Assembly: GCA_049322915.1 (NCBI GenBank)
Contig: JBMOPW010000014.1
Span: 160,001 to 224,000 of the forward strand
DNA: 64,000 nucleotides
From: Candidatus Zhuqueibacterota bacterium
GTDB taxonomy: Bacteria > Zhuqueibacterota > Zhuqueibacteria > Thermofontimicrobiales > Thermofontimicrobiaceae
Reading direction: 5' to 3'
The notes beneath the pieces are model-generated. The model had not been told where the DNA came from. It made no database searches and saw only the letters and a program-made list of their open reading frames with translations. The position numbers and the translations under genes were made by a program. The number at the start of each line of letters is the position of its first letter. The first letter of the stretch is position 1. Below are positions 1-64,000 of this stretch, piece by piece.

Positions 1-2
1 AT

Positions 3-869
3 CAGGTGAACCTGAACGATTATCCGGTCGTAATGTGGATGCTTGGCGAAGAGTCGGTGAGCAACAGCACTTTCAATGCCCAGGAACAGGCCAGGGTTCA
101 GACGTATCTTCAGAATGGCGGTAATCTGTTCGTGTCCGGCGCTGAAATAGGCTGGGACCTGGAAGATAACGGCAACGGCGTCAGTTTTTATCACAATTAT
201 TTGAAAGCCAGCTATGTGGCTGATGACGCCAATGTGTATCAGGTGAGCGGCGTCGCCGGATCCATTTTCGAGGGACTTGCGTCCATCCATTTCGATGATG
301 GAAGCCACGGCACGTATGATGTGGACTGGCCGGAATGCATGGCTCCTTATAGCGGCGCTAGCGTGTGCCTGAACTATGACGGAACCGCTTATCATGCCGC
401 CATTCAGTACGAAGGGACATTCGGAGCAAGTCAGCAGACAGGCCGATTGGTTCACTTCGGATTTCCGTTCGAGACGGTCTTTCCGGATTCCAATCGAAAT
501 CGATTGATGGAGCGGATTCTTGATTACTTTGACATCCAGTCCTCGGCCGTTCATACAAATGGCTCCGCAATTCAGACAGGCCAGCGCTACGCGCTGCTGC
601 AGAACTACCCCAATCCGTTCAATGCAACCACCATCATCCGATTTGAAATTCCACAGGGAGTGCAGGCTCAGTTAGTGACTCTCGTTGTGTACAATATCCT
701 GGGTGAAAGAGTGAAGCAGCTTGTCGCCGAAAATCGGAGCGCCGGGTACTATCAGGTGGCTTGGGACGGAACCGATGATTTTTCGCGTAAGGTTTCGGCC
801 GGCGTTTATCTGTACAAACTGAGCGCCGGACATTACACTGAGACGAAACGGATGTTATTGTTGGAATAG
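3..869 (+). CDS. 5'-truncated secreted protein with C-terminal FlgD-Ig/T9SS-type sorting domain
   Basis: Frame is open from the window edge. It ends in LLQNYPNPFN...IRFEIP...VYNILGERV...WDGTD...GVYLYKL...KRMLLLE. The preceding alpha/beta domain is LQNGGNLFVSGAEIGWDL. Confidence 0.8.
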   Translation, partial: QVNLNDYPVVMWMLGEESVSNSTFNAQEQARVQTYLQNGGNLFVSGAEIGWDLEDNGNGVSFYHNYLKASYVADDANVYQVSGVAGSIFEGLASIHFDDGSHGTYDVDWPECMAPYSGASVCLNYDGTAYHAAIQYEGTFGASQQTGRLVHFGFPFETVFPDSNRNRLMERILDYFDIQSSAVHTNGSAIQTGQRYALLQNYPNPFNATTIIRFEIPQGVQAQLVTLVVYNILGERVKQLVAENRSAGYYQVAWDGTDDFSRKVSAGVYLYKLSAGHYTETKRMLLLE

Positions 870-1089
870 CTGTACAATCATTCTGACTATTCAGTCACCA
901 ATGTACAGAGAAAAAAAAAATCCAAAAGGATCGATTCTCAAAAGCTGAATGTAGTTATAAAAAAAAATTGAATATCTGCTTAATAGATTGAATAAAAAAA
1001 TGGACATCATTGTGTAACGTCGTATCTTGGTGTCTTTGCGGCAATAATACATGCCTGGATAGTTACCAATAATTTTAGGAGGGAGAGAT

Positions 1090-3675
1090 ATGAAAAAATG
1101 GATTACTGCAATGTTATTTATCCTGTCAATATCTTCAATCACGCTGGCGCAGGTGACGGACACGCTGTATGTCGATGATGTCGATGAAGGTTACACCGAA
1201 GGCGGCGGCGACTGGCTGAATTCGGTGGCTGCATTTGGCTCGCGAAGTCGTGTAGTCATCTGCGGACTCGATTACGGACAGTGGGCCAAATGGAATTTGA
1301 CCATCCCAAAGGCTGGCTATTACGCGACCTATTTCATTCTGCCGGCAACGCAAAATGCCCGTATCGGCGCCAAGTACACTGTCAGTCCGTTCGGCTCGAT
1401 TGAATCTGTGCAGTATCTGGATCAAAATGAAAATAGCGGCAACTGGCGGCTGCTTGGCATTTTCTACTTCTCCGAGGCCGGTGATAATTACGTCGAAGTG
1501 ATGAACGACAGCAGCAGCGTCTCCGGTTACTCGCTGCGCGCCGACGCGATTCGCCTCATTGCCTCGACGCCGGAACATAACATCGATTGCGACTATCGGA
1601 ATACACTGTATAATTTCGGTGAAGTGGCCATGGGGAGAAGCAAGGACTGGGTGTTTCAGATTCACAATATCGGCGGAGAGCAATTGACAATTCAAAATAT
1701 CGTCACCTCTTCCGGCATCTATTCCATTGCGCAGCCTTTGCTTCCGGCGACAGTTGAGCCCAAATCCTCGGCCGACATCACGGTTCGGTTCAGCCCAAAT
1801 TTTGAGAAAACATTTGACGATTCGCTGGTCATTCAGACCAATGATGTGGATGAGCCAGAAATGGTCGTCTACGTCAGAGGCCTCGGAACAACGGAGACGG
1901 TGATTATCAACAATAATGATGGTGCTCCGGCATACATGGAACATATCGGCGAATGGGGCTCCAGTTCGGCTCATTTCCAGATGGAGAATTACTATAATCC
2001 CGACAGTCGCTTTGTGGTGAGAAGCACCAATCCCGGCGCCCGATGCGAATTCGTCCCCAATATTCCAATTTCAGGTCTCTACAATATTTACTATGGTGGA
2101 CCGCCAACAACCAACAGCGCCACCCATGCGCTCATCGAGGTGCACCCGTTCGGATCGGCCGTCGATTCATATTACGTCAATCAGAACAGCGCCGGCAGTG
2201 AGTGGAAGCTCATTGGTACGTACTATCTGTTCGAGGGCACGGAAAATTCAGTGTTTATCGTGAATGATGGGACTGGCAGCGGCTATGCCATGCGCTCCGA
2301 CCTGATCAAGTTCACCCATGTCCCGTCCATTGCCGACATTGCACTGCTTTATTCATCGCACGAATTTTTGGACGTCCCCATCAATACGACGAAAAATTAT
2401 TCCCTGAAAATTAGTAATATTGGCAACGCAGATTTGACAATCACCGACATGAATTTTAACTCACCTCATTTTTCGGTCGTCAGTCCGACAACCTTCCCGG
2501 TTGTGGTTCCCAAATTGGATAGCCTGTCGGCAGTCCTGGCGTTCACGCCGCCCGGGGTCAATAATTACCGCGATACCCTGACTATCATCAGCGATGACGT
2601 GGACGAAATGGTGACGCGGTTCATCGTCTACGGCAATGGCATTGGCGAAACGCTGGTCATCGATGACCTCGATACGCTGGCCGGTTTCAGCTATGGCCCA
2701 ACGGACACAACCTGGGTGCTCTCTTCTTCCATGTATGCGCTGAACGGTGAAGCGCGCTATACGTCGAAATACGCGCACCCATACGCCTGGGCCAGGTACG
2801 ATTTCACAGTTTCAGCGACCATGGATTACGAAGTCTATGCGTCGACTGTGCCCAATAGCAGCAACTCCACAAACTATGCGCCGTACGTCATTCACGCGCC
2901 GGGATTTTTGCCGGATACGGTCGTCATCCCGCAGAGCGGTATCAGTTCGGCGAATATCTGGCAGTTCCTAGGGACATATCATTTTATCGAGGGCATTCCC
3001 TCTCTCATCGAAGTGGTGAATGACACAACCATCACATTTCAGGATACCCTGCCGGTGCTGCGCTGCGACGCAATTAAGCTGACGCAGCCGACGCAGGTGA
3101 AACTGTCCACCTTCTACGTGGACTATAGCAAGGATGGAACCGTGCTCCATTGGGAAACGACCACAGAAATCAATCATCAGGGCTTCAACGTGTATCGCGG
3201 TGTTCGCGATTCATTCGATCGCAATCAGGCAGTGAAGCTGAATCAGACGCTCATTCTGGGCGTCTCGCCCTATCAGTTCGTGGATCGAACCGCGGATCGA
3301 AAGACCACCTATTATTACTGGTTGGAAGATATTTCCCTGAGCGGCGTTCGCACGTTGCACGGACCGATTTCAGGCAACCTCGCCAATGGAATGCCATTTC
3401 TCTATGAACTGGAGCAGAACTATCCCAATCCGTTTAATCCGTCAACGATGATCAACTATTCAATCCCGGAGCCAACGCAGGTCGAGTTGGTCATTTACAA
3501 CATTCTTGGCCAGAAAGTAAGGACGCTGGTCAACAAGAGAATGGCGCCGGGATTTTACAACGTGAACTGGGATGGCTTAAATGACGGGGGTCATTTTGTC
3601 GCGACCGGCGTTTACATCGTGAAAATATCGTGCAAGAATTTCTCGCAGACGCGCAAAATGACCATGATGAATTAA
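1090..3675 (+). CDS. Secreted multidomain protein: 3 golvesin/xanthan-lyase-CBD-like modules alternating with 2 ASH/choice-of-anchor-D Ig domains, plus FlgD/T9SS-type CTD
   Basis: Signal peptide MKKWITAMLFILSISSITLA and an SD (GGAG-rich). Three repeats end in W..LG.(F/Y).(F/L)...ND...R.D(A/L)I(R/K). Two repeats have NIG...LTI...F(S/T)P...D(S/T)L.I..(N/D)DVDE. C-terminal EQNYPNPFNP. Confidence 0.8.
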   Translation: MKKWITAMLFILSISSITLAQVTDTLYVDDVDEGYTEGGGDWLNSVAAFGSRSRVVICGLDYGQWAKWNLTIPKAGYYATYFILPATQNARIGAKYTVSPFGSIESVQYLDQNENSGNWRLLGIFYFSEAGDNYVEVMNDSSSVSGYSLRADAIRLIASTPEHNIDCDYRNTLYNFGEVAMGRSKDWVFQIHNIGGEQLTIQNIVTSSGIYSIAQPLLPATVEPKSSADITVRFSPNFEKTFDDSLVIQTNDVDEPEMVVYVRGLGTTETVIINNNDGAPAYMEHIGEWGSSSAHFQMENYYNPDSRFVVRSTNPGARCEFVPNIPISGLYNIYYGGPPTTNSATHALIEVHPFGSAVDSYYVNQNSAGSEWKLIGTYYLFEGTENSVFIVNDGTGSGYAMRSDLIKFTHVPSIADIALLYSSHEFLDVPINTTKNYSLKISNIGNADLTITDMNFNSPHFSVVSPTTFPVVVPKLDSLSAVLAFTPPGVNNYRDTLTIISDDVDEMVTRFIVYGNGIGETLVIDDLDTLAGFSYGPTDTTWVLSSSMYALNGEARYTSKYAHPYAWARYDFTVSATMDYEVYASTVPNSSNSTNYAPYVIHAPGFLPDTVVIPQSGISSANIWQFLGTYHFIEGIPSLIEVVNDTTITFQDTLPVLRCDAIKLTQPTQVKLSTFYVDYSKDGTVLHWETTTEINHQGFNVYRGVRDSFDRNQAVKLNQTLILGVSPYQFVDRTADRKTTYYYWLEDISLSGVRTLHGPISGNLANGMPFLYELEQNYPNPFNPSTMINYSIPEPTQVELVIYNILGQKVRTLVNKRMAPGFYNVNWDGLNDGGHFVATGVYIVKISCKNFSQTRKMTMMN

Positions 3676-3736
3676 CCCTTTTCGTCAAAAATGAATTGCC
3701 GGCAACGTCACGCATTGAAACCATCCGGGAGGATTC

Positions 3737-3931
3737 ATGGAGTGTAAAAATTTTCAACGAAACCTGAATCGTTGCAATTGCAGCTATGAGCCATGCAGTC
3801 GCAAGGGATTTTGCTGCGAGTGCATCGAATATCACCGTCAGGCAGGGGAGTTGCCGGCGTGTTATTTCCCTGATGATGTGGAGCGAACCTACGACCGATC
3901 CATTCGGCGTTTCATTTCGCTCCACAAATAA
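3737..3931 (+). CDS. Small Cys-rich, probably metal-binding protein (DUF6485-like)
   Basis: SD GGAGG upstream. Motif [21 protein letters not shown]...LPACYFP...ERTYDRS. Confidence 0.75.
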
Positions 3932-4032
3932 TTGAATTCCCTGACCATTGATGAAGGGAATGCTCAGACTGTTGCAGTCACCGACAGTCGAGACGCCGTC
4001 ATGAAAATTCTGAAAAAGGAGCGATCGATTTT

Positions 4033-5202
4033 ATGAGGTATAAAGGAGCACGACTGTTTCCAGTTTTATTTTTACTTCTTCTCTCTTCTTCATTTTGCTC
4101 CCGGACGCCCGGAGAAGCGCCAAAAAATGTGAGTGACATCATCCAACAGGTGGCACAAAAGCATTGTCCGGATAAACGGGTCTCTGTCTTTCAGGTAGCG
4201 GCTCAAAAACAGAGCCATACGATTATTGTCACCGGCGAAGTGTTGTCCGGCGAGGCCAAATCAGAGGTGGTGAATCGTATTCAGTCAGAGACAGACTACG
4301 AGGTGGCCGATAGCATCAAGGTGCTGCCGGATGATTCGCTGAACGGAAAAATATATGGCGTCATCAAAGTGAGTGTGGCCCAGGTCCGAAGAAACAGCGA
4401 CGTCTATTACGAGACAATCAGCCAGGCGACAATGGGCGCGGAAGTGAAAGTGCTGAAACGAAGAGGCGGCTTCTGGGTCTATTGTCAGCTCGAGGATGAC
4501 TATCTGGGCTGGCTGATGGAAAGCGCGCTTGTGACAGGGGACGAGCAGTTCATCCGAAACTGGCGCAGCCTGGACAAAGTCATCGTGACCGCCACCCATG
4601 ATCAAATCTGGGAACAGCCACAGGCCTCCGGCAAAGCAGTCTCCGATGCGGTCTGGGGCAATGTTCTGATCGACCGCGGCAGCAATGGCAACTGGCGCAA
4701 GGTGGAGTTGGCCGACGGAAGAAGCGGGTACATCCCGGCGTCTTCGGTGATGGATTTGAAAAAGATGGAACAGGTTCCGGGCGATCCTGAAATCATGGTG
4801 GAATTGGCCTATCGGTTCATCGGCATTCCCTATTTCTGGGGCGGTCGCTCGACCAAGGGATTCGATTGTTCCGGCTTCACTCAGACATTGTACAAATCCA
4901 TCGGAATCCAACTGCCGCGCGATGCCAATATGCAGGTGAAAATCGGAGAGGAAGTGGCCATCGACGACCAGTTCGGCCAGTTGAAAACCGGCGACCTGCT
5001 GTTCTTTGGAAAAAGCATCGATAAAATCACTCATGTTGGTTTTTATCTTGGCGACCAAAAATTAATCCACTCCGACGGCCGGGTGAAGATCAACAGCTTT
5101 AATCCGCAGGACGAGGATTACAGCGAGTATCGGAGAAATGGCTTGCAGGCGGTGCGCCGGATTTTGAACGAGAAACAGACGGAACCGATCCTGGAGAAAT
5201 AA
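4033..5202 (+). CDS. NlpC/P60 (C40) gamma-D-glutamyl endopeptidase/dipeptidyl-peptidase with BON-like and SH3b domains (YkfC-like)
   Basis: Signal peptide; PYFWGGRSTKGFDCSG, LPRDA, GDLLFFG, THVG, LIHS catalytic motifs. Adjacent to an Ala-Glu epimerase, as in ykfBC. Confidence 0.88.
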   Translation: MRYKGARLFPVLFLLLLSSSFCSRTPGEAPKNVSDIIQQVAQKHCPDKRVSVFQVAAQKQSHTIIVTGEVLSGEAKSEVVNRIQSETDYEVADSIKVLPDDSLNGKIYGVIKVSVAQVRRNSDVYYETISQATMGAEVKVLKRRGGFWVYCQLEDDYLGWLMESALVTGDEQFIRNWRSLDKVIVTATHDQIWEQPQASGKAVSDAVWGNVLIDRGSNGNWRKVELADGRSGYIPASSVMDLKKMEQVPGDPEIMVELAYRFIGIPYFWGGRSTKGFDCSGFTQTLYKSIGIQLPRDANMQVKIGEEVAIDDQFGQLKTGDLLFFGKSIDKITHVGFYLGDQKLIHSDGRVKINSFNPQDEDYSEYRRNGLQAVRRILNEKQTEPILEK

Positions 5203-5451
5203 TATTTTGGGCGCTGCGATTGAAATTCAGCGCGACGTGAGCCATATTCAGGTTCTCATGCCCGGATGGCTGGAGCATCGGCGCGTGACAGGCGTTTTTC
5301 TGAATGTAGCCCGGCAAGCGAGATCAATCCGGCGCTGACTGAGCCTCCGAAGTGGTTTCGATCTGAGAGTAAAAAAAATGGAATGGCGAACAGCGATTCG
5401 GTGAATTGTTAAATCGAACGCCATTCCGCCAAAACAATGGAGTCGATACCC

Positions 5452-6594
5452 ATGAACATGACACGAAAGCAATTCTTGAAAGCCAGCGGCAAAGCGATCG
5501 TTGGATTGAGCGCGCTTAACGCCGGCGTCTTACCATTCACTCAACTCACTGGTTCCAGTGACCCTATAGGAGGAGCAATGTTAGAATATAAAATTAAAGA
5601 GCTCAATTTGCGACACACATGGACCATTGCCAGAAATTCATCGGATGTGAAACGCAATGTATTCGTAAAATACACGCGCGACGGAATCACCGGCATTGGC
5701 GAAGCAGCGCCGAATGTCCGTTACGATGAGACGCCGGAGAGCACCATCGGATTGATTCAAAAAGCTGAACCGCTGGTGGAGAAGTTCGATCCGTGGCATT
5801 TTGTCGACATGGGCTATGAAATTCAGAAATTGGATAAGGCGCAGACCGCCGGCAAATGCGCCGTGGATATTGCCATCATGGACTGGGTCGGCAAGAGCCT
5901 CGGCGTTCCCATTTACAAATATCTGGGTCTGGATAAAAACAAGACGCCATTGACTTCATTCAGCATCGGCATCGATACCCCGGAAGTGATGCAGGCGAAA
6001 ATTAAAGAAGCGGAAGAATATCCCATCCTGAAAATCAAGGTCGGCAAGGATAACGACGAGGAAATCATGGATGCGGTGCGGGCCGTGACCGATAAGACGC
6101 TGCGTCTCGACGCCAATGAAGGCTGGAAGACAAAAGAAGAAGCGCTGGAAAAAATTTTGTGGCTGGAAAAAATGGGGGTTGAATTCATCGAACAGCCGCT
6201 GCCGTCGCACATGCTGGAAGAACAGCGCTGGTTGCGCGAGCGCGTGAGTATGCCCATCATTGCCGATGAGGCGGTGAAGAGCGCGGCGGACATTCCCAGT
6301 TTAGCAACCGCATACGACGGCATCAATATCAAACTGATGAAGAGCGCCGGCATTCAGGAGGCGCTGCGCATGATCTGGATGGCGCGTTCGTTGGGAATGA
6401 AAATCATGCTGGGCTGCATGATTGAAAGCAGTTGCGCTATCGCTGCTGCAGCGCACATCAGCCCGCTGGTCGATTTCGCCGATCTGGACGGCAACCTGCT
6501 GGTAGCCAATGACCCGTTCCAGTCCGTCAACGTGGTGAAAGGCCGAATGATTTTGAGCGACGCGCCCGGGCTGGGGCTCGAAGGCGAGTTCTAA
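5452..6594 (+). CDS. L-Ala-D/L-Glu dipeptide epimerase (enolase superfamily, YkfB/YcjG-like) with Tat-like leader
   Basis: KIKVG, DANEGW, EQP, ADE, NIKLMK, GCM and DLDG motifs. The start at 5452 has GGAG upstream; the ORF track starts at 5437. Confidence 0.9.
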   Translation: MNMTRKQFLKASGKAIVGLSALNAGVLPFTQLTGSSDPIGGAMLEYKIKELNLRHTWTIARNSSDVKRNVFVKYTRDGITGIGEAAPNVRYDETPESTIGLIQKAEPLVEKFDPWHFVDMGYEIQKLDKAQTAGKCAVDIAIMDWVGKSLGVPIYKYLGLDKNKTPLTSFSIGIDTPEVMQAKIKEAEEYPILKIKVGKDNDEEIMDAVRAVTDKTLRLDANEGWKTKEEALEKILWLEKMGVEFIEQPLPSHMLEEQRWLRERVSMPIIADEAVKSAADIPSLATAYDGINIKLMKSAGIQEALRMIWMARSLGMKIMLGCMIESSCAIAAAAHISPLVDFADLDGNLLVANDPFQSVNVVKGRMILSDAPGLGLEGEF

Positions 6595-6628
6595 TTTTTT
6601 ATTCAAATTCAATCGAACTGAGACGCAC

Positions 6629-7375
6629 GTGTCAACTATAATTTACGGGAAAAATCCTGTCAGGGAAGCCCTCGAAGCCGGACTGCCGATCCAGAAAATA
6701 TACATCGCGGCCGGCGGCCAGCAGCGCCGGGATCAGCACATTGAGCACCTGGCGCAAAGCCGGGGCATTCCGGTCCGACTGGTGGATCGCAAGAAATTGA
6801 TCGAACTGGCCGGGGAGCAGAACACCCAGGGCATCGTGGCGATTGTCCCTGACTTCGACTACAGCGAACCGGAGAGCGTATTGGATATTGCCCGGCAGAA
6901 GGACGAACCGCCGCTTTGCGTCATCCTCGATGAAATTCAGGACCCGCACAATCTCGGCGCCATCATCCGATCGGCGGAAGCGTTCGGATTTCATGGGATT
7001 TTCATCCCCAAAGATCGGTCGGCCGGCATATCCGATGTAGTTGCTAAAACATCGGCCGGGGCGATTTCGCACATGCCCATCGTTCGGGTCACCAATTTAG
7101 CGCGTCAGATCGATGAATTCAAAGCGCAGGGAATCTGGATTGCCGGGGCTGATCAGGATGCCCTTGCCAGCTACTACGAATCGAATTTGACCGGCCCCCT
7201 GGGCGTGGTCATTGGCAGCGAAGAAAAAGGCATGCGCCGGTTGATCCGCGAGAAGTGCGATTTTCTGGTGAGAATCCCCATGGTCGGTAAAATCAATTCA
7301 TTGAATGCATCGGTCGCTGCGGCGCTGCTGTTTGCAGAGGTGAGAAAACAGCGGACTGTGGGATTTAAGAAATAA
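6629..7375 (+). CDS. rlmB: 23S rRNA (guanosine-2251-2'-O)-methyltransferase
   Basis: IYGKNPVREAL, QDPHNLGAIIRSA, GSEEKG, IPMVGKINSLNASVAA (SpoU/TrmH family with N-terminal substrate-binding domain). Confidence 0.92.
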   Translation: MSTIIYGKNPVREALEAGLPIQKIYIAAGGQQRRDQHIEHLAQSRGIPVRLVDRKKLIELAGEQNTQGIVAIVPDFDYSEPESVLDIARQKDEPPLCVILDEIQDPHNLGAIIRSAEAFGFHGIFIPKDRSAGISDVVAKTSAGAISHMPIVRVTNLARQIDEFKAQGIWIAGADQDALASYYESNLTGPLGVVIGSEEKGMRRLIREKCDFLVRIPMVGKINSLNASVAAALLFAEVRKQRTVGFKK

Positions 7376-7391
7376 GGAAGTCTGGTGTTCG

Positions 7392-7430
7392 AAAAAAGGC
7401 GGCCGGCATTCTCAGCCGTCCGCCTTTCGT
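7392..7430. terminator. Probable bidirectional intrinsic terminator between convergent rlmB and S8 protease
   Basis: Stem AAAGGCGG(7395-7402)...CCGCCTTT(7420-7427). The A-run on the left gives a U-tract for the minus strand. Confidence 0.65.
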
Positions 7431-7445
7431 TTGAGGTCATGCGAT

Positions 7446-9725
7446 TTATGGAAGCAGAATCATTTTCTTTGTCTGCGTGAAAGAGCCAGCCTCCAGTCGG
7501 TAGAAATAAATGCCGCTCGATACCGGCTGGCCGGCATTGTCCTTCCCGTTCCATTTTATGTGATAACTCCCTGAAGCCTGTTCCTTCTCCATCAGCGTTT
7601 GAATCGTTTGCCCTAACACATTAATCACCCGCACCGTCACAAAGGACGGAGATTTCAGATAATAGGAAATGACCGTTGTTGGGTTGAACGGATTGGGATA
7701 ATTCTGATACAGCACTGTGGACGTTGGCAGTGTCGGTTCGTCGTCGCGCTGGTCCACCGGGAGATCCAGCAATGCGGCTGCCACATCGATTTTCCCATAG
7801 CCCCATTGATCGTTGGGCATAGTGCCTGTATAGCTATCGTTTCGGCAGGTCTCAATCAGGGAATTCCGCGCCTGAATAGCATCCCGATTCGGATATTTTT
7901 CAAACATGAGCGCGACGACGCCGGCAACGTGAGGAGCGGCCATGCTCGTCCCCTGGGTGAGCGCGTGTTTGTTGTCCGGGCAAATATAGGCATTGGGGTA
8001 ATCGACGCTGCCGGAATTGAAAATTGAATACGTGCCGCTCGGCGGCGCGCTGATCGAATAGCTGGAGGCGATTTTTTCGCCGGGCGCGCAGATTTCCGGT
8101 TTCACGCGGCCATCTCGGGTCGGCCCGGGACTGGAAAAATCCGACACCTCGTTGACCGTCAGTCCGGGGATGTACAGCGAGTTGCCATCCAGATCTGTCC
8201 AGTTCGATTTGGTGACGTAGGAGCCGACAGTGATGGCATTGAACGCTGTGCCCGGCGTGCCGGCAATCATGGTATAGTCAATGTTGGAACTGAAATAGAC
8301 ATCCATAGTGGAGCCGCCCAGCCAGATATCGAACCGGCCAGTAGCGCCAAACACTTTTATTTTCCAGTTGCCGTTCTTGGGCGGCTTATTCGCGTAATAG
8401 TCATAGATCTGAACTAAAACATATTTATCGCCATTCAACGGACTTGGGCCGCCTTTCGCATTAGAAATATAAATCACTCCTTCCGGCGTGTCAAATCCCG
8501 AATCATGACCGCTGGAGACAGGGCCGTAGCTTTCGCCTGATGGGGTGATGATCTGGACGGAATAATTGAAAAGCGCTTCGTACCAGCCATCGAACTGAAT
8601 GATGTCATTCACGTTATCTGCAAGCGGGGTATAGGCCGGCACCGTGAAAATCGATTCGATGGAAGTGGTGCCGCTACCGAAGGCGCCGCTGATGTGAATC
8701 GCTTTCTCGCCATCATTTCCGGCGGAGACAACAACAGCTTTGCCATTGATGCCGGGCCCGACCAGATTATCAATGGCCTGTTCGCCGAGACCTTTACCAT
8801 CGTGCGGGCCGCTGCTTCCACCAAGGCTCAGATTGATGACGTACGGTTTGCCCAACTGTCCGGCGAGACTGTCGATGAAGACTATCGCGTTGATATAATC
8901 GATTTCAGAAAAGCTGATGCTTCCCTGAACCCGGGTTGCCTTGACAATGATGAGATCGGCCTTGGGAGCGACGCCCAGGTAGGTTCCGGCCGCAACGCCA
9001 TTGCCAGTCGCCTGACCGTTGCCGGCGGCGCAGCCTGCGACATGCGTGCCGTGTCCCACAACATCTGATTCATTGATCGTCCCGATGCCATTCAGCGCGT
9101 TATTGATTTCCTGTTCGGTGTACAGCGTGCCGCCATACTGGTCCGGGCCGTCGAGACTGCCATCTCCGTTGGTGTCGCCGGGGTAGCTGAAATCGAGCAT
9201 GGCTTTGATGCGCGTGGTCCCGTTGCTGTTGCGGAAGTCCATGTGCCGCCAGTCGATGCCGGTATCCACCACGCCGATGATGACTCCCTGTCCTGACACA
9301 TTGTATTGCTGCCAGGCTTGAGTGGCTTTGATCTCGCTCAGACTTTCATCCGTGTGAATCGTCAGTTTTTGAGGCAATTGCAGATAGAAAATTCCATCGT
9401 GCCTGACGATGGTTTCGATGGTTGCCAGCGGAACACAGGCGGTGACGATGTCGCCGATCTGCGCCTGGGCCGATACTCCGAGCGCGCGCAGTTCCGTTGT
9501 TGTGAGCGATGTTTTTATCAGCATCGGAATGAATTCAATGGAAGAGGAGGCAGCGCCTTCGGTCAAATGTTTGGTGAGAGCGACTCGCAATTCGGGCCGT
9601 TCCAACATCAGCGCAATTTTGGGGTCGAGTTTTTTATACGCGTCGCCGGACAATTGACCTGCCATCAACGGCACATATAATAGGCTTAAGAATATGGCTG
9701 TAAAAATTTTTGTCTTCAGATTCAT
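7446..9725 (-). CDS. Secreted S8 (subtilisin-like) serine protease with propeptide, internal beta-sandwich insert and FlgD/T9SS-type CTD
   Basis: Catalytic triad motifs VDTGID, GHGTHVAG, QGTSMAAPHVAG; oxyanion SAGNDG; signal peptide; C-terminal QNYPNPFNP. Confidence 0.93.
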   Translation of the reverse strand: MNLKTKIFTAIFLSLLYVPLMAGQLSGDAYKKLDPKIALMLERPELRVALTKHLTEGAASSSIEFIPMLIKTSLTTTELRALGVSAQAQIGDIVTACVPLATIETIVRHDGIFYLQLPQKLTIHTDESLSEIKATQAWQQYNVSGQGVIIGVVDTGIDWRHMDFRNSNGTTRIKAMLDFSYPGDTNGDGSLDGPDQYGGTLYTEQEINNALNGIGTINESDVVGHGTHVAGCAAGNGQATGNGVAAGTYLGVAPKADLIIVKATRVQGSISFSEIDYINAIVFIDSLAGQLGKPYVINLSLGGSSGPHDGKGLGEQAIDNLVGPGINGKAVVVSAGNDGEKAIHISGAFGSGTTSIESIFTVPAYTPLADNVNDIIQFDGWYEALFNYSVQIITPSGESYGPVSSGHDSGFDTPEGVIYISNAKGGPSPLNGDKYVLVQIYDYYANKPPKNGNWKIKVFGATGRFDIWLGGSTMDVYFSSNIDYTMIAGTPGTAFNAITVGSYVTKSNWTDLDGNSLYIPGLTVNEVSDFSSPGPTRDGRVKPEICAPGEKIASSYSISAPPSGTYSIFNSGSVDYPNAYICPDNKHALTQGTSMAAPHVAGVVALMFEKYPNRDAIQARNSLIETCRNDSYTGTMPNDQWGYGKIDVAAALLDLPVDQRDDEPTLPTSTVLYQNYPNPFNPTTVISYYLKSPSFVTVRVINVLGQTIQTLMEKEQASGSYHIKWNGKDNAGQPVSSGIYFYRLEAGSFTQTKKMILLP

Positions 9726-9737
9726 GATGCAGTCTCC

Positions 9738-10118
9738 CTAATATTTTTGAATTTTCCCCAGTGAATCCGATGGTGTCGCTTTTACGGTTCGTGAGCTTTG
9801 AATGGTTTCCACGAATTTCATTTTTGATAAGTCATATACGGCATGCGCCGGAACAGAAGCTGTATAAATAGTCCCGATGTTCGCCATGATTTTTATATCT
9901 CTATTGGAGAGAAACGCTTTGTGTTCTTCACCAATGGGCTCATTGACCTTGAAAATTACAGGAATGCGCGTATTCAACTGCCCGGCTTGTTTCAATTGCT
10001 GAAGCTGTAATTTCAGCCCGGGGTCCACCTTCTTCTCGAAGTCAGCATCTTTGCATGAAAAAACGCTGACTAAAAAAATCGCAATCAAGTATCGTGACCT
10101 GAAAATGAGATTGAACAA
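9738..10118 (-). CDS. Lipoprotein resembling a stand-alone S8 propeptide (putative protease inhibitor/chaperone), 126 aa
   Basis: SD GAGGAGG (10128-10134, minus strand) 9 nt before TTG at 10118. Lipobox-like IAIFLVSVFS-C. The body aligns by eye with the propeptide of the neighbouring S8. Confidence 0.7.
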   Translation of the reverse strand: MFNLIFRSRYLIAIFLVSVFSCKDADFEKKVDPGLKLQLQQLKQAGQLNTRIPVIFKVNEPIGEEHKAFLSNRDIKIMANIGTIYTASVPAHAVYDLSKMKFVETIQSSRTVKATPSDSLGKIQKY

Positions 10119-10587
10119 AATGAATCGCCTCCTCGATAGTAATGATAGGTGCAGACATGGACGAGAAAGAAGCGTGACATCCGTCGAGTGCAAAAAACGA
10201 TCGATGGAATAGCTGCAATGAAAAAACAATCCTGAGTCAGAAATGCAGAGCAACCCCATCAGTTCTCGCCATAGCCCCATTGCAGTAATTTCGTGCTCAG
10301 AAATTGCTCAGTCACGTGTTTGTTTTCTCATCATGTTGCGCAGTTTGAGTGGTTAATATAACAATATTACTGATAGAATCAAAGTGAAATTTAAAATGCT
10401 ACGATAAAATAAATGTGTTGATAGTCACAGCAGGTCAAGTTTAGCGAGCGCCGGCGAGAATTGCTGCAGCGCTTTTGTAGGATAGTGTGGCAGCGAAGAA
10501 GACCGACCTGAATATTCGGGCAGAGTTTGAATCGATGACAATATGCAGTGCGTGCGGAGAATATTCAGGTCGATTGGAGAAAAGACA

Positions 10588-11712
10588 TCAGATTTTCTTT
10601 TCGTAAAGACGATAGGTCTTATACACACGGGCGCCGATATTTTTGAGCGCAATGTTCATTGGATCGTTGTTTTCAAGGATCCAGGAGAACTCGCCCCAGG
10701 TGTATCCTTTTGCAATACCTTTTTTGTAAGTATCGACGTAGAACACAGCATCGAGTCCCTTGTTCCTGTATTCTTTGATGATGCCCATGATGATGACTCG
10801 CAGCCGGCTTATTTTACGGCTAAAGTAGAGAAGTTTGAAAATGCCGAAAGGAAACAAGCGCCCGTTGAGTTTGTGGAGAGCCTGATTAATGTCAGGGCAG
10901 GCCAATGAAAAACCAATGGGCTGACCATCGTGCTCCGCGAAAAAGACAATATCCTCGTCGATAATTTGCACCAGATTTTTGGCGATATGCTCCAGTTCGT
11001 GCTCGGTGAGCGGAACAAAGCCGAAGTTCTTCTCCCAGGCATGGTTGTAAACATACTTAATTTTTTCGAGCTCGCTGGCAAAGTCTTTTTTGTCAATTTT
11101 TCTGAAGGTGAATTTGCTGCGGCTTTTCATCTTTTCGACGACATGGATGACCCGATCGGGCATGGGGTTGTCCTTGCTCATTTCATAGGCCCATAAATCC
11201 ATGATTTTGCGGAAGCCGTATTTTTCAATTAATGCCTGATAATAGGGTGGATTGTGAGGCATGAGAATCACCGGGGGCGTGTCGAATCCGTCGACCAGCA
11301 GACCGCAGGTATCGTTTTGCGAGTAGTTTTCCGGGCCGCGAATGCAATCCAGTTTTTTGCGCCGGCCCCATTCCATCACAGCATCCAGCAATTTCGAGGC
11401 GACTTCATCGCTCTGTATGGATTCGAAAAAGCCGAAGAATCCGACGTTCTCCTCATGAATTTGGTTGTGGCGATTATTCAGAATAGCGACAACCGTCCCA
11501 ACGGCGCGTTTGCCGGCGCGAGCGATGAAAAATTCGGCTTCGGAATGCTCGAAGAAGGGATTGGTCTTTTTATTGAAAACATCCTTTTGCTGAGAGATGA
11601 GGGGTGGCACCCAGACCGGGTCATCTTTATAAATTGTCCAGGGCAGTTTGATGAAGTCATTCCAGTCTTTTCGGGAAGAGACAACAGAGACAGTGATTGT
11701 ATCAGGGTTCAT
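10588..11712 (-). CDS. Two-domain GNAT acyltransferase, probable bacterial ceramide synthase (bCerS/YghO-like)
   Basis: FIKLPWTIYKDDPVWVPPL, NPFFEH, GFFGFFE, GLLVDGF..PP...MPHNPPYY, AWEKNFGFVP, PDINQ and SWILENN..M motifs. Directly downstream of spt. Start at ATG 11712 (SD GGAG); the ORF track gives GTG 11724. Confidence 0.75.
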   Translation of the reverse strand: MNPDTITVSVVSSRKDWNDFIKLPWTIYKDDPVWVPPLISQQKDVFNKKTNPFFEHSEAEFFIARAGKRAVGTVVAILNNRHNQIHEENVGFFGFFESIQSDEVASKLLDAVMEWGRRKKLDCIRGPENYSQNDTCGLLVDGFDTPPVILMPHNPPYYQALIEKYGFRKIMDLWAYEMSKDNPMPDRVIHVVEKMKSRSKFTFRKIDKKDFASELEKIKYVYNHAWEKNFGFVPLTEHELEHIAKNLVQIIDEDIVFFAEHDGQPIGFSLACPDINQALHKLNGRLFPFGIFKLLYFSRKISRLRVIIMGIIKEYRNKGLDAVFYVDTYKKGIAKGYTWGEFSWILENNDPMNIALKNIGARVYKTYRLYEKKI

Positions 11713-11737
11713 GAGCTTCTCCACTTTTATGATGATG

Positions 11738-11792
11738 AAAAAAAACCTGCTTATCCCCCATTTTGTGAAACCGGGACAGGTAAACAGGTTTT
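11738..11792 (-). terminator. Terminator-like hairpin between spt and the bCerS-like gene
   Basis: Arms AAAACCTGCTTA(11742-11753) and TAAACAGGTTTT(11781-11792). The A-run at 11738-11745 gives a U-tract on the minus strand. Confidence 0.5.
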
Positions 11793-11829
11793 AATGTATG
11801 AAAAGATGAGGCAGCATGGAATGGGTTAA

Positions 11830-13020
11830 TCACGATGCAATCAATCCTGATTGTTTGCCAATTTTATAAAATATTTCCAGCACATGATCCAGTTCTTCCG
11901 TTGTATGGGTGGCCATGTAGCTCGTGCGAATGAGCGCATGGTCTGGCTCAACAGCCGGGCTGATGACCGGATTTGAAAAAATACCATTCTCGAACAACAG
12001 CTTCCAGAAGTAGAAGGTTTTGAGATCGTCGCCGATGATGATCGGGATGATGGGGGACTGAGTTACGCCGGTATTAAAACCCATCTCCTCAAATCCTTTT
12101 TTCATTTTATTTGAATTCTTCCACAGTTGCTCCAGCCGCTCCGGTTCGGATTTCAGGATGTCCAATGCGGCATTGACTGTCGCCACGGCCGATGGAGGCA
12201 TACTTGCCGAGAAAATGAGGGCGCGGGCATGGTGCTTAATGTAATTGATGACTTTTTTCTCGCCAGCAAGGAAGCCGCCGAGGGAGGCGAATGATTTGCT
12301 GAACGTGCCCATAATCAGGTCGATGCTGTCGTTCATGCCAAAATGCTCGCCGGTGCCGCGTCCGTGTTTCCCGAGGACGCCGCAGGAATGCGCATCGTCG
12401 ATCATGATGCGCGCGCCGAATTCTCTGGCCAGTTTCGCCATCTCCGGTAATTTAACAATGTCCCCCTCCATGCTGAATACGCCATCGGAAACGATCAATT
12501 TGCCGGCAGTATCGCTGTCGTTGGTTTCCAGCACCCGACGCAGATCGTCCATGTCGTTGTGTTTGAATTTATAAGTGCGACCAAACGAAAGCCGGCAGCC
12601 ATCGATGATGCTGGCGTGATTGGCTCGATCGCTGAACACTAGATCGTTCTTGCCGATGATGGTGGAAATTGCACCCTGATTTGTTTGAAATCCGGTGGAA
12701 AAAACCAGCGTCGCCTCTTTCTGGACAAAGTCGGCCAACTTTTCCTCCAGCTCTTCGTGCAGCGTGAGCGTTCCATTGAGAAACCGTGAACCGGTACACC
12801 CGGAACCGAATGTTTCGAGCGCATCGATGGCTGCTTTTTTGACGCGCGGATCCTGAGTCAAACCGAGGTAGTTGTTCGATCCAATCATGATGAATTTTTT
12901 GCCGTCGATCATCACCGTCGAACCGGCGCCCGATTGAATCGCTTTGAAGTAAGGATAGTAACCCTGAGCCTGTGCTTCTTCAACTCGCGTATAGGTGTAA
13001 GCCTTCTGAAATAAGTCCAA
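11830..13020 (-). CDS. spt: PLP-dependent alpha-oxoamine synthase, probable serine palmitoyltransferase
   Basis: YPYF, GSNNYLGLT, GSRFLNGT, STGFQTN, NHASIIDG, DGVFSMEGD, DDAH, GTFSKS (Schiff-base Lys), IFSAS. TTG start after SD AAGGAG. Gene context: GNAT and SDR neighbours. Confidence 0.8.
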   Translation of the reverse strand: MDLFQKAYTYTRVEEAQAQGYYPYFKAIQSGAGSTVMIDGKKFIMIGSNNYLGLTQDPRVKKAAIDALETFGSGCTGSRFLNGTLTLHEELEEKLADFVQKEATLVFSTGFQTNQGAISTIIGKNDLVFSDRANHASIIDGCRLSFGRTYKFKHNDMDDLRRVLETNDSDTAGKLIVSDGVFSMEGDIVKLPEMAKLAREFGARIMIDDAHSCGVLGKHGRGTGEHFGMNDSIDLIMGTFSKSFASLGGFLAGEKKVINYIKHHARALIFSASMPPSAVATVNAALDILKSEPERLEQLWKNSNKMKKGFEEMGFNTGVTQSPIIPIIIGDDLKTFYFWKLLFENGIFSNPVISPAVEPDHALIRTSYMATHTTEELDHVLEIFYKIGKQSGLIAS

Positions 13021-13066
13021 TTGAGTTCTCCTTATGAATGGTTATCTTATCGCATAAGTCAAGGCA

Positions 13067-13095
13067 AATATAAAAATCATTTTAGCCATTGTCAA
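13067..13095 (-). promoter_or_regulatory. sigma70-type promoter for spt
   Basis: Minus strand TTGACA(13095-13090)-N17-TATATT(13072-13067). Confidence 0.7.
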
Positions 13096-13363
13096 GATTA
13101 AAAGTTTAGTAACTGTAAAATTAATAAAACTACTGTTGCATTTTTTCATTAGAGTTTGTATTTTCAGGAGTAGACAGAGAAAAAAATAGAACCCGATGCA
13201 TGTGTCGGATGCGATCAGCGCTGCTGAACGGCCGCTTTATTCCTGCTCTGTCGCAGTGTGCGGGGAGTACAAAGGATAAAATGAAAATGGGCTTTTCAAG
13301 CCGGGCTGGCCGGCTTTGCCAAAGGCAAATTTACGATCTGTAATTCAAGTCAGGGGAAAATTC

Positions 13364-14344
13364 ATGCGCGTGCTTGTCACCGGCAGCAATGGTTTTATTG
13401 GAAGCCATCTGGTCGAACGGCTTGTGAGCCGGAACGATGAAGTGCTCTGCCTCGTTCGAAAGACGAGTCGTCTCACATGGATAGAGCAACTTCCGGTCAC
13501 ATTTGTCTATGGAGATGTGTGTGACTCGGATTCGCTTCGCTCCATTGTTCAGGGCGTTGATTACGTCTATCATCTCGGCGGAGTTGTCCGGGCCAGATCA
13601 GAAGCGGAATTCATTCGGGTCAATGTCGAGGGCACAAAAAACCTGCTGGAGGCGTGCCGGCTGAACAATCCCCGGCTGCGACGATTTGTGCTGGTCTCCA
13701 GCCAGGCCGCGGCCGGCCCGAGCCCTGACAGGACGCCGCTCACCGAAGACGTCCCGCCTCGGCCAATTTCAGCATACGGCCGGAGCAAAATGCAGGCGGA
13801 GTCCGCAGTGATGAGTTATAGGAGATTTTTTCCGTACACCATTATCCGGCCGCCGTCGGTGTACGGCCGGCGCGATGATGATATTTTTGTCATTTTCAAA
13901 GCGGTAAAATTTGGTGTGAAACTGTTGATCGGCTGGAGAAATAAAAAAATCAGCCTGGTTCATGTCGATGATTTAACTCGGGGAATATGCCTGGCGGCCG
14001 AATCGGATCGGGCGGAGAACCAGGTGTTTTCCATCGCCAATCCGGAGGCGTATGACTGGCTGGAAATTATGAACGAAATCAGTCGCGCACTGGGGACAAA
14101 CGCGATGACAATAAGGATTCCTGAATCGTTACTGAGTTTCATGGCCGGGCTGAATGAGAAGCTCGCCCGCGTCCTGCATTCGGAGGCGGTGTTCAACATG
14201 GACAAAGCGAATGAGATGAAACAGGATTACTGGCTGATCAGCAGCGTCAAGGCGGCGAAGTTGCTGGATTTCAAAACTCAAATCGATCTGGAACAGGGAT
14301 TGAGGGATACGGCGATCTGGTATAAGCAACAGGGCTGGTTGTAA
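13364..14344 (+). CDS. Extended SDR / NAD-dependent epimerase-dehydratase, candidate ceramide (3-oxo) reductase (CerR-like)
   Basis: VTGSNGFIG Rossmann motif, HLGGVVRARS, NVEGT, VSSQAA, YGRSK (YxxxK), RPPSVYG. ATG at 13364 with AGGGG SD. Divergent from spt. Confidence 0.7.
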   Translation: MRVLVTGSNGFIGSHLVERLVSRNDEVLCLVRKTSRLTWIEQLPVTFVYGDVCDSDSLRSIVQGVDYVYHLGGVVRARSEAEFIRVNVEGTKNLLEACRLNNPRLRRFVLVSSQAAAGPSPDRTPLTEDVPPRPISAYGRSKMQAESAVMSYRRFFPYTIIRPPSVYGRRDDDIFVIFKAVKFGVKLLIGWRNKKISLVHVDDLTRGICLAAESDRAENQVFSIANPEAYDWLEIMNEISRALGTNAMTIRIPESLLSFMAGLNEKLARVLHSEAVFNMDKANEMKQDYWLISSVKAAKLLDFKTQIDLEQGLRDTAIWYKQQGWL

Positions 14345-14433
14345 CTGAAGCGAGATCGGCCGGCCAATGCCTCGCGGCTCTTTTCTCTATTAGGAATCCG
14401 AATCGAATGGATTCAAATCGTCAGGAAAAATCC

Positions 14434-14892
14434 ATGAAATTTATCGTCGATGTCATGTTGGGCAAATTGGCGAAGTGGCTTCGAATTCTTGGATACGATA
14501 CAGTGTACGATCCCCATTTTACCGACGATGACCTGTTTTTCAGAGCGCATCAGGAGAGAAGAATTTTACTGACAAGGGATAAACAGCTATCGCAGCGGAT
14601 GAACCCGGACTATACTTTTTTTGTCACAGAACTTTTGGCCCCGCAGCAGGTGAAACAGGTAGTCGAACATTTTAAGCTGGACACAACACATGGCATTTTC
14701 ACCCGATGCACTTTGTGCAATTCGCCTGTCACAGCCATCCCGAAACAGACGGTTCAGGGAAAAGTCCCGGACTATGTATTTCGGACTACAGACCAATTTT
14801 ATTTTTGTCCGGCATGTGAAAAAATCTACTGGCCGGGATCGCACACCAAGCAGGTTCGGGACGCGCTGAAATCCTTATCCGCAGGAACATGA
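14434..14892 (+). CDS. Mut7-C RNase (PIN-like) domain protein with Zn ribbon
   Basis: FIVDVMLGKLAKWLRILGYD, RILLTRD, RCTLCN...CPACEKIYWPGSH. Confidence 0.9.
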   Translation: MKFIVDVMLGKLAKWLRILGYDTVYDPHFTDDDLFFRAHQERRILLTRDKQLSQRMNPDYTFFVTELLAPQQVKQVVEHFKLDTTHGIFTRCTLCNSPVTAIPKQTVQGKVPDYVFRTTDQFYFCPACEKIYWPGSHTKQVRDALKSLSAGT

Positions 14893-15134
14893 ATATGACC
14901 AATGAAGAAGCATTGCGTGAAGAGCAACGAAAAATGCGGCTGTTGAAAACGCTGATCGACTTGACCACAGCCGTTCTTTACCAGGGCAATCTTTCGGTAT
15001 TTGAGACGATCCAACTGATTCATAACACGAAAAAGGCCGTGTTGAAGTTATTCCCGGACAAAGAGGAAACCTACAATCTCATTTACAAGCCGCGGTTTGA
15101 ACGGATATTGAATGAGCGCCTGCAACAGAATTGA
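14889..15134 (+). CDS. Small helical hypothetical protein, translationally coupled to the Mut7-C gene
   Basis: ATGA overlap at 14889-14892. Motif LFPDKEETYNLIYKPRFER looks like a conserved hypothetical. Confidence 0.7.
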   Translation: MNMTNEEALREEQRKMRLLKTLIDLTTAVLYQGNLSVFETIQLIHNTKKAVLKLFPDKEETYNLIYKPRFERILNERLQQN

Positions 15135-15161
15135 TCCTGTTCGATCCGTTGGCAACTGCAC

Positions 15162-16238
15162 TCACGCCAGATCTTTCAAAATGTACAGCAACATGCGGAC
15201 TGCTTTTTCCATGTCCGCCACTGCAATTTTTTCATTGGTGGAATGCTCATTTTGCGCGCCAATTCCCAGCACGGCTGTTTGAATCCCTTTGTTGTTGTAA
15301 ATAGAAGCATCTGTAAAACCCGTGATAAAAACAGCTTTGGGTTCCAAACCGACCGATTGAATCGCCCTGCTGGCGATCTTCACAACCGGACTGGTTTCGG
15401 GAATGCTCACCGCATCGCAAAGGATAGTTGTGCGAACTTCAGCTCTGGCGCCAAATTGATTCACTTCAGAAAGGATGATGGACCGCATCCCCTCGGCCAG
15501 ATCGATCGCTTTCTGATGGTTCAAACTTCGGCACTCCGCCGCAAATACGACTTTATCCGGAACCCCGTTTCGAACGAGTCCTCCGGAAATCGTTCCGATA
15601 TTCGCGGTTGTATCTTTATCCAATCGGCCCAGACGGAGCCTGGTGATGGCGCGGGCAGCCGCCTGAATTGCCGAAATGCCCTTCTCCGGTTCCATGCCCG
15701 CATGGGCGCCCTTGCCTGTAATTTCAACATCAATGGCAACGTACGTGGGCCCGCCGATGACAATGCAGTCCAGAACATCGCCGTCCATGAGAAACCCGAT
15801 CTCCGATTCCAATAATGAAAAATCAAGATTCTTCACGCCGGTGAGTCCGACCTCCTCCTGCCGGCTGACCACAAATTCAATGGGTGGGTGACTATCCGCC
15901 CGGATCAATGCCTCAATCACTTCAGCAATTCCGGCTTTGTCGTCCGCGCCGAGGATGGTATCGCCGCGGGAAGAGATAACGCCCTGCACCAACCCAGGCT
16001 CGATACCTACGCCCGGTTTCACTGTATCCGCATGACAGCTCAACATGATTGGCTTGCGTTGTTTCGATTGTTTTGCCGGCAATTTGGCGATGAAATTGCC
16101 GTACGAGTCACGATGGATTTTAGCATGAAATGTGGAAGCAAAATATTTTTCCAGAAATTGCATCATCTGTTCTTCATTCCCTGATTCGCTGTCGATGGTT
16201 ACCATTTCCATGAACAACTTAATCATTCGGTCAGGCAT
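15162..16238 (-). CDS. M20B peptidase T-like metallopeptidase
   Basis: SCHADTV, GADDKAG, QEEVG, GAHAG, QNEH metal ligands. Confidence 0.88.
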   Translation of the reverse strand: MPDRMIKLFMEMVTIDSESGNEEQMMQFLEKYFASTFHAKIHRDSYGNFIAKLPAKQSKQRKPIMLSCHADTVKPGVGIEPGLVQGVISSRGDTILGADDKAGIAEVIEALIRADSHPPIEFVVSRQEEVGLTGVKNLDFSLLESEIGFLMDGDVLDCIVIGGPTYVAIDVEITGKGAHAGMEPEKGISAIQAAARAITRLRLGRLDKDTTANIGTISGGLVRNGVPDKVVFAAECRSLNHQKAIDLAEGMRSIILSEVNQFGARAEVRTTILCDAVSIPETSPVVKIASRAIQSVGLEPKAVFITGFTDASIYNNKGIQTAVLGIGAQNEHSTNEKIAVADMEKAVRMLLYILKDLA

Positions 16239-16410
16239 AGGTTTCTCCGTGGCTAATAGAGTTTACGAATTTAAATCCTTCGTTTTGATTTGGACAAAAA
16301 AAAAATTTATGAGTGAGGATCGGAAAACATACGACAGGCAGCATCCAGCCGCTTTTCGAACTGAGTCGAAAAAATAGCTGGTCGAAAATGCCCGACACCG
16401 GCGAAAGCAC

Positions 16411-19400
16411 TCACCGATCGGATAATTGGCCGGCTAATACCACTGTTTTTTTTATCGTCTCTACCAATCCCTTTTCAGAATGAAGCGCCTCCAGGAACAC
16501 AATGTAAATGCCCATCCGACACATAAAGCCCTCGTCATTGAGGCCGTCCCATTTAATGACAGTGTGGATTCCGGCTGGTTGGTTATTGGCCAGAAATCGT
16601 ACCAGCCGGCCGCGGATGTCGTATATTTTCAGATTGATGTGCGCCAGATTGAACGGCAACTGGATGGAGATAACCGCGTCGTCATCCCTGAGGTCGTAAT
16701 CCGGTGAAAACGGATTGGGGGCGATCATCAACTCCGCCCGCCGGGGCAGCTCATCCGCAAAAATGCTGTTCACGCCTCCCGGCGTACTTCCTGAGCCGGA
16801 CACGCTGGAACTCCAATTGGCGACATCTCCGCTGGGACGGCGCGGATTGATCCGTTCCAGCGATGTGCCTGAACCGCCGCCCCAACTGTCAGCGTAAGCA
16901 ACTTCATCAATGACATTGCCATTGGCGTCGAATATGTAAATGGCGTCCTCGTCATTGTTCAATCCTGGCCATGATTCCGGCGCAATCAGGGTCGCGGCGG
17001 AGAATTCCAACTCCGTTGCGAGAGAGGAATCATCGGCCAGAATCAGAAATGAAGATGGCTGAATCGTCGTCGGCGAAAGGGTCAGAACAATGCGATCGGC
17101 GCTGTCGCTATCGGCCCATGTCCAATGCTGAATGTCGACTGCCTCGGTATGGGGGTTGAAAATCTCGATCCATTCCGGATCGCCGGATAAAGGCGCGTAC
17201 ATGATTTCGTTAATCACCAGCGACTGCGCCGCGAAACCAATACTCAGTCGGGCAGACCGGAAATCGTTGGATGGATTCATATCACTGACGAGCGATAGGC
17301 GCGCGCAAATTGTGATCTGGCCGGGCTGTAACGGAATGTACCGGATAGAAGCGACTGCGGATTCTCCGCGTTCCAGCCTTTGCTCAACGGTGATTGTCTC
17401 CCCGATGCGTTCGTCGGATTGCTGCACCCCATCGCCGTTGAAATCTATGAAGCAGTTCAACTGAATAGTGGCGATTTCAGTTATCCCGACGTTGGTCACC
17501 TGAATCGAAATATCGATTTCATCGCCTGGCCCGGGATGAGTCGGAGAAAATGCAATATCGGTGACTCCCGCATCCACTTCCAACGGCGCGACGCTGTTGC
17601 GCATCCCGGGAGTGCCGCCGGCGAAGTCGATGCAAAACGCCCATTGTGCGCTATCCGCAAAGCTGTCCGCCGGATCGAGTCGCTCCAGAGAAATACCAGG
17701 TTTCGACTCCTGGCCAAAGGAATAAGCCATGCTATCGATGGCATGGTCGGAGGCGTCAAACAAGTGGATCTGATCCGAGCTGTTCGTCAAATCCGGCCAG
17801 GTCGTCGGGACCAGAATGGGACAGGCGATTGTGGGAAATGCGCTGAGCAGGACATCATTCTCAGAGAGGATGGCAAAGCCGTGCGGCTGAATGAAAATAT
17901 CTTCTGTGCACGAGAGATAGCGTTTCGATGCACCGCCGTGACTGAATTTTAGCTCGTTGAGATTGATGGCGATGGAATCCGTGTTGAAAATTTCAAACCA
18001 CTCCGGCTGTCCCGAGGCCGGGTGAAACATGACTTCGTTCAAAACGATCTGGCCGCGGCGGATTGGAGCGCGAAAGGGAAGAATGGTAAAATTATTGACC
18101 AGTTCTTCATCTGTATTGCAAATTAGCAAAGCGATAATTTGAATGAATCCGGGATCGGGAGCAGGCAGGGAATGATAGAAAGAAATGGAATCCCCTGATT
18201 CGATTGTGTGATTTTCGAACAACTGCGTGGTCAAAAGCTCCCCGGTCTGGCCCGATGAATCAACATTTTGATCCAGATAAAGCAAATAAGTGAATTCGGA
18301 AATCGGCTTCAATCCGACATTATGAACAGAGACGAAGAAGGAGAGAGAATCAATTGAGTGAGGCGCCAACCAAAGGTGGATATTCAAATCATAGTCCATT
18401 GGACTGAGGCTATTTTTCGCGCCGGGAGTGGCTCCTGTTTCATCCTGGCAGAGGCCCCAGTTCAGCGGATCGCTGGACTGCCCCTGGCTCCGAATGCGCT
18501 CTAATGAGAATCCCGATTCGCTGCCCCATGACGCTGAATAATTCACGTCATCGATGACATTTTGAGCCAGATCAGTGAGCACAATCCAGTCGCCGCTGTT
18601 ATTGAGAGCGGGAAAGCCATCTGCTGGCGTAATCACAGGGCAGGAGATTTCCGGGAATAGCGTAAAAATGGTGCTGTCTTCGGAGATGATGAGGTACTGC
18701 TTGCTATCGATCATTATGTCCGCCGGCGAGATCTCTACCGGCGCATCCAGATGCGAATCCGACACCTTCCATAACTGCACATTTATTGGCGCATCGCCCG
18801 GATTGAACAATTCGATCCATTCGGCTGTGCTGGCCGAAGGACGGAACATGATTTCGTTAATCACGACTGCGTGACGCGTAAATCCAATTCGGGCTTCGAC
18901 CCGGGCTGAATTATTGGAAATGTTCTGATCCTGGTCAAGTTGAACCCGTGCGTAAAAAAGATGCAGCCCACTGCCCCGGGCTTCCATATCTACGGAGAAT
19001 AGCAGGCTGTCACCGCTTGCCAACATCTCCTGTGGAAAATAGGGCTGACCAATCTGCTCCTCCTCCGTCAGGATTGAATCACTGTTTTCATCCTCAAACA
19101 CCAGCACTTCAAAACCGGCGCAGTTGTCGGTGCCAAGATTTGTTACGGAAATCAGGAGCGAGAAATTCTGGTCAGGACCAATGACTGGTGGGGAAAGTCG
19201 CAGCGCCACCCGTACATCGAAAGCAACCTGCCGGACGCTGTTTGGGGCGCCGGGCGTGCCATTTTCAGTCTGGCTGTTCGCCCAGTTTTCCGGCGCGTCA
19301 TCCCCTGACAGATTAATTTTTTCGTCAGAGAAGCCGGGTCGGTTGTCGAGGCTGTAGCGGTAGACGGCAACCGTATCGCCGGCGCTGTTAATGAGAAGTA

Positions 19401-19797
19401 TCGGCTCGGCAACGCTGTTGGACAGCCCCTGAGACCCGAATGCGCTGTCATCGATAATGAGAATGACCGCACTCTCCGGAATGAGGTCGTCGTAAATCTG
19501 GGAGTTATCCCGATAGCCAGAATCGAGTATTAAGCCGAAGCATCCCGGCGCCAGCCGCATGTCCTCAGCCTCAGGCAATAGGAAATCTTTCTCAGCGCTG
19601 TCACTGATGGCCCAGCCAGTCAAATCAACCGTATCGGTGATGCTGCAATTATAAATTTCGACGAATTCGGTGTAGTATTCGCTGCCGGATGGGTCGAACA
19701 TGATTTCCGAGAGAACTATCTGGCAATGGCCGAAGGAAGGAATAAGTGCGCCAAGTAGTAAGAATAGACTGCTTTGAATGGTGGAACAAAAGCGCAT
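16411..19797 (-). CDS. Secreted protein with four lamin-tail domains alternating with CARDB-like Ig domains, plus FlgD-type CTD
   Basis: Four repeats of (N/S)E(I/V)M(F/Y).P...E(W/F).E(I/L)(F/Y)N...SLER...W...TPG..NS. C-terminal IAPNPFSPD...IYDIRGRLVR...WDG. Confidence 0.85.
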   Translation of the reverse strand: MRFCSTIQSSLFLLLGALIPSFGHCQIVLSEIMFDPSGSEYYTEFVEIYNCSITDTVDLTGWAISDSAEKDFLLPEAEDMRLAPGCFGLILDSGYRDNSQIYDDLIPESAVILIIDDSAFGSQGLSNSVAEPILLINSAGDTVAVYRYSLDNRPGFSDEKINLSGDDAPENWANSQTENGTPGAPNSVRQVAFDVRVALRLSPPVIGPDQNFSLLISVTNLGTDNCAGFEVLVFEDENSDSILTEEEQIGQPYFPQEMLASGDSLLFSVDMEARGSGLHLFYARVQLDQDQNISNNSARVEARIGFTRHAVVINEIMFRPSASTAEWIELFNPGDAPINVQLWKVSDSHLDAPVEISPADIMIDSKQYLIISEDSTIFTLFPEISCPVITPADGFPALNNSGDWIVLTDLAQNVIDDVNYSASWGSESGFSLERIRSQGQSSDPLNWGLCQDETGATPGAKNSLSPMDYDLNIHLWLAPHSIDSLSFFVSVHNVGLKPISEFTYLLYLDQNVDSSGQTGELLTTQLFENHTIESGDSISFYHSLPAPDPGFIQIIALLICNTDEELVNNFTILPFRAPIRRGQIVLNEVMFHPASGQPEWFEIFNTDSIAINLNELKFSHGGASKRYLSCTEDIFIQPHGFAILSENDVLLSAFPTIACPILVPTTWPDLTNSSDQIHLFDASDHAIDSMAYSFGQESKPGISLERLDPADSFADSAQWAFCIDFAGGTPGMRNSVAPLEVDAGVTDIAFSPTHPGPGDEIDISIQVTNVGITEIATIQLNCFIDFNGDGVQQSDERIGETITVEQRLERGESAVASIRYIPLQPGQITICARLSLVSDMNPSNDFRSARLSIGFAAQSLVINEIMYAPLSGDPEWIEIFNPHTEAVDIQHWTWADSDSADRIVLTLSPTTIQPSSFLILADDSSLATELEFSAATLIAPESWPGLNNDEDAIYIFDANGNVIDEVAYADSWGGGSGTSLERINPRRPSGDVANWSSSVSGSGSTPGGVNSIFADELPRRAELMIAPNPFSPDYDLRDDDAVISIQLPFNLAHINLKIYDIRGRLVRFLANNQPAGIHTVIKWDGLNDEGFMCRMGIYIVFLEALHSEKGLVETIKKTVVLAGQLSDR

Positions 19798-20062
19798 GGC
19801 ATTTTCTTTCCCTGTGTAATGGATTCAAAAAGAGGAATTAAGCGCCAAACAATAGGAAGCGATTTCCAGGGATCAGCCTGATGCACTGATTTTCGGCTTC
19901 GTGCAGCAAGGCAATTTATTGTCAAAAAAAGGAGATTGTTCTTGATTTTCGAAACACTGCCATGTTAAAATTACTTAAAATAAAAAATAAAATCAACAGA
20001 TATTTTTTTATTTTCATAGCTGCGGCTGAAAAAAATGGCGAATCAACCCTGGTGATTCTTTG

Positions 20063-20089
20063 TAAAGAAATGATGCAATCGGCCGATGA
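20063..20089 (+). promoter_or_regulatory. sigma28 (FliA/WhiG)-like promoter
   Basis: TAAA(20063-20066)-N15-GCCGATGA(20082-20089), compared with consensus TAAA-N15-GCCGATAA. Confidence 0.45.
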
Positions 20090-20174
20090 AAAGAAAGAGC
20101 GTCGTGCCTTGTTTGAATGAGAATTAGAACGGCTAATGAGAGCGCAAGTGATTGATGATTTTTCAGAGGTGTCT

Positions 20175-20489
20175 ATGAAAAAAAATTGGCTATGGATTGG
20201 ATCATGTTTATTGATAGTGAGTTGCGCCGGTATAAATAACTATGTTAACTCCCCCACCAGCGAAGAGCCCGTCATTTATGGCTCGGATGAGGTGAGTTGG
20301 TGCACCGAGTACAATGACGCAGTGACGAGAAAGAAATTGGTCAGCGGTATGAGTTGTGAGATGGTGAACGACGTCATGGGCGCGCCGATTTCGAAAAAGC
20401 AGCAGTCAAACGATCTGGTCATGTGGGAGTACCAGGACAAGCAGCTATTTTTCCTGCAGGATCTGCTTGTTTCATGGAAAGATAAATAA
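20175..20489 (+). CDS. Lipoprotein with SmpA/OmlA (BamE-like) domain
   Basis: SD GAGG, lipobox LIVS-C, motif GMSCEMVNDVMGAP...WEY. Confidence 0.65.
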   Translation: MKKNWLWIGSCLLIVSCAGINNYVNSPTSEEPVIYGSDEVSWCTEYNDAVTRKKLVSGMSCEMVNDVMGAPISKKQQSNDLVMWEYQDKQLFFLQDLLVSWKDK

Positions 20490-20557
20490 TAGAATCAGCG
20501 CTTCGAATTCCATCAAAGGATGTGCATCGAAACGTCACTGAGATGATACCCTCATGA

Positions 20558-20615
20558 AAAATGGATTAATTTGAAATACTCTTGATAAAAGGACAGGTTC
20601 AGATTAATCCATTTT
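20558..20615. repeat. 18-bp inverted repeat with 22-nt loop (possible terminator or RNA stem)
   Basis: AAAATGGATTAATTTGAA / TTCAGATTAATCCATTTT, one G-U type mismatch. Confidence 0.6.
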
Positions 20616-20682
20616 ATCCTCGACATGCTTCTTAAGAAAAGAACCCATTCGTTTTCTTCCCTTCGTGAAAGCGAAATTTTTA

Positions 20683-20711
20683 TTGACTTTTAGTTCAAAA
20701 AAAACTATATT
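20683..20711 (+). promoter_or_regulatory. sigma70-type promoter for secDF
   Basis: TTGACT-N17-TATATT. Confidence 0.65.
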
Positions 20712-20878
20712 GCCAGTCGTTTCAAAAAAGAAAGGTTTGCTTTTTTTGAACGGATAAACCAGAGCTGACATGATGATTTAATAATGTACAAGAGCCATGG
20801 AACGCGCTCTTTTATAAAAGCAACTTTGTTCTCTGGAATTGTAATATAACCAGTCTATTTTTTGGAGGTAACTGTCTG

Positions 20879-22951
20879 ATGAGTCGAAGTCTGATGTATC
20901 GATGGATTTTAATTATTGTTTTAATTGTGCTGGCGTTATGGCAGCTTTATCCCACTCTCAATCTTTCTAAACTGATCAAGCAGAAAGATGAGTATTATTC
21001 GAAAGTAGCCGAAATTTCTAATATAAAAAGCAATGATATTGAGAACGCTGTGCTGGAAGAAAACCTTGAAAACGTAATTTTAAGGGCGATTAAGGATTCT
21101 TCAAAAACACAGGAAGGTCGGGATTTAGCTCAAAGAATTATTACGCTGGATGAGAACATTGATAAGACCGAACGATCGGCCATCAAACGTGGACTGGATC
21201 TGCAGGGCGGGACTTATCTTGTTTATGAGGTGGACTTCCCGCATTTCATGAAAAACGTCGCAAAAAATCCGGATGCTGCATTCGAACGAATCATGAAGGA
21301 AGTTGATTTCGAAGCAAAAAGCAAAAATCTGGATTTCTTCGATGTGCTGCAATCACGCTATGTGAGTATGAGCCGCAATCTGAGTGAGGATTTTGGCAAA
21401 CGCGGTGAAGTTGACAGGAAAATCCTCGCTGACCTGCGCAAAGAAACTGAAGATGCAATCGACCGAAGCCTTGAGGTGCTGAGAAATCGCATCGACCAGT
21501 TTGGCGTCGCCGAGCCGTCCATCACAAAACAGGGAAACCGAAGAATCGTCGTTGAACTGGCCGGCATTCAGGATGTGAATCGCGCAAAAACGGTGATTGG
21601 CCGGACAGCCCAACTGGAATTCAAGCTGATGCGCGACGCAGATTATACCCGTTCGCTTCTCATGAAAATAGATGAAGTCGTTAAAAAACGTCGGCTTGGC
21701 TCTCTAGATTCCACTGCCCTGGCAAAGGTCACATCATCGACAGATACTTCGGCCGTTGATTCCGCTGCGATGAAAGAAAAAATTCGCAAAGATAAAGAAG
21801 TGAATCTGAACGAATTGTTTGGCGACGTCACGAATGCTAGTGGCGATGGAGACACTTCGCTGTCGGTTGATACCGAGATGTTTGAAGAAAATCCATTTCT
21901 CGCGTTGTTGGGCAATCTCGGAAATATGATAGCCGCGCCGAAACAGAATATGAGAGCGGTGGATATTATTCTCAACTATCCCGAAGTCCAAAAGATCATC
22001 CCGGAGGAGTCACAATTCCTGTGGCATAATAAAGCAAGAACCATTGGTGATAAGGAATGGTATTACCTCCATTTATTGAAGAAAGCGCCCGAACTCACGG
22101 GTGAATCAATTGCTGATGCTCAGGTTCAGGTGGCCGGTGAAGCAAGCGGTTCCAGCATGACCGGGGCTGGTCAGGCGAAAGTATTGCTGGCGTTGAATTC
22201 AAGCGGCGCCAAGAGATTTGCACGCGTTACAGGGGCCAATATCGGTAAAATTCTGGCGATTGTCCTGGATGACAAAGTCGCCTCAGCGCCCACGGTTCAG
22301 GATAAAATTTCAGACGGCCGGGCGGAAATTACCGGCATGGCAAACATTGATGAGGCGAAAGATCTGGTTGTCGTACTTCGCGCCGGCGCCTTGCCAGCGC
22401 GCCTGGAAAGCATCGAAGAAAGAACCGTTGGACCATCGTTGGGACAGGACTCCATCAAAAAAGGTAATATGTCGGCTATTGCCGGATTGATAATCGTTTT
22501 CATCTTCATGGCGATTTACTATAAAATGTCCGGCCTCATCGCTGATTTTGCGTTGCTGCTCAACATGTTATTTCTTGTCGCTCTGCTCGCTGCATTCCAT
22601 GCGACATTGACCCTGCCAGGCATCGCTGGAATCATCCTGACAATTGGTATGTCGGTCGATGCAAACGTTCTGATAAATGAGCGTATTCGGGAAGAATTGA
22701 GATCTGGAAAAACGATCAGGGCCGCCATTGATACTGGCTATAGTCGCGCCTTCATCACAATTCTTGATTCAAATCTCACGACACTTATTACCGCGCTTGT
22801 GCTTTATCAATTCGGCACAGGTCCAATACAGGGATTTGCAGTGACTTTGATCATTGGTATTATCGTCAGTATGTTCACTGCCATCGTCGTCACACGTTCG
22901 GTGCTTGACTTTATGACCTCAAAATGGGAAATCAAAAACCTGAGTATTTAA
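20879..22951 (+). CDS. secD: Protein translocase subunit SecD
   Basis: GLDLQGG, RIDQFGVAEP, AIVLD, GALPA, VGPSLG, LTLPGIAGIILTIGMSVDANVLINERIREE. Confidence 0.97.
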   Translation: MSRSLMYRWILIIVLIVLALWQLYPTLNLSKLIKQKDEYYSKVAEISNIKSNDIENAVLEENLENVILRAIKDSSKTQEGRDLAQRIITLDENIDKTERSAIKRGLDLQGGTYLVYEVDFPHFMKNVAKNPDAAFERIMKEVDFEAKSKNLDFFDVLQSRYVSMSRNLSEDFGKRGEVDRKILADLRKETEDAIDRSLEVLRNRIDQFGVAEPSITKQGNRRIVVELAGIQDVNRAKTVIGRTAQLEFKLMRDADYTRSLLMKIDEVVKKRRLGSLDSTALAKVTSSTDTSAVDSAAMKEKIRKDKEVNLNELFGDVTNASGDGDTSLSVDTEMFEENPFLALLGNLGNMIAAPKQNMRAVDIILNYPEVQKIIPEESQFLWHNKARTIGDKEWYYLHLLKKAPELTGESIADAQVQVAGEASGSSMTGAGQAKVLLALNSSGAKRFARVTGANIGKILAIVLDDKVASAPTVQDKISDGRAEITGMANIDEAKDLVVVLRAGALPARLESIEERTVGPSLGQDSIKKGNMSAIAGLIIVFIFMAIYYKMSGLIADFALLLNMLFLVALLAAFHATLTLPGIAGIILTIGMSVDANVLINERIREELRSGKTIRAAIDTGYSRAFITILDSNLTTLITALVLYQFGTGPIQGFAVTLIIGIIVSMFTAIVVTRSVLDFMTSKWEIKNLSI

Positions 22952-23062
22952 CCCAACGAAATTCTAACAGGTTTTGTGAAGATGAATATGGTGATTGGGA
23001 AGAGCAATATTCCGAATTAATGAACTGGTAAAACGAAGCAGTTTAAAATAGAGGAAATAGAA

Positions 23063-23977
23063 ATGCAATTTATTAAAGAAACTCATATTGATTTTATTGG
23101 ATTGAGGAAGGTTGGTTTTATACTTTCTGCCACACTCATCCTGGCGGGACTCCTTTCATTGATAATCAGGGGTGGGATTAATTATGGTATCGATTTTACA
23201 GGCGGTACATCGCTTCAGATTCGCTTTGAAAAGCCTGTTCAGATCGGCGATGTCCGGACAATTCTTACCAGCATCGGCCTGGGTAATGCTGAAATAAAAG
23301 AATTTTCAACCGGAAACGAGTTGCTCATCAGAGTGCAGCAATTGGCAAACATGGAAGATCCGTCGGATAAATTGATCGAAGCCTTTAAACAAAAATTGCC
23401 TGATAATCCCCTCGAGATACGGCAGAAGGAGTCGGTCGGACCGCGAATTGGAAATGAACTGCGTCGAGCTGCTATTTGGGCCGTTCTCGTATCGCTGGGA
23501 TTAATTCTCATTTACATCAGCTATCGGTTTGAATTTAAATTCGCCATCGGAGCCGTGGTCGCCCTGTTCCACGATGTGCTTATCACTCTTAGCTTTTTCT
23601 CATGGTTGAATCTGGAATTCACGCTGTCTGTGTTGGCCGCCTTTCTAACCATTGTAGGTTATTCGCTTAACGATACCATTGTGGTTTATGATAGAATAAG
23701 AGAGAATCTCAAGATCATGAGAAAAGATGATATGCTGACGATTTTCAATACGAGTATCAACCAGACGTTAAGTAGAACTGTATTGACAGGTTCAACGACG
23801 TTGATGGTCGTTATCATTTTATATTTCTTTGGTGGTGAAGTGCTTCATAATTTTTCATTTGCGATGATCGTTGGTATGATCGTTGGAACCTATTCATCTA
23901 TCTTTGTTGCCAGCCCCATCGTCGTAGTTTGGTATAGCAGAACCGAGGGTAAAAAGAGCAAATTATCTCGCAGATAA
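23063..23977 (+). CDS. secF: Protein translocase subunit SecF
   Basis: GIDFTGG, VGPRIG, HDVLI, GYSLNDTIVVYDRIRE, GTYSSIFVA. Confidence 0.97.
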   Translation: MQFIKETHIDFIGLRKVGFILSATLILAGLLSLIIRGGINYGIDFTGGTSLQIRFEKPVQIGDVRTILTSIGLGNAEIKEFSTGNELLIRVQQLANMEDPSDKLIEAFKQKLPDNPLEIRQKESVGPRIGNELRRAAIWAVLVSLGLILIYISYRFEFKFAIGAVVALFHDVLITLSFFSWLNLEFTLSVLAAFLTIVGYSLNDTIVVYDRIRENLKIMRKDDMLTIFNTSINQTLSRTVLTGSTTLMVVIILYFFGGEVLHNFSFAMIVGMIVGTYSSIFVASPIVVVWYSRTEGKKSKLSRR

Positions 23978-24050
23978 CAAGGCTGATGAACTGAAAGTGC
24001 GATCAATGAATTAGAAGAGCCTCTGAATGTTAAAAAATTGAGGTGAGATC

Positions 24051-24389
24051 ATGAATTTGAAAGAAGTTGAGATTGACGGGATTATAATTCTTCAGTTGTC
24101 GGGAAAAGTGATGGGCGGTCCGGATGCCAATTTATTAGGCGAAAAATTGCACGAGTTGATCGACGCGAAAAAGACAAGAGTCATTGCCGATTTAGCCCAG
24201 GTGAGTTTGATGAATAGCTCCGGACTGGGAATGTTGATTGGTGGCCTGACAACTATGCGGAATAACAACGGCGACTTGAAGCTGGCAAATGTCACAGAAA
24301 GAATAAAAAGCCTTCTCATCATCACCAAATTGATCTCCATCTTCGAGACATATGATTCTGTACAGGACGCGATGAAAAGCTATGATTAG
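24051..24389 (+). CDS. STAS-domain anti-sigma factor antagonist
   Basis: LSGKVMGGPDA...DLAQVSLMNSSGLGMLI with the phosphorylatable Ser. Confidence 0.9.
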   Translation: MNLKEVEIDGIIILQLSGKVMGGPDANLLGEKLHELIDAKKTRVIADLAQVSLMNSSGLGMLIGGLTTMRNNNGDLKLANVTERIKSLLIITKLISIFETYDSVQDAMKSYD

Positions 24390-24475
24390 TTAAGTTTAGA
24401 CAACAAAATTAAACATTTAAGAAAATAGATCATCACGCTCGAATTTAATAAAAGATTGAAGAAAAGAATATTTGG

Positions 24476-25818
<1,343 letters not shown>

Positions 25819-26378
25819 TATTTTCGAAGGTGTCGATTCCTGAGACCGAAATCGATATCCCGGGCAGAGTGGCGACAATAACAGTGCGTACCACACCTAT
25901 CGAAAAATTATCCTGGTTGTTCCTGCATTGTAGTAACAGAACGCTTTCAATCCGGGAGTGAATTAACATCAATAAAAAATTAGATGAGCGGTCAATCAAA
26001 ATAATGGTTGACCTTTTTTATTTTACCGACTGCAACCGTGTTTCATTTGGAATTCATGCCTCTAATAGTGGAGTTGAATTAAAACTCAGGGCGAAATCAC
26101 TCCTTTCTGAAATACTTTGTTAATGCTGCAATCAACGATTAGCGTCAGAAGTGGGTTGATTCAGATGGTATACGATAACTTGATTCGCAACAGGAAATAT
26201 GTCTTCGTTTATCGTTTAACATAATAAAAATCAAGCGGGAATTTGTGACATAAATTTTAAATATATCATAATAAAAATTAATAAGGCCTATATAAAATTA
26301 TAATAGCATTTTTATGAAATAAAACTACTGAACTGGCATATATTAGAAAAAAGCTAGAAATAGAGCATAATAGCCGAA

Positions 26379-26406
26379 TTGCAAAATTGAAAATATTTGC
26401 TATATT
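26379..26406 (+). promoter_or_regulatory. sigma70-type promoter for groESL
   Basis: TTGCAA-N16-TATATT immediately upstream of CIRCE. Confidence 0.5.
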
Positions 26407-26418
26407 TACACGACAAAA

Positions 26419-26445
26419 ATAGCACTCTCTTATGAGGAGTGCTAA
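26419..26445 (+). promoter_or_regulatory. CIRCE element (HrcA operator)
   Basis: ATAGCACTC-N9-GAGTGCTAA versus consensus TTAGCACTC-N9-GAGTGCTAA, upstream of groES. Confidence 0.92.
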
Positions 26446-26509
26446 TAAGAGAAAATGATAATAAAGCTAAGTACATGTAACCATTAACAAATTTAAAGGA
26501 GGAGCGTCA

Positions 26510-26794
26510 ATGAAAATTAGACCTCTAGCCGATCGAGTGGTTGTAAAACCGATTGAAACCGAAGAAAAAAAAGTTGGCGGCATTATTATTCCTGACACCG
26601 CAAAAGAGAAACCTCAGCAAGGTAAGGTTGTAGCAGTAGGCCCGGGCAAAATATCTGATAGCGGACAGAAAATTACCATGGAAGTAAAAAATGGTGATAT
26701 CGTTCTTTATGGTAAATACTCGGGAACAGAAGTATCGATTGACGATGAAGAATATTTAATCATGCGGGAAAGCGATATCCTGGCTATTCTATAA
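26510..26794 (+). CDS. groES: Co-chaperonin GroES
   Basis: [36 protein letters not shown]. Confidence 0.99.
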
Positions 26795-26825
26795 TTTTAG
26801 TAATCAAATGGAAGCATTATAATAA

Positions 26826-28472
<1,647 letters not shown>

Positions 28473-28485
28473 AATAGCTGAAATC

Positions 28486-28517
28486 AGCCCCGATGTTAAT
28501 GTCGGGGCTTTTTTTTT
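28486..28517 (+). terminator. Intrinsic terminator after groEL
   Basis: AGCCCCGAT...GTCGGGGCT followed by a long T run. Confidence 0.85.
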
Positions 28518-28520
28518 AGC

Positions 28521-28549
28521 TTGACAAAATTGAATTCTTTTAATATATT
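28521..28549 (+). promoter_or_regulatory. sigma70-type promoter for folB operon
   Basis: TTGACA-N17-TATATT. Confidence 0.75.
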
Positions 28550-28566
28550 AGACACATTATAATAGT

Positions 28567-28938
28567 GTGGAATTATTGATGCAAGATATTCTCAGAATTT
28601 ACAACATGGTTTTCCATGCATATATCGGGCAGGGAAAATTTGAACATCAATTGGGAGATCGCTTCGAAGTCGATGTCGAATTGAACCTGAATCTTTCGAC
28701 TGCCGGAAGCACGGATAACATTCACGATACAATCGATGTCCGAAGGGTATATCGTATCGTTGAAGAAGTTATGACGGAGGGAGAAATTCATTTGGTTGAA
28801 GCGGTGGCGGAACGAATCGCCAATTCTCTGATTGAAAATCTGGGTGTTGCCGAAGTCACGGTGAGGGTCAGAAAGCCAAACGCGTCAATCGGTGGTGTCA
28901 GTGATGGTTTTGAAATTGAAATAACGAGAACTGCCTGA
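28567..28938 (+). CDS. folB: Dihydroneopterin aldolase
   Basis: FHAYIG...E...G.RFEVDVEL...DTID...LVEAVAERIA...VRKP. Start may be ATG 28579. Confidence 0.88.
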   Translation: MELLMQDILRIYNMVFHAYIGQGKFEHQLGDRFEVDVELNLNLSTAGSTDNIHDTIDVRRVYRIVEEVMTEGEIHLVEAVAERIANSLIENLGVAEVTVRVRKPNASIGGVSDGFEIEITRTA

Positions 28939-28941
28939 AAC

Positions 28942-29463
28942 GTGGGCGCTTTAGGAATTTATCTGGGCGTGGGTACGAACCAGGGCGACAGAATAGAAAA
29001 CCTGAAGCATTGTATCCACCTCCTTTTGGCCACAGGTTTGATCTCGGTAGAAAAAATTTCATCGGTCTATGAATCTGAGCCGGTTGGATTTCTGCAACAG
29101 CCACAGTTTTTAAATCTGGTTATGGCAATTTCGACAACGCTTGAGCCACTTCAATTATTAGACCTCACTCAACAGATCGAAATTCAAACGGGAAGAATTA
29201 AGACATTTCGGTGGGGGCCGCGGATAATTGATATTGATATTCTCGATTATAGCAACAGAACGATCGAAAATCCGAACCTTAAGCTACCTCATGATCAACT
29301 CCATGTACGGAAATTTGTGCTAATACCACTTTTTGAAATTGCAAATCAGTATTTCCACCCGGTGCTGCATAAACATATCGGTCAGCTTTTAACGGAGTGT
29401 CAGGATAAGTCTCGCTTACAATGGTATATGAATGGAAATAAACTCCTTATCGATGAGACCTAA
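28942..29463 (+). CDS. folK: 6-hydroxymethyl-7,8-dihydropterin pyrophosphokinase
   Basis: YLGVGTNQGDR, SSVYESEP, FLN, RWGPRIIDIDIL, LPH. Confidence 0.95.
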   Translation: MGALGIYLGVGTNQGDRIENLKHCIHLLLATGLISVEKISSVYESEPVGFLQQPQFLNLVMAISTTLEPLQLLDLTQQIEIQTGRIKTFRWGPRIIDIDILDYSNRTIENPNLKLPHDQLHVRKFVLIPLFEIANQYFHPVLHKHIGQLLTECQDKSRLQWYMNGNKLLIDET

Positions 29464-30098
29464 TGAAGATAAATAATTTAGAGTATATTGCGATTGATGG
29501 AGTCATTGGTGTCGGTAAAACAACGCTCACTCACATGTTGGTGGAAAGATTTAATGGCAAGGCGGTGTTGGAGATCGTCGAGGAAAATCCTTTTTTAGCC
29601 GATTTTTATCAGGACCCGAAACGTTATGCATTTCAAACTCAGATGTTCTTTTTGCTGAGTCGTTACCGCCAACAGCAGGAAATTCCGCAGCGCGAATTGT
29701 TTCAGGAACTCATTGTAGCTGATTATATTTTTGCAAAGGATAAAATTTTTGCATATTTAAATTTGGAAGATAGAGAGTTAGTTCTTTATGAAAAGATTGT
29801 GACGCTGTTAGAAAGGGATATCTCCAAACCTGATCTGGTCATTTATCTCAAATCGACTCCCGAGCGGTTGATGCAAAATATTCAGAGGCGCGGGAGAACG
29901 TTTGAGCGGAACATGTCTTTTTCCTATATCCAATCGCTGAATGCAGTCTATAACAATTTTTTTAATCACTATCGGGAAACACCCTTGCTCATCATCAATA
30001 CCACTGAAATGGATTTTGTCTTTGATAAAAATGATTTTGAAAAAATTGTGGAGTTGATTAAATCAGATATTCAGGGAACCTATGTTCACAACTTTTAA
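29463..30098 (+). CDS. Deoxynucleoside kinase
   Basis: IAIDGVIGVGKTT P-loop, ENPFLADFY, QMFFLLSR, RGRTFE. Confidence 0.92.
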   Translation: MKINNLEYIAIDGVIGVGKTTLTHMLVERFNGKAVLEIVEENPFLADFYQDPKRYAFQTQMFFLLSRYRQQQEIPQRELFQELIVADYIFAKDKIFAYLNLEDRELVLYEKIVTLLERDISKPDLVIYLKSTPERLMQNIQRRGRTFERNMSFSYIQSLNAVYNNFFNHYRETPLLIINTTEMDFVFDKNDFEKIVELIKSDIQGTYVHNF

Positions 30099-30101
30099 TC
30101 A

Positions 30102-30290
30102 GTGAGGGTTATGTTTTTCAGATTTCTATTTTTTATTTCATTGATTTATCTCGTGCTAAAACTGCTTCAGCGCCTGTTCAAGCCACCGGAACAAAATGCC
30201 GAGGTACATGGAAATTCCCAAAAACATGATCCGATTGATTTTTCCAAAGAGGATGTTGAGGATGCAGAATTCGAGGAGATCAAAAAATAA
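30102..30290 (+). CDS. Small membrane-anchored hypothetical protein (DUF4834-like acidic tail)
   Basis: N-terminal TM segment and C-terminal EDAEFEEIK; in operon context. Confidence 0.65.
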   Translation: MRVMFFRFLFFISLIYLVLKLLQRLFKPPEQNAEVHGNSQKHDPIDFSKEDVEDAEFEEIKK

Positions 30291-30401
30291 GTAAGAAGTG
30301 ATTCAATTAAAATAGATCCAGTACCAGGATGGTTTTCCCACAGTGAGGGATCGGAAAATAGTCGCTGTGACAGAATTGGGGGGAACTTCCGGAGCAAAAA
30401 A

Positions 30402-31754
30402 ATGAGTGTGAACCAAAAATGGGAGATCTGGGACAAGAATCAAGTTGTTAACAAGTTAAAAATCTATCAGGAAGAGCATCAACGGCTCACAGTTCTTTTC
30501 AACATCACCAGAAACATATCGACAGAACTGAAGCTTGACCGACTTCTTCTCATTATCATGGATGAAGTTCGCAAAGCGCTGAAAGCCGATCGATGCACTG
30601 TGTTTTTGCTCAACGAGAGCAAAGACGAGCTTTGGTCGAAAGTAGCTCACGGAGAGAGGGAAATTCGGTTCCCAAGTAATTTGGGTATTGCTGGCTATGT
30701 GGCGACATCGGGGCGGGTGCTCAATATTCCCGATGCCTATGCCGATCCGCGATTTAACCGCGACATCGACAAAAAAACCGGTTATCACACCCAGAATATG
30801 CTGACTTTTCCCATGAGAAATAAACTGGGAGAAATCATCGGTGTCTTTCAGGTTTTGAATAAGTACAAAGGCTCATTTAACCGTGAAGATGAGCAGATGC
30901 TTGATGCAATTTCGGCCATTGCAGCAACGCAACTTGAGAATGCCCAGCTTTATGAGGAACAGAAGAAAACATTTGAAAGTTTTGTAGAAACATTAGCCAG
31001 CACGATTGATGCGCGCGATCCGCTAACCGCAGGGCATAGCAATCGAATCGCTTTGTATTCTGAGGAGTTGGGAAAGAAATTGAATCTCCATCAGAAGCGG
31101 AAGGAACTGCTGCGCTATGCTGCACTGTTGCATGATTACGGAAAAATTGCAATCAGGGAAGCCGTGCTGTGTAAAAACGGCAGTCTGACCATTGATGAGT
31201 ATTGCCATATTCAGGAACATTCGCTATTTACAAAAAATATTCTGGAGAAAATTAACTTCAGCCGGGATTTCAAAGACGTGCCCCGAATTGCCGCCGCGCA
31301 TCATGAGAAAATTGACGGCTCTGGCTATCCGGATGGATTGAAGGGCGAGGAGATTCCATTTGAATCGAGGATACTTGCTGTCGCCGATGTATTCGACGCG
31401 CTCACTTCCAAGCGCCATTATCGCGATCGAATGGAGTTCGAGAATGTGATGGATATTATCGAGGCAAACACCGGGTCGCATTTCGACCTCAAAGTTGTGA
31501 ATGCGTTGAAAAGCATCAGGCTCGATCGGCTCCTGAAAATTCTGGAGAGGGATACAGTCAGCCAGTTGGAGAATGGGGATTTGAAGTATCTTGCCCATTT
31601 CGATGTGGGGCATCTCCTGGTTGTTGTTCGGCAGGGGCCATTGAACGGTGAAGAAAATAAAATGGCTCAGCTTTTTTATCATTACTATTATCGCACCTAT
31701 ATGAGCAAAAAAGAAGAGATAACCGAGAAAAGATTTAATGTGGCTGGTTTATAG
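30402..31754 (+). CDS. GAF + HD-GYP cyclic-dinucleotide phosphodiesterase
   Basis: GAF (GIAGYVA...DAYADPRFN..IDKKTGY...NK...F...D); HD-GYP (HS.R, LHDYGK, HHEKIDGSGYP, ADVFDAL...R.YR). Confidence 0.92.
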   Translation: MSVNQKWEIWDKNQVVNKLKIYQEEHQRLTVLFNITRNISTELKLDRLLLIIMDEVRKALKADRCTVFLLNESKDELWSKVAHGEREIRFPSNLGIAGYVATSGRVLNIPDAYADPRFNRDIDKKTGYHTQNMLTFPMRNKLGEIIGVFQVLNKYKGSFNREDEQMLDAISAIAATQLENAQLYEEQKKTFESFVETLASTIDARDPLTAGHSNRIALYSEELGKKLNLHQKRKELLRYAALLHDYGKIAIREAVLCKNGSLTIDEYCHIQEHSLFTKNILEKINFSRDFKDVPRIAAAHHEKIDGSGYPDGLKGEEIPFESRILAVADVFDALTSKRHYRDRMEFENVMDIIEANTGSHFDLKVVNALKSIRLDRLLKILERDTVSQLENGDLKYLAHFDVGHLLVVVRQGPLNGEENKMAQLFYHYYYRTYMSKKEEITEKRFNVAGL

Positions 31755-32276
31755 ATGACGCAACGCGTGGTTCAATTTGCAATTATATTTTTCATGGTAT
31801 TAGGGGGAAGCTTGCCTCTGTGTCGTGCTCAGGTAAGTTCTCAGGATAGCTCCTTTGTCGGGAAAAAAAATATTAAAACGAACAACAGTGTGGAGAAAAA
31901 AATTGCCTCAAAATCTCCCAATGGTGCGATGATTCGCTCTTTGATAATCCCGGGATGGGGACAATGGTACAACAAGAAAAAATTGAAGGCCGTTGTTGTA
32001 TTCGGTACTGAAACCGGGATACTTATTAATTCAATTTACCTGAACCAGATGACGCAGAAGAGCACAACAACCGCTGAGAGGGAGTATTACCTCAACAATA
32101 GAAACCTTTCGAACTGGTGGCTGGTAGGGGCGTTGTTGTTCAGTGTGGCTGATGCATTCGTTGACGCCCAGTTGTCTGACTTTGATGAAAGTCCGGTACT
32201 GGCATTTCTGGAAATACGGCCGACACAAGTCACCGCCGAGCCGGGAGTTCTGCTTTCGCTCAGGTTCGCATTTTAA
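31755..32276 (+). CDS. DUF5683-family membrane protein
   Basis: KSPNGAMIRSLIIPGWGQWYN...DAFVDA. Confidence 0.75.
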   Translation: MTQRVVQFAIIFFMVLGGSLPLCRAQVSSQDSSFVGKKNIKTNNSVEKKIASKSPNGAMIRSLIIPGWGQWYNKKKLKAVVVFGTETGILINSIYLNQMTQKSTTTAEREYYLNNRNLSNWWLVGALLFSVADAFVDAQLSDFDESPVLAFLEIRPTQVTAEPGVLLSLRFAF

Positions 32277-32346
32277 ATTGAAATCGTCGTTATCGAGGAG
32301 TGCTGGGGTACACTATTTGCGTTGACCAGTGTGGGTGAGGAATAAT

Positions 32347-33462
32347 ATGGCAGACATTCTTATCCTCGGCGGAACCGGATATGCCGGCCGATTGATTGCC
32401 CGCTATCTGTTGGAGTTTTCAGAAGCTAATGTCACTATCGCAGCAAGGCGAGGGGATCAGGCGCAACATTTTGCCGAGGAGCTAAATCGAAAATACAGCG
32501 GTCATCGCGCGAAGGCTGTTCATGCAGATGCTGCAAACGCTGATTCGTTGAGTAGCGCATTCAAAGGCCACCGTCTCGCTCTCGTTGCTGCGCCGACCAC
32601 GGCTCATGCCGCCATCGTGATCCGAGCGGCGCTGGATGTCGGAGTCGATTATTTGGATATTCAGCTCAGTTCCCCCAAAACCGCCCTGTTGCAATCTCTC
32701 GCTGGAGAAATCGAACAGAATAATAAAATTTTTATCACCGAAGCCGGATTCCATCCGGGGTTGCCATCGGTCCAGATACGATACGCGGCGACTCAACTGG
32801 ATCGCATCGAAACTGCGATCTCCACAGGCTATCTCAATTTTGGAAAGAGCCTGCCCTACACCGAGGCTGTCTATGAGTTGATCGACGCCTTTAAAAATTA
32901 TCAGGGACAGGTGTTTCGCAATGGACAATGGACAAAGCCGGATTCAGTTGATATTCGTAAATTTGACTTTGGAAGCGACATCGGATGGAAACGGTGCTAT
33001 TCCATGTTCTTTGAGGAATTGCAGTTGTTGCCGCAGATGTTGCCCTCGCTCGCAGAGACTGGTTTTTATGTGTCCGAATCTCATTGGGTGAATGATTGGA
33101 TTATCATGCCCTTGACATGGATGTGGTTGAAAATACTGCCCCACTCCGTGCGTCCCATTGGCAAGCTCCTCTGGTGGGGTATGGGAACCTTTCACAAACC
33201 GCCCTATCGTTTAGAGCTTCAAGTTCACGCCTCTGGGTTAAAAAATGGTCGGAAAATAAATGTCCGTTCGATTGTAACTCATACCGATGGATACGAACTA
33301 ACGGCCATCCCTGTCGTGGCGACATTGTTGCAATATCTGGATGGCGCTTTTCGTAAGCCCGGGCTGTGGATGATGGGACATGTGGTGGAGCCGGTGCGAT
33401 TCATGGCGGATCTTGAAGCGATGGGCGCCCATTGCTCCATCAGCAGTGAACCAGCCGAGTGA
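32347..33462 (+). CDS. Saccharopine dehydrogenase-like NAD(P)-binding oxidoreductase
   Basis: ILILGGTGYAG, YLDI, AGFHPGL. ATG at 32347 with GAGG SD. Confidence 0.8.
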   Translation: MADILILGGTGYAGRLIARYLLEFSEANVTIAARRGDQAQHFAEELNRKYSGHRAKAVHADAANADSLSSAFKGHRLALVAAPTTAHAAIVIRAALDVGVDYLDIQLSSPKTALLQSLAGEIEQNNKIFITEAGFHPGLPSVQIRYAATQLDRIETAISTGYLNFGKSLPYTEAVYELIDAFKNYQGQVFRNGQWTKPDSVDIRKFDFGSDIGWKRCYSMFFEELQLLPQMLPSLAETGFYVSESHWVNDWIIMPLTWMWLKILPHSVRPIGKLLWWGMGTFHKPPYRLELQVHASGLKNGRKINVRSIVTHTDGYELTAIPVVATLLQYLDGAFRKPGLWMMGHVVEPVRFMADLEAMGAHCSISSEPAE

Positions 33463-33590
33463 ATTCATTGTCCTTTATCCCGCGTGCAAAAGCGAAAATT
33501 GGATTCAACACGAATGGCCAATCCCGCCAGCCCTGTCGCGGCGGTAGTTTTGGGGAAGCATAAAGGTATTGTTTTTCAGGAATAGGGAAA

Positions 33591-34139
33591 ATGATGGATA
33601 GAGATGAAGCATACGCTCTGGCAAAGTCGAAATTTTCCAACAAAAATCTGTTCAAGCATGTCCTGGCGGTTGAAGCTGTGATGAGGGAAATAGCGCACTA
33701 TTTCGGAGAAGATGAAGCCAAATGGGGACTCGCCGGTCTTCTCCACGATTTGGATTATGAAGAAACCATGCATTGCCCGGAACGGCATACGCTGGTGACT
33801 GAAGAGATGCTTCAAAAATACGATATCGACAGCGAGATCATTGATGCCATAAAATGCCATAATGATAAAGCGCCACGAGATACGCGGATGGGCAAAGTCA
33901 TCTACGCTGCAGATCCTGTGACCGGTCTCATTGTGGCTGCGGCGCTCATGCATCCGGATAGAAAGTTGAAATCCATCGATGTGCCGTTTATCATGCGGCG
34001 CTATAAAGAGAAGCGCTTTGCTGCCGGCGCAAATCGTGAACAGATACAGTCTTGTGCTGACTTTGGTTTGACATTGGAGCAGTTCCTGGATATCGCCCTT
34101 TGCGCTATGCAAAAAATCGATAAGGAGTTGGGATTGTGA
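33591..34139 (+). CDS. HDIG/HD-domain metal-dependent phosphohydrolase
   Basis: KHVLAVE, GLLHDLD, AIKCH, ADPVTGL, FAAGANR. Confidence 0.88.
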   Translation: MMDRDEAYALAKSKFSNKNLFKHVLAVEAVMREIAHYFGEDEAKWGLAGLLHDLDYEETMHCPERHTLVTEEMLQKYDIDSEIIDAIKCHNDKAPRDTRMGKVIYAADPVTGLIVAAALMHPDRKLKSIDVPFIMRRYKEKRFAAGANREQIQSCADFGLTLEQFLDIALCAMQKIDKELGL

Positions 34140-34534
34140 AAAAATTACTACTGGCGATGATAACAGTTTTCGTGATACTATGCGTGACTCCGGAGCGCAG
34201 TCCGGCGCTCGAACAAGGCTCCCGGATTCGACGATTGGATTGGAACGAGCGACATAAGATTGCCTTCACGCTCAATGATTCCACGTTTGGCAGAGACAAG
34301 GTGCATCATTTTTTATCGAGCGCTTTTTTGACCACGGCTGGCTACTATTTTTGCAGAGAAGAAAAGGGATTTTCTCGGGTGGCTTCCTGTCAGGGAGGCA
34401 TCAGTTTCTCGCTGTCCCTCGGATTGCTCAAAGAAATTCGCGATGGCAGACAACCTGAAAATGCGTTCAGCGTGAAAGATCTCGTCGCCAATATTCTGGG
34501 GACCGCCGTTGGATTGCTGATTGTGGCGGATTAA
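34136..34534 (+). CDS. YfiM/DUF2279-like exported protein
   Basis: DKVHHF, KEIRD, FSVKDLVANILG. Confidence 0.7.
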   Translation: MKKLLLAMITVFVILCVTPERSPALEQGSRIRRLDWNERHKIAFTLNDSTFGRDKVHHFLSSAFLTTAGYYFCREEKGFSRVASCQGGISFSLSLGLLKEIRDGRQPENAFSVKDLVANILGTAVGLLIVAD

Positions 34535-34750
34535 TTTTTTTTAACTCAGTGTGAATTTAGATTTATAGATTAATTCAGTTTTGTTTTAGTGACGATAGTG
34601 ATGAATATGTAACGAATCATGAGAATCGATGAGAGGCGGGTTGATATACTGCGTCGATCGTTATGGTTCAGGATTGTTGAAGCAAAAATTAAAATCACTT
34701 TCGAATCGCATGATTGTATTTCTCCTCGCTGAATGAAAGTTGGATAGGTT

Positions 34751-36172
34751 ATGATTTGGACACCAGATGAAAAACCAAAAGAAGAATGTGCAGTTATTGG
34801 AATTTATGGACATCCCCAGGCCGCGACGTATGCGTATCTGGGATTGTATGCGTTGCAACATCGTGGACAGGAAAGTTCGGGCATTGTCACTCATGATCAT
34901 GGTCTTTTTTATAAACATATTGATTTGGGACTGGTCATGGATGTCTTCCGCAACCGTGCCAATCTTGACAGGTTAAAAGGCGATAAGGCAATCGGCCATA
35001 ATCGCTATTCCACGACAGGCTCCACACATTCGGTAAACGCTCAGCCGCTTGTCGTCAGTTCCAAGTGCGGACCATTGGCAATTTCCCATAATGGAAATTT
35101 CGTCGATTCGCAACTGTTCCGACGCAAACTGGAAGAAGATGGAGCCATATTTCAGACGACAACGGACACGGAAATTGTTCTCCATTTAATCGCCCGTTCC
35201 AAAAAGCAGACAATGATCGAAAAAGTCAAAGATGCTTTCAATCAGATTAAGGGCGCTTATTCCATTGCAATACTGACAAACAATGAACTCATCGGCGTTC
35301 GGGATCCGCGGGGATTTCGACCTTTGTGCATGGGCAAAAAGGATGGCGCCTATATTCTCGCGTCTGAGTCGTGCGCCCTGGATATTATGGACGCCGAGCT
35401 CATCCGGGAAATCGAACCAGGTGAAATTGTCGTTATAAACGATCAGGGCGTTACCAGTACTTTTCTCGAAGAGAAGGCGGAACGACGCGCCTGCATTTTT
35501 GAGTTCATCTACTTCTCCAGACCGGATAGCCTGATTTTTGGCGAGAAAGTGGATAAAGCGCGTCGCAAGCTGGGAAAATCCCTTTCATTGGAAGCGCCAG
35601 TGGAGGCTGACCGGATTATTTCGGTCCCCGACTCCAGCAATACTGCGGCGCTGGGATATGCTCAGGAATCCGGCATTAAATTCGAAATTGGTCTGATCAG
35701 GAACCATTATGTGGGCCGGACATTCATTCACCCGGTCCAGTCCATGCGCGATTTCAATGTACGGATTAAATTCAATCCGGTGAAAGGCGTATTGAAAAAC
35801 AAGCGCGTCATTATGGTGGAAGATTCCATTGTCCGCGGCACTACCTTGCGGCTGCTCGCCAAAATGGTGCGCAATGCCGGCGCTCAGGAAATTCATATTC
35901 GCGTCAGTTCACCGCCAATCAAATATCCCTGTTACTATGGCATGGATTTTCCGACCAAAGAAGAATTGATTGCCTCGCAGATGTCAATCGAAGAGATCCG
36001 AAAATATCTCGAAGTCGACAGCTTGCATTATCTCTCTATGGAGGGAATGCTGAACTCTGTTCCCCAGGAACCGGGTGGGTACTGCACAGCGTGTTTCAGC
36101 GGTGATTATCCGATAATTCCCGGCGAAGCGGTGAAGAAGTTCCAGTTAGAAAATGGCATTGTCAACGGCTGA
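34751..36172 (+). CDS. purF: Amidophosphoribosyltransferase (propeptide, Fe-S type)
   Basis: KEE-CAV N-terminal nucleophile after a short propeptide, LQHRGQES, GHNRYST, VEDSIVRGTT, Cys ligands CIFE/CYYG/CTAC. Confidence 0.98.
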   Translation: MIWTPDEKPKEECAVIGIYGHPQAATYAYLGLYALQHRGQESSGIVTHDHGLFYKHIDLGLVMDVFRNRANLDRLKGDKAIGHNRYSTTGSTHSVNAQPLVVSSKCGPLAISHNGNFVDSQLFRRKLEEDGAIFQTTTDTEIVLHLIARSKKQTMIEKVKDAFNQIKGAYSIAILTNNELIGVRDPRGFRPLCMGKKDGAYILASESCALDIMDAELIREIEPGEIVVINDQGVTSTFLEEKAERRACIFEFIYFSRPDSLIFGEKVDKARRKLGKSLSLEAPVEADRIISVPDSSNTAALGYAQESGIKFEIGLIRNHYVGRTFIHPVQSMRDFNVRIKFNPVKGVLKNKRVIMVEDSIVRGTTLRLLAKMVRNAGAQEIHIRVSSPPIKYPCYYGMDFPTKEELIASQMSIEEIRKYLEVDSLHYLSMEGMLNSVPQEPGGYCTACFSGDYPIIPGEAVKKFQLENGIVNG

Positions 36173-36202
36173 GGCCGCAGCGATGGGCCTCGCGGGCCAT
36201 TT

Positions 36203-37201
36203 TTGTCATTGATGAAACGGTTCGCTCGCAATAACGCACGCGCCAATGAAAATGAGATGGTAAAAAACATCCAACTACTCGATTATGTTTTTATCCTTAG
36301 GCCGACTCTCTTCTTCCCCTTGTGGACCGTGTACCTGGCCGGTTTTCATGCGAACACCGTGTTTGACCCGGCGAGAGAATCGTCGCAGGCTACTGCTACG
36401 TCGGGGAGTCATGTTTTTTTCATTGCAGCGCTATTGACTCTGCTCATGGGCGCGGTGTATATTTTCAACCAGATTGTGGATATAAAGAGCGATGAAAGAA
36501 ATGATAAATTGTTTTTCATCGCCAAAAAGATAATCGACAAAAAGACCGCGACAATCGAGGGCGTCCTGCTCACCGTGATTTCCATCGGGACGGCGTTTGT
36601 CGTTGACGCCAAAGTAGGCGCGATGTTTGTCTGGATTTTTCTCATTACCGGGATTTTGTACAGCTACAAACCATTCGCCTGGAAAGACCGGCCGATTATG
36701 GGTGCGGTGGCCAATTTCCTGGGCGGCTGGTCAGTTGCTTCGTGCGGATGGATAACTGCCGGAACAGAAAGTTATCATTTCGCGCTGTACAGCCTTCCCT
36801 ACGGTTTCGGCCTGGTCGCCGTGTATTTGTTAACAACGATCCCCGATATTCCGGGTGATCGTGAGTTCAATAAAATTACCTTTGGCGTGAAATTCGGAAA
36901 GATGAAAGCCGTCTGCTGGGGACTTGTTTTTGAACTGGCGACGGTGGTGCTTTCGTTCATTTTGAGAGATTATTTATTCTTCATCCCGGCGCTGTTCTCG
37001 CTTCCGCTATTCATCGCTGCCGCGGCGACGCAGGAGATGAAACATATTGTGAGAGCGATTAAATTCACTATCCTGTTCGTCTCATTGGCTGTGTGTCTGA
37101 AGTTCCCTGTATATTTTTTGGTGATTCTATTCACATTTTTCTTTTCAAAATGGTACTACCAAAAACGGTTTGGCTTGAACTATCCGAAATTTGCTGCTTG
37201 A
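36203..37201 (+). CDS. UbiA-superfamily membrane prenyltransferase
   Basis: Multiple TM helices; Asp-rich motifs NQIVDIKSD (NxxxDxxxD) and PDIPGD; LYS..P. True start may be 36257. Confidence 0.85.
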   Translation: MSLMKRFARNNARANENEMVKNIQLLDYVFILRPTLFFPLWTVYLAGFHANTVFDPARESSQATATSGSHVFFIAALLTLLMGAVYIFNQIVDIKSDERNDKLFFIAKKIIDKKTATIEGVLLTVISIGTAFVVDAKVGAMFVWIFLITGILYSYKPFAWKDRPIMGAVANFLGGWSVASCGWITAGTESYHFALYSLPYGFGLVAVYLLTTIPDIPGDREFNKITFGVKFGKMKAVCWGLVFELATVVLSFILRDYLFFIPALFSLPLFIAAAATQEMKHIVRAIKFTILFVSLAVCLKFPVYFLVILFTFFFSKWYYQKRFGLNYPKFAA

Positions 37202-37222
37202 AATCAGGTCTGAGGAATATTC

Positions 37223-37402
37223 ATGATAGTCAGTAAAAATGATCGCTGTGATTTTTGCGGAACCTGCGTGGCAGTCTGTCCGGTCGATGCCATTACACTA
37301 TATGAGGCTCGACTTGAAATTGACCACGATCTCTGCACGCTGTGCCTGAATTGCGTCCATATCTGTCCTGTCTCAGCGCTGGAGGAGAAAGAAGATGAGT
37401 GA
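37223..37402 (+). CDS. 2[4Fe-4S] ferredoxin, 59 aa (absent from the ORF track)
   Basis: Hand translation MIVSKNDRCDFCGTCVAVCPVDAITLYEARLEIDHDLCTLCLNCVHICPVSALEEKEDE* contains two CxxCxxCxxxCP motifs. SD GAGG; overlaps the next ATG by 8 nt. Confidence 0.92.
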   Translation: MIVSKNDRCDFCGTCVAVCPVDAITLYEARLEIDHDLCTLCLNCVHICPVSALEEKEDE

Positions 37403-38564
37403 TTATGATATCATCGTGGTTGGCGCTGGTCCGGCTGGCTCGACCACAGCGCGCCTGGCTGCCCAGCATGGCGCCAGAGTGTTGATGCTGGAAAAAGACC
37501 GGGAGGTCGGAATCCCGGTTCGATGCGGCGAAGCCGTCGGCGCGAAAGGATTTAGCCGCGTGCTCGAATTGCGGGACGAGTGGGTGGCCAATAAAATTGA
37601 TGCGGTGCGACTCGTCGCGCCGGATGGCACGAAAATTAAAGTCTCGCACGACGATATCGGTTATATTCTGGATCGCAAGCGTTTCGATTACGACCTGGCC
37701 CGCATGGCAACCGAAAAAGGCGTCAAAGTGATCACCAAAGCATTTGTCTACGACATGCTCAAAGAGGACGGCGTTGTCGCCGGCGTGAAAGTGAATCACC
37801 TGGGTAAACAGTATTCCATAAAATCGCGGCTGGTAATTGGAGCCGATGGCGTGGAATCGCGCGTGGGGCGCTGGGCTGGTTTGAAAACCGCCGTCAGGAT
37901 GAAGGATATTGAACCGTGCGTTCAAATGACCGTGTCCAATATCAATATCGACGGGAATGTCTGTGATTTTTATGTGTCGCGGGAATTAGCGCCCGGCGGA
38001 TACCTGTGGGTGTTTCCCAAGAGCGCGCACCACGCCAATATCGGATTGGGAATTTCCGGGGAATTTGCGCATCAAAAATCCCCGCTGGAATATCTCCAGG
38101 AATTCATGGACAAAAATTTCCCTGAAGCCGCAATATTGACGACCGTTGCCGGCGGAGTCCCTTGCGCTCCGTATATGGAAGAAATCGTTGCGCCGGGACT
38201 CATGCTGGTGGGCGATGCAGCGCATCAGGTAAATCCCATCACCGGCGGGGGAATCATTCATAGCATTCTCGCCGGTGAAATTGCCGGCAAAGTGGCAGCA
38301 GCAGCCATCAAGGAGCGCGATGTCTCGGGAGCGCGGTTGACCGAATACGTCCGGGACTGGGATAAAATTGGGGGGATAGGCCATCGTCATGCCTATCGCT
38401 TGAAAGAAGCAGTGTACAAACTGACGGATGATGACCTGAATAAAACTGCGGCCACGTTGAAGAAAAAAACTCAGGATACTTACACCATTGTGAATATATT
38501 TAAAACAGCCCTGTTCCAGCATCCTAAATTAATACCGGATATTTTGAAAGTGTTTTTGGGATGA
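37395..38564 (+). CDS. Geranylgeranyl reductase family flavoprotein, archaeal digeranylgeranylglycerophospholipid reductase-like
   Basis: VVGAGPAGS, PVRCGE, DRKRFD, IGADG, APGGYLWVFPK (PxxYxWxFP), VGDAAHQVNPITGGGI. Confidence 0.85.
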   Translation: MSDYDIIVVGAGPAGSTTARLAAQHGARVLMLEKDREVGIPVRCGEAVGAKGFSRVLELRDEWVANKIDAVRLVAPDGTKIKVSHDDIGYILDRKRFDYDLARMATEKGVKVITKAFVYDMLKEDGVVAGVKVNHLGKQYSIKSRLVIGADGVESRVGRWAGLKTAVRMKDIEPCVQMTVSNINIDGNVCDFYVSRELAPGGYLWVFPKSAHHANIGLGISGEFAHQKSPLEYLQEFMDKNFPEAAILTTVAGGVPCAPYMEEIVAPGLMLVGDAAHQVNPITGGGIIHSILAGEIAGKVAAAAIKERDVSGARLTEYVRDWDKIGGIGHRHAYRLKEAVYKLTDDDLNKTAATLKKKTQDTYTIVNIFKTALFQHPKLIPDILKVFLG

Positions 38565-38690
38565 TCCATTCGTCGCGTTAAACGGTGAATTTGAACGTGG
38601 AGGAAAACGCAGCGTAGCAGTGAATGCATTAGGATTCGCGAACGGAGCGGCTTGTAGAAAACTGGTATTGAATTTCACGAAGGGCAATGA

Positions 38691-39620
38691 ATGATCGGCA
38701 AATTAAAGCAGCGGTTGGCAAAGACACGGGAAAACCTTGTTAAAAAATTAAGCGATGCATTGAGGTCGCATAAAGAGATCAATCAGGATTTGTATGACGA
38801 AATGGAAGAAGTGCTCATCGGCGGCGATGTGGGCGTCGAGGTTGCGATGGATTTGATCGAAGAAGTCCGGAAGCAGGTCCGATCTCAGGGAATTAAAAAG
38901 CCGGATGAAATCATTCAGCTTTTAAAAGACGCCATGTTCCGCTCATTCAATGAGGGAAAAGCGCCGATTTCATCGGATGCGACAGCAGACTTTTTCAAAC
39001 CGGAGCCAAAGCCCTTCGTCATCATGGTTGTTGGCGTGAACGGCACGGGCAAGACCACGACAATCGGCAAGCTAGCCTCGCTGTACAAACAGCAGAGCAA
39101 CAAGGTCCTCCTTTCTGCAGCAGATACGTTTCGCGCGGCTGCATCGGAGCAACTGGAAATCTGGGCGCAGCGAGCCGGTGTGGATATTATTCGCAACCAG
39201 CCGGGAGCAGACCCGGCGTCCATCGCTTTCGATTCATTACAGGCGGCCATCAGCCGAAAACTGGATGTGCTGATCATCGACACGGCCGGTCGGTTGCACA
39301 CCAAATCCAATTTGATGGAGGAATTGAAAAAAATTTATCGCGTGTTGGGGAAAATCAATCCGGCAATTCCCCACGAAACCCTGCTGGTCCTGGACGCCAC
39401 CACTGGCCAGAACGGACTGAATCAGGCGCTGCAATTTACGCAGGCGGTGAATGTGACCGGCATTATTTTGACAAAGCTGGATGGCACAGCAAAAGGAGGC
39501 ATTGTCCTGGCCATCAGCAAGCAGTTGGGATTGCCGGTCAAATTCATTGGAGTCGGCGAGAAAGTGGAGGACCTGGAGCCGTTCGATCGCACCGAGTTTG
39601 TCGAGGCGTTGTTTCAATGA
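38691..39620 (+). CDS. ftsY: Signal recognition particle receptor FtsY
   Basis: [37 protein letters not shown]. Confidence 0.98.
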
Positions 39621-40906
39621 AAATCAGCGTGGTGACGTTGGGATGCCCCAAGAACATTGTCGATTCCGAACAGCTTTCAGCGCAGCTTGCTGCTGAAGAA
39701 GTTCAGTTTGTAAATGACGCCACGGATGCGGATGTGGCGATTATCAATACGTGCGCGTTCATTTTGTCAGCTCGCGAAGAAGCGGTCGAGGCCATTTTGA
39801 GCGCAATACAGTTGAAGCAGGAAGGTCGCATTGGCCGGATTTATGTCACTGGCTGTTTGCCTCAGCGATACATCAGAGAACTGAAAAAAGAAATCCCTGA
39901 AGTCGATGGTTTTTTTGCGGAGCAGGATTTTCGGATCATTGGCCAGCGCCTTGCGTCGCTGCTGCGCCTGTCGTCGGCATCGCCGGCGAGGCGCCGATCC
40001 CTGCAGACGCCGGGCCATTACGCCTATCTGAAGATTTCAGAAGGATGCGATAACCGCTGCCATTACTGCACCATTCCTATCATCAAAGGTGATTTTCGAA
40101 GCTTTGCAGAGGACGAAATATTTGCAGAAGCAGAGGAGCTTGTCGCCGGGGGTGTCAAGGAACTGATTGTTGTCGCGCAGGATACAACTTATTACGGATG
40201 GGATCGGCAGCAGCGCCATGGCCTGGTGCAGTTGATCAGAAAGCTGTCCGGCATAACGGGGCTGTCGTGGATTCGGCTGCTATATGCCCATCCTGCTCAT
40301 TTCACAGAAGAATTGATTTCGCTGTACAATGAGATAGAACTGTTATGCCGCTATATTGACGTTCCGATTCAGCATATTTCCAATAAAATGCTGAAGCGGA
40401 TGGGTCGTCGCGTGACTGAAAAAGCGATTCGGCAGCTCATCGATACATTGCGGGAGAGAGTTCCGGGCATGGCTATTCGCACGACGCTGATGGTCGGCTT
40501 CCCTGGCGAGGACGAGTCCGATTTTTTGCTGCTGAAGGAATTCGTCGCTCAGGCGCGATTCGAGCGGCTGGGAGTTTTTCAGTATTCTGCTGAGGAAGGG
40601 ACGCGGGCGTTTCGCATGAAAAACAAAGTCGACAAGCGCATTATGGAGGAGCGCTTCGATGAATTGATGCAGCTTCAGTACGATATCGCACTTGAGAAGA
40701 ATAGACAATGGTTGGGGCAAACGATGCCGGTCATTTTCGATGAATATGACGAAGAAAGCGGGACCAGTATTGGCCGGACCCAGTGGGATGCGCCGCTGAT
40801 TGATAATGCCGTTCGCGTGACCGAGAAGATCGCTGCCGGCAGCATCCTTCCGATTCGAATCACCCGGGCTGAGACGTATGACGTGTGGGGAGAACGCAAT
40901 GCCTAA
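39617..40906 (+). CDS. rimO: Ribosomal protein S12 methylthiotransferase
   Basis: LGCPKNIVDSE, NTCAFI, AYLKISEGCDNRCHYC, YSAEEGT, TRAM domain. Confidence 0.95.
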   Translation: MKISVVTLGCPKNIVDSEQLSAQLAAEEVQFVNDATDADVAIINTCAFILSAREEAVEAILSAIQLKQEGRIGRIYVTGCLPQRYIRELKKEIPEVDGFFAEQDFRIIGQRLASLLRLSSASPARRRSLQTPGHYAYLKISEGCDNRCHYCTIPIIKGDFRSFAEDEIFAEAEELVAGGVKELIVVAQDTTYYGWDRQQRHGLVQLIRKLSGITGLSWIRLLYAHPAHFTEELISLYNEIELLCRYIDVPIQHISNKMLKRMGRRVTEKAIRQLIDTLRERVPGMAIRTTLMVGFPGEDESDFLLLKEFVAQARFERLGVFQYSAEEGTRAFRMKNKVDKRIMEERFDELMQLQYDIALEKNRQWLGQTMPVIFDEYDEESGTSIGRTQWDAPLIDNAVRVTEKIAAGSILPIRITRAETYDVWGERNA

Positions 40907-40996
40907 CTGAGTGATCGCGGCTCGATCATTTCGAAAAGCGCCGCAATTTGAACAAACTAGAAATCTGCGCGGAAGCTGCGCAGATGGAGGCCAATC

Positions 40997-42292
40997 ATGA
41001 GAAGAGAAAACAAGCTCGCCCGCACGTTCATTCTGTTGACATTGGTTTCACTGTTACGAGCATCATCAACGCCAGCACAAACAGAGTTTCAACAGGTTCG
41101 TTCCGGAAGTCCGGCATTTCACGTGGATTTTGTCAATGTCAGTTCTCATGAACCCGGCATGAGTCGATTGAATCTGTACATCAAAACAACGTTCGAAGAA
41201 CTCCAGTTTGTTTTGCGCGAACAGGTTTACAAAGCAAGCTACGAGGTGTCGGCTGTCGTCTATGAGAATGGCGACTATCAGGTCGATGGGAAGATCGATC
41301 AGGAAGAAGCGACGGCTCGGGACTATGAAGAGACCAACTCCCGGCGTTCCTACAGCCTCGCTTATTTGACTTTTGACCTTGCGCCCGGCAAATATAAATT
41401 TTCGATCAGCGTCACTGATCTGGAGACAAAGGCGACGCGGTCGATAAAGAAAGAGTTTGAACTGAGGGAATTCCCGGAGAATCAGTTCGAGATCAGCAAT
41501 CTGGCTCTGGTTCGAAATGTCGAAATAGATTCGATTGGCATCAAATCATTTCACCCTGATGTGGCCAATTTTATTATTGATTTATCCAACATGCTCTATG
41601 TCTATTTTGAAATTTACAGTATGCCGGATACGACTCAAACCTATTCCATATCGTTTTTGATTCGGAATGCCAAACGTAAGAAAATATTTGAAAATAAGTA
41701 CAAGCGGCGCAGCGACGGCCAAAGAACTCTGGAGGCTTTTCAAATACCGACCAATAAATTATCGCAGGGAACCTATTTGATCGAAGTCATCGTGGAAAAT
41801 GGTCGGGATAAAAAGGAAGTGAAAAAGGAGATCATTGTCCGATGGATCAATATGCCAACATCCATCTCAGACATTGATCTGGCGGTGCAACAACTGAAGT
41901 ATATCGCCAATAAAAAGGATTATGATAGAATAAAAAAGTCAGATCGCGGTGATCGGCTGGCTGAATTCCAAAAGTATTGGGAACAGTTTGATCCAACGCC
42001 AGGGACGGCGGCGAACGAAGCAATGGATGAATATTACGCTCGAATCCAGGTGGCCAATGAGCGCTTCACTGGATTTCGCGAGGGCTGGAAGACGGATATG
42101 GGGATGATCTACATCATCTTCGGTCCACCGAACGACATCGAGCGTCATCCGTTTGATAGTGGCTACAAACCATACGAAATTTGGTACTATCATACAATTA
42201 ACAGGGAGTTCACATTCATGGATGAAGCAGGTTTTGGAGAGTACAGATTAATCACAACCGGGTGGGAAAGTTGGCGTGAGTTGATTAAGTAA
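40997..42292 (+). CDS. GWxTD domain-containing exported protein
   Basis: Signal peptide; DPTPGT..NE...EYY.R...AN..F...GWKTDMGMIYIIFGPP...EIWYY. Confidence 0.88.
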   Translation: MRRENKLARTFILLTLVSLLRASSTPAQTEFQQVRSGSPAFHVDFVNVSSHEPGMSRLNLYIKTTFEELQFVLREQVYKASYEVSAVVYENGDYQVDGKIDQEEATARDYEETNSRRSYSLAYLTFDLAPGKYKFSISVTDLETKATRSIKKEFELREFPENQFEISNLALVRNVEIDSIGIKSFHPDVANFIIDLSNMLYVYFEIYSMPDTTQTYSISFLIRNAKRKKIFENKYKRRSDGQRTLEAFQIPTNKLSQGTYLIEVIVENGRDKKEVKKEIIVRWINMPTSISDIDLAVQQLKYIANKKDYDRIKKSDRGDRLAEFQKYWEQFDPTPGTAANEAMDEYYARIQVANERFTGFREGWKTDMGMIYIIFGPPNDIERHPFDSGYKPYEIWYYHTINREFTFMDEAGFGEYRLITTGWESWRELIK

Positions 42293-42363
42293 TTCGTCAT
42301 CAAACATGCTCCATCGAAATGCGATATTAACCGGAAAAAAGTTCTTGTAACGAAAGGGAAAAA

Positions 42364-43338
42364 ATGGAACAAAAGCGCACTGATTTCTGTTTGAAATCCC
42401 TTCGCATCAATGATGAAGCAACAATTGGGGTTGTCTCGCCAGCAAGCCGTCCTATGGACGATGAGAAATTTCAGCAGGGGATAATTTATCTTAAAACCTT
42501 AGGTCATACTGTCATTCAGGCTCCTCACGCGAGCGATCGGCGGGGCTATCTGGCCGGCACCGATGAGTCGCGCGCCGACGATTTGAATGCTATGTTCCGC
42601 GACCCTCAGATCGATGCCATTTTTTGTTCGCGGGGCGGATATGGCACGCCGCGCATCATTGAAAAGATTGACTATGAAGCCATCAGACAAAATCCGAAAA
42701 TCTTTGTGGGCTATAGCGATATCACCACGTTGTCGCTGGCAATCTGGCAGCAGACCGGACTGATCACTTTTTCCGGGCCGATGGTCGCTGTGGAAATGGC
42801 CAATCAGATTCATGAGTTCACGGCTGGCAATTTCTGGAAAATGATCTCGTCGCCAACCCCGGCAGGATTATTGGCCAACCCGAACGACGTGACGCTGAAG
42901 GTGTTTCATCCGGGCGAGGCTCGCGGACGATTGTTGGGTGGGTGTCTCTCGCTGATCAATGTGTTACTTGGAACGCCGTATTGCCCGGATTTTAGCGGCG
43001 CCATCTTTTTCATCGAGGATATTGAGGAGGAGCCGTATCGTATCGATCGGTACCTCGCCCAACTGAACATGGCCGGAATTCTGGATAGCCTTGCCGGCGT
43101 TGTTTTGGGACAGTTCATCGATTGCGAACAGAAGGACAGAACAAAACCCACGTTGGAATTGGATGAAATTTTTCATGACTATTTCGATCGGCTGAAAATC
43201 CCGGTGATTCAGAATTTTGCCTATGGCCATGGCCCTGTGAAATTCACGCTGCCGGTGGGGGCGCAGGCCTATTTGAATACAAACGAAGGCGGGCTTTTCA
43301 TCACGGAAAGCGCTGTTTCCGATAATCGAAATGCGTAG
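42364..43338 (+). CDS. LD-carboxypeptidase (S66, LdcA-like)
   Basis: VSPAS, RGGYG, GYSDIT (catalytic Ser), GGCL, IEDIEE, YGH. Confidence 0.92.
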   Translation: MEQKRTDFCLKSLRINDEATIGVVSPASRPMDDEKFQQGIIYLKTLGHTVIQAPHASDRRGYLAGTDESRADDLNAMFRDPQIDAIFCSRGGYGTPRIIEKIDYEAIRQNPKIFVGYSDITTLSLAIWQQTGLITFSGPMVAVEMANQIHEFTAGNFWKMISSPTPAGLLANPNDVTLKVFHPGEARGRLLGGCLSLINVLLGTPYCPDFSGAIFFIEDIEEEPYRIDRYLAQLNMAGILDSLAGVVLGQFIDCEQKDRTKPTLELDEIFHDYFDRLKIPVIQNFAYGHGPVKFTLPVGAQAYLNTNEGGLFITESAVSDNRNA

Positions 43339-43347
43339 AGAAGAGCT

Positions 43348-43971
43348 ATGGAAAAACTTCAATTGGGAGTGTTGGCTTCCGGCCGTGGTTCCAATTTCGA
43401 AGCGATAGTCAAACAGATCAAGCGGAGGAAATTGGATGCTGAGGTTCGGGCCGTCATCAGCAATATTGCCACCGCCGGAGTGCTGGAAATAGCGCGGAAG
43501 AACAATATCCCGGCGTTTCACGTTTCAAAAAAACAGTTTCCGGAACAGGAGCATTTTGATGCCGAGCTCCTGAAAATTCTTCTCGACCATCAGGTGAACT
43601 TTGTGGTGCTGGCCGGATATTTGAAAATGCTGAGTCCGATCATTGTGAGGCAGTTTAAAAATCGAATATTGAATATTCACCCGGCGCTGTTGCCGTCATT
43701 TGGTGGTCATGGGATGTATGGCCATCATGTGCATCAGGCGGTGCTGGATTATGGCTGCAAGGTGAGCGGGGTGACGGTGCATCTGGTGGACGAAGCCTAT
43801 GACACAGGCGCGCCGGTGATGCAGCGCTGCGTTCCGGTGCATGAAGGGGATACGGCGGAAACCCTGGCTTCCCGCGTGTTGAAAGTTGAACATCAAATTT
43901 ATTCCGAAGCGCTCCAACTGTTCGCCGAGGGCCGGGTTGAAATTAACGGACGCTGCGTAAAAATCAAGTGA
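43348..43971 (+). CDS. purN: Phosphoribosylglycinamide formyltransferase
   Basis: SGRGSN, LAGY, NIHPALLP, GVTVH.V...YDTG. Confidence 0.97.
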   Translation: MEKLQLGVLASGRGSNFEAIVKQIKRRKLDAEVRAVISNIATAGVLEIARKNNIPAFHVSKKQFPEQEHFDAELLKILLDHQVNFVVLAGYLKMLSPIIVRQFKNRILNIHPALLPSFGGHGMYGHHVHQAVLDYGCKVSGVTVHLVDEAYDTGAPVMQRCVPVHEGDTAETLASRVLKVEHQIYSEALQLFAEGRVEINGRCVKIK

Positions 43972-44006
43972 CGGAGTTGCCGGACATCATAATATAACGG
44001 AGACAG

Positions 44007-44651
44007 GTGACTATGAGCAGAGCGATGAGACGCGTTTGGCTGGGGATGAGTATCCTTTTGATGCTCACCGGGATGCTGTTTTCTCAGGATACGGCAGATC
44101 TTGTGAACCTCGCCGCCATGGATTCGACGATTATCATTGATTTGAAATACGCCACCGCCGATAATTTCTTTGGCGATACGTTGTATTCGGCCAATATTTG
44201 TCTGCTGCGCCGCGCTGTCGCCGAAAGGCTGATTGAAGTTCAGCGCGATTTGCGCGAGCAGGGATATGGCTTGAAAGTGTGGGACGGCTATCGGCCGCTC
44301 TCGGTTCAGAAAAAAATGTGGGAGAAAGTGCCCAATGATAATTATGTGGCCGACCCGAAGACCGGATCGAATCACAATCGGGCGGCAGCCGTGGATGTGA
44401 CGATTGTGGATCTCGAAGGCAACGAGCTGGAAATGCCGACGCGATTTGATGATTTCTCCGAAAAAGCTGGCAGCGCCTATCCCATCGTGAGCGAGCAGGC
44501 ATTGAAGCATCGGACGATTTTACAGGAGGCCATGTGTCGGCATGGCTTTGAAACCATCACGTCGGAATGGTGGCATTTCAACGATAAGGATAGACGCTTG
44601 TATTCGGTGCTCGATGTTCCATTGGACCAACTGATGAATCAGAAGAAATAA
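44007..44651 (+). CDS. D-Ala-D-Ala dipeptidase (M15D, DdpX/VanX-like) with signal peptide
   Basis: YATADNF, DGYRP, SNHNRAAAVD (SxHxxxxAxD), EWWHF. Confidence 0.9.
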   Translation: MTMSRAMRRVWLGMSILLMLTGMLFSQDTADLVNLAAMDSTIIIDLKYATADNFFGDTLYSANICLLRRAVAERLIEVQRDLREQGYGLKVWDGYRPLSVQKKMWEKVPNDNYVADPKTGSNHNRAAAVDVTIVDLEGNELEMPTRFDDFSEKAGSAYPIVSEQALKHRTILQEAMCRHGFETITSEWWHFNDKDRRLYSVLDVPLDQLMNQKK

Positions 44652-44845
44652 CAGGGCAACGCGGAGTTTCGTCGCAGCGGTCTGAAGCCCTGAATTGCTC
44701 GCGCTGTTGAGTCAGGTATGGTGCGATGGAGAATTGATGGGAATTATCCCCTCTCAGCCAGATCGTTTGGAAGTACGATATTCGCAGAGTCATCGTTAAA
44801 AATGCTGCGATGGATCAGAGAATAGAATTTTGATAAAGGAAAGAT

Positions 44846-46402
44846 ATGGAAAAAATGAAGCGAGTTTTGATCAGTGTCTATGACAAGCAAGGCATTGTGG
44901 AATTTGCCCGGTTCCTGAAGCAATTCGATATGGATATAATTTCCACCGGTGGCACTTCGAAGCTGCTGAAACAAAATGGTATTCCCTGTCTTTCAGTGTC
45001 TGAGATTACCGGAGCGCCGGAGATGCTGGATGGGCGCGTCAAAACGCTGCATCCCAAAATTCATGGTGCAATTCTTGCCAAGCGCGACAACAAAGATCAT
45101 ATGGCCCAGTTGAAAGAGCACGGAATGGCGCTCATCGATATGGTGGTCATCAATCTTTATCCCTTCGAAAGCGTTGTCAGCAAACCGAATGTCGAATTGA
45201 GTGAGGCTCTGGAAAATATCGATATCGGCGGGCCGACCATGGTTCGGGCCGCTGCCAAGAATTTCAAATCGGTGGCTGTGGTGATTTCGCCTTCGCAGTA
45301 CCAGGCGGTGATGGATCATATGTCCCAGCATAGCGGGGAGTTGAGCGATGCCCTGCGGAAGACTCTGGCCATTGAAGCATTCCGACTGACGCACCTGTAT
45401 GATGGCGCGATAACGCGCTACCTGCAAAGTCTGGAGAGCGGCGCGGCCTATCCGAAAAACATCGTGCTGAGTTTTGAGAAAATACAGGACCTGCGTTACG
45501 GAGAGAATCCCCACCAGTCCGCGGCGTTTTATCGGGAGCTTGGCTCGAATTCGAGCGGCATTACCAATTTGGAGCAACTGCACGGAAAGGAGCTATCCTA
45601 TAACAACATCATGGATCTGGATGCAGTTGTGAAAATGGTGCATACTTTCGGGGAGCCTTGCTCGGTGATTGTCAAGCACAGCAACCCGTGCGGCGTGGCG
45701 ATTGGGGAGAATATCTGCTCCGCTTTTGAAAAGGCGTTTGCCACGGATTCGGTCTCGGCGTTCGGAGGCATTTTTGGGTTTAACCGTCCGGTGGATTTGA
45801 AGACAGCGGAATTGCTAAAAGATATTTTTATTGAAGTGATCGTGGCGCCGGCGTATGAACCGGATGCCCTTCAGGTTTTGTCGAAGAAGAAAAACGTGAG
45901 ATTGTTGAAATTAGAGTTGGGACAGACGCTGCCCAAAGAAAATAATTATCGCAAAGTAGCCGGGGGATTGTTAATTCAGAGTGAAGATATTAAAAGCATT
46001 GACGATATAGAATTTAAAGTTGTCTCGAACCGGCAACCCACACCCGATGAATGGGCTGCGCTGAAATTTGGCTGGCGCGTTGTGAAATGGGTGAAGTCCA
46101 ACGCAGTCATTTTCTGTCGAAGCGACCGAACGATAGGCATTGGCGCCGGCCAGATGTCCCGAGTCGATTCCTCCCGATTTGCTGTGGATAAAGCCAGTCG
46201 GGCTAATCTGGACTTGACCAGCACTGCAGTCGCATCGGATGCATTTTTCCCATTTCGCGATGGCGTGGATGCGGCGGCGGAAGCAGGCGCCACAGCGGTG
46301 ATTCAGCCCGGCGGTTCTGTGCGGGATGACGAAGTGATACAGGCTGCGAATGAATTGAACCTGGCGATGGTATTTACCGGGGTTCGGCATTTCAGACATT
46401 AA
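44846..46402 (+). CDS. purH: Bifunctional AICAR transformylase/IMP cyclohydrolase
   Basis: ISTGGT, GRVKTLHP, IDIGGP, LRYGENPHQ, SDAFFPF, RHFRH. Confidence 0.98.
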   Translation: MEKMKRVLISVYDKQGIVEFARFLKQFDMDIISTGGTSKLLKQNGIPCLSVSEITGAPEMLDGRVKTLHPKIHGAILAKRDNKDHMAQLKEHGMALIDMVVINLYPFESVVSKPNVELSEALENIDIGGPTMVRAAAKNFKSVAVVISPSQYQAVMDHMSQHSGELSDALRKTLAIEAFRLTHLYDGAITRYLQSLESGAAYPKNIVLSFEKIQDLRYGENPHQSAAFYRELGSNSSGITNLEQLHGKELSYNNIMDLDAVVKMVHTFGEPCSVIVKHSNPCGVAIGENICSAFEKAFATDSVSAFGGIFGFNRPVDLKTAELLKDIFIEVIVAPAYEPDALQVLSKKKNVRLLKLELGQTLPKENNYRKVAGGLLIQSEDIKSIDDIEFKVVSNRQPTPDEWAALKFGWRVVKWVKSNAVIFCRSDRTIGIGAGQMSRVDSSRFAVDKASRANLDLTSTAVASDAFFPFRDGVDAAAEAGATAVIQPGGSVRDDEVIQAANELNLAMVFTGVRHFRH

Positions 46403-46441
46403 ATGGATTAATTTTTTAGAGGTTTCTTCAGAGGAGCGGTT

Positions 46442-47485
46442 ATGGCACTAGCAATTTTTTCATCATTTTTCTCAAGTGATCTCGCGATAGACTTAGGAAC
46501 CGCAAACACACTTGTCTATTTAAGAGGGAAGGGGATTGTTGTTAATGAACCATCCGTTGTGGCAGTTAAAAAATCCAATCAGGACATTGTCGCCTATGGC
46601 ATAGCAGCGAAGGAAATGGTGGGTCGCACGCCGGGCGAAATAATTACGGTGCGTCCGCTGAAAGACGGCGTCATCGCTGATTTTGAATTGGCCGAACGCA
46701 TGATCCGGTACTTCATTCGGAAGGTCAAAGTGAACAGGTTGGTTCGACCGAGAATTGCCATCGCTATCCCATCCGGGATAACCGATGTGGAAAAACGGGC
46801 TGTGCGCGATGCAGCGGAACATGTTGGCGCGCGCGAAGTATATCTTGTTGACGAACCCATGGCGGCAGCGATTGGCGTAGGACTCCCGATCAATGAGCCG
46901 GTTGGCAGCATGGTGATCGACATTGGCGGCGGCACAACGGAAATAGCGGTGATCGCGCTCTCCGGCATTGTGAACGACACATCCATCCGCGTGGCCGGCG
47001 ATGAAATGACCGATTCGATCGTGCAATATTTTAAACGAAAATATAACCTGCTGATTGGCGAAAACACAGCGGAGCTGATCAAATGTACCATTGGATCAGC
47101 GGCGCCCTATGATGAGAAAGCCTCTCTGACGGTCAAAGGTCGCGACCTGGTCGCCGGCATTCCCAAAACTGTGGAAATCAATGCCGAGGAAGTTCAGGAA
47201 GCGCTCACCGAACCGGTGAATACCATCGTCGAAGCAGTGAAATTGTGCCTGGAACAGACTCCCCCGGAACTGTCCGCGGATATTTTGGATCGCGGTATCA
47301 TTCTCACCGGCGGCGGTTCGCTGCTGAAAGGTCTGGATGAGAGACTGCGCCGCGAGACCAATCTGCCCATCGTTTTGACCGATGATCCCCTGACGTGCGT
47401 GGTGAGAGGTACCGGCAAAGTACTTGATGATCTGGAAAACTATCAAAAAGTACTGACAAAGACAAAGCGCGAATACATCATGTAA
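46442..47485 (+). CDS. mreB: Rod shape-determining protein MreB
   Basis: IDLGTANT, EPMAAAIG, DIGGGTT, LTGGG. Confidence 0.98.
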   Translation: MALAIFSSFFSSDLAIDLGTANTLVYLRGKGIVVNEPSVVAVKKSNQDIVAYGIAAKEMVGRTPGEIITVRPLKDGVIADFELAERMIRYFIRKVKVNRLVRPRIAIAIPSGITDVEKRAVRDAAEHVGAREVYLVDEPMAAAIGVGLPINEPVGSMVIDIGGGTTEIAVIALSGIVNDTSIRVAGDEMTDSIVQYFKRKYNLLIGENTAELIKCTIGSAAPYDEKASLTVKGRDLVAGIPKTVEINAEEVQEALTEPVNTIVEAVKLCLEQTPPELSADILDRGIILTGGGSLLKGLDERLRRETNLPIVLTDDPLTCVVRGTGKVLDDLENYQKVLTKTKREYIM

Positions 47486-47598
47486 TTGCCGGCCGGGATG
47501 CGGTTGATTTTCTGTAAAAACACACGTGCTGGACACTCTTGTGTAAAGATATGGTGATCCAGCATTTCATTATCGGACACTAATGCGTAAGCGTTTCG

Positions 47599-48408
47599 AT
47601 GAAAATAAAGCGAAGTTTTATTTCGTACAAAGATTTTATCACGCTGGCCATTGTTATTCTGTTTTCGTTGATACTCATCTCTTCCAATCAAAATCGGCAG
47701 ATCGAGCATTTCAAAATGTGGATGGTGGGCATGATCAGCGGCATGCAGAAAGCCTGGGCGGGCATTGAAAGTTATTTCAACGTGCGCGATGAGAACGTGG
47801 AATTGCGTATGGAAAATACCATGCTGTCTTTGCAAAATAGCGCCATGCATGAAATACAACTGGAAAATGAGCGGCTGCGCGATTTGATTGGCTTTAAAAC
47901 CGGGACTGAGCATCGGCTCATAGCCGCTCGCGTCATTGGCAGAGAAACGCGCGGCTATATCAACGACGTCATTCTCGATATTGGTTCAAAAGATAGTGTG
48001 AAAAAGAATATGCCGCTTGTCGTTGCGAGCGGGCTGGCGGGAAAGATCTATCAGGTCGGCGAAAGTCGTTCCATCGGACATTTGTTGTTGGATCAAAATT
48101 TTCGGGTCAGCGCCAAGATTCAACGGAGCCGTGTCCGAGGCATTATCAGTTGGCAGGGAGGGGACTATTGCCGGCTCAATAATGTGCCAAAACGGTCGGA
48201 TATTACCATTGGCGACTGGGTTGTCACATCGGGGTATGGCGGGATTTTTCCGGCAGGGTTGAGAATTGGCCAGGTCATAAATATCAAAGATTCGCCCCGG
48301 GAGATTTTTTCAAGCATTCTGGTCAAGCCAGCCGTAGATTTTGAAAAGCTGGAGGAGTTGTTCGTCATTCTCGATTTGCCTCAGAAACTGGAAGAAGGCC
48401 TGGAATGA
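47599..48408 (+). CDS. mreC: Rod shape-determining protein MreC
   Basis: N-terminal TM, coiled coil ENERLR, VTSG.GGIFP.G; follows mreB. Confidence 0.93.
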   Translation: MKIKRSFISYKDFITLAIVILFSLILISSNQNRQIEHFKMWMVGMISGMQKAWAGIESYFNVRDENVELRMENTMLSLQNSAMHEIQLENERLRDLIGFKTGTEHRLIAARVIGRETRGYINDVILDIGSKDSVKKNMPLVVASGLAGKIYQVGESRSIGHLLLDQNFRVSAKIQRSRVRGIISWQGGDYCRLNNVPKRSDITIGDWVVTSGYGGIFPAGLRIGQVINIKDSPREIFSSILVKPAVDFEKLEELFVILDLPQKLEEGLE

Positions 48409-48594
48409 CCGTGTCCCATCGCGTAGAATTTATGCAACAAAATATGGATTGATGCCGCGAAAGCAAAATTCAACTGGCAGAGATCCTCAATCGAAATTAA
48501 CCCATTTGGTGTTCGATCAGCCGGATGTAAAATAAAAGTCACTTGTTTCTCGAAATAATCTACCCAGAACGCAGTTCATTCGACAACTACTTCA

Positions 48595-49086
48595 ATGCGG
48601 TTAGCTAAATACATTATCATCTATTTCTTATTGTTGTTTGCAGAAAAGAACCTGCTGTATCTGTTTTCCATCAGGCATATCACGCCGGATCTCATTCTAA
48701 TCTTCATCATCATTTTGAGCCTGAATGAGAAGCGAATGCAGATGATAATCTTCGCATTTTTTGCCGGGCTCATTCAGGATTCATTCATCTCGGGATTCTT
48801 TGGATTGTCCGCGTTGACAAAATCGATCGTTGCATTTTTTGGTATTTACTTTCAACAGCCCAAGCGGAAATACAACCTGGCCTATTTCATTTTCACATTT
48901 GTTGTGCTGGTTTCAATCCATGAATTGGTGTACCAGTTCATTTATGCGCTGGGAAGCCATTGGGGATTCTTCCGATTGGTATTGTATTACATGATTCCGC
49001 GAACGCTCTATACAGTCGTTTTTGCCGTATTAGCCTATTTGCTCTTTCGAACGATGCTCTGGAATACCGATCGCGTGGCAGAGTAA
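48595..49086 (+). CDS. mreD: Rod shape-determining protein MreD
   Basis: Hydrophobic; PDLILI, AFFAGLIQD; lies between mreC and mrdA. Confidence 0.88.
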   Translation: MRLAKYIIIYFLLLFAEKNLLYLFSIRHITPDLILIFIIILSLNEKRMQMIIFAFFAGLIQDSFISGFFGLSALTKSIVAFFGIYFQQPKRKYNLAYFIFTFVVLVSIHELVYQFIYALGSHWGFFRLVLYYMIPRTLYTVVFAVLAYLLFRTMLWNTDRVAE

Positions 49087-49131
49087 CATTCACATTGCAT
49101 CTGGTCTGGTTTCAAAATAATCTTAATTGCC

Positions 49132-50919
49132 ATGGCCCTAAACAGTTCAATTCAACGGAAAGATGTCCAATTCTCGGTACTGGTGATTGTACTATTCGTC
49201 ATCCTGATTGTTCGGTTTTTTTATTTGCAAATTTATAAACAGGAGCAATATTTCACCGCTTCTGAAAAAAACCGGATTCGGGAGAGGGTGCACGAAGCGG
49301 CCCGAGGCATCATCATTGATAGAAATGGCGAGATTCTGGTCGACAATCATCCATCCTATTCTGTGTACGCCATCCCGATTGAAGTCAAAGAATCAGAGAA
49401 TATCTTGAAGCTGACCGGCGAAATTCTGGATATGAAGCCGGCCGAAATCAAGCGGACGATTCAAAAAAAGAAGACCGGCTATTTCACCCCGATTAAACTG
49501 AAGCGCCAGGTCGACTTTGAAACCCTGTCGCGAATTGAAGAGCGCCGGATGGATTTGCCTGGAATCCTGTACATGACTGAACCGAGGCGATATTATCCTT
49601 CAGGCGTGAGAGCACCGCATCTGTTCGGTTATCTTGGGGAAATAACCCAGGAGGAAATGGAACTGGAAGAAAATAAGGGGATGCACTTAGGAAGCATTAT
49701 CGGGAAGAAAGGCCTGGAAAAAGTATATGAGAAAGAATTGCGGGGATTCCAGGGGTATGAATATATTGAGGTCGATGCGCTGGGTCGGGAAGTCCGAAAA
49801 CTGAAGGATAAACCAGAAATTCAATCCCAGCCTGGAAAGAATCTTCACCTCACTCTGGATGCAATACTGCAGCGCGCTCTGGAAGCCAGAATGGATTCGC
49901 TGCGCGGTGGCGCAGTTGTTGTGGATTGTAAAACCGGCGGCGTGCTGGCGTTGGTGAGCAAGCCGGATTATGACCCTGAAATTTTTACAAAGCCCATCTC
50001 ACCTGAAATTTGGAACGAATTAGTTAATAATCCGTCGAAGCCGCTCTATGATAGAATGGTGCAAAGCCTGTTTCCGCCAGGTTCGACGTACAAACCGGTG
50101 TTAGCGGCTGCAGCGCTTGAGCACAATATTATCGAGCCCAGTTGGCGAGCCTATTGCGGCGGATTTTTGAACCTGGGACGAAGGAACTATGACTGCTGGA
50201 AACCCGGGGGGCATGGCGAATTGGACTTATTGGGCGCCATTGAACAGTCGTGCAATGTTTATTTTTATAAGCTGGAGTTGAAGGTTGGACTGGATAAATG
50301 GGCAGAGTATTCGCGGAATTTTTTATTTGGTGAGTTGACCGGCATTGATTTGATCGCGGAAAAGGCCGGCGTTGTGCCGGATCAGGAATATCTCGACCGC
50401 CAATTTGGAAAGAATAAATGGTCCAAAGGGCTCATTTTAAACCTGGCCATTGGACAGGGTGACCTGCTGGTGACGCCGCTTCAGATGGCGCGTTTTGCCA
50501 TGATATTAGCCAACAAGGGGGTTTCACACCGATTGCACCTGGTCGAGTACCTTGAAGATCCCATCGATGGGACGCGCAAGTTGACACAGATCGATTCAGT
50601 GCGAATCAACGGCGTATCGCAGGAGACTTTCGAAGTGTTGAAGCAGGGCATGTTTCGGGTGGTGCACGGCGTTCATGGGACAGCAAAAAGCGCTGCCTAT
50701 CTCGATATCAAAGTGGCAGGTAAAACCGGGACAGCGCAGAATCCGCATGGCGACCCTCATGCCTGGTTCATTGGTTACGCTCCGGTGGATAATCCCCAAA
50801 TCGCCATATGCGTTCTTATCGAGAATGGCGGAGGTGGTGGTGCAGTCGCCGCGCCTATAGCCAGAGAAGTCATAAAAAATTATTTCTATCGAAATCAAAA
50901 TAGTTATGCTCAGTTTTAA
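49132..50919 (+). CDS. mrdA: Penicillin-binding protein 2
   Basis: RGIIIDRNG, PGSTYK (SxxK), SCN (SxN), KTGTAQ. Confidence 0.96.
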   Translation: MALNSSIQRKDVQFSVLVIVLFVILIVRFFYLQIYKQEQYFTASEKNRIRERVHEAARGIIIDRNGEILVDNHPSYSVYAIPIEVKESENILKLTGEILDMKPAEIKRTIQKKKTGYFTPIKLKRQVDFETLSRIEERRMDLPGILYMTEPRRYYPSGVRAPHLFGYLGEITQEEMELEENKGMHLGSIIGKKGLEKVYEKELRGFQGYEYIEVDALGREVRKLKDKPEIQSQPGKNLHLTLDAILQRALEARMDSLRGGAVVVDCKTGGVLALVSKPDYDPEIFTKPISPEIWNELVNNPSKPLYDRMVQSLFPPGSTYKPVLAAAALEHNIIEPSWRAYCGGFLNLGRRNYDCWKPGGHGELDLLGAIEQSCNVYFYKLELKVGLDKWAEYSRNFLFGELTGIDLIAEKAGVVPDQEYLDRQFGKNKWSKGLILNLAIGQGDLLVTPLQMARFAMILANKGVSHRLHLVEYLEDPIDGTRKLTQIDSVRINGVSQETFEVLKQGMFRVVHGVHGTAKSAAYLDIKVAGKTGTAQNPHGDPHAWFIGYAPVDNPQIAICVLIENGGGGGAVAAPIAREVIKNYFYRNQNSYAQF

Positions 50920-52135
50920 TCAAATGAAAATTACGAGTTCAGATTACGGCATGATACTCGTCGTATTTCTGCTCATCTGCGTCGGGCTGGTGGCTATTTA
51001 TAGCGCATCGTATCAGGTGGAATCGCCCGCATTGCGAGCTAATTTTGCCAAGCAGCTTCTGTGGTTTTTTATAGCAACCGTCCTCATGGTCGTTGCCATC
51101 ATTGTCCCCACGCGCGGGTATTTCATTGCCAGCTACTGGATGTATGGCCTTTCCATCATCTTTCTAATCCTGACGTTGATTATCGGCCATGGGAATTCTG
51201 TGATGCGGTGGATAACAATTGGCCCATTCAAATTTCAACCGTCGGAGTTCGCGAAGATCGCTATTATACTCACATTGGCCCGGTATCTATCCGACGAAAA
51301 AAGAGACTTGAACAAATTGAAGGATATTGGCATCGCTGCCGGACTGGTGTTTGTGCCTTTTCTTTTAATCGCGCGCCAGCCAGATCTGGGCACATCACTG
51401 GTTTTTATGACTATCACTATGCCAATTTTATACTGGGCCGGTCTGCCTGCCTTTTACCTGTTCACCATTTTTGCCCCGTTTTTAGTAATGATTGCATCTT
51501 TCAATTTCTATACATTTTCACTAACCATGCTTGTGATTGCAGTCGTGCTGATACTATTCCGACGAGGCCTGTTTGTTGTCATTTCGAATATGATTCTGAA
51601 TATTAGCGTTGGCATCATCACCCCGATTTTATGGAATATGCTTCATGATTATCAGAAGCATCGTATTCTGACCTTCATCGGCCTGGAGATGGACCCGCGC
51701 GGATTGAGTTACCAGGTCATTCAATCGAAAGTCGCAATTGGTTCCGGCGGATTGCTTGGCAAAGGATTGACCAATGGCACCCAGACGCAACTCCGGTTTT
51801 TACCGGCGCAGCACACGGACTTTGTCTTTTCGCTGATCGGCGAGGAAATGGGTTTCGTCGGCAGCCTGTTTGTTATAGTGCTATTCATGATTCTTTTGCT
51901 CAGAGGAATTCATATCGCTTCACGGGTGAGAAATCAGTTCTCCGCGCTGATGGCCATCGGCGCTGTGACAGTCATTGGTTTTCATGTCATCGTAAACATT
52001 GGAATGACAGTGGGGATGTTGCCCGTTACCGGGCTGCCACTGCCTTTTGTCAGTTACGGGGGATCATTTTTAATTGTCTGTATGATTTTAATTGGAATGA
52101 TAATTAACGCCTCGGTGAGGAGGTACAGGTATTAA
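50906..52135 (+). CDS. rodA: Peptidoglycan glycosyltransferase RodA
   Basis: FQPSEFAK, QPDLG, QSKVAIGSGG, HTDF, GLPLPFVSYGGS. Confidence 0.96.
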   Translation: MLSFNQMKITSSDYGMILVVFLLICVGLVAIYSASYQVESPALRANFAKQLLWFFIATVLMVVAIIVPTRGYFIASYWMYGLSIIFLILTLIIGHGNSVMRWITIGPFKFQPSEFAKIAIILTLARYLSDEKRDLNKLKDIGIAAGLVFVPFLLIARQPDLGTSLVFMTITMPILYWAGLPAFYLFTIFAPFLVMIASFNFYTFSLTMLVIAVVLILFRRGLFVVISNMILNISVGIITPILWNMLHDYQKHRILTFIGLEMDPRGLSYQVIQSKVAIGSGGLLGKGLTNGTQTQLRFLPAQHTDFVFSLIGEEMGFVGSLFVIVLFMILLLRGIHIASRVRNQFSALMAIGAVTVIGFHVIVNIGMTVGMLPVTGLPLPFVSYGGSFLIVCMILIGMIINASVRRYRY

Positions 52136-52150
52136 TTAAATTGTGGGAAC

Positions 52151-52972
52151 TTGCACGTGCACTCAAAATTATTTCAAATAGGTCCTTTAGAAATTCATAG
52201 CTATGGATTGGCGTTAGCATTATCTTTTCTTTTGGGTATTTACTTTTCCATGTATCGCGCCAAGAAACGCGGCATCGACCCGAACCAGGTGGTCGATCTT
52301 TCGGTGGGCATTGTCATCAGCGCCATTTTAGGATCTCGATTTTTATATGTCATATTTCATTTGGATGAGTTTCGGGGTCATTGGCTGGACACAGTGAATC
52401 CGTTCCAGAGTTCGGGACAGGTTGGAATTGCCGGATTGACCATGCTCGGTGGCTTCATCGCAGCAGTTGCATTTAGTTTGATTTATATGCGATTGAAAAA
52501 AATGCCGGTCCTGAAAATTTCCGATTTGCTCGTGCCGGCTGTCGGACTGGGTTATTTCATCACGCGCATCGGCTGTTTCCTGAATGGCTGCTGCTACGGC
52601 GTTCCAACCGATATGCCGTGGGGTATGGTATTCCCCCAGGATAGTCCGGCCGGATATTGTTACCCGGGCGAACCGATTCATCCAGCGCAATTGTATTCAT
52701 CATTTTACGGACTGGTCATTTTTGGCCTCACATTGTTCCTCGAACGGTATAAGAAGTTCGATGGCTTCCTGCTATTTGTCTTTTTCATTCTCTACGGCGT
52801 CTCGCGTTTCACAGTGGATATGTTTCGGTACTACGAAAATAGTATGGTCCTGCTCCGCCTGGGAAATTTTACAATTTCTGTGAATCAGGGAATCAGTATT
52901 CTGCTCATCCTTTTAGGCGGCGTGCTTATTTTTTTCTATTCAAAACGAGCGAAAAAGCTGGGAGCTGTTTGA
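52151..52972 (+). CDS. lgt: Prolipoprotein diacylglyceryl transferase
   Basis: HSYG, GSRFLYV, RIGCFLNGCCYG, HPAQLY. Confidence 0.92.
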   Translation: MHVHSKLFQIGPLEIHSYGLALALSFLLGIYFSMYRAKKRGIDPNQVVDLSVGIVISAILGSRFLYVIFHLDEFRGHWLDTVNPFQSSGQVGIAGLTMLGGFIAAVAFSLIYMRLKKMPVLKISDLLVPAVGLGYFITRIGCFLNGCCYGVPTDMPWGMVFPQDSPAGYCYPGEPIHPAQLYSSFYGLVIFGLTLFLERYKKFDGFLLFVFFILYGVSRFTVDMFRYYENSMVLLRLGNFTISVNQGISILLILLGGVLIFFYSKRAKKLGAV

Positions 52973-53041
52973 TCTGGAACCATTTAATCCGATTGCCGCA
53001 CTGCTGAGCTATTAAAAATTGAAGCAGATTGAAGAATTGAC

Positions 53042-53070
53042 AACAGCGCAGAAAGTACTCTGCGCTGTTT
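53042..53070 (+). terminator. Hairpin after lgt (probable terminator)
   Basis: Perfect 11-bp stem AACAGCGCAGA-aagtac-TCTGCGCTGTT. Confidence 0.65.
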
Positions 53071-53334
53071 GTATGGGTAAATATATCGGTCTGAAATCTC
53101 AGATTGAGCAGTAACTGTCGTATGATTGCGACTTGAATTTCGTGTGGGTTCATCTCCCACAATACATGCGTCATTCACGACCAATCACATAAGTGCGAAA
53201 GGAGCAACAGGAATTTTCCTGACTTGCACATGCAAAATAAAAAATGAAAATGATAGAAGTAATCAGCTATTCGGTTATTATTTTTGTATTATAGATAAAT
53301 CTTATTACATAATTGTCAAAATCAAAAAAATCGC

Positions 53335-53363
53335 TTGACTTTTTTGTTAAAGTTTAATACATT
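53335..53363 (+). promoter_or_regulatory. sigma70-type promoter
   Basis: TTGACT-N17-TACATT, about 50 nt before the TTG start at 53415. Confidence 0.55.
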
Positions 53364-53414
53364 TTTACAACTAAGTTCCTCAAACTGTTTTAGTTATGGA
53401 TAAGGAGGGGAAGA

Positions 53415-54584
53415 TTGGTAAATAAAATAGCATATTTTTATATATTCATCATTTCATTATTCATAGCGACCACTGCTGTGGCTGGTGGTGATCAGTCAAA
53501 CTTCGGGATTGGACTGCGTTCAGGTGTAAATCGTCTCGAAGGCGACCTGACAAAACCTTCATTCAATCCATTCATCTACGGTCATTTGACTTACAATGCA
53601 TTTGACTACTTAGCCATTGGATTCTCCGGTGGATATTCAGTTTCAGGAGATGAAGACGCGCCTGATTTTCAAACAATCATTATTCCCTATGAAGGGGATT
53701 TGATTTTTTCATTTTTCCCATTGGGAAAGGTGAATCCATACGTGGTGCTTGGCGCCGGAGGATTATACTGGAATTTCACTCAGGATGGCGAGACGGTCCG
53801 GTACGCGTCTGGCAAGCTGGCCAAGGGACATGATCTGTCCGTGAAAAGCGGCGGAGGGTTGGAAATAAAACTGAACCGGGCCAGGACTTTTTACTTGAAT
53901 ATCGGCGCGACATTCCGCTACTCCATGTCGGACATGCTCGATAACCGATACTCCGGCGACGAGAACGATGGATTCATCGATGTCTTCGGTGGATTCACAT
54001 ATTATTTCAGGGGCAGCTCCCGCGGCGATAAAGATAATGATGGCGTTCCTGATGAGATAGATTTGAAATCGGAAATTCGGGAAGACCCGGATGGGTATAT
54101 GGATCATGACGGCTCCCCAGACGGTATCCCCCCAGTAACCATTGCCCTGAGCTCGACCGATCAGATAAACACAGATGTCGATAAAGAACCGCCGGTTGTG
54201 ATACACTCCCCGGTCAGGAGAGTCGAGGAGGGGCAGACGGTTAAGATTGACGCTGATATCTATGAAAACAAACAACTGAAAGTCGCATCGGTGATTTATC
54301 GACCACTCGGATTTGATCGCTGGAAAGTGGAGAAATTGCGATGCGTGGGTGGAACATTATATGAAGGATTCATCCCCGGAACTGCGGTGAAAAAGCAGGG
54401 GTTAGAATATTGTGTGATTGCAGTTGATGAGGCTGTCAGCGGGGTTGGCTATAGCGGGCTGCCTAAACTGCCGATTCGTGTAGAAGTACTGGGTCATTCA
54501 AAAGCATGGCGCATTTTGAGCAGCGCTGCAGCCTTGGCTGGTTGGGGGGGAGCGAGTTATTTAATTTTAAGAAAACAAGAATAA
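53415..54584 (+). CDS. OmpA-like outer-membrane beta-barrel + TSP3-type Ca-binding repeat + Ig-like domain + C-terminal hydrophobic tail
   Basis: Signal peptide; amphipathic strands (NPYVVLGAGG ... FGGFTYYF); DKDNDGVPDEID...EDPDGYMDHDGSPD; PPVVIHSP...LEYCVIAVD; tail WRILSSAAALAGWGGASYLILRKQE. Confidence 0.7.
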   Translation: MVNKIAYFYIFIISLFIATTAVAGGDQSNFGIGLRSGVNRLEGDLTKPSFNPFIYGHLTYNAFDYLAIGFSGGYSVSGDEDAPDFQTIIIPYEGDLIFSFFPLGKVNPYVVLGAGGLYWNFTQDGETVRYASGKLAKGHDLSVKSGGGLEIKLNRARTFYLNIGATFRYSMSDMLDNRYSGDENDGFIDVFGGFTYYFRGSSRGDKDNDGVPDEIDLKSEIREDPDGYMDHDGSPDGIPPVTIALSSTDQINTDVDKEPPVVIHSPVRRVEEGQTVKIDADIYENKQLKVASVIYRPLGFDRWKVEKLRCVGGTLYEGFIPGTAVKKQGLEYCVIAVDEAVSGVGYSGLPKLPIRVEVLGHSKAWRILSSAAALAGWGGASYLILRKQE

Positions 54585-54605
54585 CTATATCGAGAGGGGA
54601 GTACA

Positions 54606-55412
54606 ATGAAAATCTTTACATTTAGTCGCATCATTTTCCTCGTAGGCTTGAGCTTAATCGTTGTATGGGGATGTAGTTCGAACCAACCACAGGTGAACAC
54701 AGAGGGGACAGAATCAACAGATGGTGGGCAGTCGGAAATCGATCAGCTATTTGGAATAAATGATGAAAATGAAAATGCAAAAAAATCTCAGGATGAAGAT
54801 GAAGTCCTGCAATTATTAGGAATTCAAAAGGAACAGGGTGCGGCAAATTCTGTTGACAGCACGACAAATGATGATGCCTTGCGAAGTGAAATCATGCAAC
54901 TGGAGCAGAGGCTGTCGGATAAAGATAGTGAGATATCCAATTTGAAATCCCAGATTGCCACGAAGGACGAGAAAATAACTCAGTTGGAAACTACTGAATA
55001 TTCGAAACCAGCAACCTCAGAAAAGAGTGCGTATGCTGCAACCGGGAACTTCAAGCAGGATTACCAAAACGCACTTTCGGAATATGATAACCGTAACTAT
55101 AAAGCTGCAATTCAGATGTTCAAAGACTTATTAGCCCAGGACGCCAATAATTCTTTATCCGACAATTGCCGCTATTGGATTGGTGAAAGTTATTATGGTC
55201 TCGGGGATTATAATCAGGCCATCATTGAATTTACAAAAGTATTCTCGTTCGCAAATTCAAATAAAGCGGACGCTGCTCAATTGAAATTGGGACTGTGCTA
55301 TTTGCGATTGGGAGATCAGGCCCGCGCCCGACAGGAGTTCGAACGTTTAGTGAGTGATTACCCTCAAAGTGAATTCATTTCTAAAGCTCAGGAATACATT
55401 GCAAAACTTTGA
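54606..55412 (+). CDS. CpoB/YbgF-like TPR lipoprotein with coiled coil
   Basis: Lipobox VVWG-C, coiled coil, TPR motifs YWIGESYY...KADAAQLKLG...YPQSE. Confidence 0.8.
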   Translation: MKIFTFSRIIFLVGLSLIVVWGCSSNQPQVNTEGTESTDGGQSEIDQLFGINDENENAKKSQDEDEVLQLLGIQKEQGAANSVDSTTNDDALRSEIMQLEQRLSDKDSEISNLKSQIATKDEKITQLETTEYSKPATSEKSAYAATGNFKQDYQNALSEYDNRNYKAAIQMFKDLLAQDANNSLSDNCRYWIGESYYGLGDYNQAIIEFTKVFSFANSNKADAAQLKLGLCYLRLGDQARARQEFERLVSDYPQSEFISKAQEYIAKL

Positions 55413-55440
55413 AAAATGTTCTCATAATAAAATTTCATGA

Positions 55441-55477
55441 AAGGTCGGAGGAGATTTTCCCTTCGGCCTTTATTTTT
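55441..55477 (+). terminator. Intrinsic terminator after the cpoB-like gene
   Basis: AAGGTCGGAGG...CCTTCGGCCTT followed by a T-rich tract. Confidence 0.65.
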
Positions 55478-55560
55478 ATATTGATTTTGATTAAAAAAAG
55501 ATTATATTAACATTTATATTTTCAAGCCGATAACTATTTCGTAATAGGAAAAATGGTGCG

Positions 55561-56580
55561 ATGATAGATATAATGCGAGAACCACCTCAACTCAGAAAGG
55601 ATCCAGTCATTGGACGCTGGGTGATTATTTCCACGGATAGAGGGAAACGTCCTTCCGATTGGGCGGTGGAAGGTGAAGCGAAGCGTGGCGGTTTCTGTCC
55701 ATTTTGTCCCGGCAATGAAGATAAAACCCCGCCAGAAATTATTGCCCGACGAAAAAATGGATTGGCCAAAGATACCCCAGGATGGGATATCCGCGTTGTA
55801 CCCAATAAATTTCCAGCGCTCCAGATTGAAGGTGAACTCAATCGACGCGGTGAAGGTATTTTCGACATGATGAACGGGATTGGGGCGCATGAGGTCGTCA
55901 TTGAAAGTCCTGACCATCTGATGGAATTGGCTGATTTATCGGTGGATTATATCAGAGACATCTTTTGGGTTTTCCGGGAACGAATTGTCGATTTGAAAAA
56001 TGACATACGGTTCAAATATATCCTGGTATTTAAAAATCACGGACGTGCTGCGGGCGCTTCTTTGGAACACTCGCATTCTCAAATTATTGCCATGCCCATT
56101 GTTCCAAAGCGTGTCCTTGAAGAACTGGATGGAGCAAGGAAATATTACAACTACAAAGAACGATGCATTTTTTGCGATATAATCCGACAGGAGATACAGT
56201 GGAAATCCCGGCTCATTATTCATAATCCTAATTTTGTCGTCTTCGAACCTTTTGCCGCTCGATTTCCATTCGAAACATGGCTTCTTCCAACTCAACACAG
56301 CTTCAGTTTTGAAAGTATTTCTTACGATGATACCTATGAACTTGCCGCTACCATCAAAGAAATACTGCAACGAATAAACAAGACTCTCGATAATCCACCC
56401 TATAATTTTATCATCCATACTTCTCCCCTGCAGGACCAAGAATATCTGGAATATCATTGGCATATTGAGATAATTCCCAAATTGACCAAAGTGGCCGGAT
56501 TCGAATGGGGTTCGGGATTTTATATTAATCCGACACCTCCGGAAGATGCGGCACAGGCGCTTCGGGAAATCCAGTTGTAG
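55561..56580 (+). CDS. galT: GalT-family nucleotidyltransferase (galactose-1-phosphate uridylyltransferase / ADP-glucose phosphorylase-like)
   Basis: LRKDP..GRWVI, CPFCPGNE, NKFPAL, HEVVIESPDH, GASLEHSHSQ (HxHxQ), HWH.E. Confidence 0.85.
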   Translation: MIDIMREPPQLRKDPVIGRWVIISTDRGKRPSDWAVEGEAKRGGFCPFCPGNEDKTPPEIIARRKNGLAKDTPGWDIRVVPNKFPALQIEGELNRRGEGIFDMMNGIGAHEVVIESPDHLMELADLSVDYIRDIFWVFRERIVDLKNDIRFKYILVFKNHGRAAGASLEHSHSQIIAMPIVPKRVLEELDGARKYYNYKERCIFCDIIRQEIQWKSRLIIHNPNFVVFEPFAARFPFETWLLPTQHSFSFESISYDDTYELAATIKEILQRINKTLDNPPYNFIIHTSPLQDQEYLEYHWHIEIIPKLTKVAGFEWGSGFYINPTPPEDAAQALREIQL

Positions 56581-56671
56581 AAGTTGGATGGTTCTTCTCA
56601 CAGATAACGGCTCAGGATAAGCACAGCATTTCGACTGAGAATTTTGTTGGTCTCAAACCACAGAGGCAGTT

Positions 56672-58150
56672 ATGCAAAAAAAATTAAAGATATTATATAT
56701 TTCTTCAGAGATCGCTCCGTTCGCAAAGACAGGGGGATTGGCCGATGTCGCGGGAGCGTTACCCAAAATTTTAAAAGAGAATGAACATGACATTCGTTTG
56801 TTCATGCCGAAATACGCCTCGATAAATGAGAGAAAATTTACACTCAGAGAAGTGATACGGTTGAAGGATATCATCGTTCCTTTAGGCAATAAAACCGCTG
56901 CTGCAAATGTGAAATCGGCCTTTTTGCCCGACTCAAAAGTGCAGGTATACTTCATTGAAAATAAAGAGTATTTCAATCGGCCTGATTTTTATATTGATCC
57001 GGAAACAAATAAAGACTGGCCTGATAATGCGGAGCGATTCATTTTCTTCAGTCGCGCTGCCCTGGAAATTCTGAAAATACTTCACTGGCAGCCGGATATT
57101 ATTCATTGCAATGATTGGCAGAGCGCGCTTATACCCTTGTATCTGAAAACAATTTTTAAGGATGACCCATTTTTTGCCGAAACGCATTCGTTGCTATCGA
57201 TTCATAATATTGCTTTCCAGGGAGTTTTCGAGCCGGAGATTTTACCGTTGATGGGTGTGCCTGATGATTTATACTATAAAGAGAGTCCGATAGAATTCTG
57301 GGGAAAAATAAATTTCCTTAAAGGTGGCATTGTTTATGCCGATGTCATTAATACGGTCAGTAAGAATTATGCTAAGGAAATTCAATCGACAGACGAGTTC
57401 GGCCGCGGGCTTCAATTTGAATTGAGAAAACGCAATATCGATTTGTACGGTATCGTCAACGGAATTGATTACTCAGTGTGGGATCCGGAAATCGATACGT
57501 TGATTGCAGCCAATTATTCGCGACGCGACCTGACCGGTAAAGCGGCGAATAAAAAATTCCTCGTGGAATCCCTGGGTCTGAACTATGATGAAAACGCAGC
57601 GGTGATTGGTACTGTTTCCCGTCTGACAGATCAGAAGGGATTTGATTTGATAGCCGAGGCCCTCGATGAAATGCTCAAAATGAACGTGCAGTATATTTTG
57701 CTGGGCACCGGCGATGAAATGTATCACAAGCTATTCGAGAAATTTGCGCAGAAATATCCCAAGAAAATCTCCGTCAATCTGAAGTTTGATAATCAGTTGG
57801 CTCATCAAATCGAGGCTGGCTGCGATATGTTTTTGATGCCGTCGCAGTTTGAACCCTGTGGGCTGAATCAGTTATACAGCCTCAAATACGGCACCATTCC
57901 CATTGTTCGGGCGACCGGTGGATTGGTCGATACGGTGAAGAAGATAGATTCTGACCTCAAGAGAGGATGGGGTTTCGTTTTTACGGACTATTCGTCCCGG
58001 GCGATGCTAGATGAAGTGCGCCGTGCTGTGGAAAGTTTTAAGGACAAGGAAAATTGGCGGATGTTGATGTCTCGAGCAATGAAGCTGGATTTTTCCTGGC
58101 GCATGGCAACTGAAAAATATGAACGGTTATATGAAAAACTCGTTCCTTGA
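56672..58150 (+). CDS. glgA: Glycogen synthase (GT5)
   Basis: KTGGLADV, HCNDWQ, IHNIAFQG, NGID, QKG, EPCGLNQ, TGGLVDTV. Confidence 0.96.
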   Translation: MQKKLKILYISSEIAPFAKTGGLADVAGALPKILKENEHDIRLFMPKYASINERKFTLREVIRLKDIIVPLGNKTAAANVKSAFLPDSKVQVYFIENKEYFNRPDFYIDPETNKDWPDNAERFIFFSRAALEILKILHWQPDIIHCNDWQSALIPLYLKTIFKDDPFFAETHSLLSIHNIAFQGVFEPEILPLMGVPDDLYYKESPIEFWGKINFLKGGIVYADVINTVSKNYAKEIQSTDEFGRGLQFELRKRNIDLYGIVNGIDYSVWDPEIDTLIAANYSRRDLTGKAANKKFLVESLGLNYDENAAVIGTVSRLTDQKGFDLIAEALDEMLKMNVQYILLGTGDEMYHKLFEKFAQKYPKKISVNLKFDNQLAHQIEAGCDMFLMPSQFEPCGLNQLYSLKYGTIPIVRATGGLVDTVKKIDSDLKRGWGFVFTDYSSRAMLDEVRRAVESFKDKENWRMLMSRAMKLDFSWRMATEKYERLYEKLVP

Positions 58151-58354
58151 CATGATTCGTACGAATTGTTTCGGAGATTCGTAGCTTTTTATAACTTATA
58201 AATTCAGTAACTTCAAAAAAAATCATTCGTTACTTTGTTCCAACTTGTAACAATGTTTCGTGTCAGAACAGGAAAATGGGTTGGTTTCTCAATGTGGAAC
58301 TCGCCTGCCCATAGCAAATTAAATAACAAGCAAAACATTTGAGCTCAATTTTAA

Positions 58355-58370
58355 TGGCATTGTCTTTGCA
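58355..58370 (+). promoter_or_regulatory. sigma54 (-24/-12) promoter candidate
   Basis: TGGCATTGTCTTTGCA: GG-N10-GC spacing with TGGCA and TTGCA boxes, in an AT-rich intergenic region about 90 nt before the next gene. Confidence 0.55.
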
Positions 58371-58461
58371 ACGTATTGGGTACGTTGTATTATCTGATCG
58401 TATTCTTGATTCGGGTCAATGTTTTGCAGGTAAAATACTTTTCACTGAACATGGATGATTA

Positions 58462-59190
58462 TTGTCAATGCAGGGAATTGAATTAGCCCTAAACAATATC
58501 GGAGCAAGGGGGGATATTGTTCTTGTAAAATTGAAAGGTTATATTGACACTACAACATCGAGTGAGGTTTCTGCAAAATTAAATACGATTCTTACAGATG
58601 GTATTTATCAATTAATAATTGACATGGGGGGCGTCAATTATGTCAGCAGCGCAGGGTGGGGGGTTTTTGTTGGGGAGATTCGGAACATTCGCGAACACGG
58701 CGGCGATTTAAAAATAGTCCAGATGACTCCTGATGTGCATGAGGTGTTTGAGATGTTGGAGTTCAATCGCATCCTGGACTACTATGAGACCATTGAAGAG
58801 GCGGTTAACGATTTTGATATTAGCATCGGGTTGGATATTACAAAAAGTGTACAACGAAAGAAAGTAGCTGTAAATCCCGATGATATTGCCGTATCAATTC
58901 CTTCACCCAAGGCGATGGCTCAGAAAGCGCAAATCAAAGGTGAGCGAAAACCAAAGTCCCGACACTCATTTACAAAACCAAAAATCAACGAAGCTACATT
59001 ACCACTTGTCGAGAAGGTTAAAATAATCGTCATTGAAAATCCGAATGATGGGACGCGACTAATTCAAAAAAAACTGAACACCCAACGGTTCGGTTTTGAA
59101 AAGGTCGGATTTTTCAAGGTGCGAGATATTCTGAAGAAGTATAATCTGGAAACCAGAGAAAAAAGATACCGATTCTATCGCTCTCGATAA
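58462..59190 (+). CDS. STAS anti-sigma antagonist fused to a C-terminal basic HTH-like domain
   Basis: GYIDTTT...DMGGVNYVSSAGWGVF...GGDLK; C-terminal ENPNDGTRLIQKKL...VRDILKKYNLETREKR. Confidence 0.8.
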   Translation: MSMQGIELALNNIGARGDIVLVKLKGYIDTTTSSEVSAKLNTILTDGIYQLIIDMGGVNYVSSAGWGVFVGEIRNIREHGGDLKIVQMTPDVHEVFEMLEFNRILDYYETIEEAVNDFDISIGLDITKSVQRKKVAVNPDDIAVSIPSPKAMAQKAQIKGERKPKSRHSFTKPKINEATLPLVEKVKIIVIENPNDGTRLIQKKLNTQRFGFEKVGFFKVRDILKKYNLETREKRYRFYRSR

Positions 59191-59243
59191 TCTTTATAAG
59201 AAATTGGTGCTGTGGCTGTGGGATGAGGATTGTCAATTTATTT

Positions 59244-59287
59244 AAGCCCCTGCTAATATGAATTATAATATTTCAGGGGCTTTTTTT
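59244..59287 (+). terminator. Intrinsic terminator before the wza-like gene
   Basis: AAGCCCCTG...CAGGGGCTT followed by a T run. Confidence 0.7.
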
Positions 59288-59309
59288 CTTCAAATTAAAA
59301 ATGTAAGGG

Positions 59310-60002
59310 ATGGGTGTTGTCATGAAAAATGTGTTTAAAGGGTCATCATTTTGGGAGAGTGTATCGTTTTTGTTTATCGCTTTTATAATGAGCAATTACT
59401 CGACGGGGCTGTCCCAGACGGGCCAGAAAGTACGAACAGAATTCTATCCCGGCGATGCTGTGCAGATCTATATTGTCGATGTCGGTCAAATCTCAGAGAA
59501 GGAATCGTTCAATATCAGCAATGACTACACAATCAATAACAAGGGGTATATCATGCTGCCGCTTGTTGGAGAGGTCAAGGTCGTCGGTCACGACCGCTTC
59601 AGTCTTGCGAAATACCTGATGGATAAATTCAGTCCATTCTTTAAAGAGCCCTATATTATTACAACGCCGCTCATGCGCGTGACACTGATGGGCGCTTTCC
59701 AGAAACCAGGCGCCTATCGCGTTAGTCCGGAAAGCTCATTGTGGGAATTGATTGAATTGGCGGAAGGACCCAATGAGGATTGCGATTTAAAGTCCTTGCG
59801 GGTTGAGCGCGGTGGTAAAGTAATCATGAAAAATCTATTGGAGCAGTTCGAAAAAGGCTATTCATTGGAAGAAATCGGTGTTAAAACCGGCGATCAAATT
59901 ATCGCGCGAACTAAGAAAACATTCAGTTCACGAGACATTGTCAATTATGGGTATTTCATCATCTCATCGATAAACTTGTATCTCTATATTCGCGATAGGT
60001 AG
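59310..60002 (+). CDS. Polysaccharide export protein (Wza/OPX-like: PES + SLBB)
   Basis: PGDAVQI...GYIMLPLVGEV...GAFQKPGAY...GDQI; upstream of wzc. Confidence 0.8.
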   Translation: MGVVMKNVFKGSSFWESVSFLFIAFIMSNYSTGLSQTGQKVRTEFYPGDAVQIYIVDVGQISEKESFNISNDYTINNKGYIMLPLVGEVKVVGHDRFSLAKYLMDKFSPFFKEPYIITTPLMRVTLMGAFQKPGAYRVSPESSLWELIELAEGPNEDCDLKSLRVERGGKVIMKNLLEQFEKGYSLEEIGVKTGDQIIARTKKTFSSRDIVNYGYFIISSINLYLYIRDR

Positions 60003-60019
60003 AAAAATTAGTCACAGGA

Positions 60020-62356
60020 GTGATGTCCATGGTAGCGCCGAATGAAATGTATTTTGAAGAAGAATCGTCAGAAGAAGAAAGTATAGATTTTAAAAAATAT
60101 TATCGGATCATTCTCAAACGTAAGTGGCTGATCCTGGGTATCGTCATTGCCATATCGATCCCGTGGCTGATCTATATGAAAAGTTTGCCGCCTACATACG
60201 AAGCATTTTGTTTGATTCGATTCCAGAATTTAGCGCATGATATTGAAAATATTATCAGTCAAAGCCGGATCACCGAACTGAAGAGCCGATCTTTTGCTGA
60301 AAAGGTAGTGGCGCAGTTAGGCCTCACGTTGAAAATTGAAAATGACGATGAAGATTTAATCCGGCAGGCTTTGTTCGCGGAATTTTTCACAACAACCAGT
60401 ATCAAGTCCGGCGATTTTGTTTTTCGATGGACCGATGACGGTAATTATGCGATTCATCGCGTTCTCGAACAGCGAGAAATTTTGATCGACAACGGGCCGT
60501 GGCAGCAGGCCATGACAGCGACGCACATGACCGGGTCTGATTTTTCTTTCAAACTCCATAAGGAATTTACACAGTTACCGAAAGAAATAAAGTTCAAAAT
60601 TAAAAATTTCAAACTCGCTGTGGAAGAATTTCGTGAGCGAACCAGCGTCGATGTGATGGGCGGCGGAAGCCTGCTGAAAGTGACGATGACAGATCACAAT
60701 GCCGAACTCGTCGCAGAGATGGTCAATAAACTGGCCGGCATCTATATTAATGAAAGCCACTCGTTGAAGCAAAAAAGCGTGGATGACCGGAGAGGGATTA
60801 TCGAGGATCAGTTAAAGGTCGCCAAGACGGATCTTGATAAAGCCCGGGAAGAGCTCAAGACGTTTAGCAGCACACATTTCGTCAGCCTCAATACTCAGAC
60901 GGAGAAGCAAGTCGCTGACAAGCTGAAAGCTGAAGGCGATCTTGAAGTGAAACAGAAACAGAAGGAAGCCCTGGTTGAAGTTCTGACTAAAATAGAAAAT
61001 ATTGGCACATCAGATGAGGAATTACAGAAGCTAAAGTATATCTACCGCGAACTGGCTTCTTTGAGCACATTCGCAACGAATCCTAAAATGGGGATTTTGC
61101 GGAATCAACTTCTAGACCTCGAAGGGAAGTATGATGATCGCGTCAAAGATTTCTCGGAGAACAATGAGAAGGCCATTGAATTTAGCCGTCAAATTGCCGA
61201 GACCCAGTTGAACATCAAAACCGAAGCCAAGCAGCATCTCACCAAGTTATCTTCAGAGATTGCCGGTCATTCTACAGCGATAAACAGACTGGACTATTTG
61301 TTGAGTTCCCAACTTCCGGGCGAGCAATTGAAGCAGGCTGAACTCGAGGAGAATTTCAAACGACAGGAACAACTTTACAATAACCTCCAGACTCAATTGC
61401 AGGATATTAAAATATCTGAGGCTGCTGAGACGGAAGATATTGATATACTGGACAGGGCGATTGTCCCGGAATATCCGGTCAATCGCGACAAAAAGAAAAA
61501 AGCGGCTATGGGGGTGATTTTCAGTGTATTCGTTGGAATGGTTGTTGCTTTCGGGATAGAGTTTCTGGACAAATCCATCAAGACCGTGGATGATGTGAAG
61601 AAATTTTTGAAGCTGGAAGTCATTGGCACAATTCCCAATATCGATTTCAGCGACATTAATGATTACCAGGACTCGGAAAAGATCAAGCAGATCGATCAGC
61701 AGCTTGTGACGTACGACTATTCTCCGACGCCGATTGGCGAGGCGTATCGTTCGCTGCGGACCAATCTTGTCTTCTCCAAAAAAACCGGCCGCGTTCAAAC
61801 GTTTGTCATTACCAGCACGGCGCCGGGGGATGGAAAATCGTTCACTGCAGCGAATGTGGCCATTTCAATGGCGCAACACAAAAGCAACACGCTATTGATA
61901 GATGCAGATTTACGGCGCGGTGTCTTGCACAATACATTTGGCGTTTCCAAAGAACCGGGGTTCACCAATTATCTGACCGGGATGGTGAAATTTCAACACC
62001 TGATCAATGAGACGCTCATCCCAAATCTATCCATGATTAGCTGCGGTTCCTTGTTGCCAAATCCATCGGAGCTGTTGGGCTCGCATCAGATGAAACGTTT
62101 TCTAGATGAGGCGAAAAGGAAATTTGACATTATCATCTTCGATAGCCCACCGTTGAATGCAGCGACTGACGCCATTGTCATCGGAACTCAGGTGGATGCG
62201 GTGGTGCTGGTCATCCGGTCCGGCGTGACAGATCGGGATATGGCGCGGCAAAAAATGGAGATGTTCAAAAATGTGCCGGCTCAGGTTTTGGGGGTTGTGC
62301 TAAATGGTACCTCGGCTGAATTTGGCCATGAAGGGTATAGCTATTATCATTATTAA
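60020..62356 (+). CDS. wzc: Polysaccharide co-polymerase / BY-kinase Wzc
   Basis: Two TMs around a coiled-coil periplasmic domain; EAYRSLRTN, Walker A STAPGDGKS, IDADLRR, DSPP, Tyr cluster GYSYYHY. Confidence 0.92.
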   Translation: MMSMVAPNEMYFEEESSEEESIDFKKYYRIILKRKWLILGIVIAISIPWLIYMKSLPPTYEAFCLIRFQNLAHDIENIISQSRITELKSRSFAEKVVAQLGLTLKIENDDEDLIRQALFAEFFTTTSIKSGDFVFRWTDDGNYAIHRVLEQREILIDNGPWQQAMTATHMTGSDFSFKLHKEFTQLPKEIKFKIKNFKLAVEEFRERTSVDVMGGGSLLKVTMTDHNAELVAEMVNKLAGIYINESHSLKQKSVDDRRGIIEDQLKVAKTDLDKAREELKTFSSTHFVSLNTQTEKQVADKLKAEGDLEVKQKQKEALVEVLTKIENIGTSDEELQKLKYIYRELASLSTFATNPKMGILRNQLLDLEGKYDDRVKDFSENNEKAIEFSRQIAETQLNIKTEAKQHLTKLSSEIAGHSTAINRLDYLLSSQLPGEQLKQAELEENFKRQEQLYNNLQTQLQDIKISEAAETEDIDILDRAIVPEYPVNRDKKKKAAMGVIFSVFVGMVVAFGIEFLDKSIKTVDDVKKFLKLEVIGTIPNIDFSDINDYQDSEKIKQIDQQLVTYDYSPTPIGEAYRSLRTNLVFSKKTGRVQTFVITSTAPGDGKSFTAANVAISMAQHKSNTLLIDADLRRGVLHNTFGVSKEPGFTNYLTGMVKFQHLINETLIPNLSMISCGSLLPNPSELLGSHQMKRFLDEAKRKFDIIIFDSPPLNAATDAIVIGTQVDAVVLVIRSGVTDRDMARQKMEMFKNVPAQVLGVVLNGTSAEFGHEGYSYYHY

Positions 62357-62369
62357 TCAGGGATGAATT

Positions 62370-63323
62370 ATGCATCAACTTGTAACCGGTGGCGCCGGAT
62401 TTATTGGCTCCCATCTGATAGAGCGGCTTCTAAATGAAGGGCACACTGTAACGTGTCTGGATAATTTCAATGACTATTATGATCCTGCCATCAAGCGTAA
62501 TAATATCAAAAAGGCGTTGCAGCATTCAAATTATAGCCTGATTGAAGCCGATATTCTTGATGAACCCACACTGAACGAAATTTTCCAGTCGAACAGATTT
62601 GATGTGATCGTGCATCTGGCGGCCCGAGCCGGCGTTCGACCTTCGGTTCAGAATCCCCAATTGTACCAGGAAGTGAATATTCGCGGCACCATGAATTTGC
62701 TGGAATTAGCGAAAACCTGGTCGATTAAAAAATTTGTTATGGCGTCGTCTTCCTCAGTCTATGGCAATAATACAAAAGTGCCTTTTTCAGAATCAGACCC
62801 GGTAGACAACCCAATCTCTCCCTATGCAGCGACCAAAAAGGCGTGTGAATTGATCGGCTATACCTATAGCGCGTTGTACGATATTTCTGTCACCTGCCTC
62901 CGTTTTTTTACGGTGTACGGACCGAGACAGCGCCCGGATATGGCCATTCATAAATTCACCAAGCTCATTGACCAGGATAAAGAGATACCCATCTTTGGAG
63001 ATGGTAAAGCACAGCGAGACTTCACGTATTACACCGATATCATCGAAGGACTCGTGGCTTCGATTGAGCGCTGCAATGGCTATCACGTGTACAATCTCGG
63101 CGAGTCCCGCGTTGTTCAATTGATGGAATTGGTGACGTTGATTGAGAAAAACCTCGGGAAAAAAGCGCGGATTAAATGGTCGCCTGCCCAGCCGGGAGAT
63201 GTGAAAATTACCTATGCAGATATTGCCCGGGCAAGACATGACCTGGATTATAATCCACGGGTCGCGATTGAATATGGCGTCAGTCAATTCGTTGAATGGT
63301 ATCGGCAAAATAATGGGAAGTAA
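62370..63323 (+). CDS. NAD-dependent nucleotide-sugar 4-epimerase (UDP-glucuronate epimerase-like)
   Basis: VTGGAGFIG, HLAARAGVRPS, ASSSSVYG, YAATKK, RFFTVYGPRQRPDMA. Confidence 0.9.
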   Translation: MHQLVTGGAGFIGSHLIERLLNEGHTVTCLDNFNDYYDPAIKRNNIKKALQHSNYSLIEADILDEPTLNEIFQSNRFDVIVHLAARAGVRPSVQNPQLYQEVNIRGTMNLLELAKTWSIKKFVMASSSSVYGNNTKVPFSESDPVDNPISPYAATKKACELIGYTYSALYDISVTCLRFFTVYGPRQRPDMAIHKFTKLIDQDKEIPIFGDGKAQRDFTYYTDIIEGLVASIERCNGYHVYNLGESRVVQLMELVTLIEKNLGKKARIKWSPAQPGDVKITYADIARARHDLDYNPRVAIEYGVSQFVEWYRQNNGK

Positions 63324-63403
63324 TTTTTGCAGACAATGTTGATGTGATGATGTGGATGTTTCTCATCCGAGCGAGACGAATTTTCATGTGATTGGGGTTG
63401 TTA

Positions 63404-64000
63404 ATGGTCAAGGAAAAGGAAGCTTTAATCGTAAATATCATAAAAACGATTGATGCATTGGTAATTGTCTTATCGTTTGTGCTGTCATATTTCATTGATA
63501 ATTTTTTTCGCTCAGTCTATGACTTCCAGGGAATGGCCTATGCCATAGCGCCGACCTTTGAAGGATTGATTTATTTCTCAAAAAAGAATTTGATGCTGAC
63601 TGTTTCGTTCGTTCCCACCTGGATTTTCCTCCTCAACCTCATTGGTGAATATCGAGATTTCAGAACCCGCTCGTTTAAAAAGGAAGTCTATATTATTTTG
63701 AAAGCGGCAATTCTTTCGATTGTGGTGTTTGGCAGCATCTTCTTTGTCTTTCAGATGAAATTCACCAGCCGTTTGTACATGGGAATTTTCACCTTGACAA
63801 CCGCTCTGGGATTGATAGCCGGAAAAAGGATCATCTCGGTCATCCTCGACAGAATTCATGAGCATGGGTTCAACCAGATCAATTTGCTCATCGTGGGTAC
63901 CGGGCGAAGAGCTCAGGAATTTATCCGCGTCGTAAAAGAGCACTCCAATTGGGGACTCCGAATTGTGGGACTGATCGACGATGAGCACGGAATGTACGGA
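63404..64000 (+). CDS. 3'-truncated priming polyprenyl-phosphate sugar transferase (WcaJ/WbaP-like), absent from the ORF track
   Basis: Hand translation MVKEKEALIVNIIKTIDALVIVLSF...SRLYM...GFNQINLLIVGTGRRA...WGLRIVGLIDD is open to the window end. Four TMs followed by a nucleotide-binding-like domain. Confidence 0.82.
   Translation, partial: MVKEKEALIVNIIKTIDALVIVLSFVLSYFIDNFFRSVYDFQGMAYAIAPTFEGLIYFSKKNLMLTVSFVPTWIFLLNLIGEYRDFRTRSFKKEVYIILKAAILSIVVFGSIFFVFQMKFTSRLYMGIFTLTTALGLIAGKRIISVILDRIHEHGFNQINLLIVGTGRRAQEFIRVVKEHSNWGLRIVGLIDDEHGMYG

Follow-up and report, generated by a model that had tools for sequence, protein, structure and literature searches.

Probable ceramide biosynthesis genes in an uncultured KSB1-type bacterium (Zhuqueibacterota)

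Does a cluster of an alpha-oxoamine synthase gene (spt), a GNAT gene and a divergent extended SDR gene, found in a 64,000-nt stretch of a KSB1-type contig (the window), encode the bacterial ceramide pathway? In Caulobacter crescentus this pathway comprises Spt, bCerS (CCNA_01212 / CC_1154) and CerR (CCNA_01222 / CC_1164) (PMC11087976, PMC9386255, PMC10865984; papers given by PMC number are cited throughout from the sections available). Our analysis indicates that the window trio very probably represents the known Spt–bCerS–CerR dihydroceramide pathway, in a Bacteroidota-like type without AcpR and AasR. This reading rests on the genes themselves, with their homology, fold and linkage, and on their joint absence from five genomes of the phylum. 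An earlier sequence-only reading had proposed that the organism makes dihydroceramides; this proposal is supported at gene level by best-hit orthology, the synthase and SDR trees, linkage and joint absence, and we infer that the organism probably produces these lipids.

Table 1 Features of the spt–GNAT–SDR locus (window positions).
Feature	Position	Strand	Remarks
spt, alpha-oxoamine synthase	11830..13020	-	396 aa, intact ORF
Tandem-GNAT N-acyltransferase, YghO/bCerS family	10588..11712	-	374 aa; ORF open from 11724
Extended SDR, CerR/Epi group	13364..14344	+	326 aa
Divergent intergenic region, spt / SDR	13021..13363		343 nt
Candidate promoter of spt–GNAT unit	13067..13095	-	sigma-70-like TTGACA-17-TATATT, consensus match only

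The layout is as first described, with three intact ORFs: the GNAT gene immediately follows spt on the same strand, with 117 nt between them, and the SDR gene is divergent (Table 1). The spt gene starts with TTG, 7 nt downstream of AAGGAG, and the SDR gene with ATG preceded by GGGGA. In its longest form the GNAT ORF opens at a GTG (11724; 378 aa); the alternative ATG (11712) is the likely start, because GGAG lies just upstream and the database copy has 374 aa. The candidate promoter precedes the spt start by 47 nt, agrees at 11 of 12 consensus positions and ranks best of the 13 sigma-70-like sites between 9700 and 15200 (shuffles, 7.1 ± 2.6). Terminator-like sites around the trio are not in excess (10 versus 6.0 ± 2.4 in shuffles). 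It is likely that spt and GNAT share one transcript and that the SDR is carried on a divergent one. A Mut7-C gene (14407–14892) and a 180-aa ORF (9738–10280) were rejected as parts of the cluster, since each adjoins the trio in close relatives only.

KSB1 is a member of the FCB group. Across 145 genomes of the phylum, at score limits that we chose (that for Spt after viewing the score gap), Spt was found in 129, the SDR in 126, the GNAT family, a count that takes in paralogues, in 139, and the complete trio in 118. In 67 of the 118 genomes holding both, the SDR and spt genes are divergent and no more than 800 nt apart, and the GNAT gene follows spt in 78 of the 120 where both are listed; this arrangement is therefore not due to chance. 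The trio is wholly absent from five genomes of one family (f8; completeness 83–98%), and a further search of four of these with YghO gave no match, with the control genome G133 found. As the five represent two genera of one family, the absence amounts to one or two events. Of 12 organism-named homologues among the best 120, 9 are named 'KSB1' and 3 'bacterium', and two matches (70 and 81% identity) carry the submitter label 'uncultured Cytophagia'; going by the names of close relatives, the lineage appears to be of KSB1 type. If our reading is correct, ceramide synthesis would be a near-core trait of this uncultured phylum, the five genomes would provide a natural contrast within it, and KSB1 would be an added candidate producer of environmental sphingolipids.

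Among the 24,404 ORFs of the genome, the top match of each of E. coli BL21 Spt, YghO and Epi is a window gene, and Sphingomonas and Bacteroides finegoldii queries give the same top matches, all in the trio; these queries are homologues and not the experimentally tested Caulobacter, B. fragilis or B. thetaiotaomicron proteins, the B. finegoldii and Prevotella genes being presumed orthologues of tested Bacteroides genes. The E. coli genes, named spt, aca and epi, are themselves homologues whose function is suggested (PMC9386255, which was also the only paper found on yghO and ceramide). In the reverse direction, in E. coli BL21, the SDR and Epi (ECD_02852; 27% identity) are reciprocal best hits (E 6e-27, next best 4e-15), and the synthase has Spt as its top match, with a narrow lead over Kbl (265 versus 253 bits). 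With respect to the BLAST limits of PMC11334938, the synthase passes that for Spt. The GNAT passes that for bCerS (E ≤ 1e-30, ≥ 50% cover) with E 6e-75 and 98% cover at a database size of 1e8, the query being the named homologue YghO and not Caulobacter bCerS. The SDR passes the limit for CerR (E 1e-30) with two of three stand-in queries (Sphingomonas, 3e-35; B. finegoldii, 4e-47) and narrowly misses it with the E. coli query (5.9e-30).

The synthase retains the catalytic Asn, His, PLP-Lys and Arg; by motif and offset we mapped N50, H135, the PLP lysine K242, A272 and R365. The Spt-type motifs singled out by the sequence-only reading (YPYF, GSRFLNGT, NHAS and GTFSKS) are each present; of these, NHAS and GTFSKS are shared with a BioF, so that only YPYF, GSRFLNG and FSAS help to discriminate Spt. 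The motif blocks checked all agree with Bacteroidota Spt, and identity to Bacteroides and Parabacteroides homologues is 50–55%. The top PDB matches are Spt structures (3a2b/8guh, E 7e-140), the closest solved Spt being that of Sphingobacterium multivorum (3a2b); the second family (E 2e-89) is Thermus-type BioF/Kbl. The best NCBIfam model is the CFB-type Spt equivalog NF047600 (573.5 bits; cut-off 640). No NCBIfam Spt model scores the synthase above its curated cut-off, and the enzyme is not filed in NF047600, whose cut-off is reached in none of the 145 phylum genomes and is reached by the B. thetaiotaomicron control. In a tree of 23 rows (LG+G4), none of them HemA, obtained from a 58-row quick tree with an open backbone by dropping the long C20 row, the Thioclava row, duplicates and many of the KSB1 relatives, the synthase falls on the Spt side (support 100/99) and the KSB1 synthases form their own clade (99/97). 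On a Priestia plasmid, an enzyme of the Spt side has neither a GNAT nor an SDR gene beside it, and tree position alone is therefore no proof of ceramide synthesis.

The separate KSB1 clade and its scores under the curated cut-off would fit a synthase that performs the same three-step chemistry with a preference for alanine or glycine (giving 1-deoxy backbones) or another amino acid, and it is reported that Spt can use alanine and that 1-deoxy and unusual ceramides occur in anoxic water (PMC11334938). We consider this unlikely, given the motif agreement with Bacteroidota Spt and a closest solved structure, 3a2b, that is a serine enzyme and matches at E 7e-140, the next family at E 2e-89.

For the GNAT, YghO finds this protein as its top match in the genome (35% identity, E 2e-76). 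Its predicted structure (pLDDT 91.7) has the tandem GNAT 7q3a as its top match among known folds (Z 24.6, rmsd 3.5, 304 residues aligned); no bCerS entry is among the fold matches listed. The earlier description as a two-domain GNAT thus holds by fold and is weak by sequence, where Pfam PF00583 matches at E 1e-5 and comparison of N-half and C-half profiles gives a probability of 9%. Sequence searches gave no PDB match at E ≤ 1 and no NCBIfam model, and the backbone of the GNAT-family tree did not resolve.

The SDR contains TGxxGxxG, N87, S112, Y138 and K142 (by alignment), and Arg32 after the second strand, presumably a sign of NADPH preference. In the SDR tree a clade of 14 sequences (95/92) unites E. 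coli, Sphingomonas, Bacteroidota and spt-linked SDRs, and leaves outside HpnA and eight other SDRs of the window genome. By these comparisons the protein appears to be a CerR-type orthologue. The N terminus opens directly at a Rossmann strand with no signal peptide seen, whereas Caulobacter CerR is described as periplasmic. One could suppose that spt and GNAT make oxidized ceramide, that the SDR is unrelated and that reduction falls to, say, a classical SDR like B. thetaiotaomicron BT_0972, which reduces 3-ketosphinganine in vitro (PMC9278070); the low identity to Epi and a best NCBIfam model, HpnA, that scores far below its cut-off would allow this. Set against the reciprocal best hit, the 95/92 clade, the divergent position beside spt across the phylum and the joint absence of SDR and spt from five genomes, such a division of labour is distinctly improbable.

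Cysteate acyltransferases are also among the PDB matches of the synthase (28eh, E 1e-78; 7u7h, E 4e-74), and a SulA/CapA-type enzyme would make the cluster product a sulfonolipid. This is highly improbable: Spt structures score far higher, and SulA carries Lys281 where Spt has Ala (PMC9304779), a place occupied in the window enzyme, by offset mapping and not direct SulA alignment, by A272, 30 residues past the PLP lysine. In AU tests, grouping the synthase with Kbl (p = 0.0002) or with BioF (p = 0.003) was rejected. A topology that unites the KSB1 synthases with BioF plus Kbl, equivalent to making them the first branch of the Spt side, was not rejected (p = 0.086). The phylogeny thus places the synthase with Spt, apart from BioF and Kbl, in line with the original assignment. 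That it is nevertheless a BioF or Kbl with incidental neighbours, as the second-best PDB family and the fact that none of the genome's four synthases is placed beside BioF might suggest, is extremely improbable given the AU results and two separate Kbl-type genes elsewhere in the genome, one after a tdh-like gene, with no match to BioD and none to BioB over the cut-off.

The Spt–bCerS–CerR reading includes the pathway type. None of the 19 PF00550 matches in the genome lies on contig C14, which confirms that no ACP gene is adjacent. An E. coli AcpR search of the genome gave a best E of 0.01; a second stand-alone ACP (C11:118435) was rejected as AcpR at this value, with no sphingolipid gene near it. 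The best AasR match in the genome falls within one domain of a protein of 1696 aa (contig C45). The genome thus shows neither acpR beside spt nor an AasR orthologue, the marks of the AcpR/AasR-dependent five-gene type of Rhodobacteria. Absence of an ACP is expected, because the synthase is of the Bacteroidota-like subgroup; Bacteroidota Spt likewise has no dedicated ACP, but the window synthase falls under the NF047600 cut-off. With no AcpR/AasR pair found, the acyl donor is likely to be acyl-CoA or a housekeeping acyl-ACP; AcpP of this genome is encoded at C36:122631. Under this reading, 3-ketosphinganine would arise from L-serine and a long acyl thioester through the PLP synthase. The tandem GNAT would attach a second acyl chain at the amine, and the SDR, probably using NADPH, would carry out the 3-keto reduction. 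The literature disagrees on which of these two later steps comes first (PMC11087976). By analogy, we favour acylation before reduction, since Caulobacter without CerR accumulates oxidized ceramide (PMC11087976, PMC9386255, PMC11334938).

By description, Caulobacter and the window share a PLP alpha-oxoamine synthase, a tandem-GNAT acyltransferase and an extended SDR, and in both no transmembrane helix is expected (highest 19-residue hydropathy of the window trio, 1.2–1.4). Unlike Caulobacter, the window genome has no AcpR/AasR gene and one LptF/LptG pair only, its synthase is of the Bacteroidota-like subgroup, and no head-group genes lie beside the trio. E. coli BL21(DE3) holds best-hit orthologues (spt 37%, yghO 35%, epi 27% identity) in the locus yghO-aasR-epi-acpR-spt (ECD_02850–02854), that is, five genes plus lptFG in another order, against three genes in the window. 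The cultured Aureispira anguillae has an identical SDR-divergent-spt-GNAT layout, whereas in the Bacteroides records examined the three genes are unlinked; spt–GNAT–SDR also occurs on Streptomyces and Rubrobacter plasmids. The Black Sea 'Spt-like' clade B likewise has co-located genes, and the ceramide pathway has been predicted in about 40 phyla (PMC11334938). The main text of that paper, in the sections available, makes no mention of KSB1, and we found no paper linking KSB1 or Zhuqueibacterota to serine palmitoyltransferase or sphingolipids, although its supplement, which covers 38 phyla, may already list this one. The trio is well founded but unremarkable as an instance of a pathway already on record; with chemistry and gene set both familiar, specialists would find nothing surprising in it.

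The bCerS paralogues are a more open point than the trio. Besides the copy beside spt (A), the genome holds two further conserved members of the family, B and C. Paralogue B frequently has a non-CerR SDR of its own as partner; C is free-standing and strongly conserved, with no conserved neighbour across 20 loci. We tentatively raise the rather doubtful idea of a multi-synthase system like the mammalian CerS set, in which one Spt would feed three deeply separate bCerS-family enzymes that use different acyl chains or acylate other amines, making the phylum an unrecognised source of diverse sphingolipids in anoxic water and sediment. With YghO as the query, B and C each satisfy the BLAST limit published for bCerS, so that surveys may overcount bCerS.

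The window carries, where the sequence-only reading had placed a ceramide cluster, three intact genes encoding an alpha-oxoamine synthase (spt), a tandem-GNAT protein and a divergently transcribed extended SDR. The gaps are 117 nt (spt/GNAT) and 343 nt (spt/SDR), and the top promoter-like site of the region, a consensus match only, lies 47 nt upstream of spt. Translation of the GNAT likely starts at the ATG at 11712, given the ribosome-binding site and the database copy. The trio is real and likely functional, in a pathway already described. The synthase would very probably condense serine with a long acyl thioester to 3-ketosphinganine, which the GNAT would N-acylate and the SDR reduce, perhaps in that order, to yield dihydroceramide; we infer the whole of this chemistry. 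The window spans G000:C14:160001-224000, and its source genome (G000) is 96% complete. Among the best 120 GNAT homologues, the 12 organism-named entries read candidate division KSB1 (9) or 'bacterium' (3), which makes KSB1 the likely lineage; 'uncultured Cytophagia' stands in two submitter titles of close loci. KSB1, which we take to be Zhuqueibacterota, is placed within the FCB group.

Coordinates of the trio (window positions) and of the additional YghO-family genes of G000 (contig positions; L001 and L002 are loci)
Feature	Position	Strand	Remarks
Alpha-oxoamine synthase (spt)	11830-13020	-	intact ORF
GNAT (YghO/bCerS family)	10588-11712	-	intact ORF, open from 11724
Extended SDR (CerR/Epi group)	13364-14344	+	intact ORF
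Paralogue B (GNAT)	C3:3150-4244	-	directly after own extended SDR; 34% identity to window GNAT
Paralogue B + SDR pair	G000:C3:3150-5253 (L001:3150-5253)	-	
Paralogue C (GNAT)	C16:192031-193233 (L002:8032-9234)	-	between glycyl-radical enzyme gene and M28 peptidase

The top NCBIfam model for the synthase is CFB-type Spt (573.5 bits); lower scores, each below its own cut-off, came from the remaining Spt models and from those for BioF, Kbl and HemA. Membership of the NF047600 equivalog is ruled out by its cut-off of 640. Use of an amino acid other than serine is improbable: among solved structures, Spt 3a2b is nearest (E 7e-140), with BioF/Kbl next (2e-89).

The SDR had been called CerR-like, which was borne out by reciprocal best hits with ECD_02852 (E. 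coli BL21 Epi), a homologue of the Caulobacter reductase CC_1164 according to the available text of PMC9386255, and by its place in a 14-row clade (95/92 support) of a 26-row SDR tree. Besides the window SDR and three KSB1 relatives, this clade takes in the E. coli and Sphingomonas genes, three SDRs from Bacteroidota and five that adjoin spt/GNAT in other phyla; HpnA and eight other G000 SDRs fall outside. That the SDR is unrelated to the pathway is improbable. It retains the extended-SDR motifs. It shares no more than 27-29% identity with the proteobacterial genes, and falls just short of the CerR limit of PMC11334938 when the E. coli gene is the query. Caulobacter CerR is periplasmic (PMC11087976, in the part available), whereas the window SDR, like the E. 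coli gene, has no signal peptide and begins with the Rossmann strand, so both its location and the order of the steps may differ.

The bCerS-like reading of the GNAT also held: it is the top G000 match (35%, E 2e-76) of E. coli BL21 YghO (ECD_02850), a named homologue of Caulobacter acyltransferase CC_1154 (PMC9386255, same text). Its AlphaFold model (pLDDT 91.7) matched tandem GNATs over residues 3-374, 7q3a among them with Z 24.6 (rmsd 3.5, 304 aligned). The shared fold shows no function, and the probable bCerS-family assignment rests on homology and linkage.

Sulfonolipid synthesis by the trio is very improbable: the mark of sulfonolipid synthases, Lys281, 30 residues past the PLP lysine, is Ala in Spt (available portion of PMC9304779), and the window synthase has its PLP lysine at K242 and A272 at the diagnostic place. 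That the synthase is a BioF/Kbl enzyme is hardly credible. In a 23-row tree the synthase, which the earlier reading had taken as Spt-type, belongs to a KSB1 clade that a 100/99 branch puts with Spt; constraining the KSB1 rows to Kbl (p=0.0002) or BioF (p=0.003) was rejected, and placing them beside BioF and Kbl jointly, which only has them branch first among the Spt-side rows, was not (p=0.086). Elsewhere G000 has two genes of the Kbl type and a very divergent alpha-oxoamine synthase on a long branch (G000:C20:17974-19212; 27% identity to the window's), with no BioD match and no BioB above cut-off in the genome. A Priestia megaterium (Bacillota) plasmid, NZ_CP137804.1 (L085:6001-7215), carries a Spt-side synthase with 52% identity to the window's; its neighbours are an acyltransferase and a methyltransferase, and no adjoining YghO-type or SDR gene is annotated.

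No ACP gene is adjacent, as had been noted: none of the 19 carrier-protein matches of the genome is on contig C14 (0/19). Since no AcpR or AasR orthologue was found in G000, and the AcpR/AasR requirement is linked to the Rhodobacteria subgroup (PMC9386255, available text), the acyl group likely comes from acyl-CoA or housekeeping acyl-ACP; the five-gene Rhodobacteria type was rejected on the same absence. With lpxC and a single LptF/LptG pair present, the lipid would supplement LPS rather than replace it. Caulobacter has a dedicated LptF2/G2 exporter (bioRxiv 10.64898/2026.04.12.717747, as partly available), whereas none was found in G000. A second stand-alone, AcpP-like ACP (G000:C11:118435-118698) follows a putative sugar-nucleotide transferase gene outside the fab cluster, and G000:C45:174972-180062, at a contig end, encodes a protein of 1696 aa that has an ACP domain and whose N terminus resembles a fatty acyl-AMP ligase.

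Of 145 genomes of the phylum with a completeness of 80% or more, 139 have the GNAT family, 129 the Spt-type synthase, 126 the window-type SDR and 118 the complete trio. All three genes are absent from five genomes of family f8 (G025, G127, G128, G130 and G131; 83-98% complete), likely by whole-pathway loss; these are confined to two genera, and therefore reflect one or two events, other f8 genomes retaining the trio. A search of four of these five with E. coli YghO at E 1e-5 found no match, and a same-family control matched. The divergent SDR adjoins spt in 67/118 genomes, the GNAT follows spt in 78/120 (matches listed and entered for 126 of the 139 GNAT-bearing genomes) and the full layout occurs in at least 37/145; broken assemblies make these counts lower bounds. 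A plasmid of Aureispira anguillae, a cultured organism, has the identical layout, and spt-GNAT-SDR runs are present in loci of Streptomyces, Rubrobacter, Gemmatimonadota and planctomycetes. The pathway has been predicted in 38 phyla of one basin and 40 in all (PMC11334938); KSB1 is unnamed in the available main text and preprint, on which the supplement may bear, and we found no literature tying KSB1 to it.

G000 has two further YghO-family genes, paralogues B and C, each in a 100/100 clade with its own relatives. A B-type SDR adjoins paralogue B in 7/16 loci; that of G000 falls outside the CerR clade, weakly grouped with another E. coli SDR. Paralogue C shows 60-81% identity across the class (19 other loci), with no conserved neighbour common to the loci compared. 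At least two YghO-family matches, possibly including split genes, occur in 84/145 phylum genomes. That one Spt would feed three bCerS-type enzymes, B and C as well as the window GNAT, is a doubtful reading, their functions being putative. An Anaerolineaceae locus (L052:225-4249) has three consecutive YghO-family genes, and L045, L047 and L049 (from 3622 or 6001 on; two titled Cystobacterineae) have tandem pairs, with no spt in the stretches examined.

Downstream of the window GNAT lies a Pfam-less ORF (9738-10280, -), conserved there in family f1, followed by an S8 peptidase (7446-9725, -) that carries a sorting domain at its C terminus. At 4033-6594 (+), an SH3/NlpC-P60 peptidase precedes an enolase-superfamily epimerase, presumably resembling a murein-peptide recycling pair, and 16411-19797 (-) encodes a secreted 1128-aa protein that carries four lamin-tail domains along with CARDB and has a FlgD-like end.

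Follow-up and report, generated by a model that had tools for sequence, protein, structure and literature searches.

A UbiA prenyltransferase, ferredoxin and geranylgeranyl reductase operon as a candidate part of isoprenoid glycerophospholipid synthesis in a KSB1-like bacterial phylum

Three adjacent genes, encoding a UbiA-superfamily prenyltransferase, a small ferredoxin and a geranylgeranyl reductase (GGR) of archaeal type, were found in the window (the whole 64,000-nucleotide stretch of DNA that was analysed) of an uncultured KSB1-like bacterium and probably help to make saturated isoprenoid membrane lipids. We consider it reasonably, though by no means firmly, probable that the trio is transcribed together and serves a pathway for isoprenoid glycerophospholipids, one that forms part of the core of this KSB1-like phylum and occurs widely in the FCB group. 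With the limits of the operon drawn from gene spacing, the features of the locus are as follows.

34751 to 36172, plus strand: purF, upstream flank, outside the module (TIGR01134, 523.3 bits, cut-off 350)
36186 to 36198, plus strand: weak and uncertain terminator-like hairpin with T-run, between purF and the UbiA gene
36257 to 37201, plus strand: UbiA-superfamily membrane prenyltransferase, 314 aa from ATG, of a clade called 'C14-type'
37223 to 37402, plus strand: 59-aa 2x[4Fe-4S] ferredoxin, presumed electron donor of the GGR
37395 to 38564, plus strand: FAD-dependent GGR of the archaeal lipid-reductase type, 389 aa
38691 to 39620, plus strand: ftsY, downstream flank, outside the module (TIGR00064, 371.9 bits, cut-off 260.7)

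The tight linkage of three same-strand genes given in the preliminary description was reproduced from the list of open reading frames, with 21 nt (37202-37222) separating the UbiA and ferredoxin genes and an overlap of 8 nt (37395-37402) between the ferredoxin and GGR genes. Shine-Dalgarno-like motifs were present 5' of the ferredoxin start (GAGGAA) and of the GGR start (GGAGGAG). For UbiA, an alternative upstream start (TTG at 36203) would give a protein of 332 aa (36203-37201), but the ATG at 36257 is the likelier start because the gene call in the genome's collection is of 314 aa, and the alignments with homologues begin there. The setting among the core genes purF and ftsY was likewise borne out, both being over their cut-offs, and rimO also flanks the trio (439.6 bits, cut-off 356.95). 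In a scan of the region, neither promoter-like sites (6 found, compared with 3.6 +/- 1.8 in shuffled sequences) nor terminator-like sites (4 found, compared with 3.5 +/- 1.8) were above shuffles. The GC content was 0.498 at positions 36001-38000 and 0.465-0.510 in neighbouring intervals and, as this is even and the synteny is conserved, the locus appears to bear no signs of mobility. The idea of a horizontally acquired island was rejected on account of the even GC, the conserved synteny and the status of the UbiA gene as core to the phylum.

The order UbiA-ferredoxin-GGR, in the same orientation, recurred in 51 of 80 related loci, spread over several phyla, and the arrangement is therefore more than chance. 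The remaining loci comprised one with UbiA and ferredoxin only, two with GGR upstream, 20 with neither partner and six that were too short downstream. These 51 loci should not be counted as so many independent events, since their synteny is largely the product of vertical inheritance. Alongside them, tblastn placed a CDP-alcohol phosphatidyltransferase gene downstream in 40 of the 80 loci, following the trio in 33 of 51 and standing directly after UbiA in 7 of the 20 loci that lack ferredoxin and GGR. All six sampled phosphatidyltransferase ORFs matched PF01066, and the three scored on the pgsA model gave 95.7-103.6 bits (cut-off 109.1). In many relatives this PgsA-like gene sits between GGR and ftsY; here, the interval between those two genes is 126 nt and holds no phosphatidyltransferase gene, an unlinked paralogue being found on contig C16 of the same genome, where its neighbours match no Pfam or NCBIfam family. 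The absence of a CDP-alcohol phosphatidyltransferase from the whole window is an observation that tells against the lipid reading. Five Zixibacteria-type loci had the order uppS-cdsA-UbiA, and the ORFs downstream of UbiA in Bacteroidota matched no Pfam or NCBIfam family. Because a phosphatidyltransferase or cdsA gene adjoins it, the settings of UbiA are lipid-related rather than random, and these phospholipid neighbours (the PgsA-like phosphatidyltransferase and cdsA) argue for the lipid reading.

Such conservation could also arise as synteny without functional coupling, in which ferredoxin and GGR would saturate lipids made by a GGGP synthase (GGGPS) and a DGGGP synthase-like (DGGGPS-like) enzyme encoded elsewhere in the genome, and UbiA would have its substrate in some unrelated pathway, such as a polyprenyl-phosphate carrier or other membrane metabolite, the gene order simply being inherited. 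This would account for the retention of UbiA in 17 of the 18 genomes without a GGR orthologue from families f8 and f10, and for the loci examined in Zixibacteria and Bacteroidota, where UbiA does not adjoin GGR; both observations also speak against the lipid reading. It further agrees with the presence of the DGGGPS-like paralogue in all five diverse genomes checked and with the finding that 40 of the 51 trio loci lie within one frame, flanked by both purF and ftsY, which leaves few independent events. However, the linkage holds outside that frame, in four trio loci that have neither purF nor ftsY (three of them from Marinimicrobia), and is reversed in locus L078, where GGR precedes UbiA. The gaps between matches at related loci are moreover tight, mostly <60 nt, and UbiA still adjoins the phosphatidyltransferase in the seven loci without ferredoxin and GGR and follows cdsA in Zixibacteria. 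With these findings taken together, inherited order without coupling is judged a rather unlikely explanation.

The ferredoxin matched Fer4 in Pfam (59.5 bits, cut-off 21.1), scored under the cut-off of FdxA_fam (46.9 bits, cut-off 65) and contains two CxxCxxCxxxCP cluster motifs (C9/C12/C15/C19-P and C38/C41/C44/C48-P). The GGR matched GGR_cat in Pfam (PF22578, 93 bits, cut-off 27) and the GG-red-SF model TIGR02032 (230.6 bits, cut-off 158.8), and was the only protein of the genome over the latter cut-off. Its top models were archaeal, namely DGGPL_Thplmales NF041160 (260.9 bits, cut-off 780) and NF041080 (190.9 bits, cut-off 580), neither of which was reached; scores were lower on BchP-ChlP (138 bits), ChlP (70.3 bits, cut-off 505) and MenJ (57.2 bits, cut-off 700), which upholds the earlier assignment to the archaeal type and sets the GGR apart from MenJ and ChlP. 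The best solved relative was the digeranylgeranylglycerophospholipid reductase of Thermoplasma acidophilum (3oz2; 252 bits, full length). The FAD-binding GxGxxG, the catalytic Cys and the YxWxFPK motif are all present, and both the PVRCGE and APGGYLWVFPK motifs pointed out earlier were located in the translation, with residues C44, Y203, W205, F207, P208 and K209 unchanged across all 19 orthologues aligned. Ferredoxin and GGR are a conserved pair, coupled in translation, that belongs to the euryarchaeal type of lipid reductase, and the GGR, which the models do not file as a member, is predicted to work like an archaeal digeranylgeranylglycerophospholipid reductase. Orthologues of GGR were found in 128 of the 151 genomes that were sampled from the phylum (best E<=1e-56). 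A complex prediction for UbiA with GGR returned a score of 0.00 with the verdict 'no answer', which is evidence neither way.

The UbiA protein matched PF01040 in Pfam (72 bits, cut-off 34.2) and carries the two Asp-rich motifs, NxxxDxxxD and DxxxD, that PMC9385802 gives for the superfamily, here as N71-Q-x2-D75-x3-D79 and D197-x3-D201 and invariant in 18 of 18 aligned members. Its AF2 model is all-helical (pLDDT 89.9, pTM 0.88) and, when compared against the PDB with Foldseek, matched 4tq4, 6m31, 8djk and 4od4 at TM 0.61-0.68, with AfUbiA the best, which confirmed the UbiA fold without separating the candidate acceptor classes. The protein is an intact prenyl-diphosphate transferase of the Mg-dependent type and falls in a distinct clade. 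An identity as DGGGP synthase, which had been entertained on the basis of the UbiA family, was not borne out at the level of sequence. None of the NCBIfam equivalogs was reached, the top score on a curated model being 41 bits; the two DGGGPS models gave 24.5 (NF009521, cut-off 296) and 34.3 bits (NF009523, cut-off 269); and a single-sequence search of the PDB gave no match at E<=0.01. In a UbiA tree built without archaeal reference sequences, the window protein fell within a clade of its own (support 97/97), separate from the DGGGPS-like clade (100/99) and also from a MenA-like clade, so that the grouping with quinone prenyltransferases contemplated in the preliminary description was not seen. 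The clade comprises 398 clusters at 50% identity (E<=1e-30), and the best 150 matches of a representative search were all members of the family, which hence yielded no sister group; the Atlas cluster names read 'UbiA' only. It is a large, uncharacterised clade confined to the FCB group.

The nearest curated models across 18 family members were those of ChlG (18 of 18, best E 2.5e-19), BchG (18 of 18), PRK12875, which is an unnamed 'prenyltransferase' model (17 of 18, best E 6e-22), and homogentisate phytyltransferase (16 of 18). These assignments raise the alternative of a phytyl-type transfer, in which GGR would partly saturate GGPP and UbiA would move the product onto a carboxylate, an aromatic or some other head group. 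Chlorophyll synthase or homogentisate phytyltransferase pairs with a ChlP-type GGR, and the alternative is modelled on these systems, which the trio resembles in joining a UbiA enzyme to a GGR as well as in its nearest named models. In its favour, the UbiA family profile also scored chlorophyll synthase (46 bits) above MjDGGGPS (37 bits), its best solved relative being AfUbiA at 62.8 bits, and a family member is carried by the green sulfur bacterium Chloroherpeton thalassium ATCC 35110. However, all of the model scores lie far under their cut-offs of 205-313 bits, and the organisms that carry the window-type UbiA, which belong to candidate phyla, are mostly non-phototrophic. The GGR resembles the lipid reductases of archaea more than it does ChlP, on whose model it gave 70 bits (cut-off 505), and in relatives the genes that share the operon encode phospholipid enzymes. 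A phytyl-type transfer is accordingly regarded as decidedly unlikely. That the named nearest models (ChlG/BchG and homogentisate phytyltransferase) use non-glycerol acceptors is nevertheless an observation against the lipid reading, UbiA enzymes being known to group by acceptor (review PMC9385802).

A quinone module, in which UbiA would prenylate a naphthoquinone or benzoquinone head group and GGR would reduce the side chain in the manner of MenJ, was the alternative offered in the preliminary description. Two MenA-like UbiA genes were indeed found elsewhere in the genome in the search for other copies, and menaquinone-reducing GGR paralogues are discussed for archaea in the available part of a review (PMC10821996). 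In opposition to this, UbiA scored only about 30-32 bits on MenA models, whose cut-offs run from 102 to 264 and above, its clade stands apart from the MenA-like clade, and GGR reached 57 bits of the 700 set for MenJ. In this genome, which is 96.3% complete, MqnA and MqnD had no match and no MenB was over the cut-off, matches reaching only 158 bits against 342.7. Two carrier genomes (G154 and G155), which may be incomplete, showed the DGGGPS-like gene and the window-type UbiA only, with no MenA-like gene. The quinone alternative is therefore disfavoured and appears very improbable.

Other parts of the genome bear on the lipid reading from both sides. A GGGP synthase, noted earlier to be absent from the window, is indeed not encoded there, and the genome's single match lies on another contig (C32:71486-72247; TIGR01769, 229.7 bits, cut-off 161.55), so that the possibility of a genome lacking this enzyme, which had been named as a ground for rejecting the lipid reading, does not apply. 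A candidate DGGGPS homologue was located at C3:93022-93891, with 216.5 and 233.8 bits on the two DGGGPS models (cut-offs 296 and 269) and 137 bits to MjDGGGPS (6m31), and its relatives are named DGGGPS by NCBI and JGI. G1PDH was not found in the genome, where the PF13685 matches were AroK/AroB and an Fe-alcohol dehydrogenase only, nor was CarS, for which there was no PF01864 match. Across the 151 genomes sampled from the phylum, the window-type UbiA and the DGGGPS-like gene were each present in 141, and GGGPS was present in 143. None of the 80 loci had a GGGPS or DGGGPS-like gene within about 6 kb of UbiA, and this, together with the missing G1PDH and CarS, tells against the lipid reading. The same holds for the C3 paralogue, since with a DGGGPS-like enzyme at hand and UbiA outside its clade the pathway on paper needs no extra enzyme. 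The idea that UbiA provides the genome's only route to a diether was examined and ruled out by that paralogue.

In the pathway that we favour, ferredoxin would pass electrons to the FAD-dependent GGR, which would saturate C20 (geranylgeranyl) chains, and UbiA would prenylate a membrane lipid intermediate. The product may then be CDP-activated by CdsA and given its head group by the PgsA-like CDP-alcohol phosphatidyltransferase, whose gene many relatives carry within this operon but which is unlinked here. The acceptor of UbiA is inferred to be most probably glycerol-phosphate-based, for example GGGP or a related lyso-lipid. The part of the preliminary description in which an acceptor is prenylated and the chain saturated is thus kept as a prediction, but its archaeol-like product is more tentative, with UbiA standing apart from DGGGPS and a distinct DGGGPS-like paralogue present on C3. 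A bolder version, which we regard as tentative and unlikely, is that the UbiA clade rather than the DGGGPS-like paralogue builds the core of a bacterial isoprenoid phospholipid, with ferredoxin and GGR saturating it and CdsA and the PgsA-like enzyme processing it. For example, a G3P-based mono-radyl (acyl or prenyl) lipid could be prenylated to give a hybrid ester/ether lipid or a G3P-based diether. If true, this would represent a new enzyme activity and a single molecule bridging the 'lipid divide', core to several FCB phyla.

The general idea of archaeal-like lipids in FCB bacteria is already published (Villanueva 2020; Coleman 2019), and the present locus would extend it. Neither the UbiA clade nor the operon was found in the literature available for searching, although the supplementary trees of PMC7852524 and PMC6431249 may include members of the clade, and no paper was found with either of the terms Ta0216 and TIGR04190. 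The question addressed is whether FCB bacteria make archaeal-like or mixed membranes and by which enzymes. To this, the locus adds a testable piece in the form of a large prenyltransferase clade, represented in 141 of the 151 genomes sampled, whose partners belong to the late steps of isoprenoid phospholipid synthesis (reductase with ferredoxin, CDP-alcohol phosphatidyltransferase and cdsA). If the product proves to be a glycerolipid, possible bacterial sources would need weighing wherever isoprenoid ether lipids serve as archaeal biomarkers.

Among known systems, the closest in setting is the FCB ether-lipid set. According to the parts of the sources that were available, an archaeal-like lipid gene set of GGGPS, DGGGPS and GGR occurs in Ca. 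Cloacimonetes (Villanueva 2020, PMC7852524), co-localisation of GGGPS with the DGGGPS homologue is confined to Cloacimonetes (PMC7852524, PMC6431249), and most FCB phyla lack G1PDH (Coleman 2019, PMC6431249). The present genome belongs to the same superphylum and has a matching gene set, in which the DGGGPS homologue is a candidate; as far as those parts extend, G1PDH was not found here either, and CarS was found neither in this genome nor in the published set. It differs, on the same footing, in that GGR shares its operon with ferredoxin and with a third prenyltransferase, which comes from another clade, and, compared with Cloacimonetes, in that GGGPS and the DGGGPS-like gene lie on contigs separate from the operon. 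The orphan archaeal AfUbiA (4tq3/4tq4) is the best solved relative of UbiA by both profile and Foldseek, at an identity of 16-18%, but gives no functional lead because its natural acceptor was, in the available text, unknown to its authors (PMC4106721). With regard to the reductase, the available part of the review describes the GGR of M. acetivorans as requiring a ferredoxin from its own locus, the GGR loci of A. fulgidus and T. acidophilum as also containing 4Fe-4S genes, and the T. acidophilum enzyme as using NADPH (PMC10821996). The present pair is like these euryarchaeal systems, so far as they are described there, in the small 4Fe-4S ferredoxin gene adjoining GGR, in the 252 bits to 3oz2 and in the Cys and YxWxFP motifs; it differs in its bacterial host and in reaching 260.9 bits against the archaeal equivalog cut-off of 780. 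Finally, UbiA and MjDGGGPS (6m31) share the UbiA fold (Foldseek TM 0.64) and the Asp-rich motifs (PMC9385802), but the UbiA family profile gave only 37 bits to MjDGGGPS compared with 137 bits for the C3 paralogue, and UbiA and that paralogue fall in separate clades. In relatives, the UbiA gene is accompanied by genes for the steps that come after DGGGP synthesis in archaea, namely CDP activation, head-group transfer and saturation.

The preliminary description had given the trio as three tightly linked genes with a 21-nt gap and an 8-nt overlap, and the open reading frame coordinates bore this out, the gap falling between the genes for the UbiA-family membrane prenyltransferase and the ferredoxin and the overlap between those for the ferredoxin and the geranylgeranyl reductase (GGR):

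36203..37201, plus strand, UbiA-family protein, TTG start, 332 aa
ATG at 36257, plus strand, alternative start of UbiA, 314 aa
37223..37402, plus strand, ferredoxin, 59 aa
37395..38564, plus strand, GGR, 389 aa

Since the collection's annotation of this genome has a 314-aa protein and homologue alignments begin at ATG 36257, that codon is more likely than TTG 36203 to be the true UbiA start. Shine-Dalgarno-like motifs were seen ahead of the ferredoxin (GAGGAA) and GGR (GGAGGAG) starts, the flanking purF, ftsY and rimO genes each scored above their own NCBIfam cut-offs, and GC content was even over the trio region. Three purine-synthesis genes (purF 34751-36172, purN 43348-43971 and purH 44846-46402) lie over 12 kb of the window, interleaved with the trio, ftsY, rimO and genes for a GWxTD-domain protein and a muramoyltetrapeptide carboxypeptidase-like protein.

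A locus scan using one genome per species yielded 116 confirmed loci, 80 of which were kept. The order UbiA-ferredoxin-GGR was found in 51 of the 80; the other 29 had UbiA-ferredoxin alone (1), GGR upstream (2), neither partner (20) or too short a downstream stretch to judge (6). As 40 of the 51 trio loci share one purF...ftsY frame, many of them represent a single inherited arrangement; both flanks were missing from four of the 51, three of these from Marinimicrobia, and one locus (L078) had the reversed order, GGR then UbiA. The trio is a real, conserved operon, and it is considered unlikely that its synteny exists without functional coupling of UbiA to the ferredoxin-GGR pair. No GGGPS or DGGGPS-like gene ((di)geranylgeranylglyceryl-phosphate-type synthases) was present within ~6 kb of UbiA at any of the 80 loci. 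At L087:6917-7081, UbiA is followed by a ferredoxin without GGR, with accD and a phosphorylase downstream on the opposite strand. At L081:3244-5670, the genes upstream of the UbiA orthologue encode a fragment of an FAD-oxidoreductase and a protein combining MvhD/FlpD with 4Fe-4S ferredoxin domains, which may be a different electron-transfer partner.

A CDP-alcohol phosphatidyltransferase gene was detected downstream by tblastn in 40 of the 80 loci, lying between GGR and ftsY in 33 of the 51 trio loci and directly after UbiA in 7 of the 20 loci without ferredoxin and GGR. All six sampled ORFs matched PF01066, and three of three scored 95.7-103.6 bits on the pgsA model (cut-off 109.1). Neither the window nor its closest relatives have the gene at this site; a CsgG/TPR protein was found there instead in three of three sampled close relatives. 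In five Zixibacteria-type loci (L074, L075, L082, L083 and L090), the order was uppS-cdsA-UbiA, and a radical SAM gene of the AmmeMemoRadiSam system came next, matching TIGR04337 at 312 bits; UbiA-Memo-AMMECR1 was seen at L096:7016-8465. The window's own genome carries a full AmmeMemoRadiSam system on contig C6 and, on C44, another copy of the radical SAM gene at ~10 kb from cdsA.

The reductase motifs and archaeal lipid-reductase likeness noted in the preliminary description held up: the best solved relative of GGR was the Thermoplasma acidophilum enzyme 3oz2 (252 bits, full length), and the catalytic Cys (PVRCGE) and YxWxFPK were invariant in 19 of 19 orthologues. GGR scored 230.6 bits on the GG-red-SF subfamily model (cut-off 158.8), being the only match above cut-off in the 96.3% complete genome, and also passed Pfam GGR_cat. 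Its top models were archaeal digeranylgeranylglycerophospholipid reductases (260.9 and 190.9 bits), but it was kept out of these equivalogs because their cut-offs were not reached; lower scores were obtained for BchP-ChlP (138 bits), ChlP (70), MenJ (57) and FixC (53), and the Sulfolobus GGR gave ~108 bits. The ferredoxin contains two CxxCxxCxxxCP motifs. According to passages of a 2024 review (PMC10821996), the Methanosarcina acetivorans GGR requires a ferredoxin from its own locus, and the Archaeoglobus fulgidus and T. acidophilum GGR loci contain 4Fe-4S genes. Given these locus precedents, the archaeal-reductase-like GGR and its paired motif-bearing ferredoxin, the pair would by analogy function like a euryarchaeal lipid-saturation module.

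Relatives of UbiA numbered 186 at E<=1e-5 in a word-index search, with source names including KSB1, Calditrichaeota and Chloroherpeton thalassium; an exhaustive profile search of 50%-identity clusters gave 398 at E<=1e-30, rising to 1675 at the looser E<=1e-10. Atlas clusters were most frequent in WOR-3, Bacteroidota (one cluster with 3659 members), Zixibacteria and Fibrobacterota. Across 151 genomes sampled from the window's phylum, UbiA of the window clade was found in 141, GGGPS in 143 and a DGGGPS-like gene in 141. A GGR match at E<=1e-30 was present in 139, but 11 of these had only weak paralogue-level matches (~1e-31 to 1e-34), leaving orthologues in 128 (best E<=1e-56; counted by hand from the table). 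These tallies include two genomes flagged as unpublished (G088 and G144), and dropping both shifts each count by <=2; no conclusion depends on these two by themselves. Among the 23 genomes without a GGR orthologue, 18 belong to families f8 and f10, and 17 of these 18 kept UbiA. This matches seven loci (L032, L035, L042, L046, L048, L049 and L073) in which UbiA adjoins the phosphatidyltransferase without ferredoxin and GGR between them, purF and ftsY being in place, and which look like clean loss of lipid saturation. As both families have cleanly lost the pair and retain GGGPS and the two prenyltransferases, GGR seems to be an optional tailoring step. Five diverse carriers (Zixibacteria, Bacteroidota, WOR-3, Marinimicrobia and one more bacterium) all had both the DGGGPS-like gene and window-clade UbiA; GGGPS was found in four of the five, and GGR likewise in four.

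The genome (6.25 Mb, 96.3% complete), in which the window lies at C14:160001-224000, was also searched for lipid and quinone genes:

C32:71486-72247, GGGP synthase, single copy, TIGR01769 229.7 bits (cut-off 161.55)
C3:93022-93891, DGGGPS-like UbiA, 216.5 and 233.8 bits on DGGGPS-type models
C32, canonical pgsA, 135.6 bits
C16, PgsA/ClsA-like paralogue, the genome's best match to the relatives' operon phosphatidyltransferase (39% identity)

The GGGP synthase search that the preliminary description had proposed thus returned a gene well above cut-off. CarS and G1P dehydrogenase were not found in this genome, its two Fe-ADH_2 matches being AroK/AroB and a Fe-alcohol dehydrogenase. Four UbiA genes were present: that of the window, two MenA-like and the DGGGPS-like gene, whose relatives are named geranylgeranylglycerol-phosphate geranylgeranyltransferase by NCBI and JGI. 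At C16:226317-228978 (locus L115, outside the window), one of the MenA-like genes adjoins that of a B12-binding radical SAM protein (574 aa), which belongs to family TIGR04190 (639 bits, cut-off 500; Ta0216 type); no mention of Ta0216 or TIGR04190 was found in the literature searched.

The window UbiA scored 72 bits on PF01040, placing it in the UbiA superfamily; both Asp-rich motifs were conserved without exception in the 18 aligned relatives, and a confident AF2 model (pLDDT 89.9) had the UbiA fold. It reached no curated family, the best NCBIfam score being 41 bits (homogentisate phytyltransferase), with 24-34 bits on DGGGPS models and ~32 bits on MenA (cut-offs 200-300). The nearest models for 18 family members (ChlG/BchG, PRK12875, PRK12884 and homogentisate phytyltransferase) were all far under cut-off. 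A quinone module is very improbable, given the MenA score, the lack of any MqnA/MqnD match in the genome and MenB-like matches that peak at 158 bits (cut-off 342.7); a quinone-type UbiA in a genome lacking GGGPS, named beforehand as the contrary outcome, was therefore not what was found. As a single sequence UbiA matched no PDB chain at E<=0.01; its family profile gave 62.8 bits to AfUbiA, the top-scoring solved protein, and 46 to chlorophyll synthase. MjDGGGPS (6m31) gave 37 bits, compared with 137 bits, full length, for the C3 paralogue. The acceptor of AfUbiA could not be identified by the authors of its structure, according to passages of their report (PMC4106721).

A maximum-likelihood tree was built from 48 UbiA proteins, excluding the 176-aa fragment L114: 26 of the window clade (21 picked homologues and 5 from genomes G151-G155), 15 DGGGPS-like (9 picked and 6 from G151-G155), 4 MenA-like and 3 like decaprenyl-phosphate phosphoribosyltransferase. 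The four sets formed four clades (window UbiA 97/97, DGGGPS-like 100/99, the others 100/99 and 100/100), whose branching order this tree, built without archaeal or chlorophyll-synthase references, does not resolve. Given its own clade and its DGGGPS scores, the window UbiA does not look like a DGGGPS by sequence. It is a phylum-core prenyltransferase outside curated families, and the genome holds a better candidate for DGGGPS. The separate clade, the DGGGPS-like paralogue already in the genome and the slightly closer likeness to enzymes with non-glycerol acceptors argue against a simple 'second DGGGPS'. That likeness also favours phytyl-type transfer to a non-glycerol acceptor, which is nevertheless judged quite improbable.

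In archaea, the GGR, phosphatidyltransferase and cdsA steps come after diether core formation. As UbiA recurs with a ferredoxin-paired GGR of lipid type, with a phosphatidyltransferase and with cdsA, it would make or modify a glycerophospholipid core with an isoprenoid chain, which GGR would then saturate with electrons from the ferredoxin. This isoprenoid-phospholipid reading of the operon, with no acceptor specified, is somewhat favoured. UbiA enzymes group according to their acceptors, as a review notes (PMC9385802).

GGGPS and DGGGPS orthologues have been described in all 12 FCB phyla surveyed, in passages of Coleman et al. 2019 (PMC6431249), and, in those of Villanueva et al. 2020 (PMC7852524), Cloacimonetes GGGPS and DGGGPS expressed in Escherichia coli yielded unsaturated archaetidylglycerol, the same genomes holding GGRs related to euryarchaeal ones. 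The general claim of archaeal-like lipid genes in FCB bacteria has therefore already been published. The window-UbiA clade and its operon with ferredoxin-GGR and phosphatidyltransferase were not found in print in a limited literature search. The window's genome resembles the Cloacimonetes, as portrayed in those passages, in having GGGPS and a euryarchaeal-type GGR; its C3 gene is a candidate DGGGPS homologue. The ferredoxin-GGR pair adds a new bacterial example to a module already known, sharing with the M. acetivorans, A. fulgidus and T. acidophilum loci, as far as the review passages describe them, a 4Fe-4S gene found with GGR.
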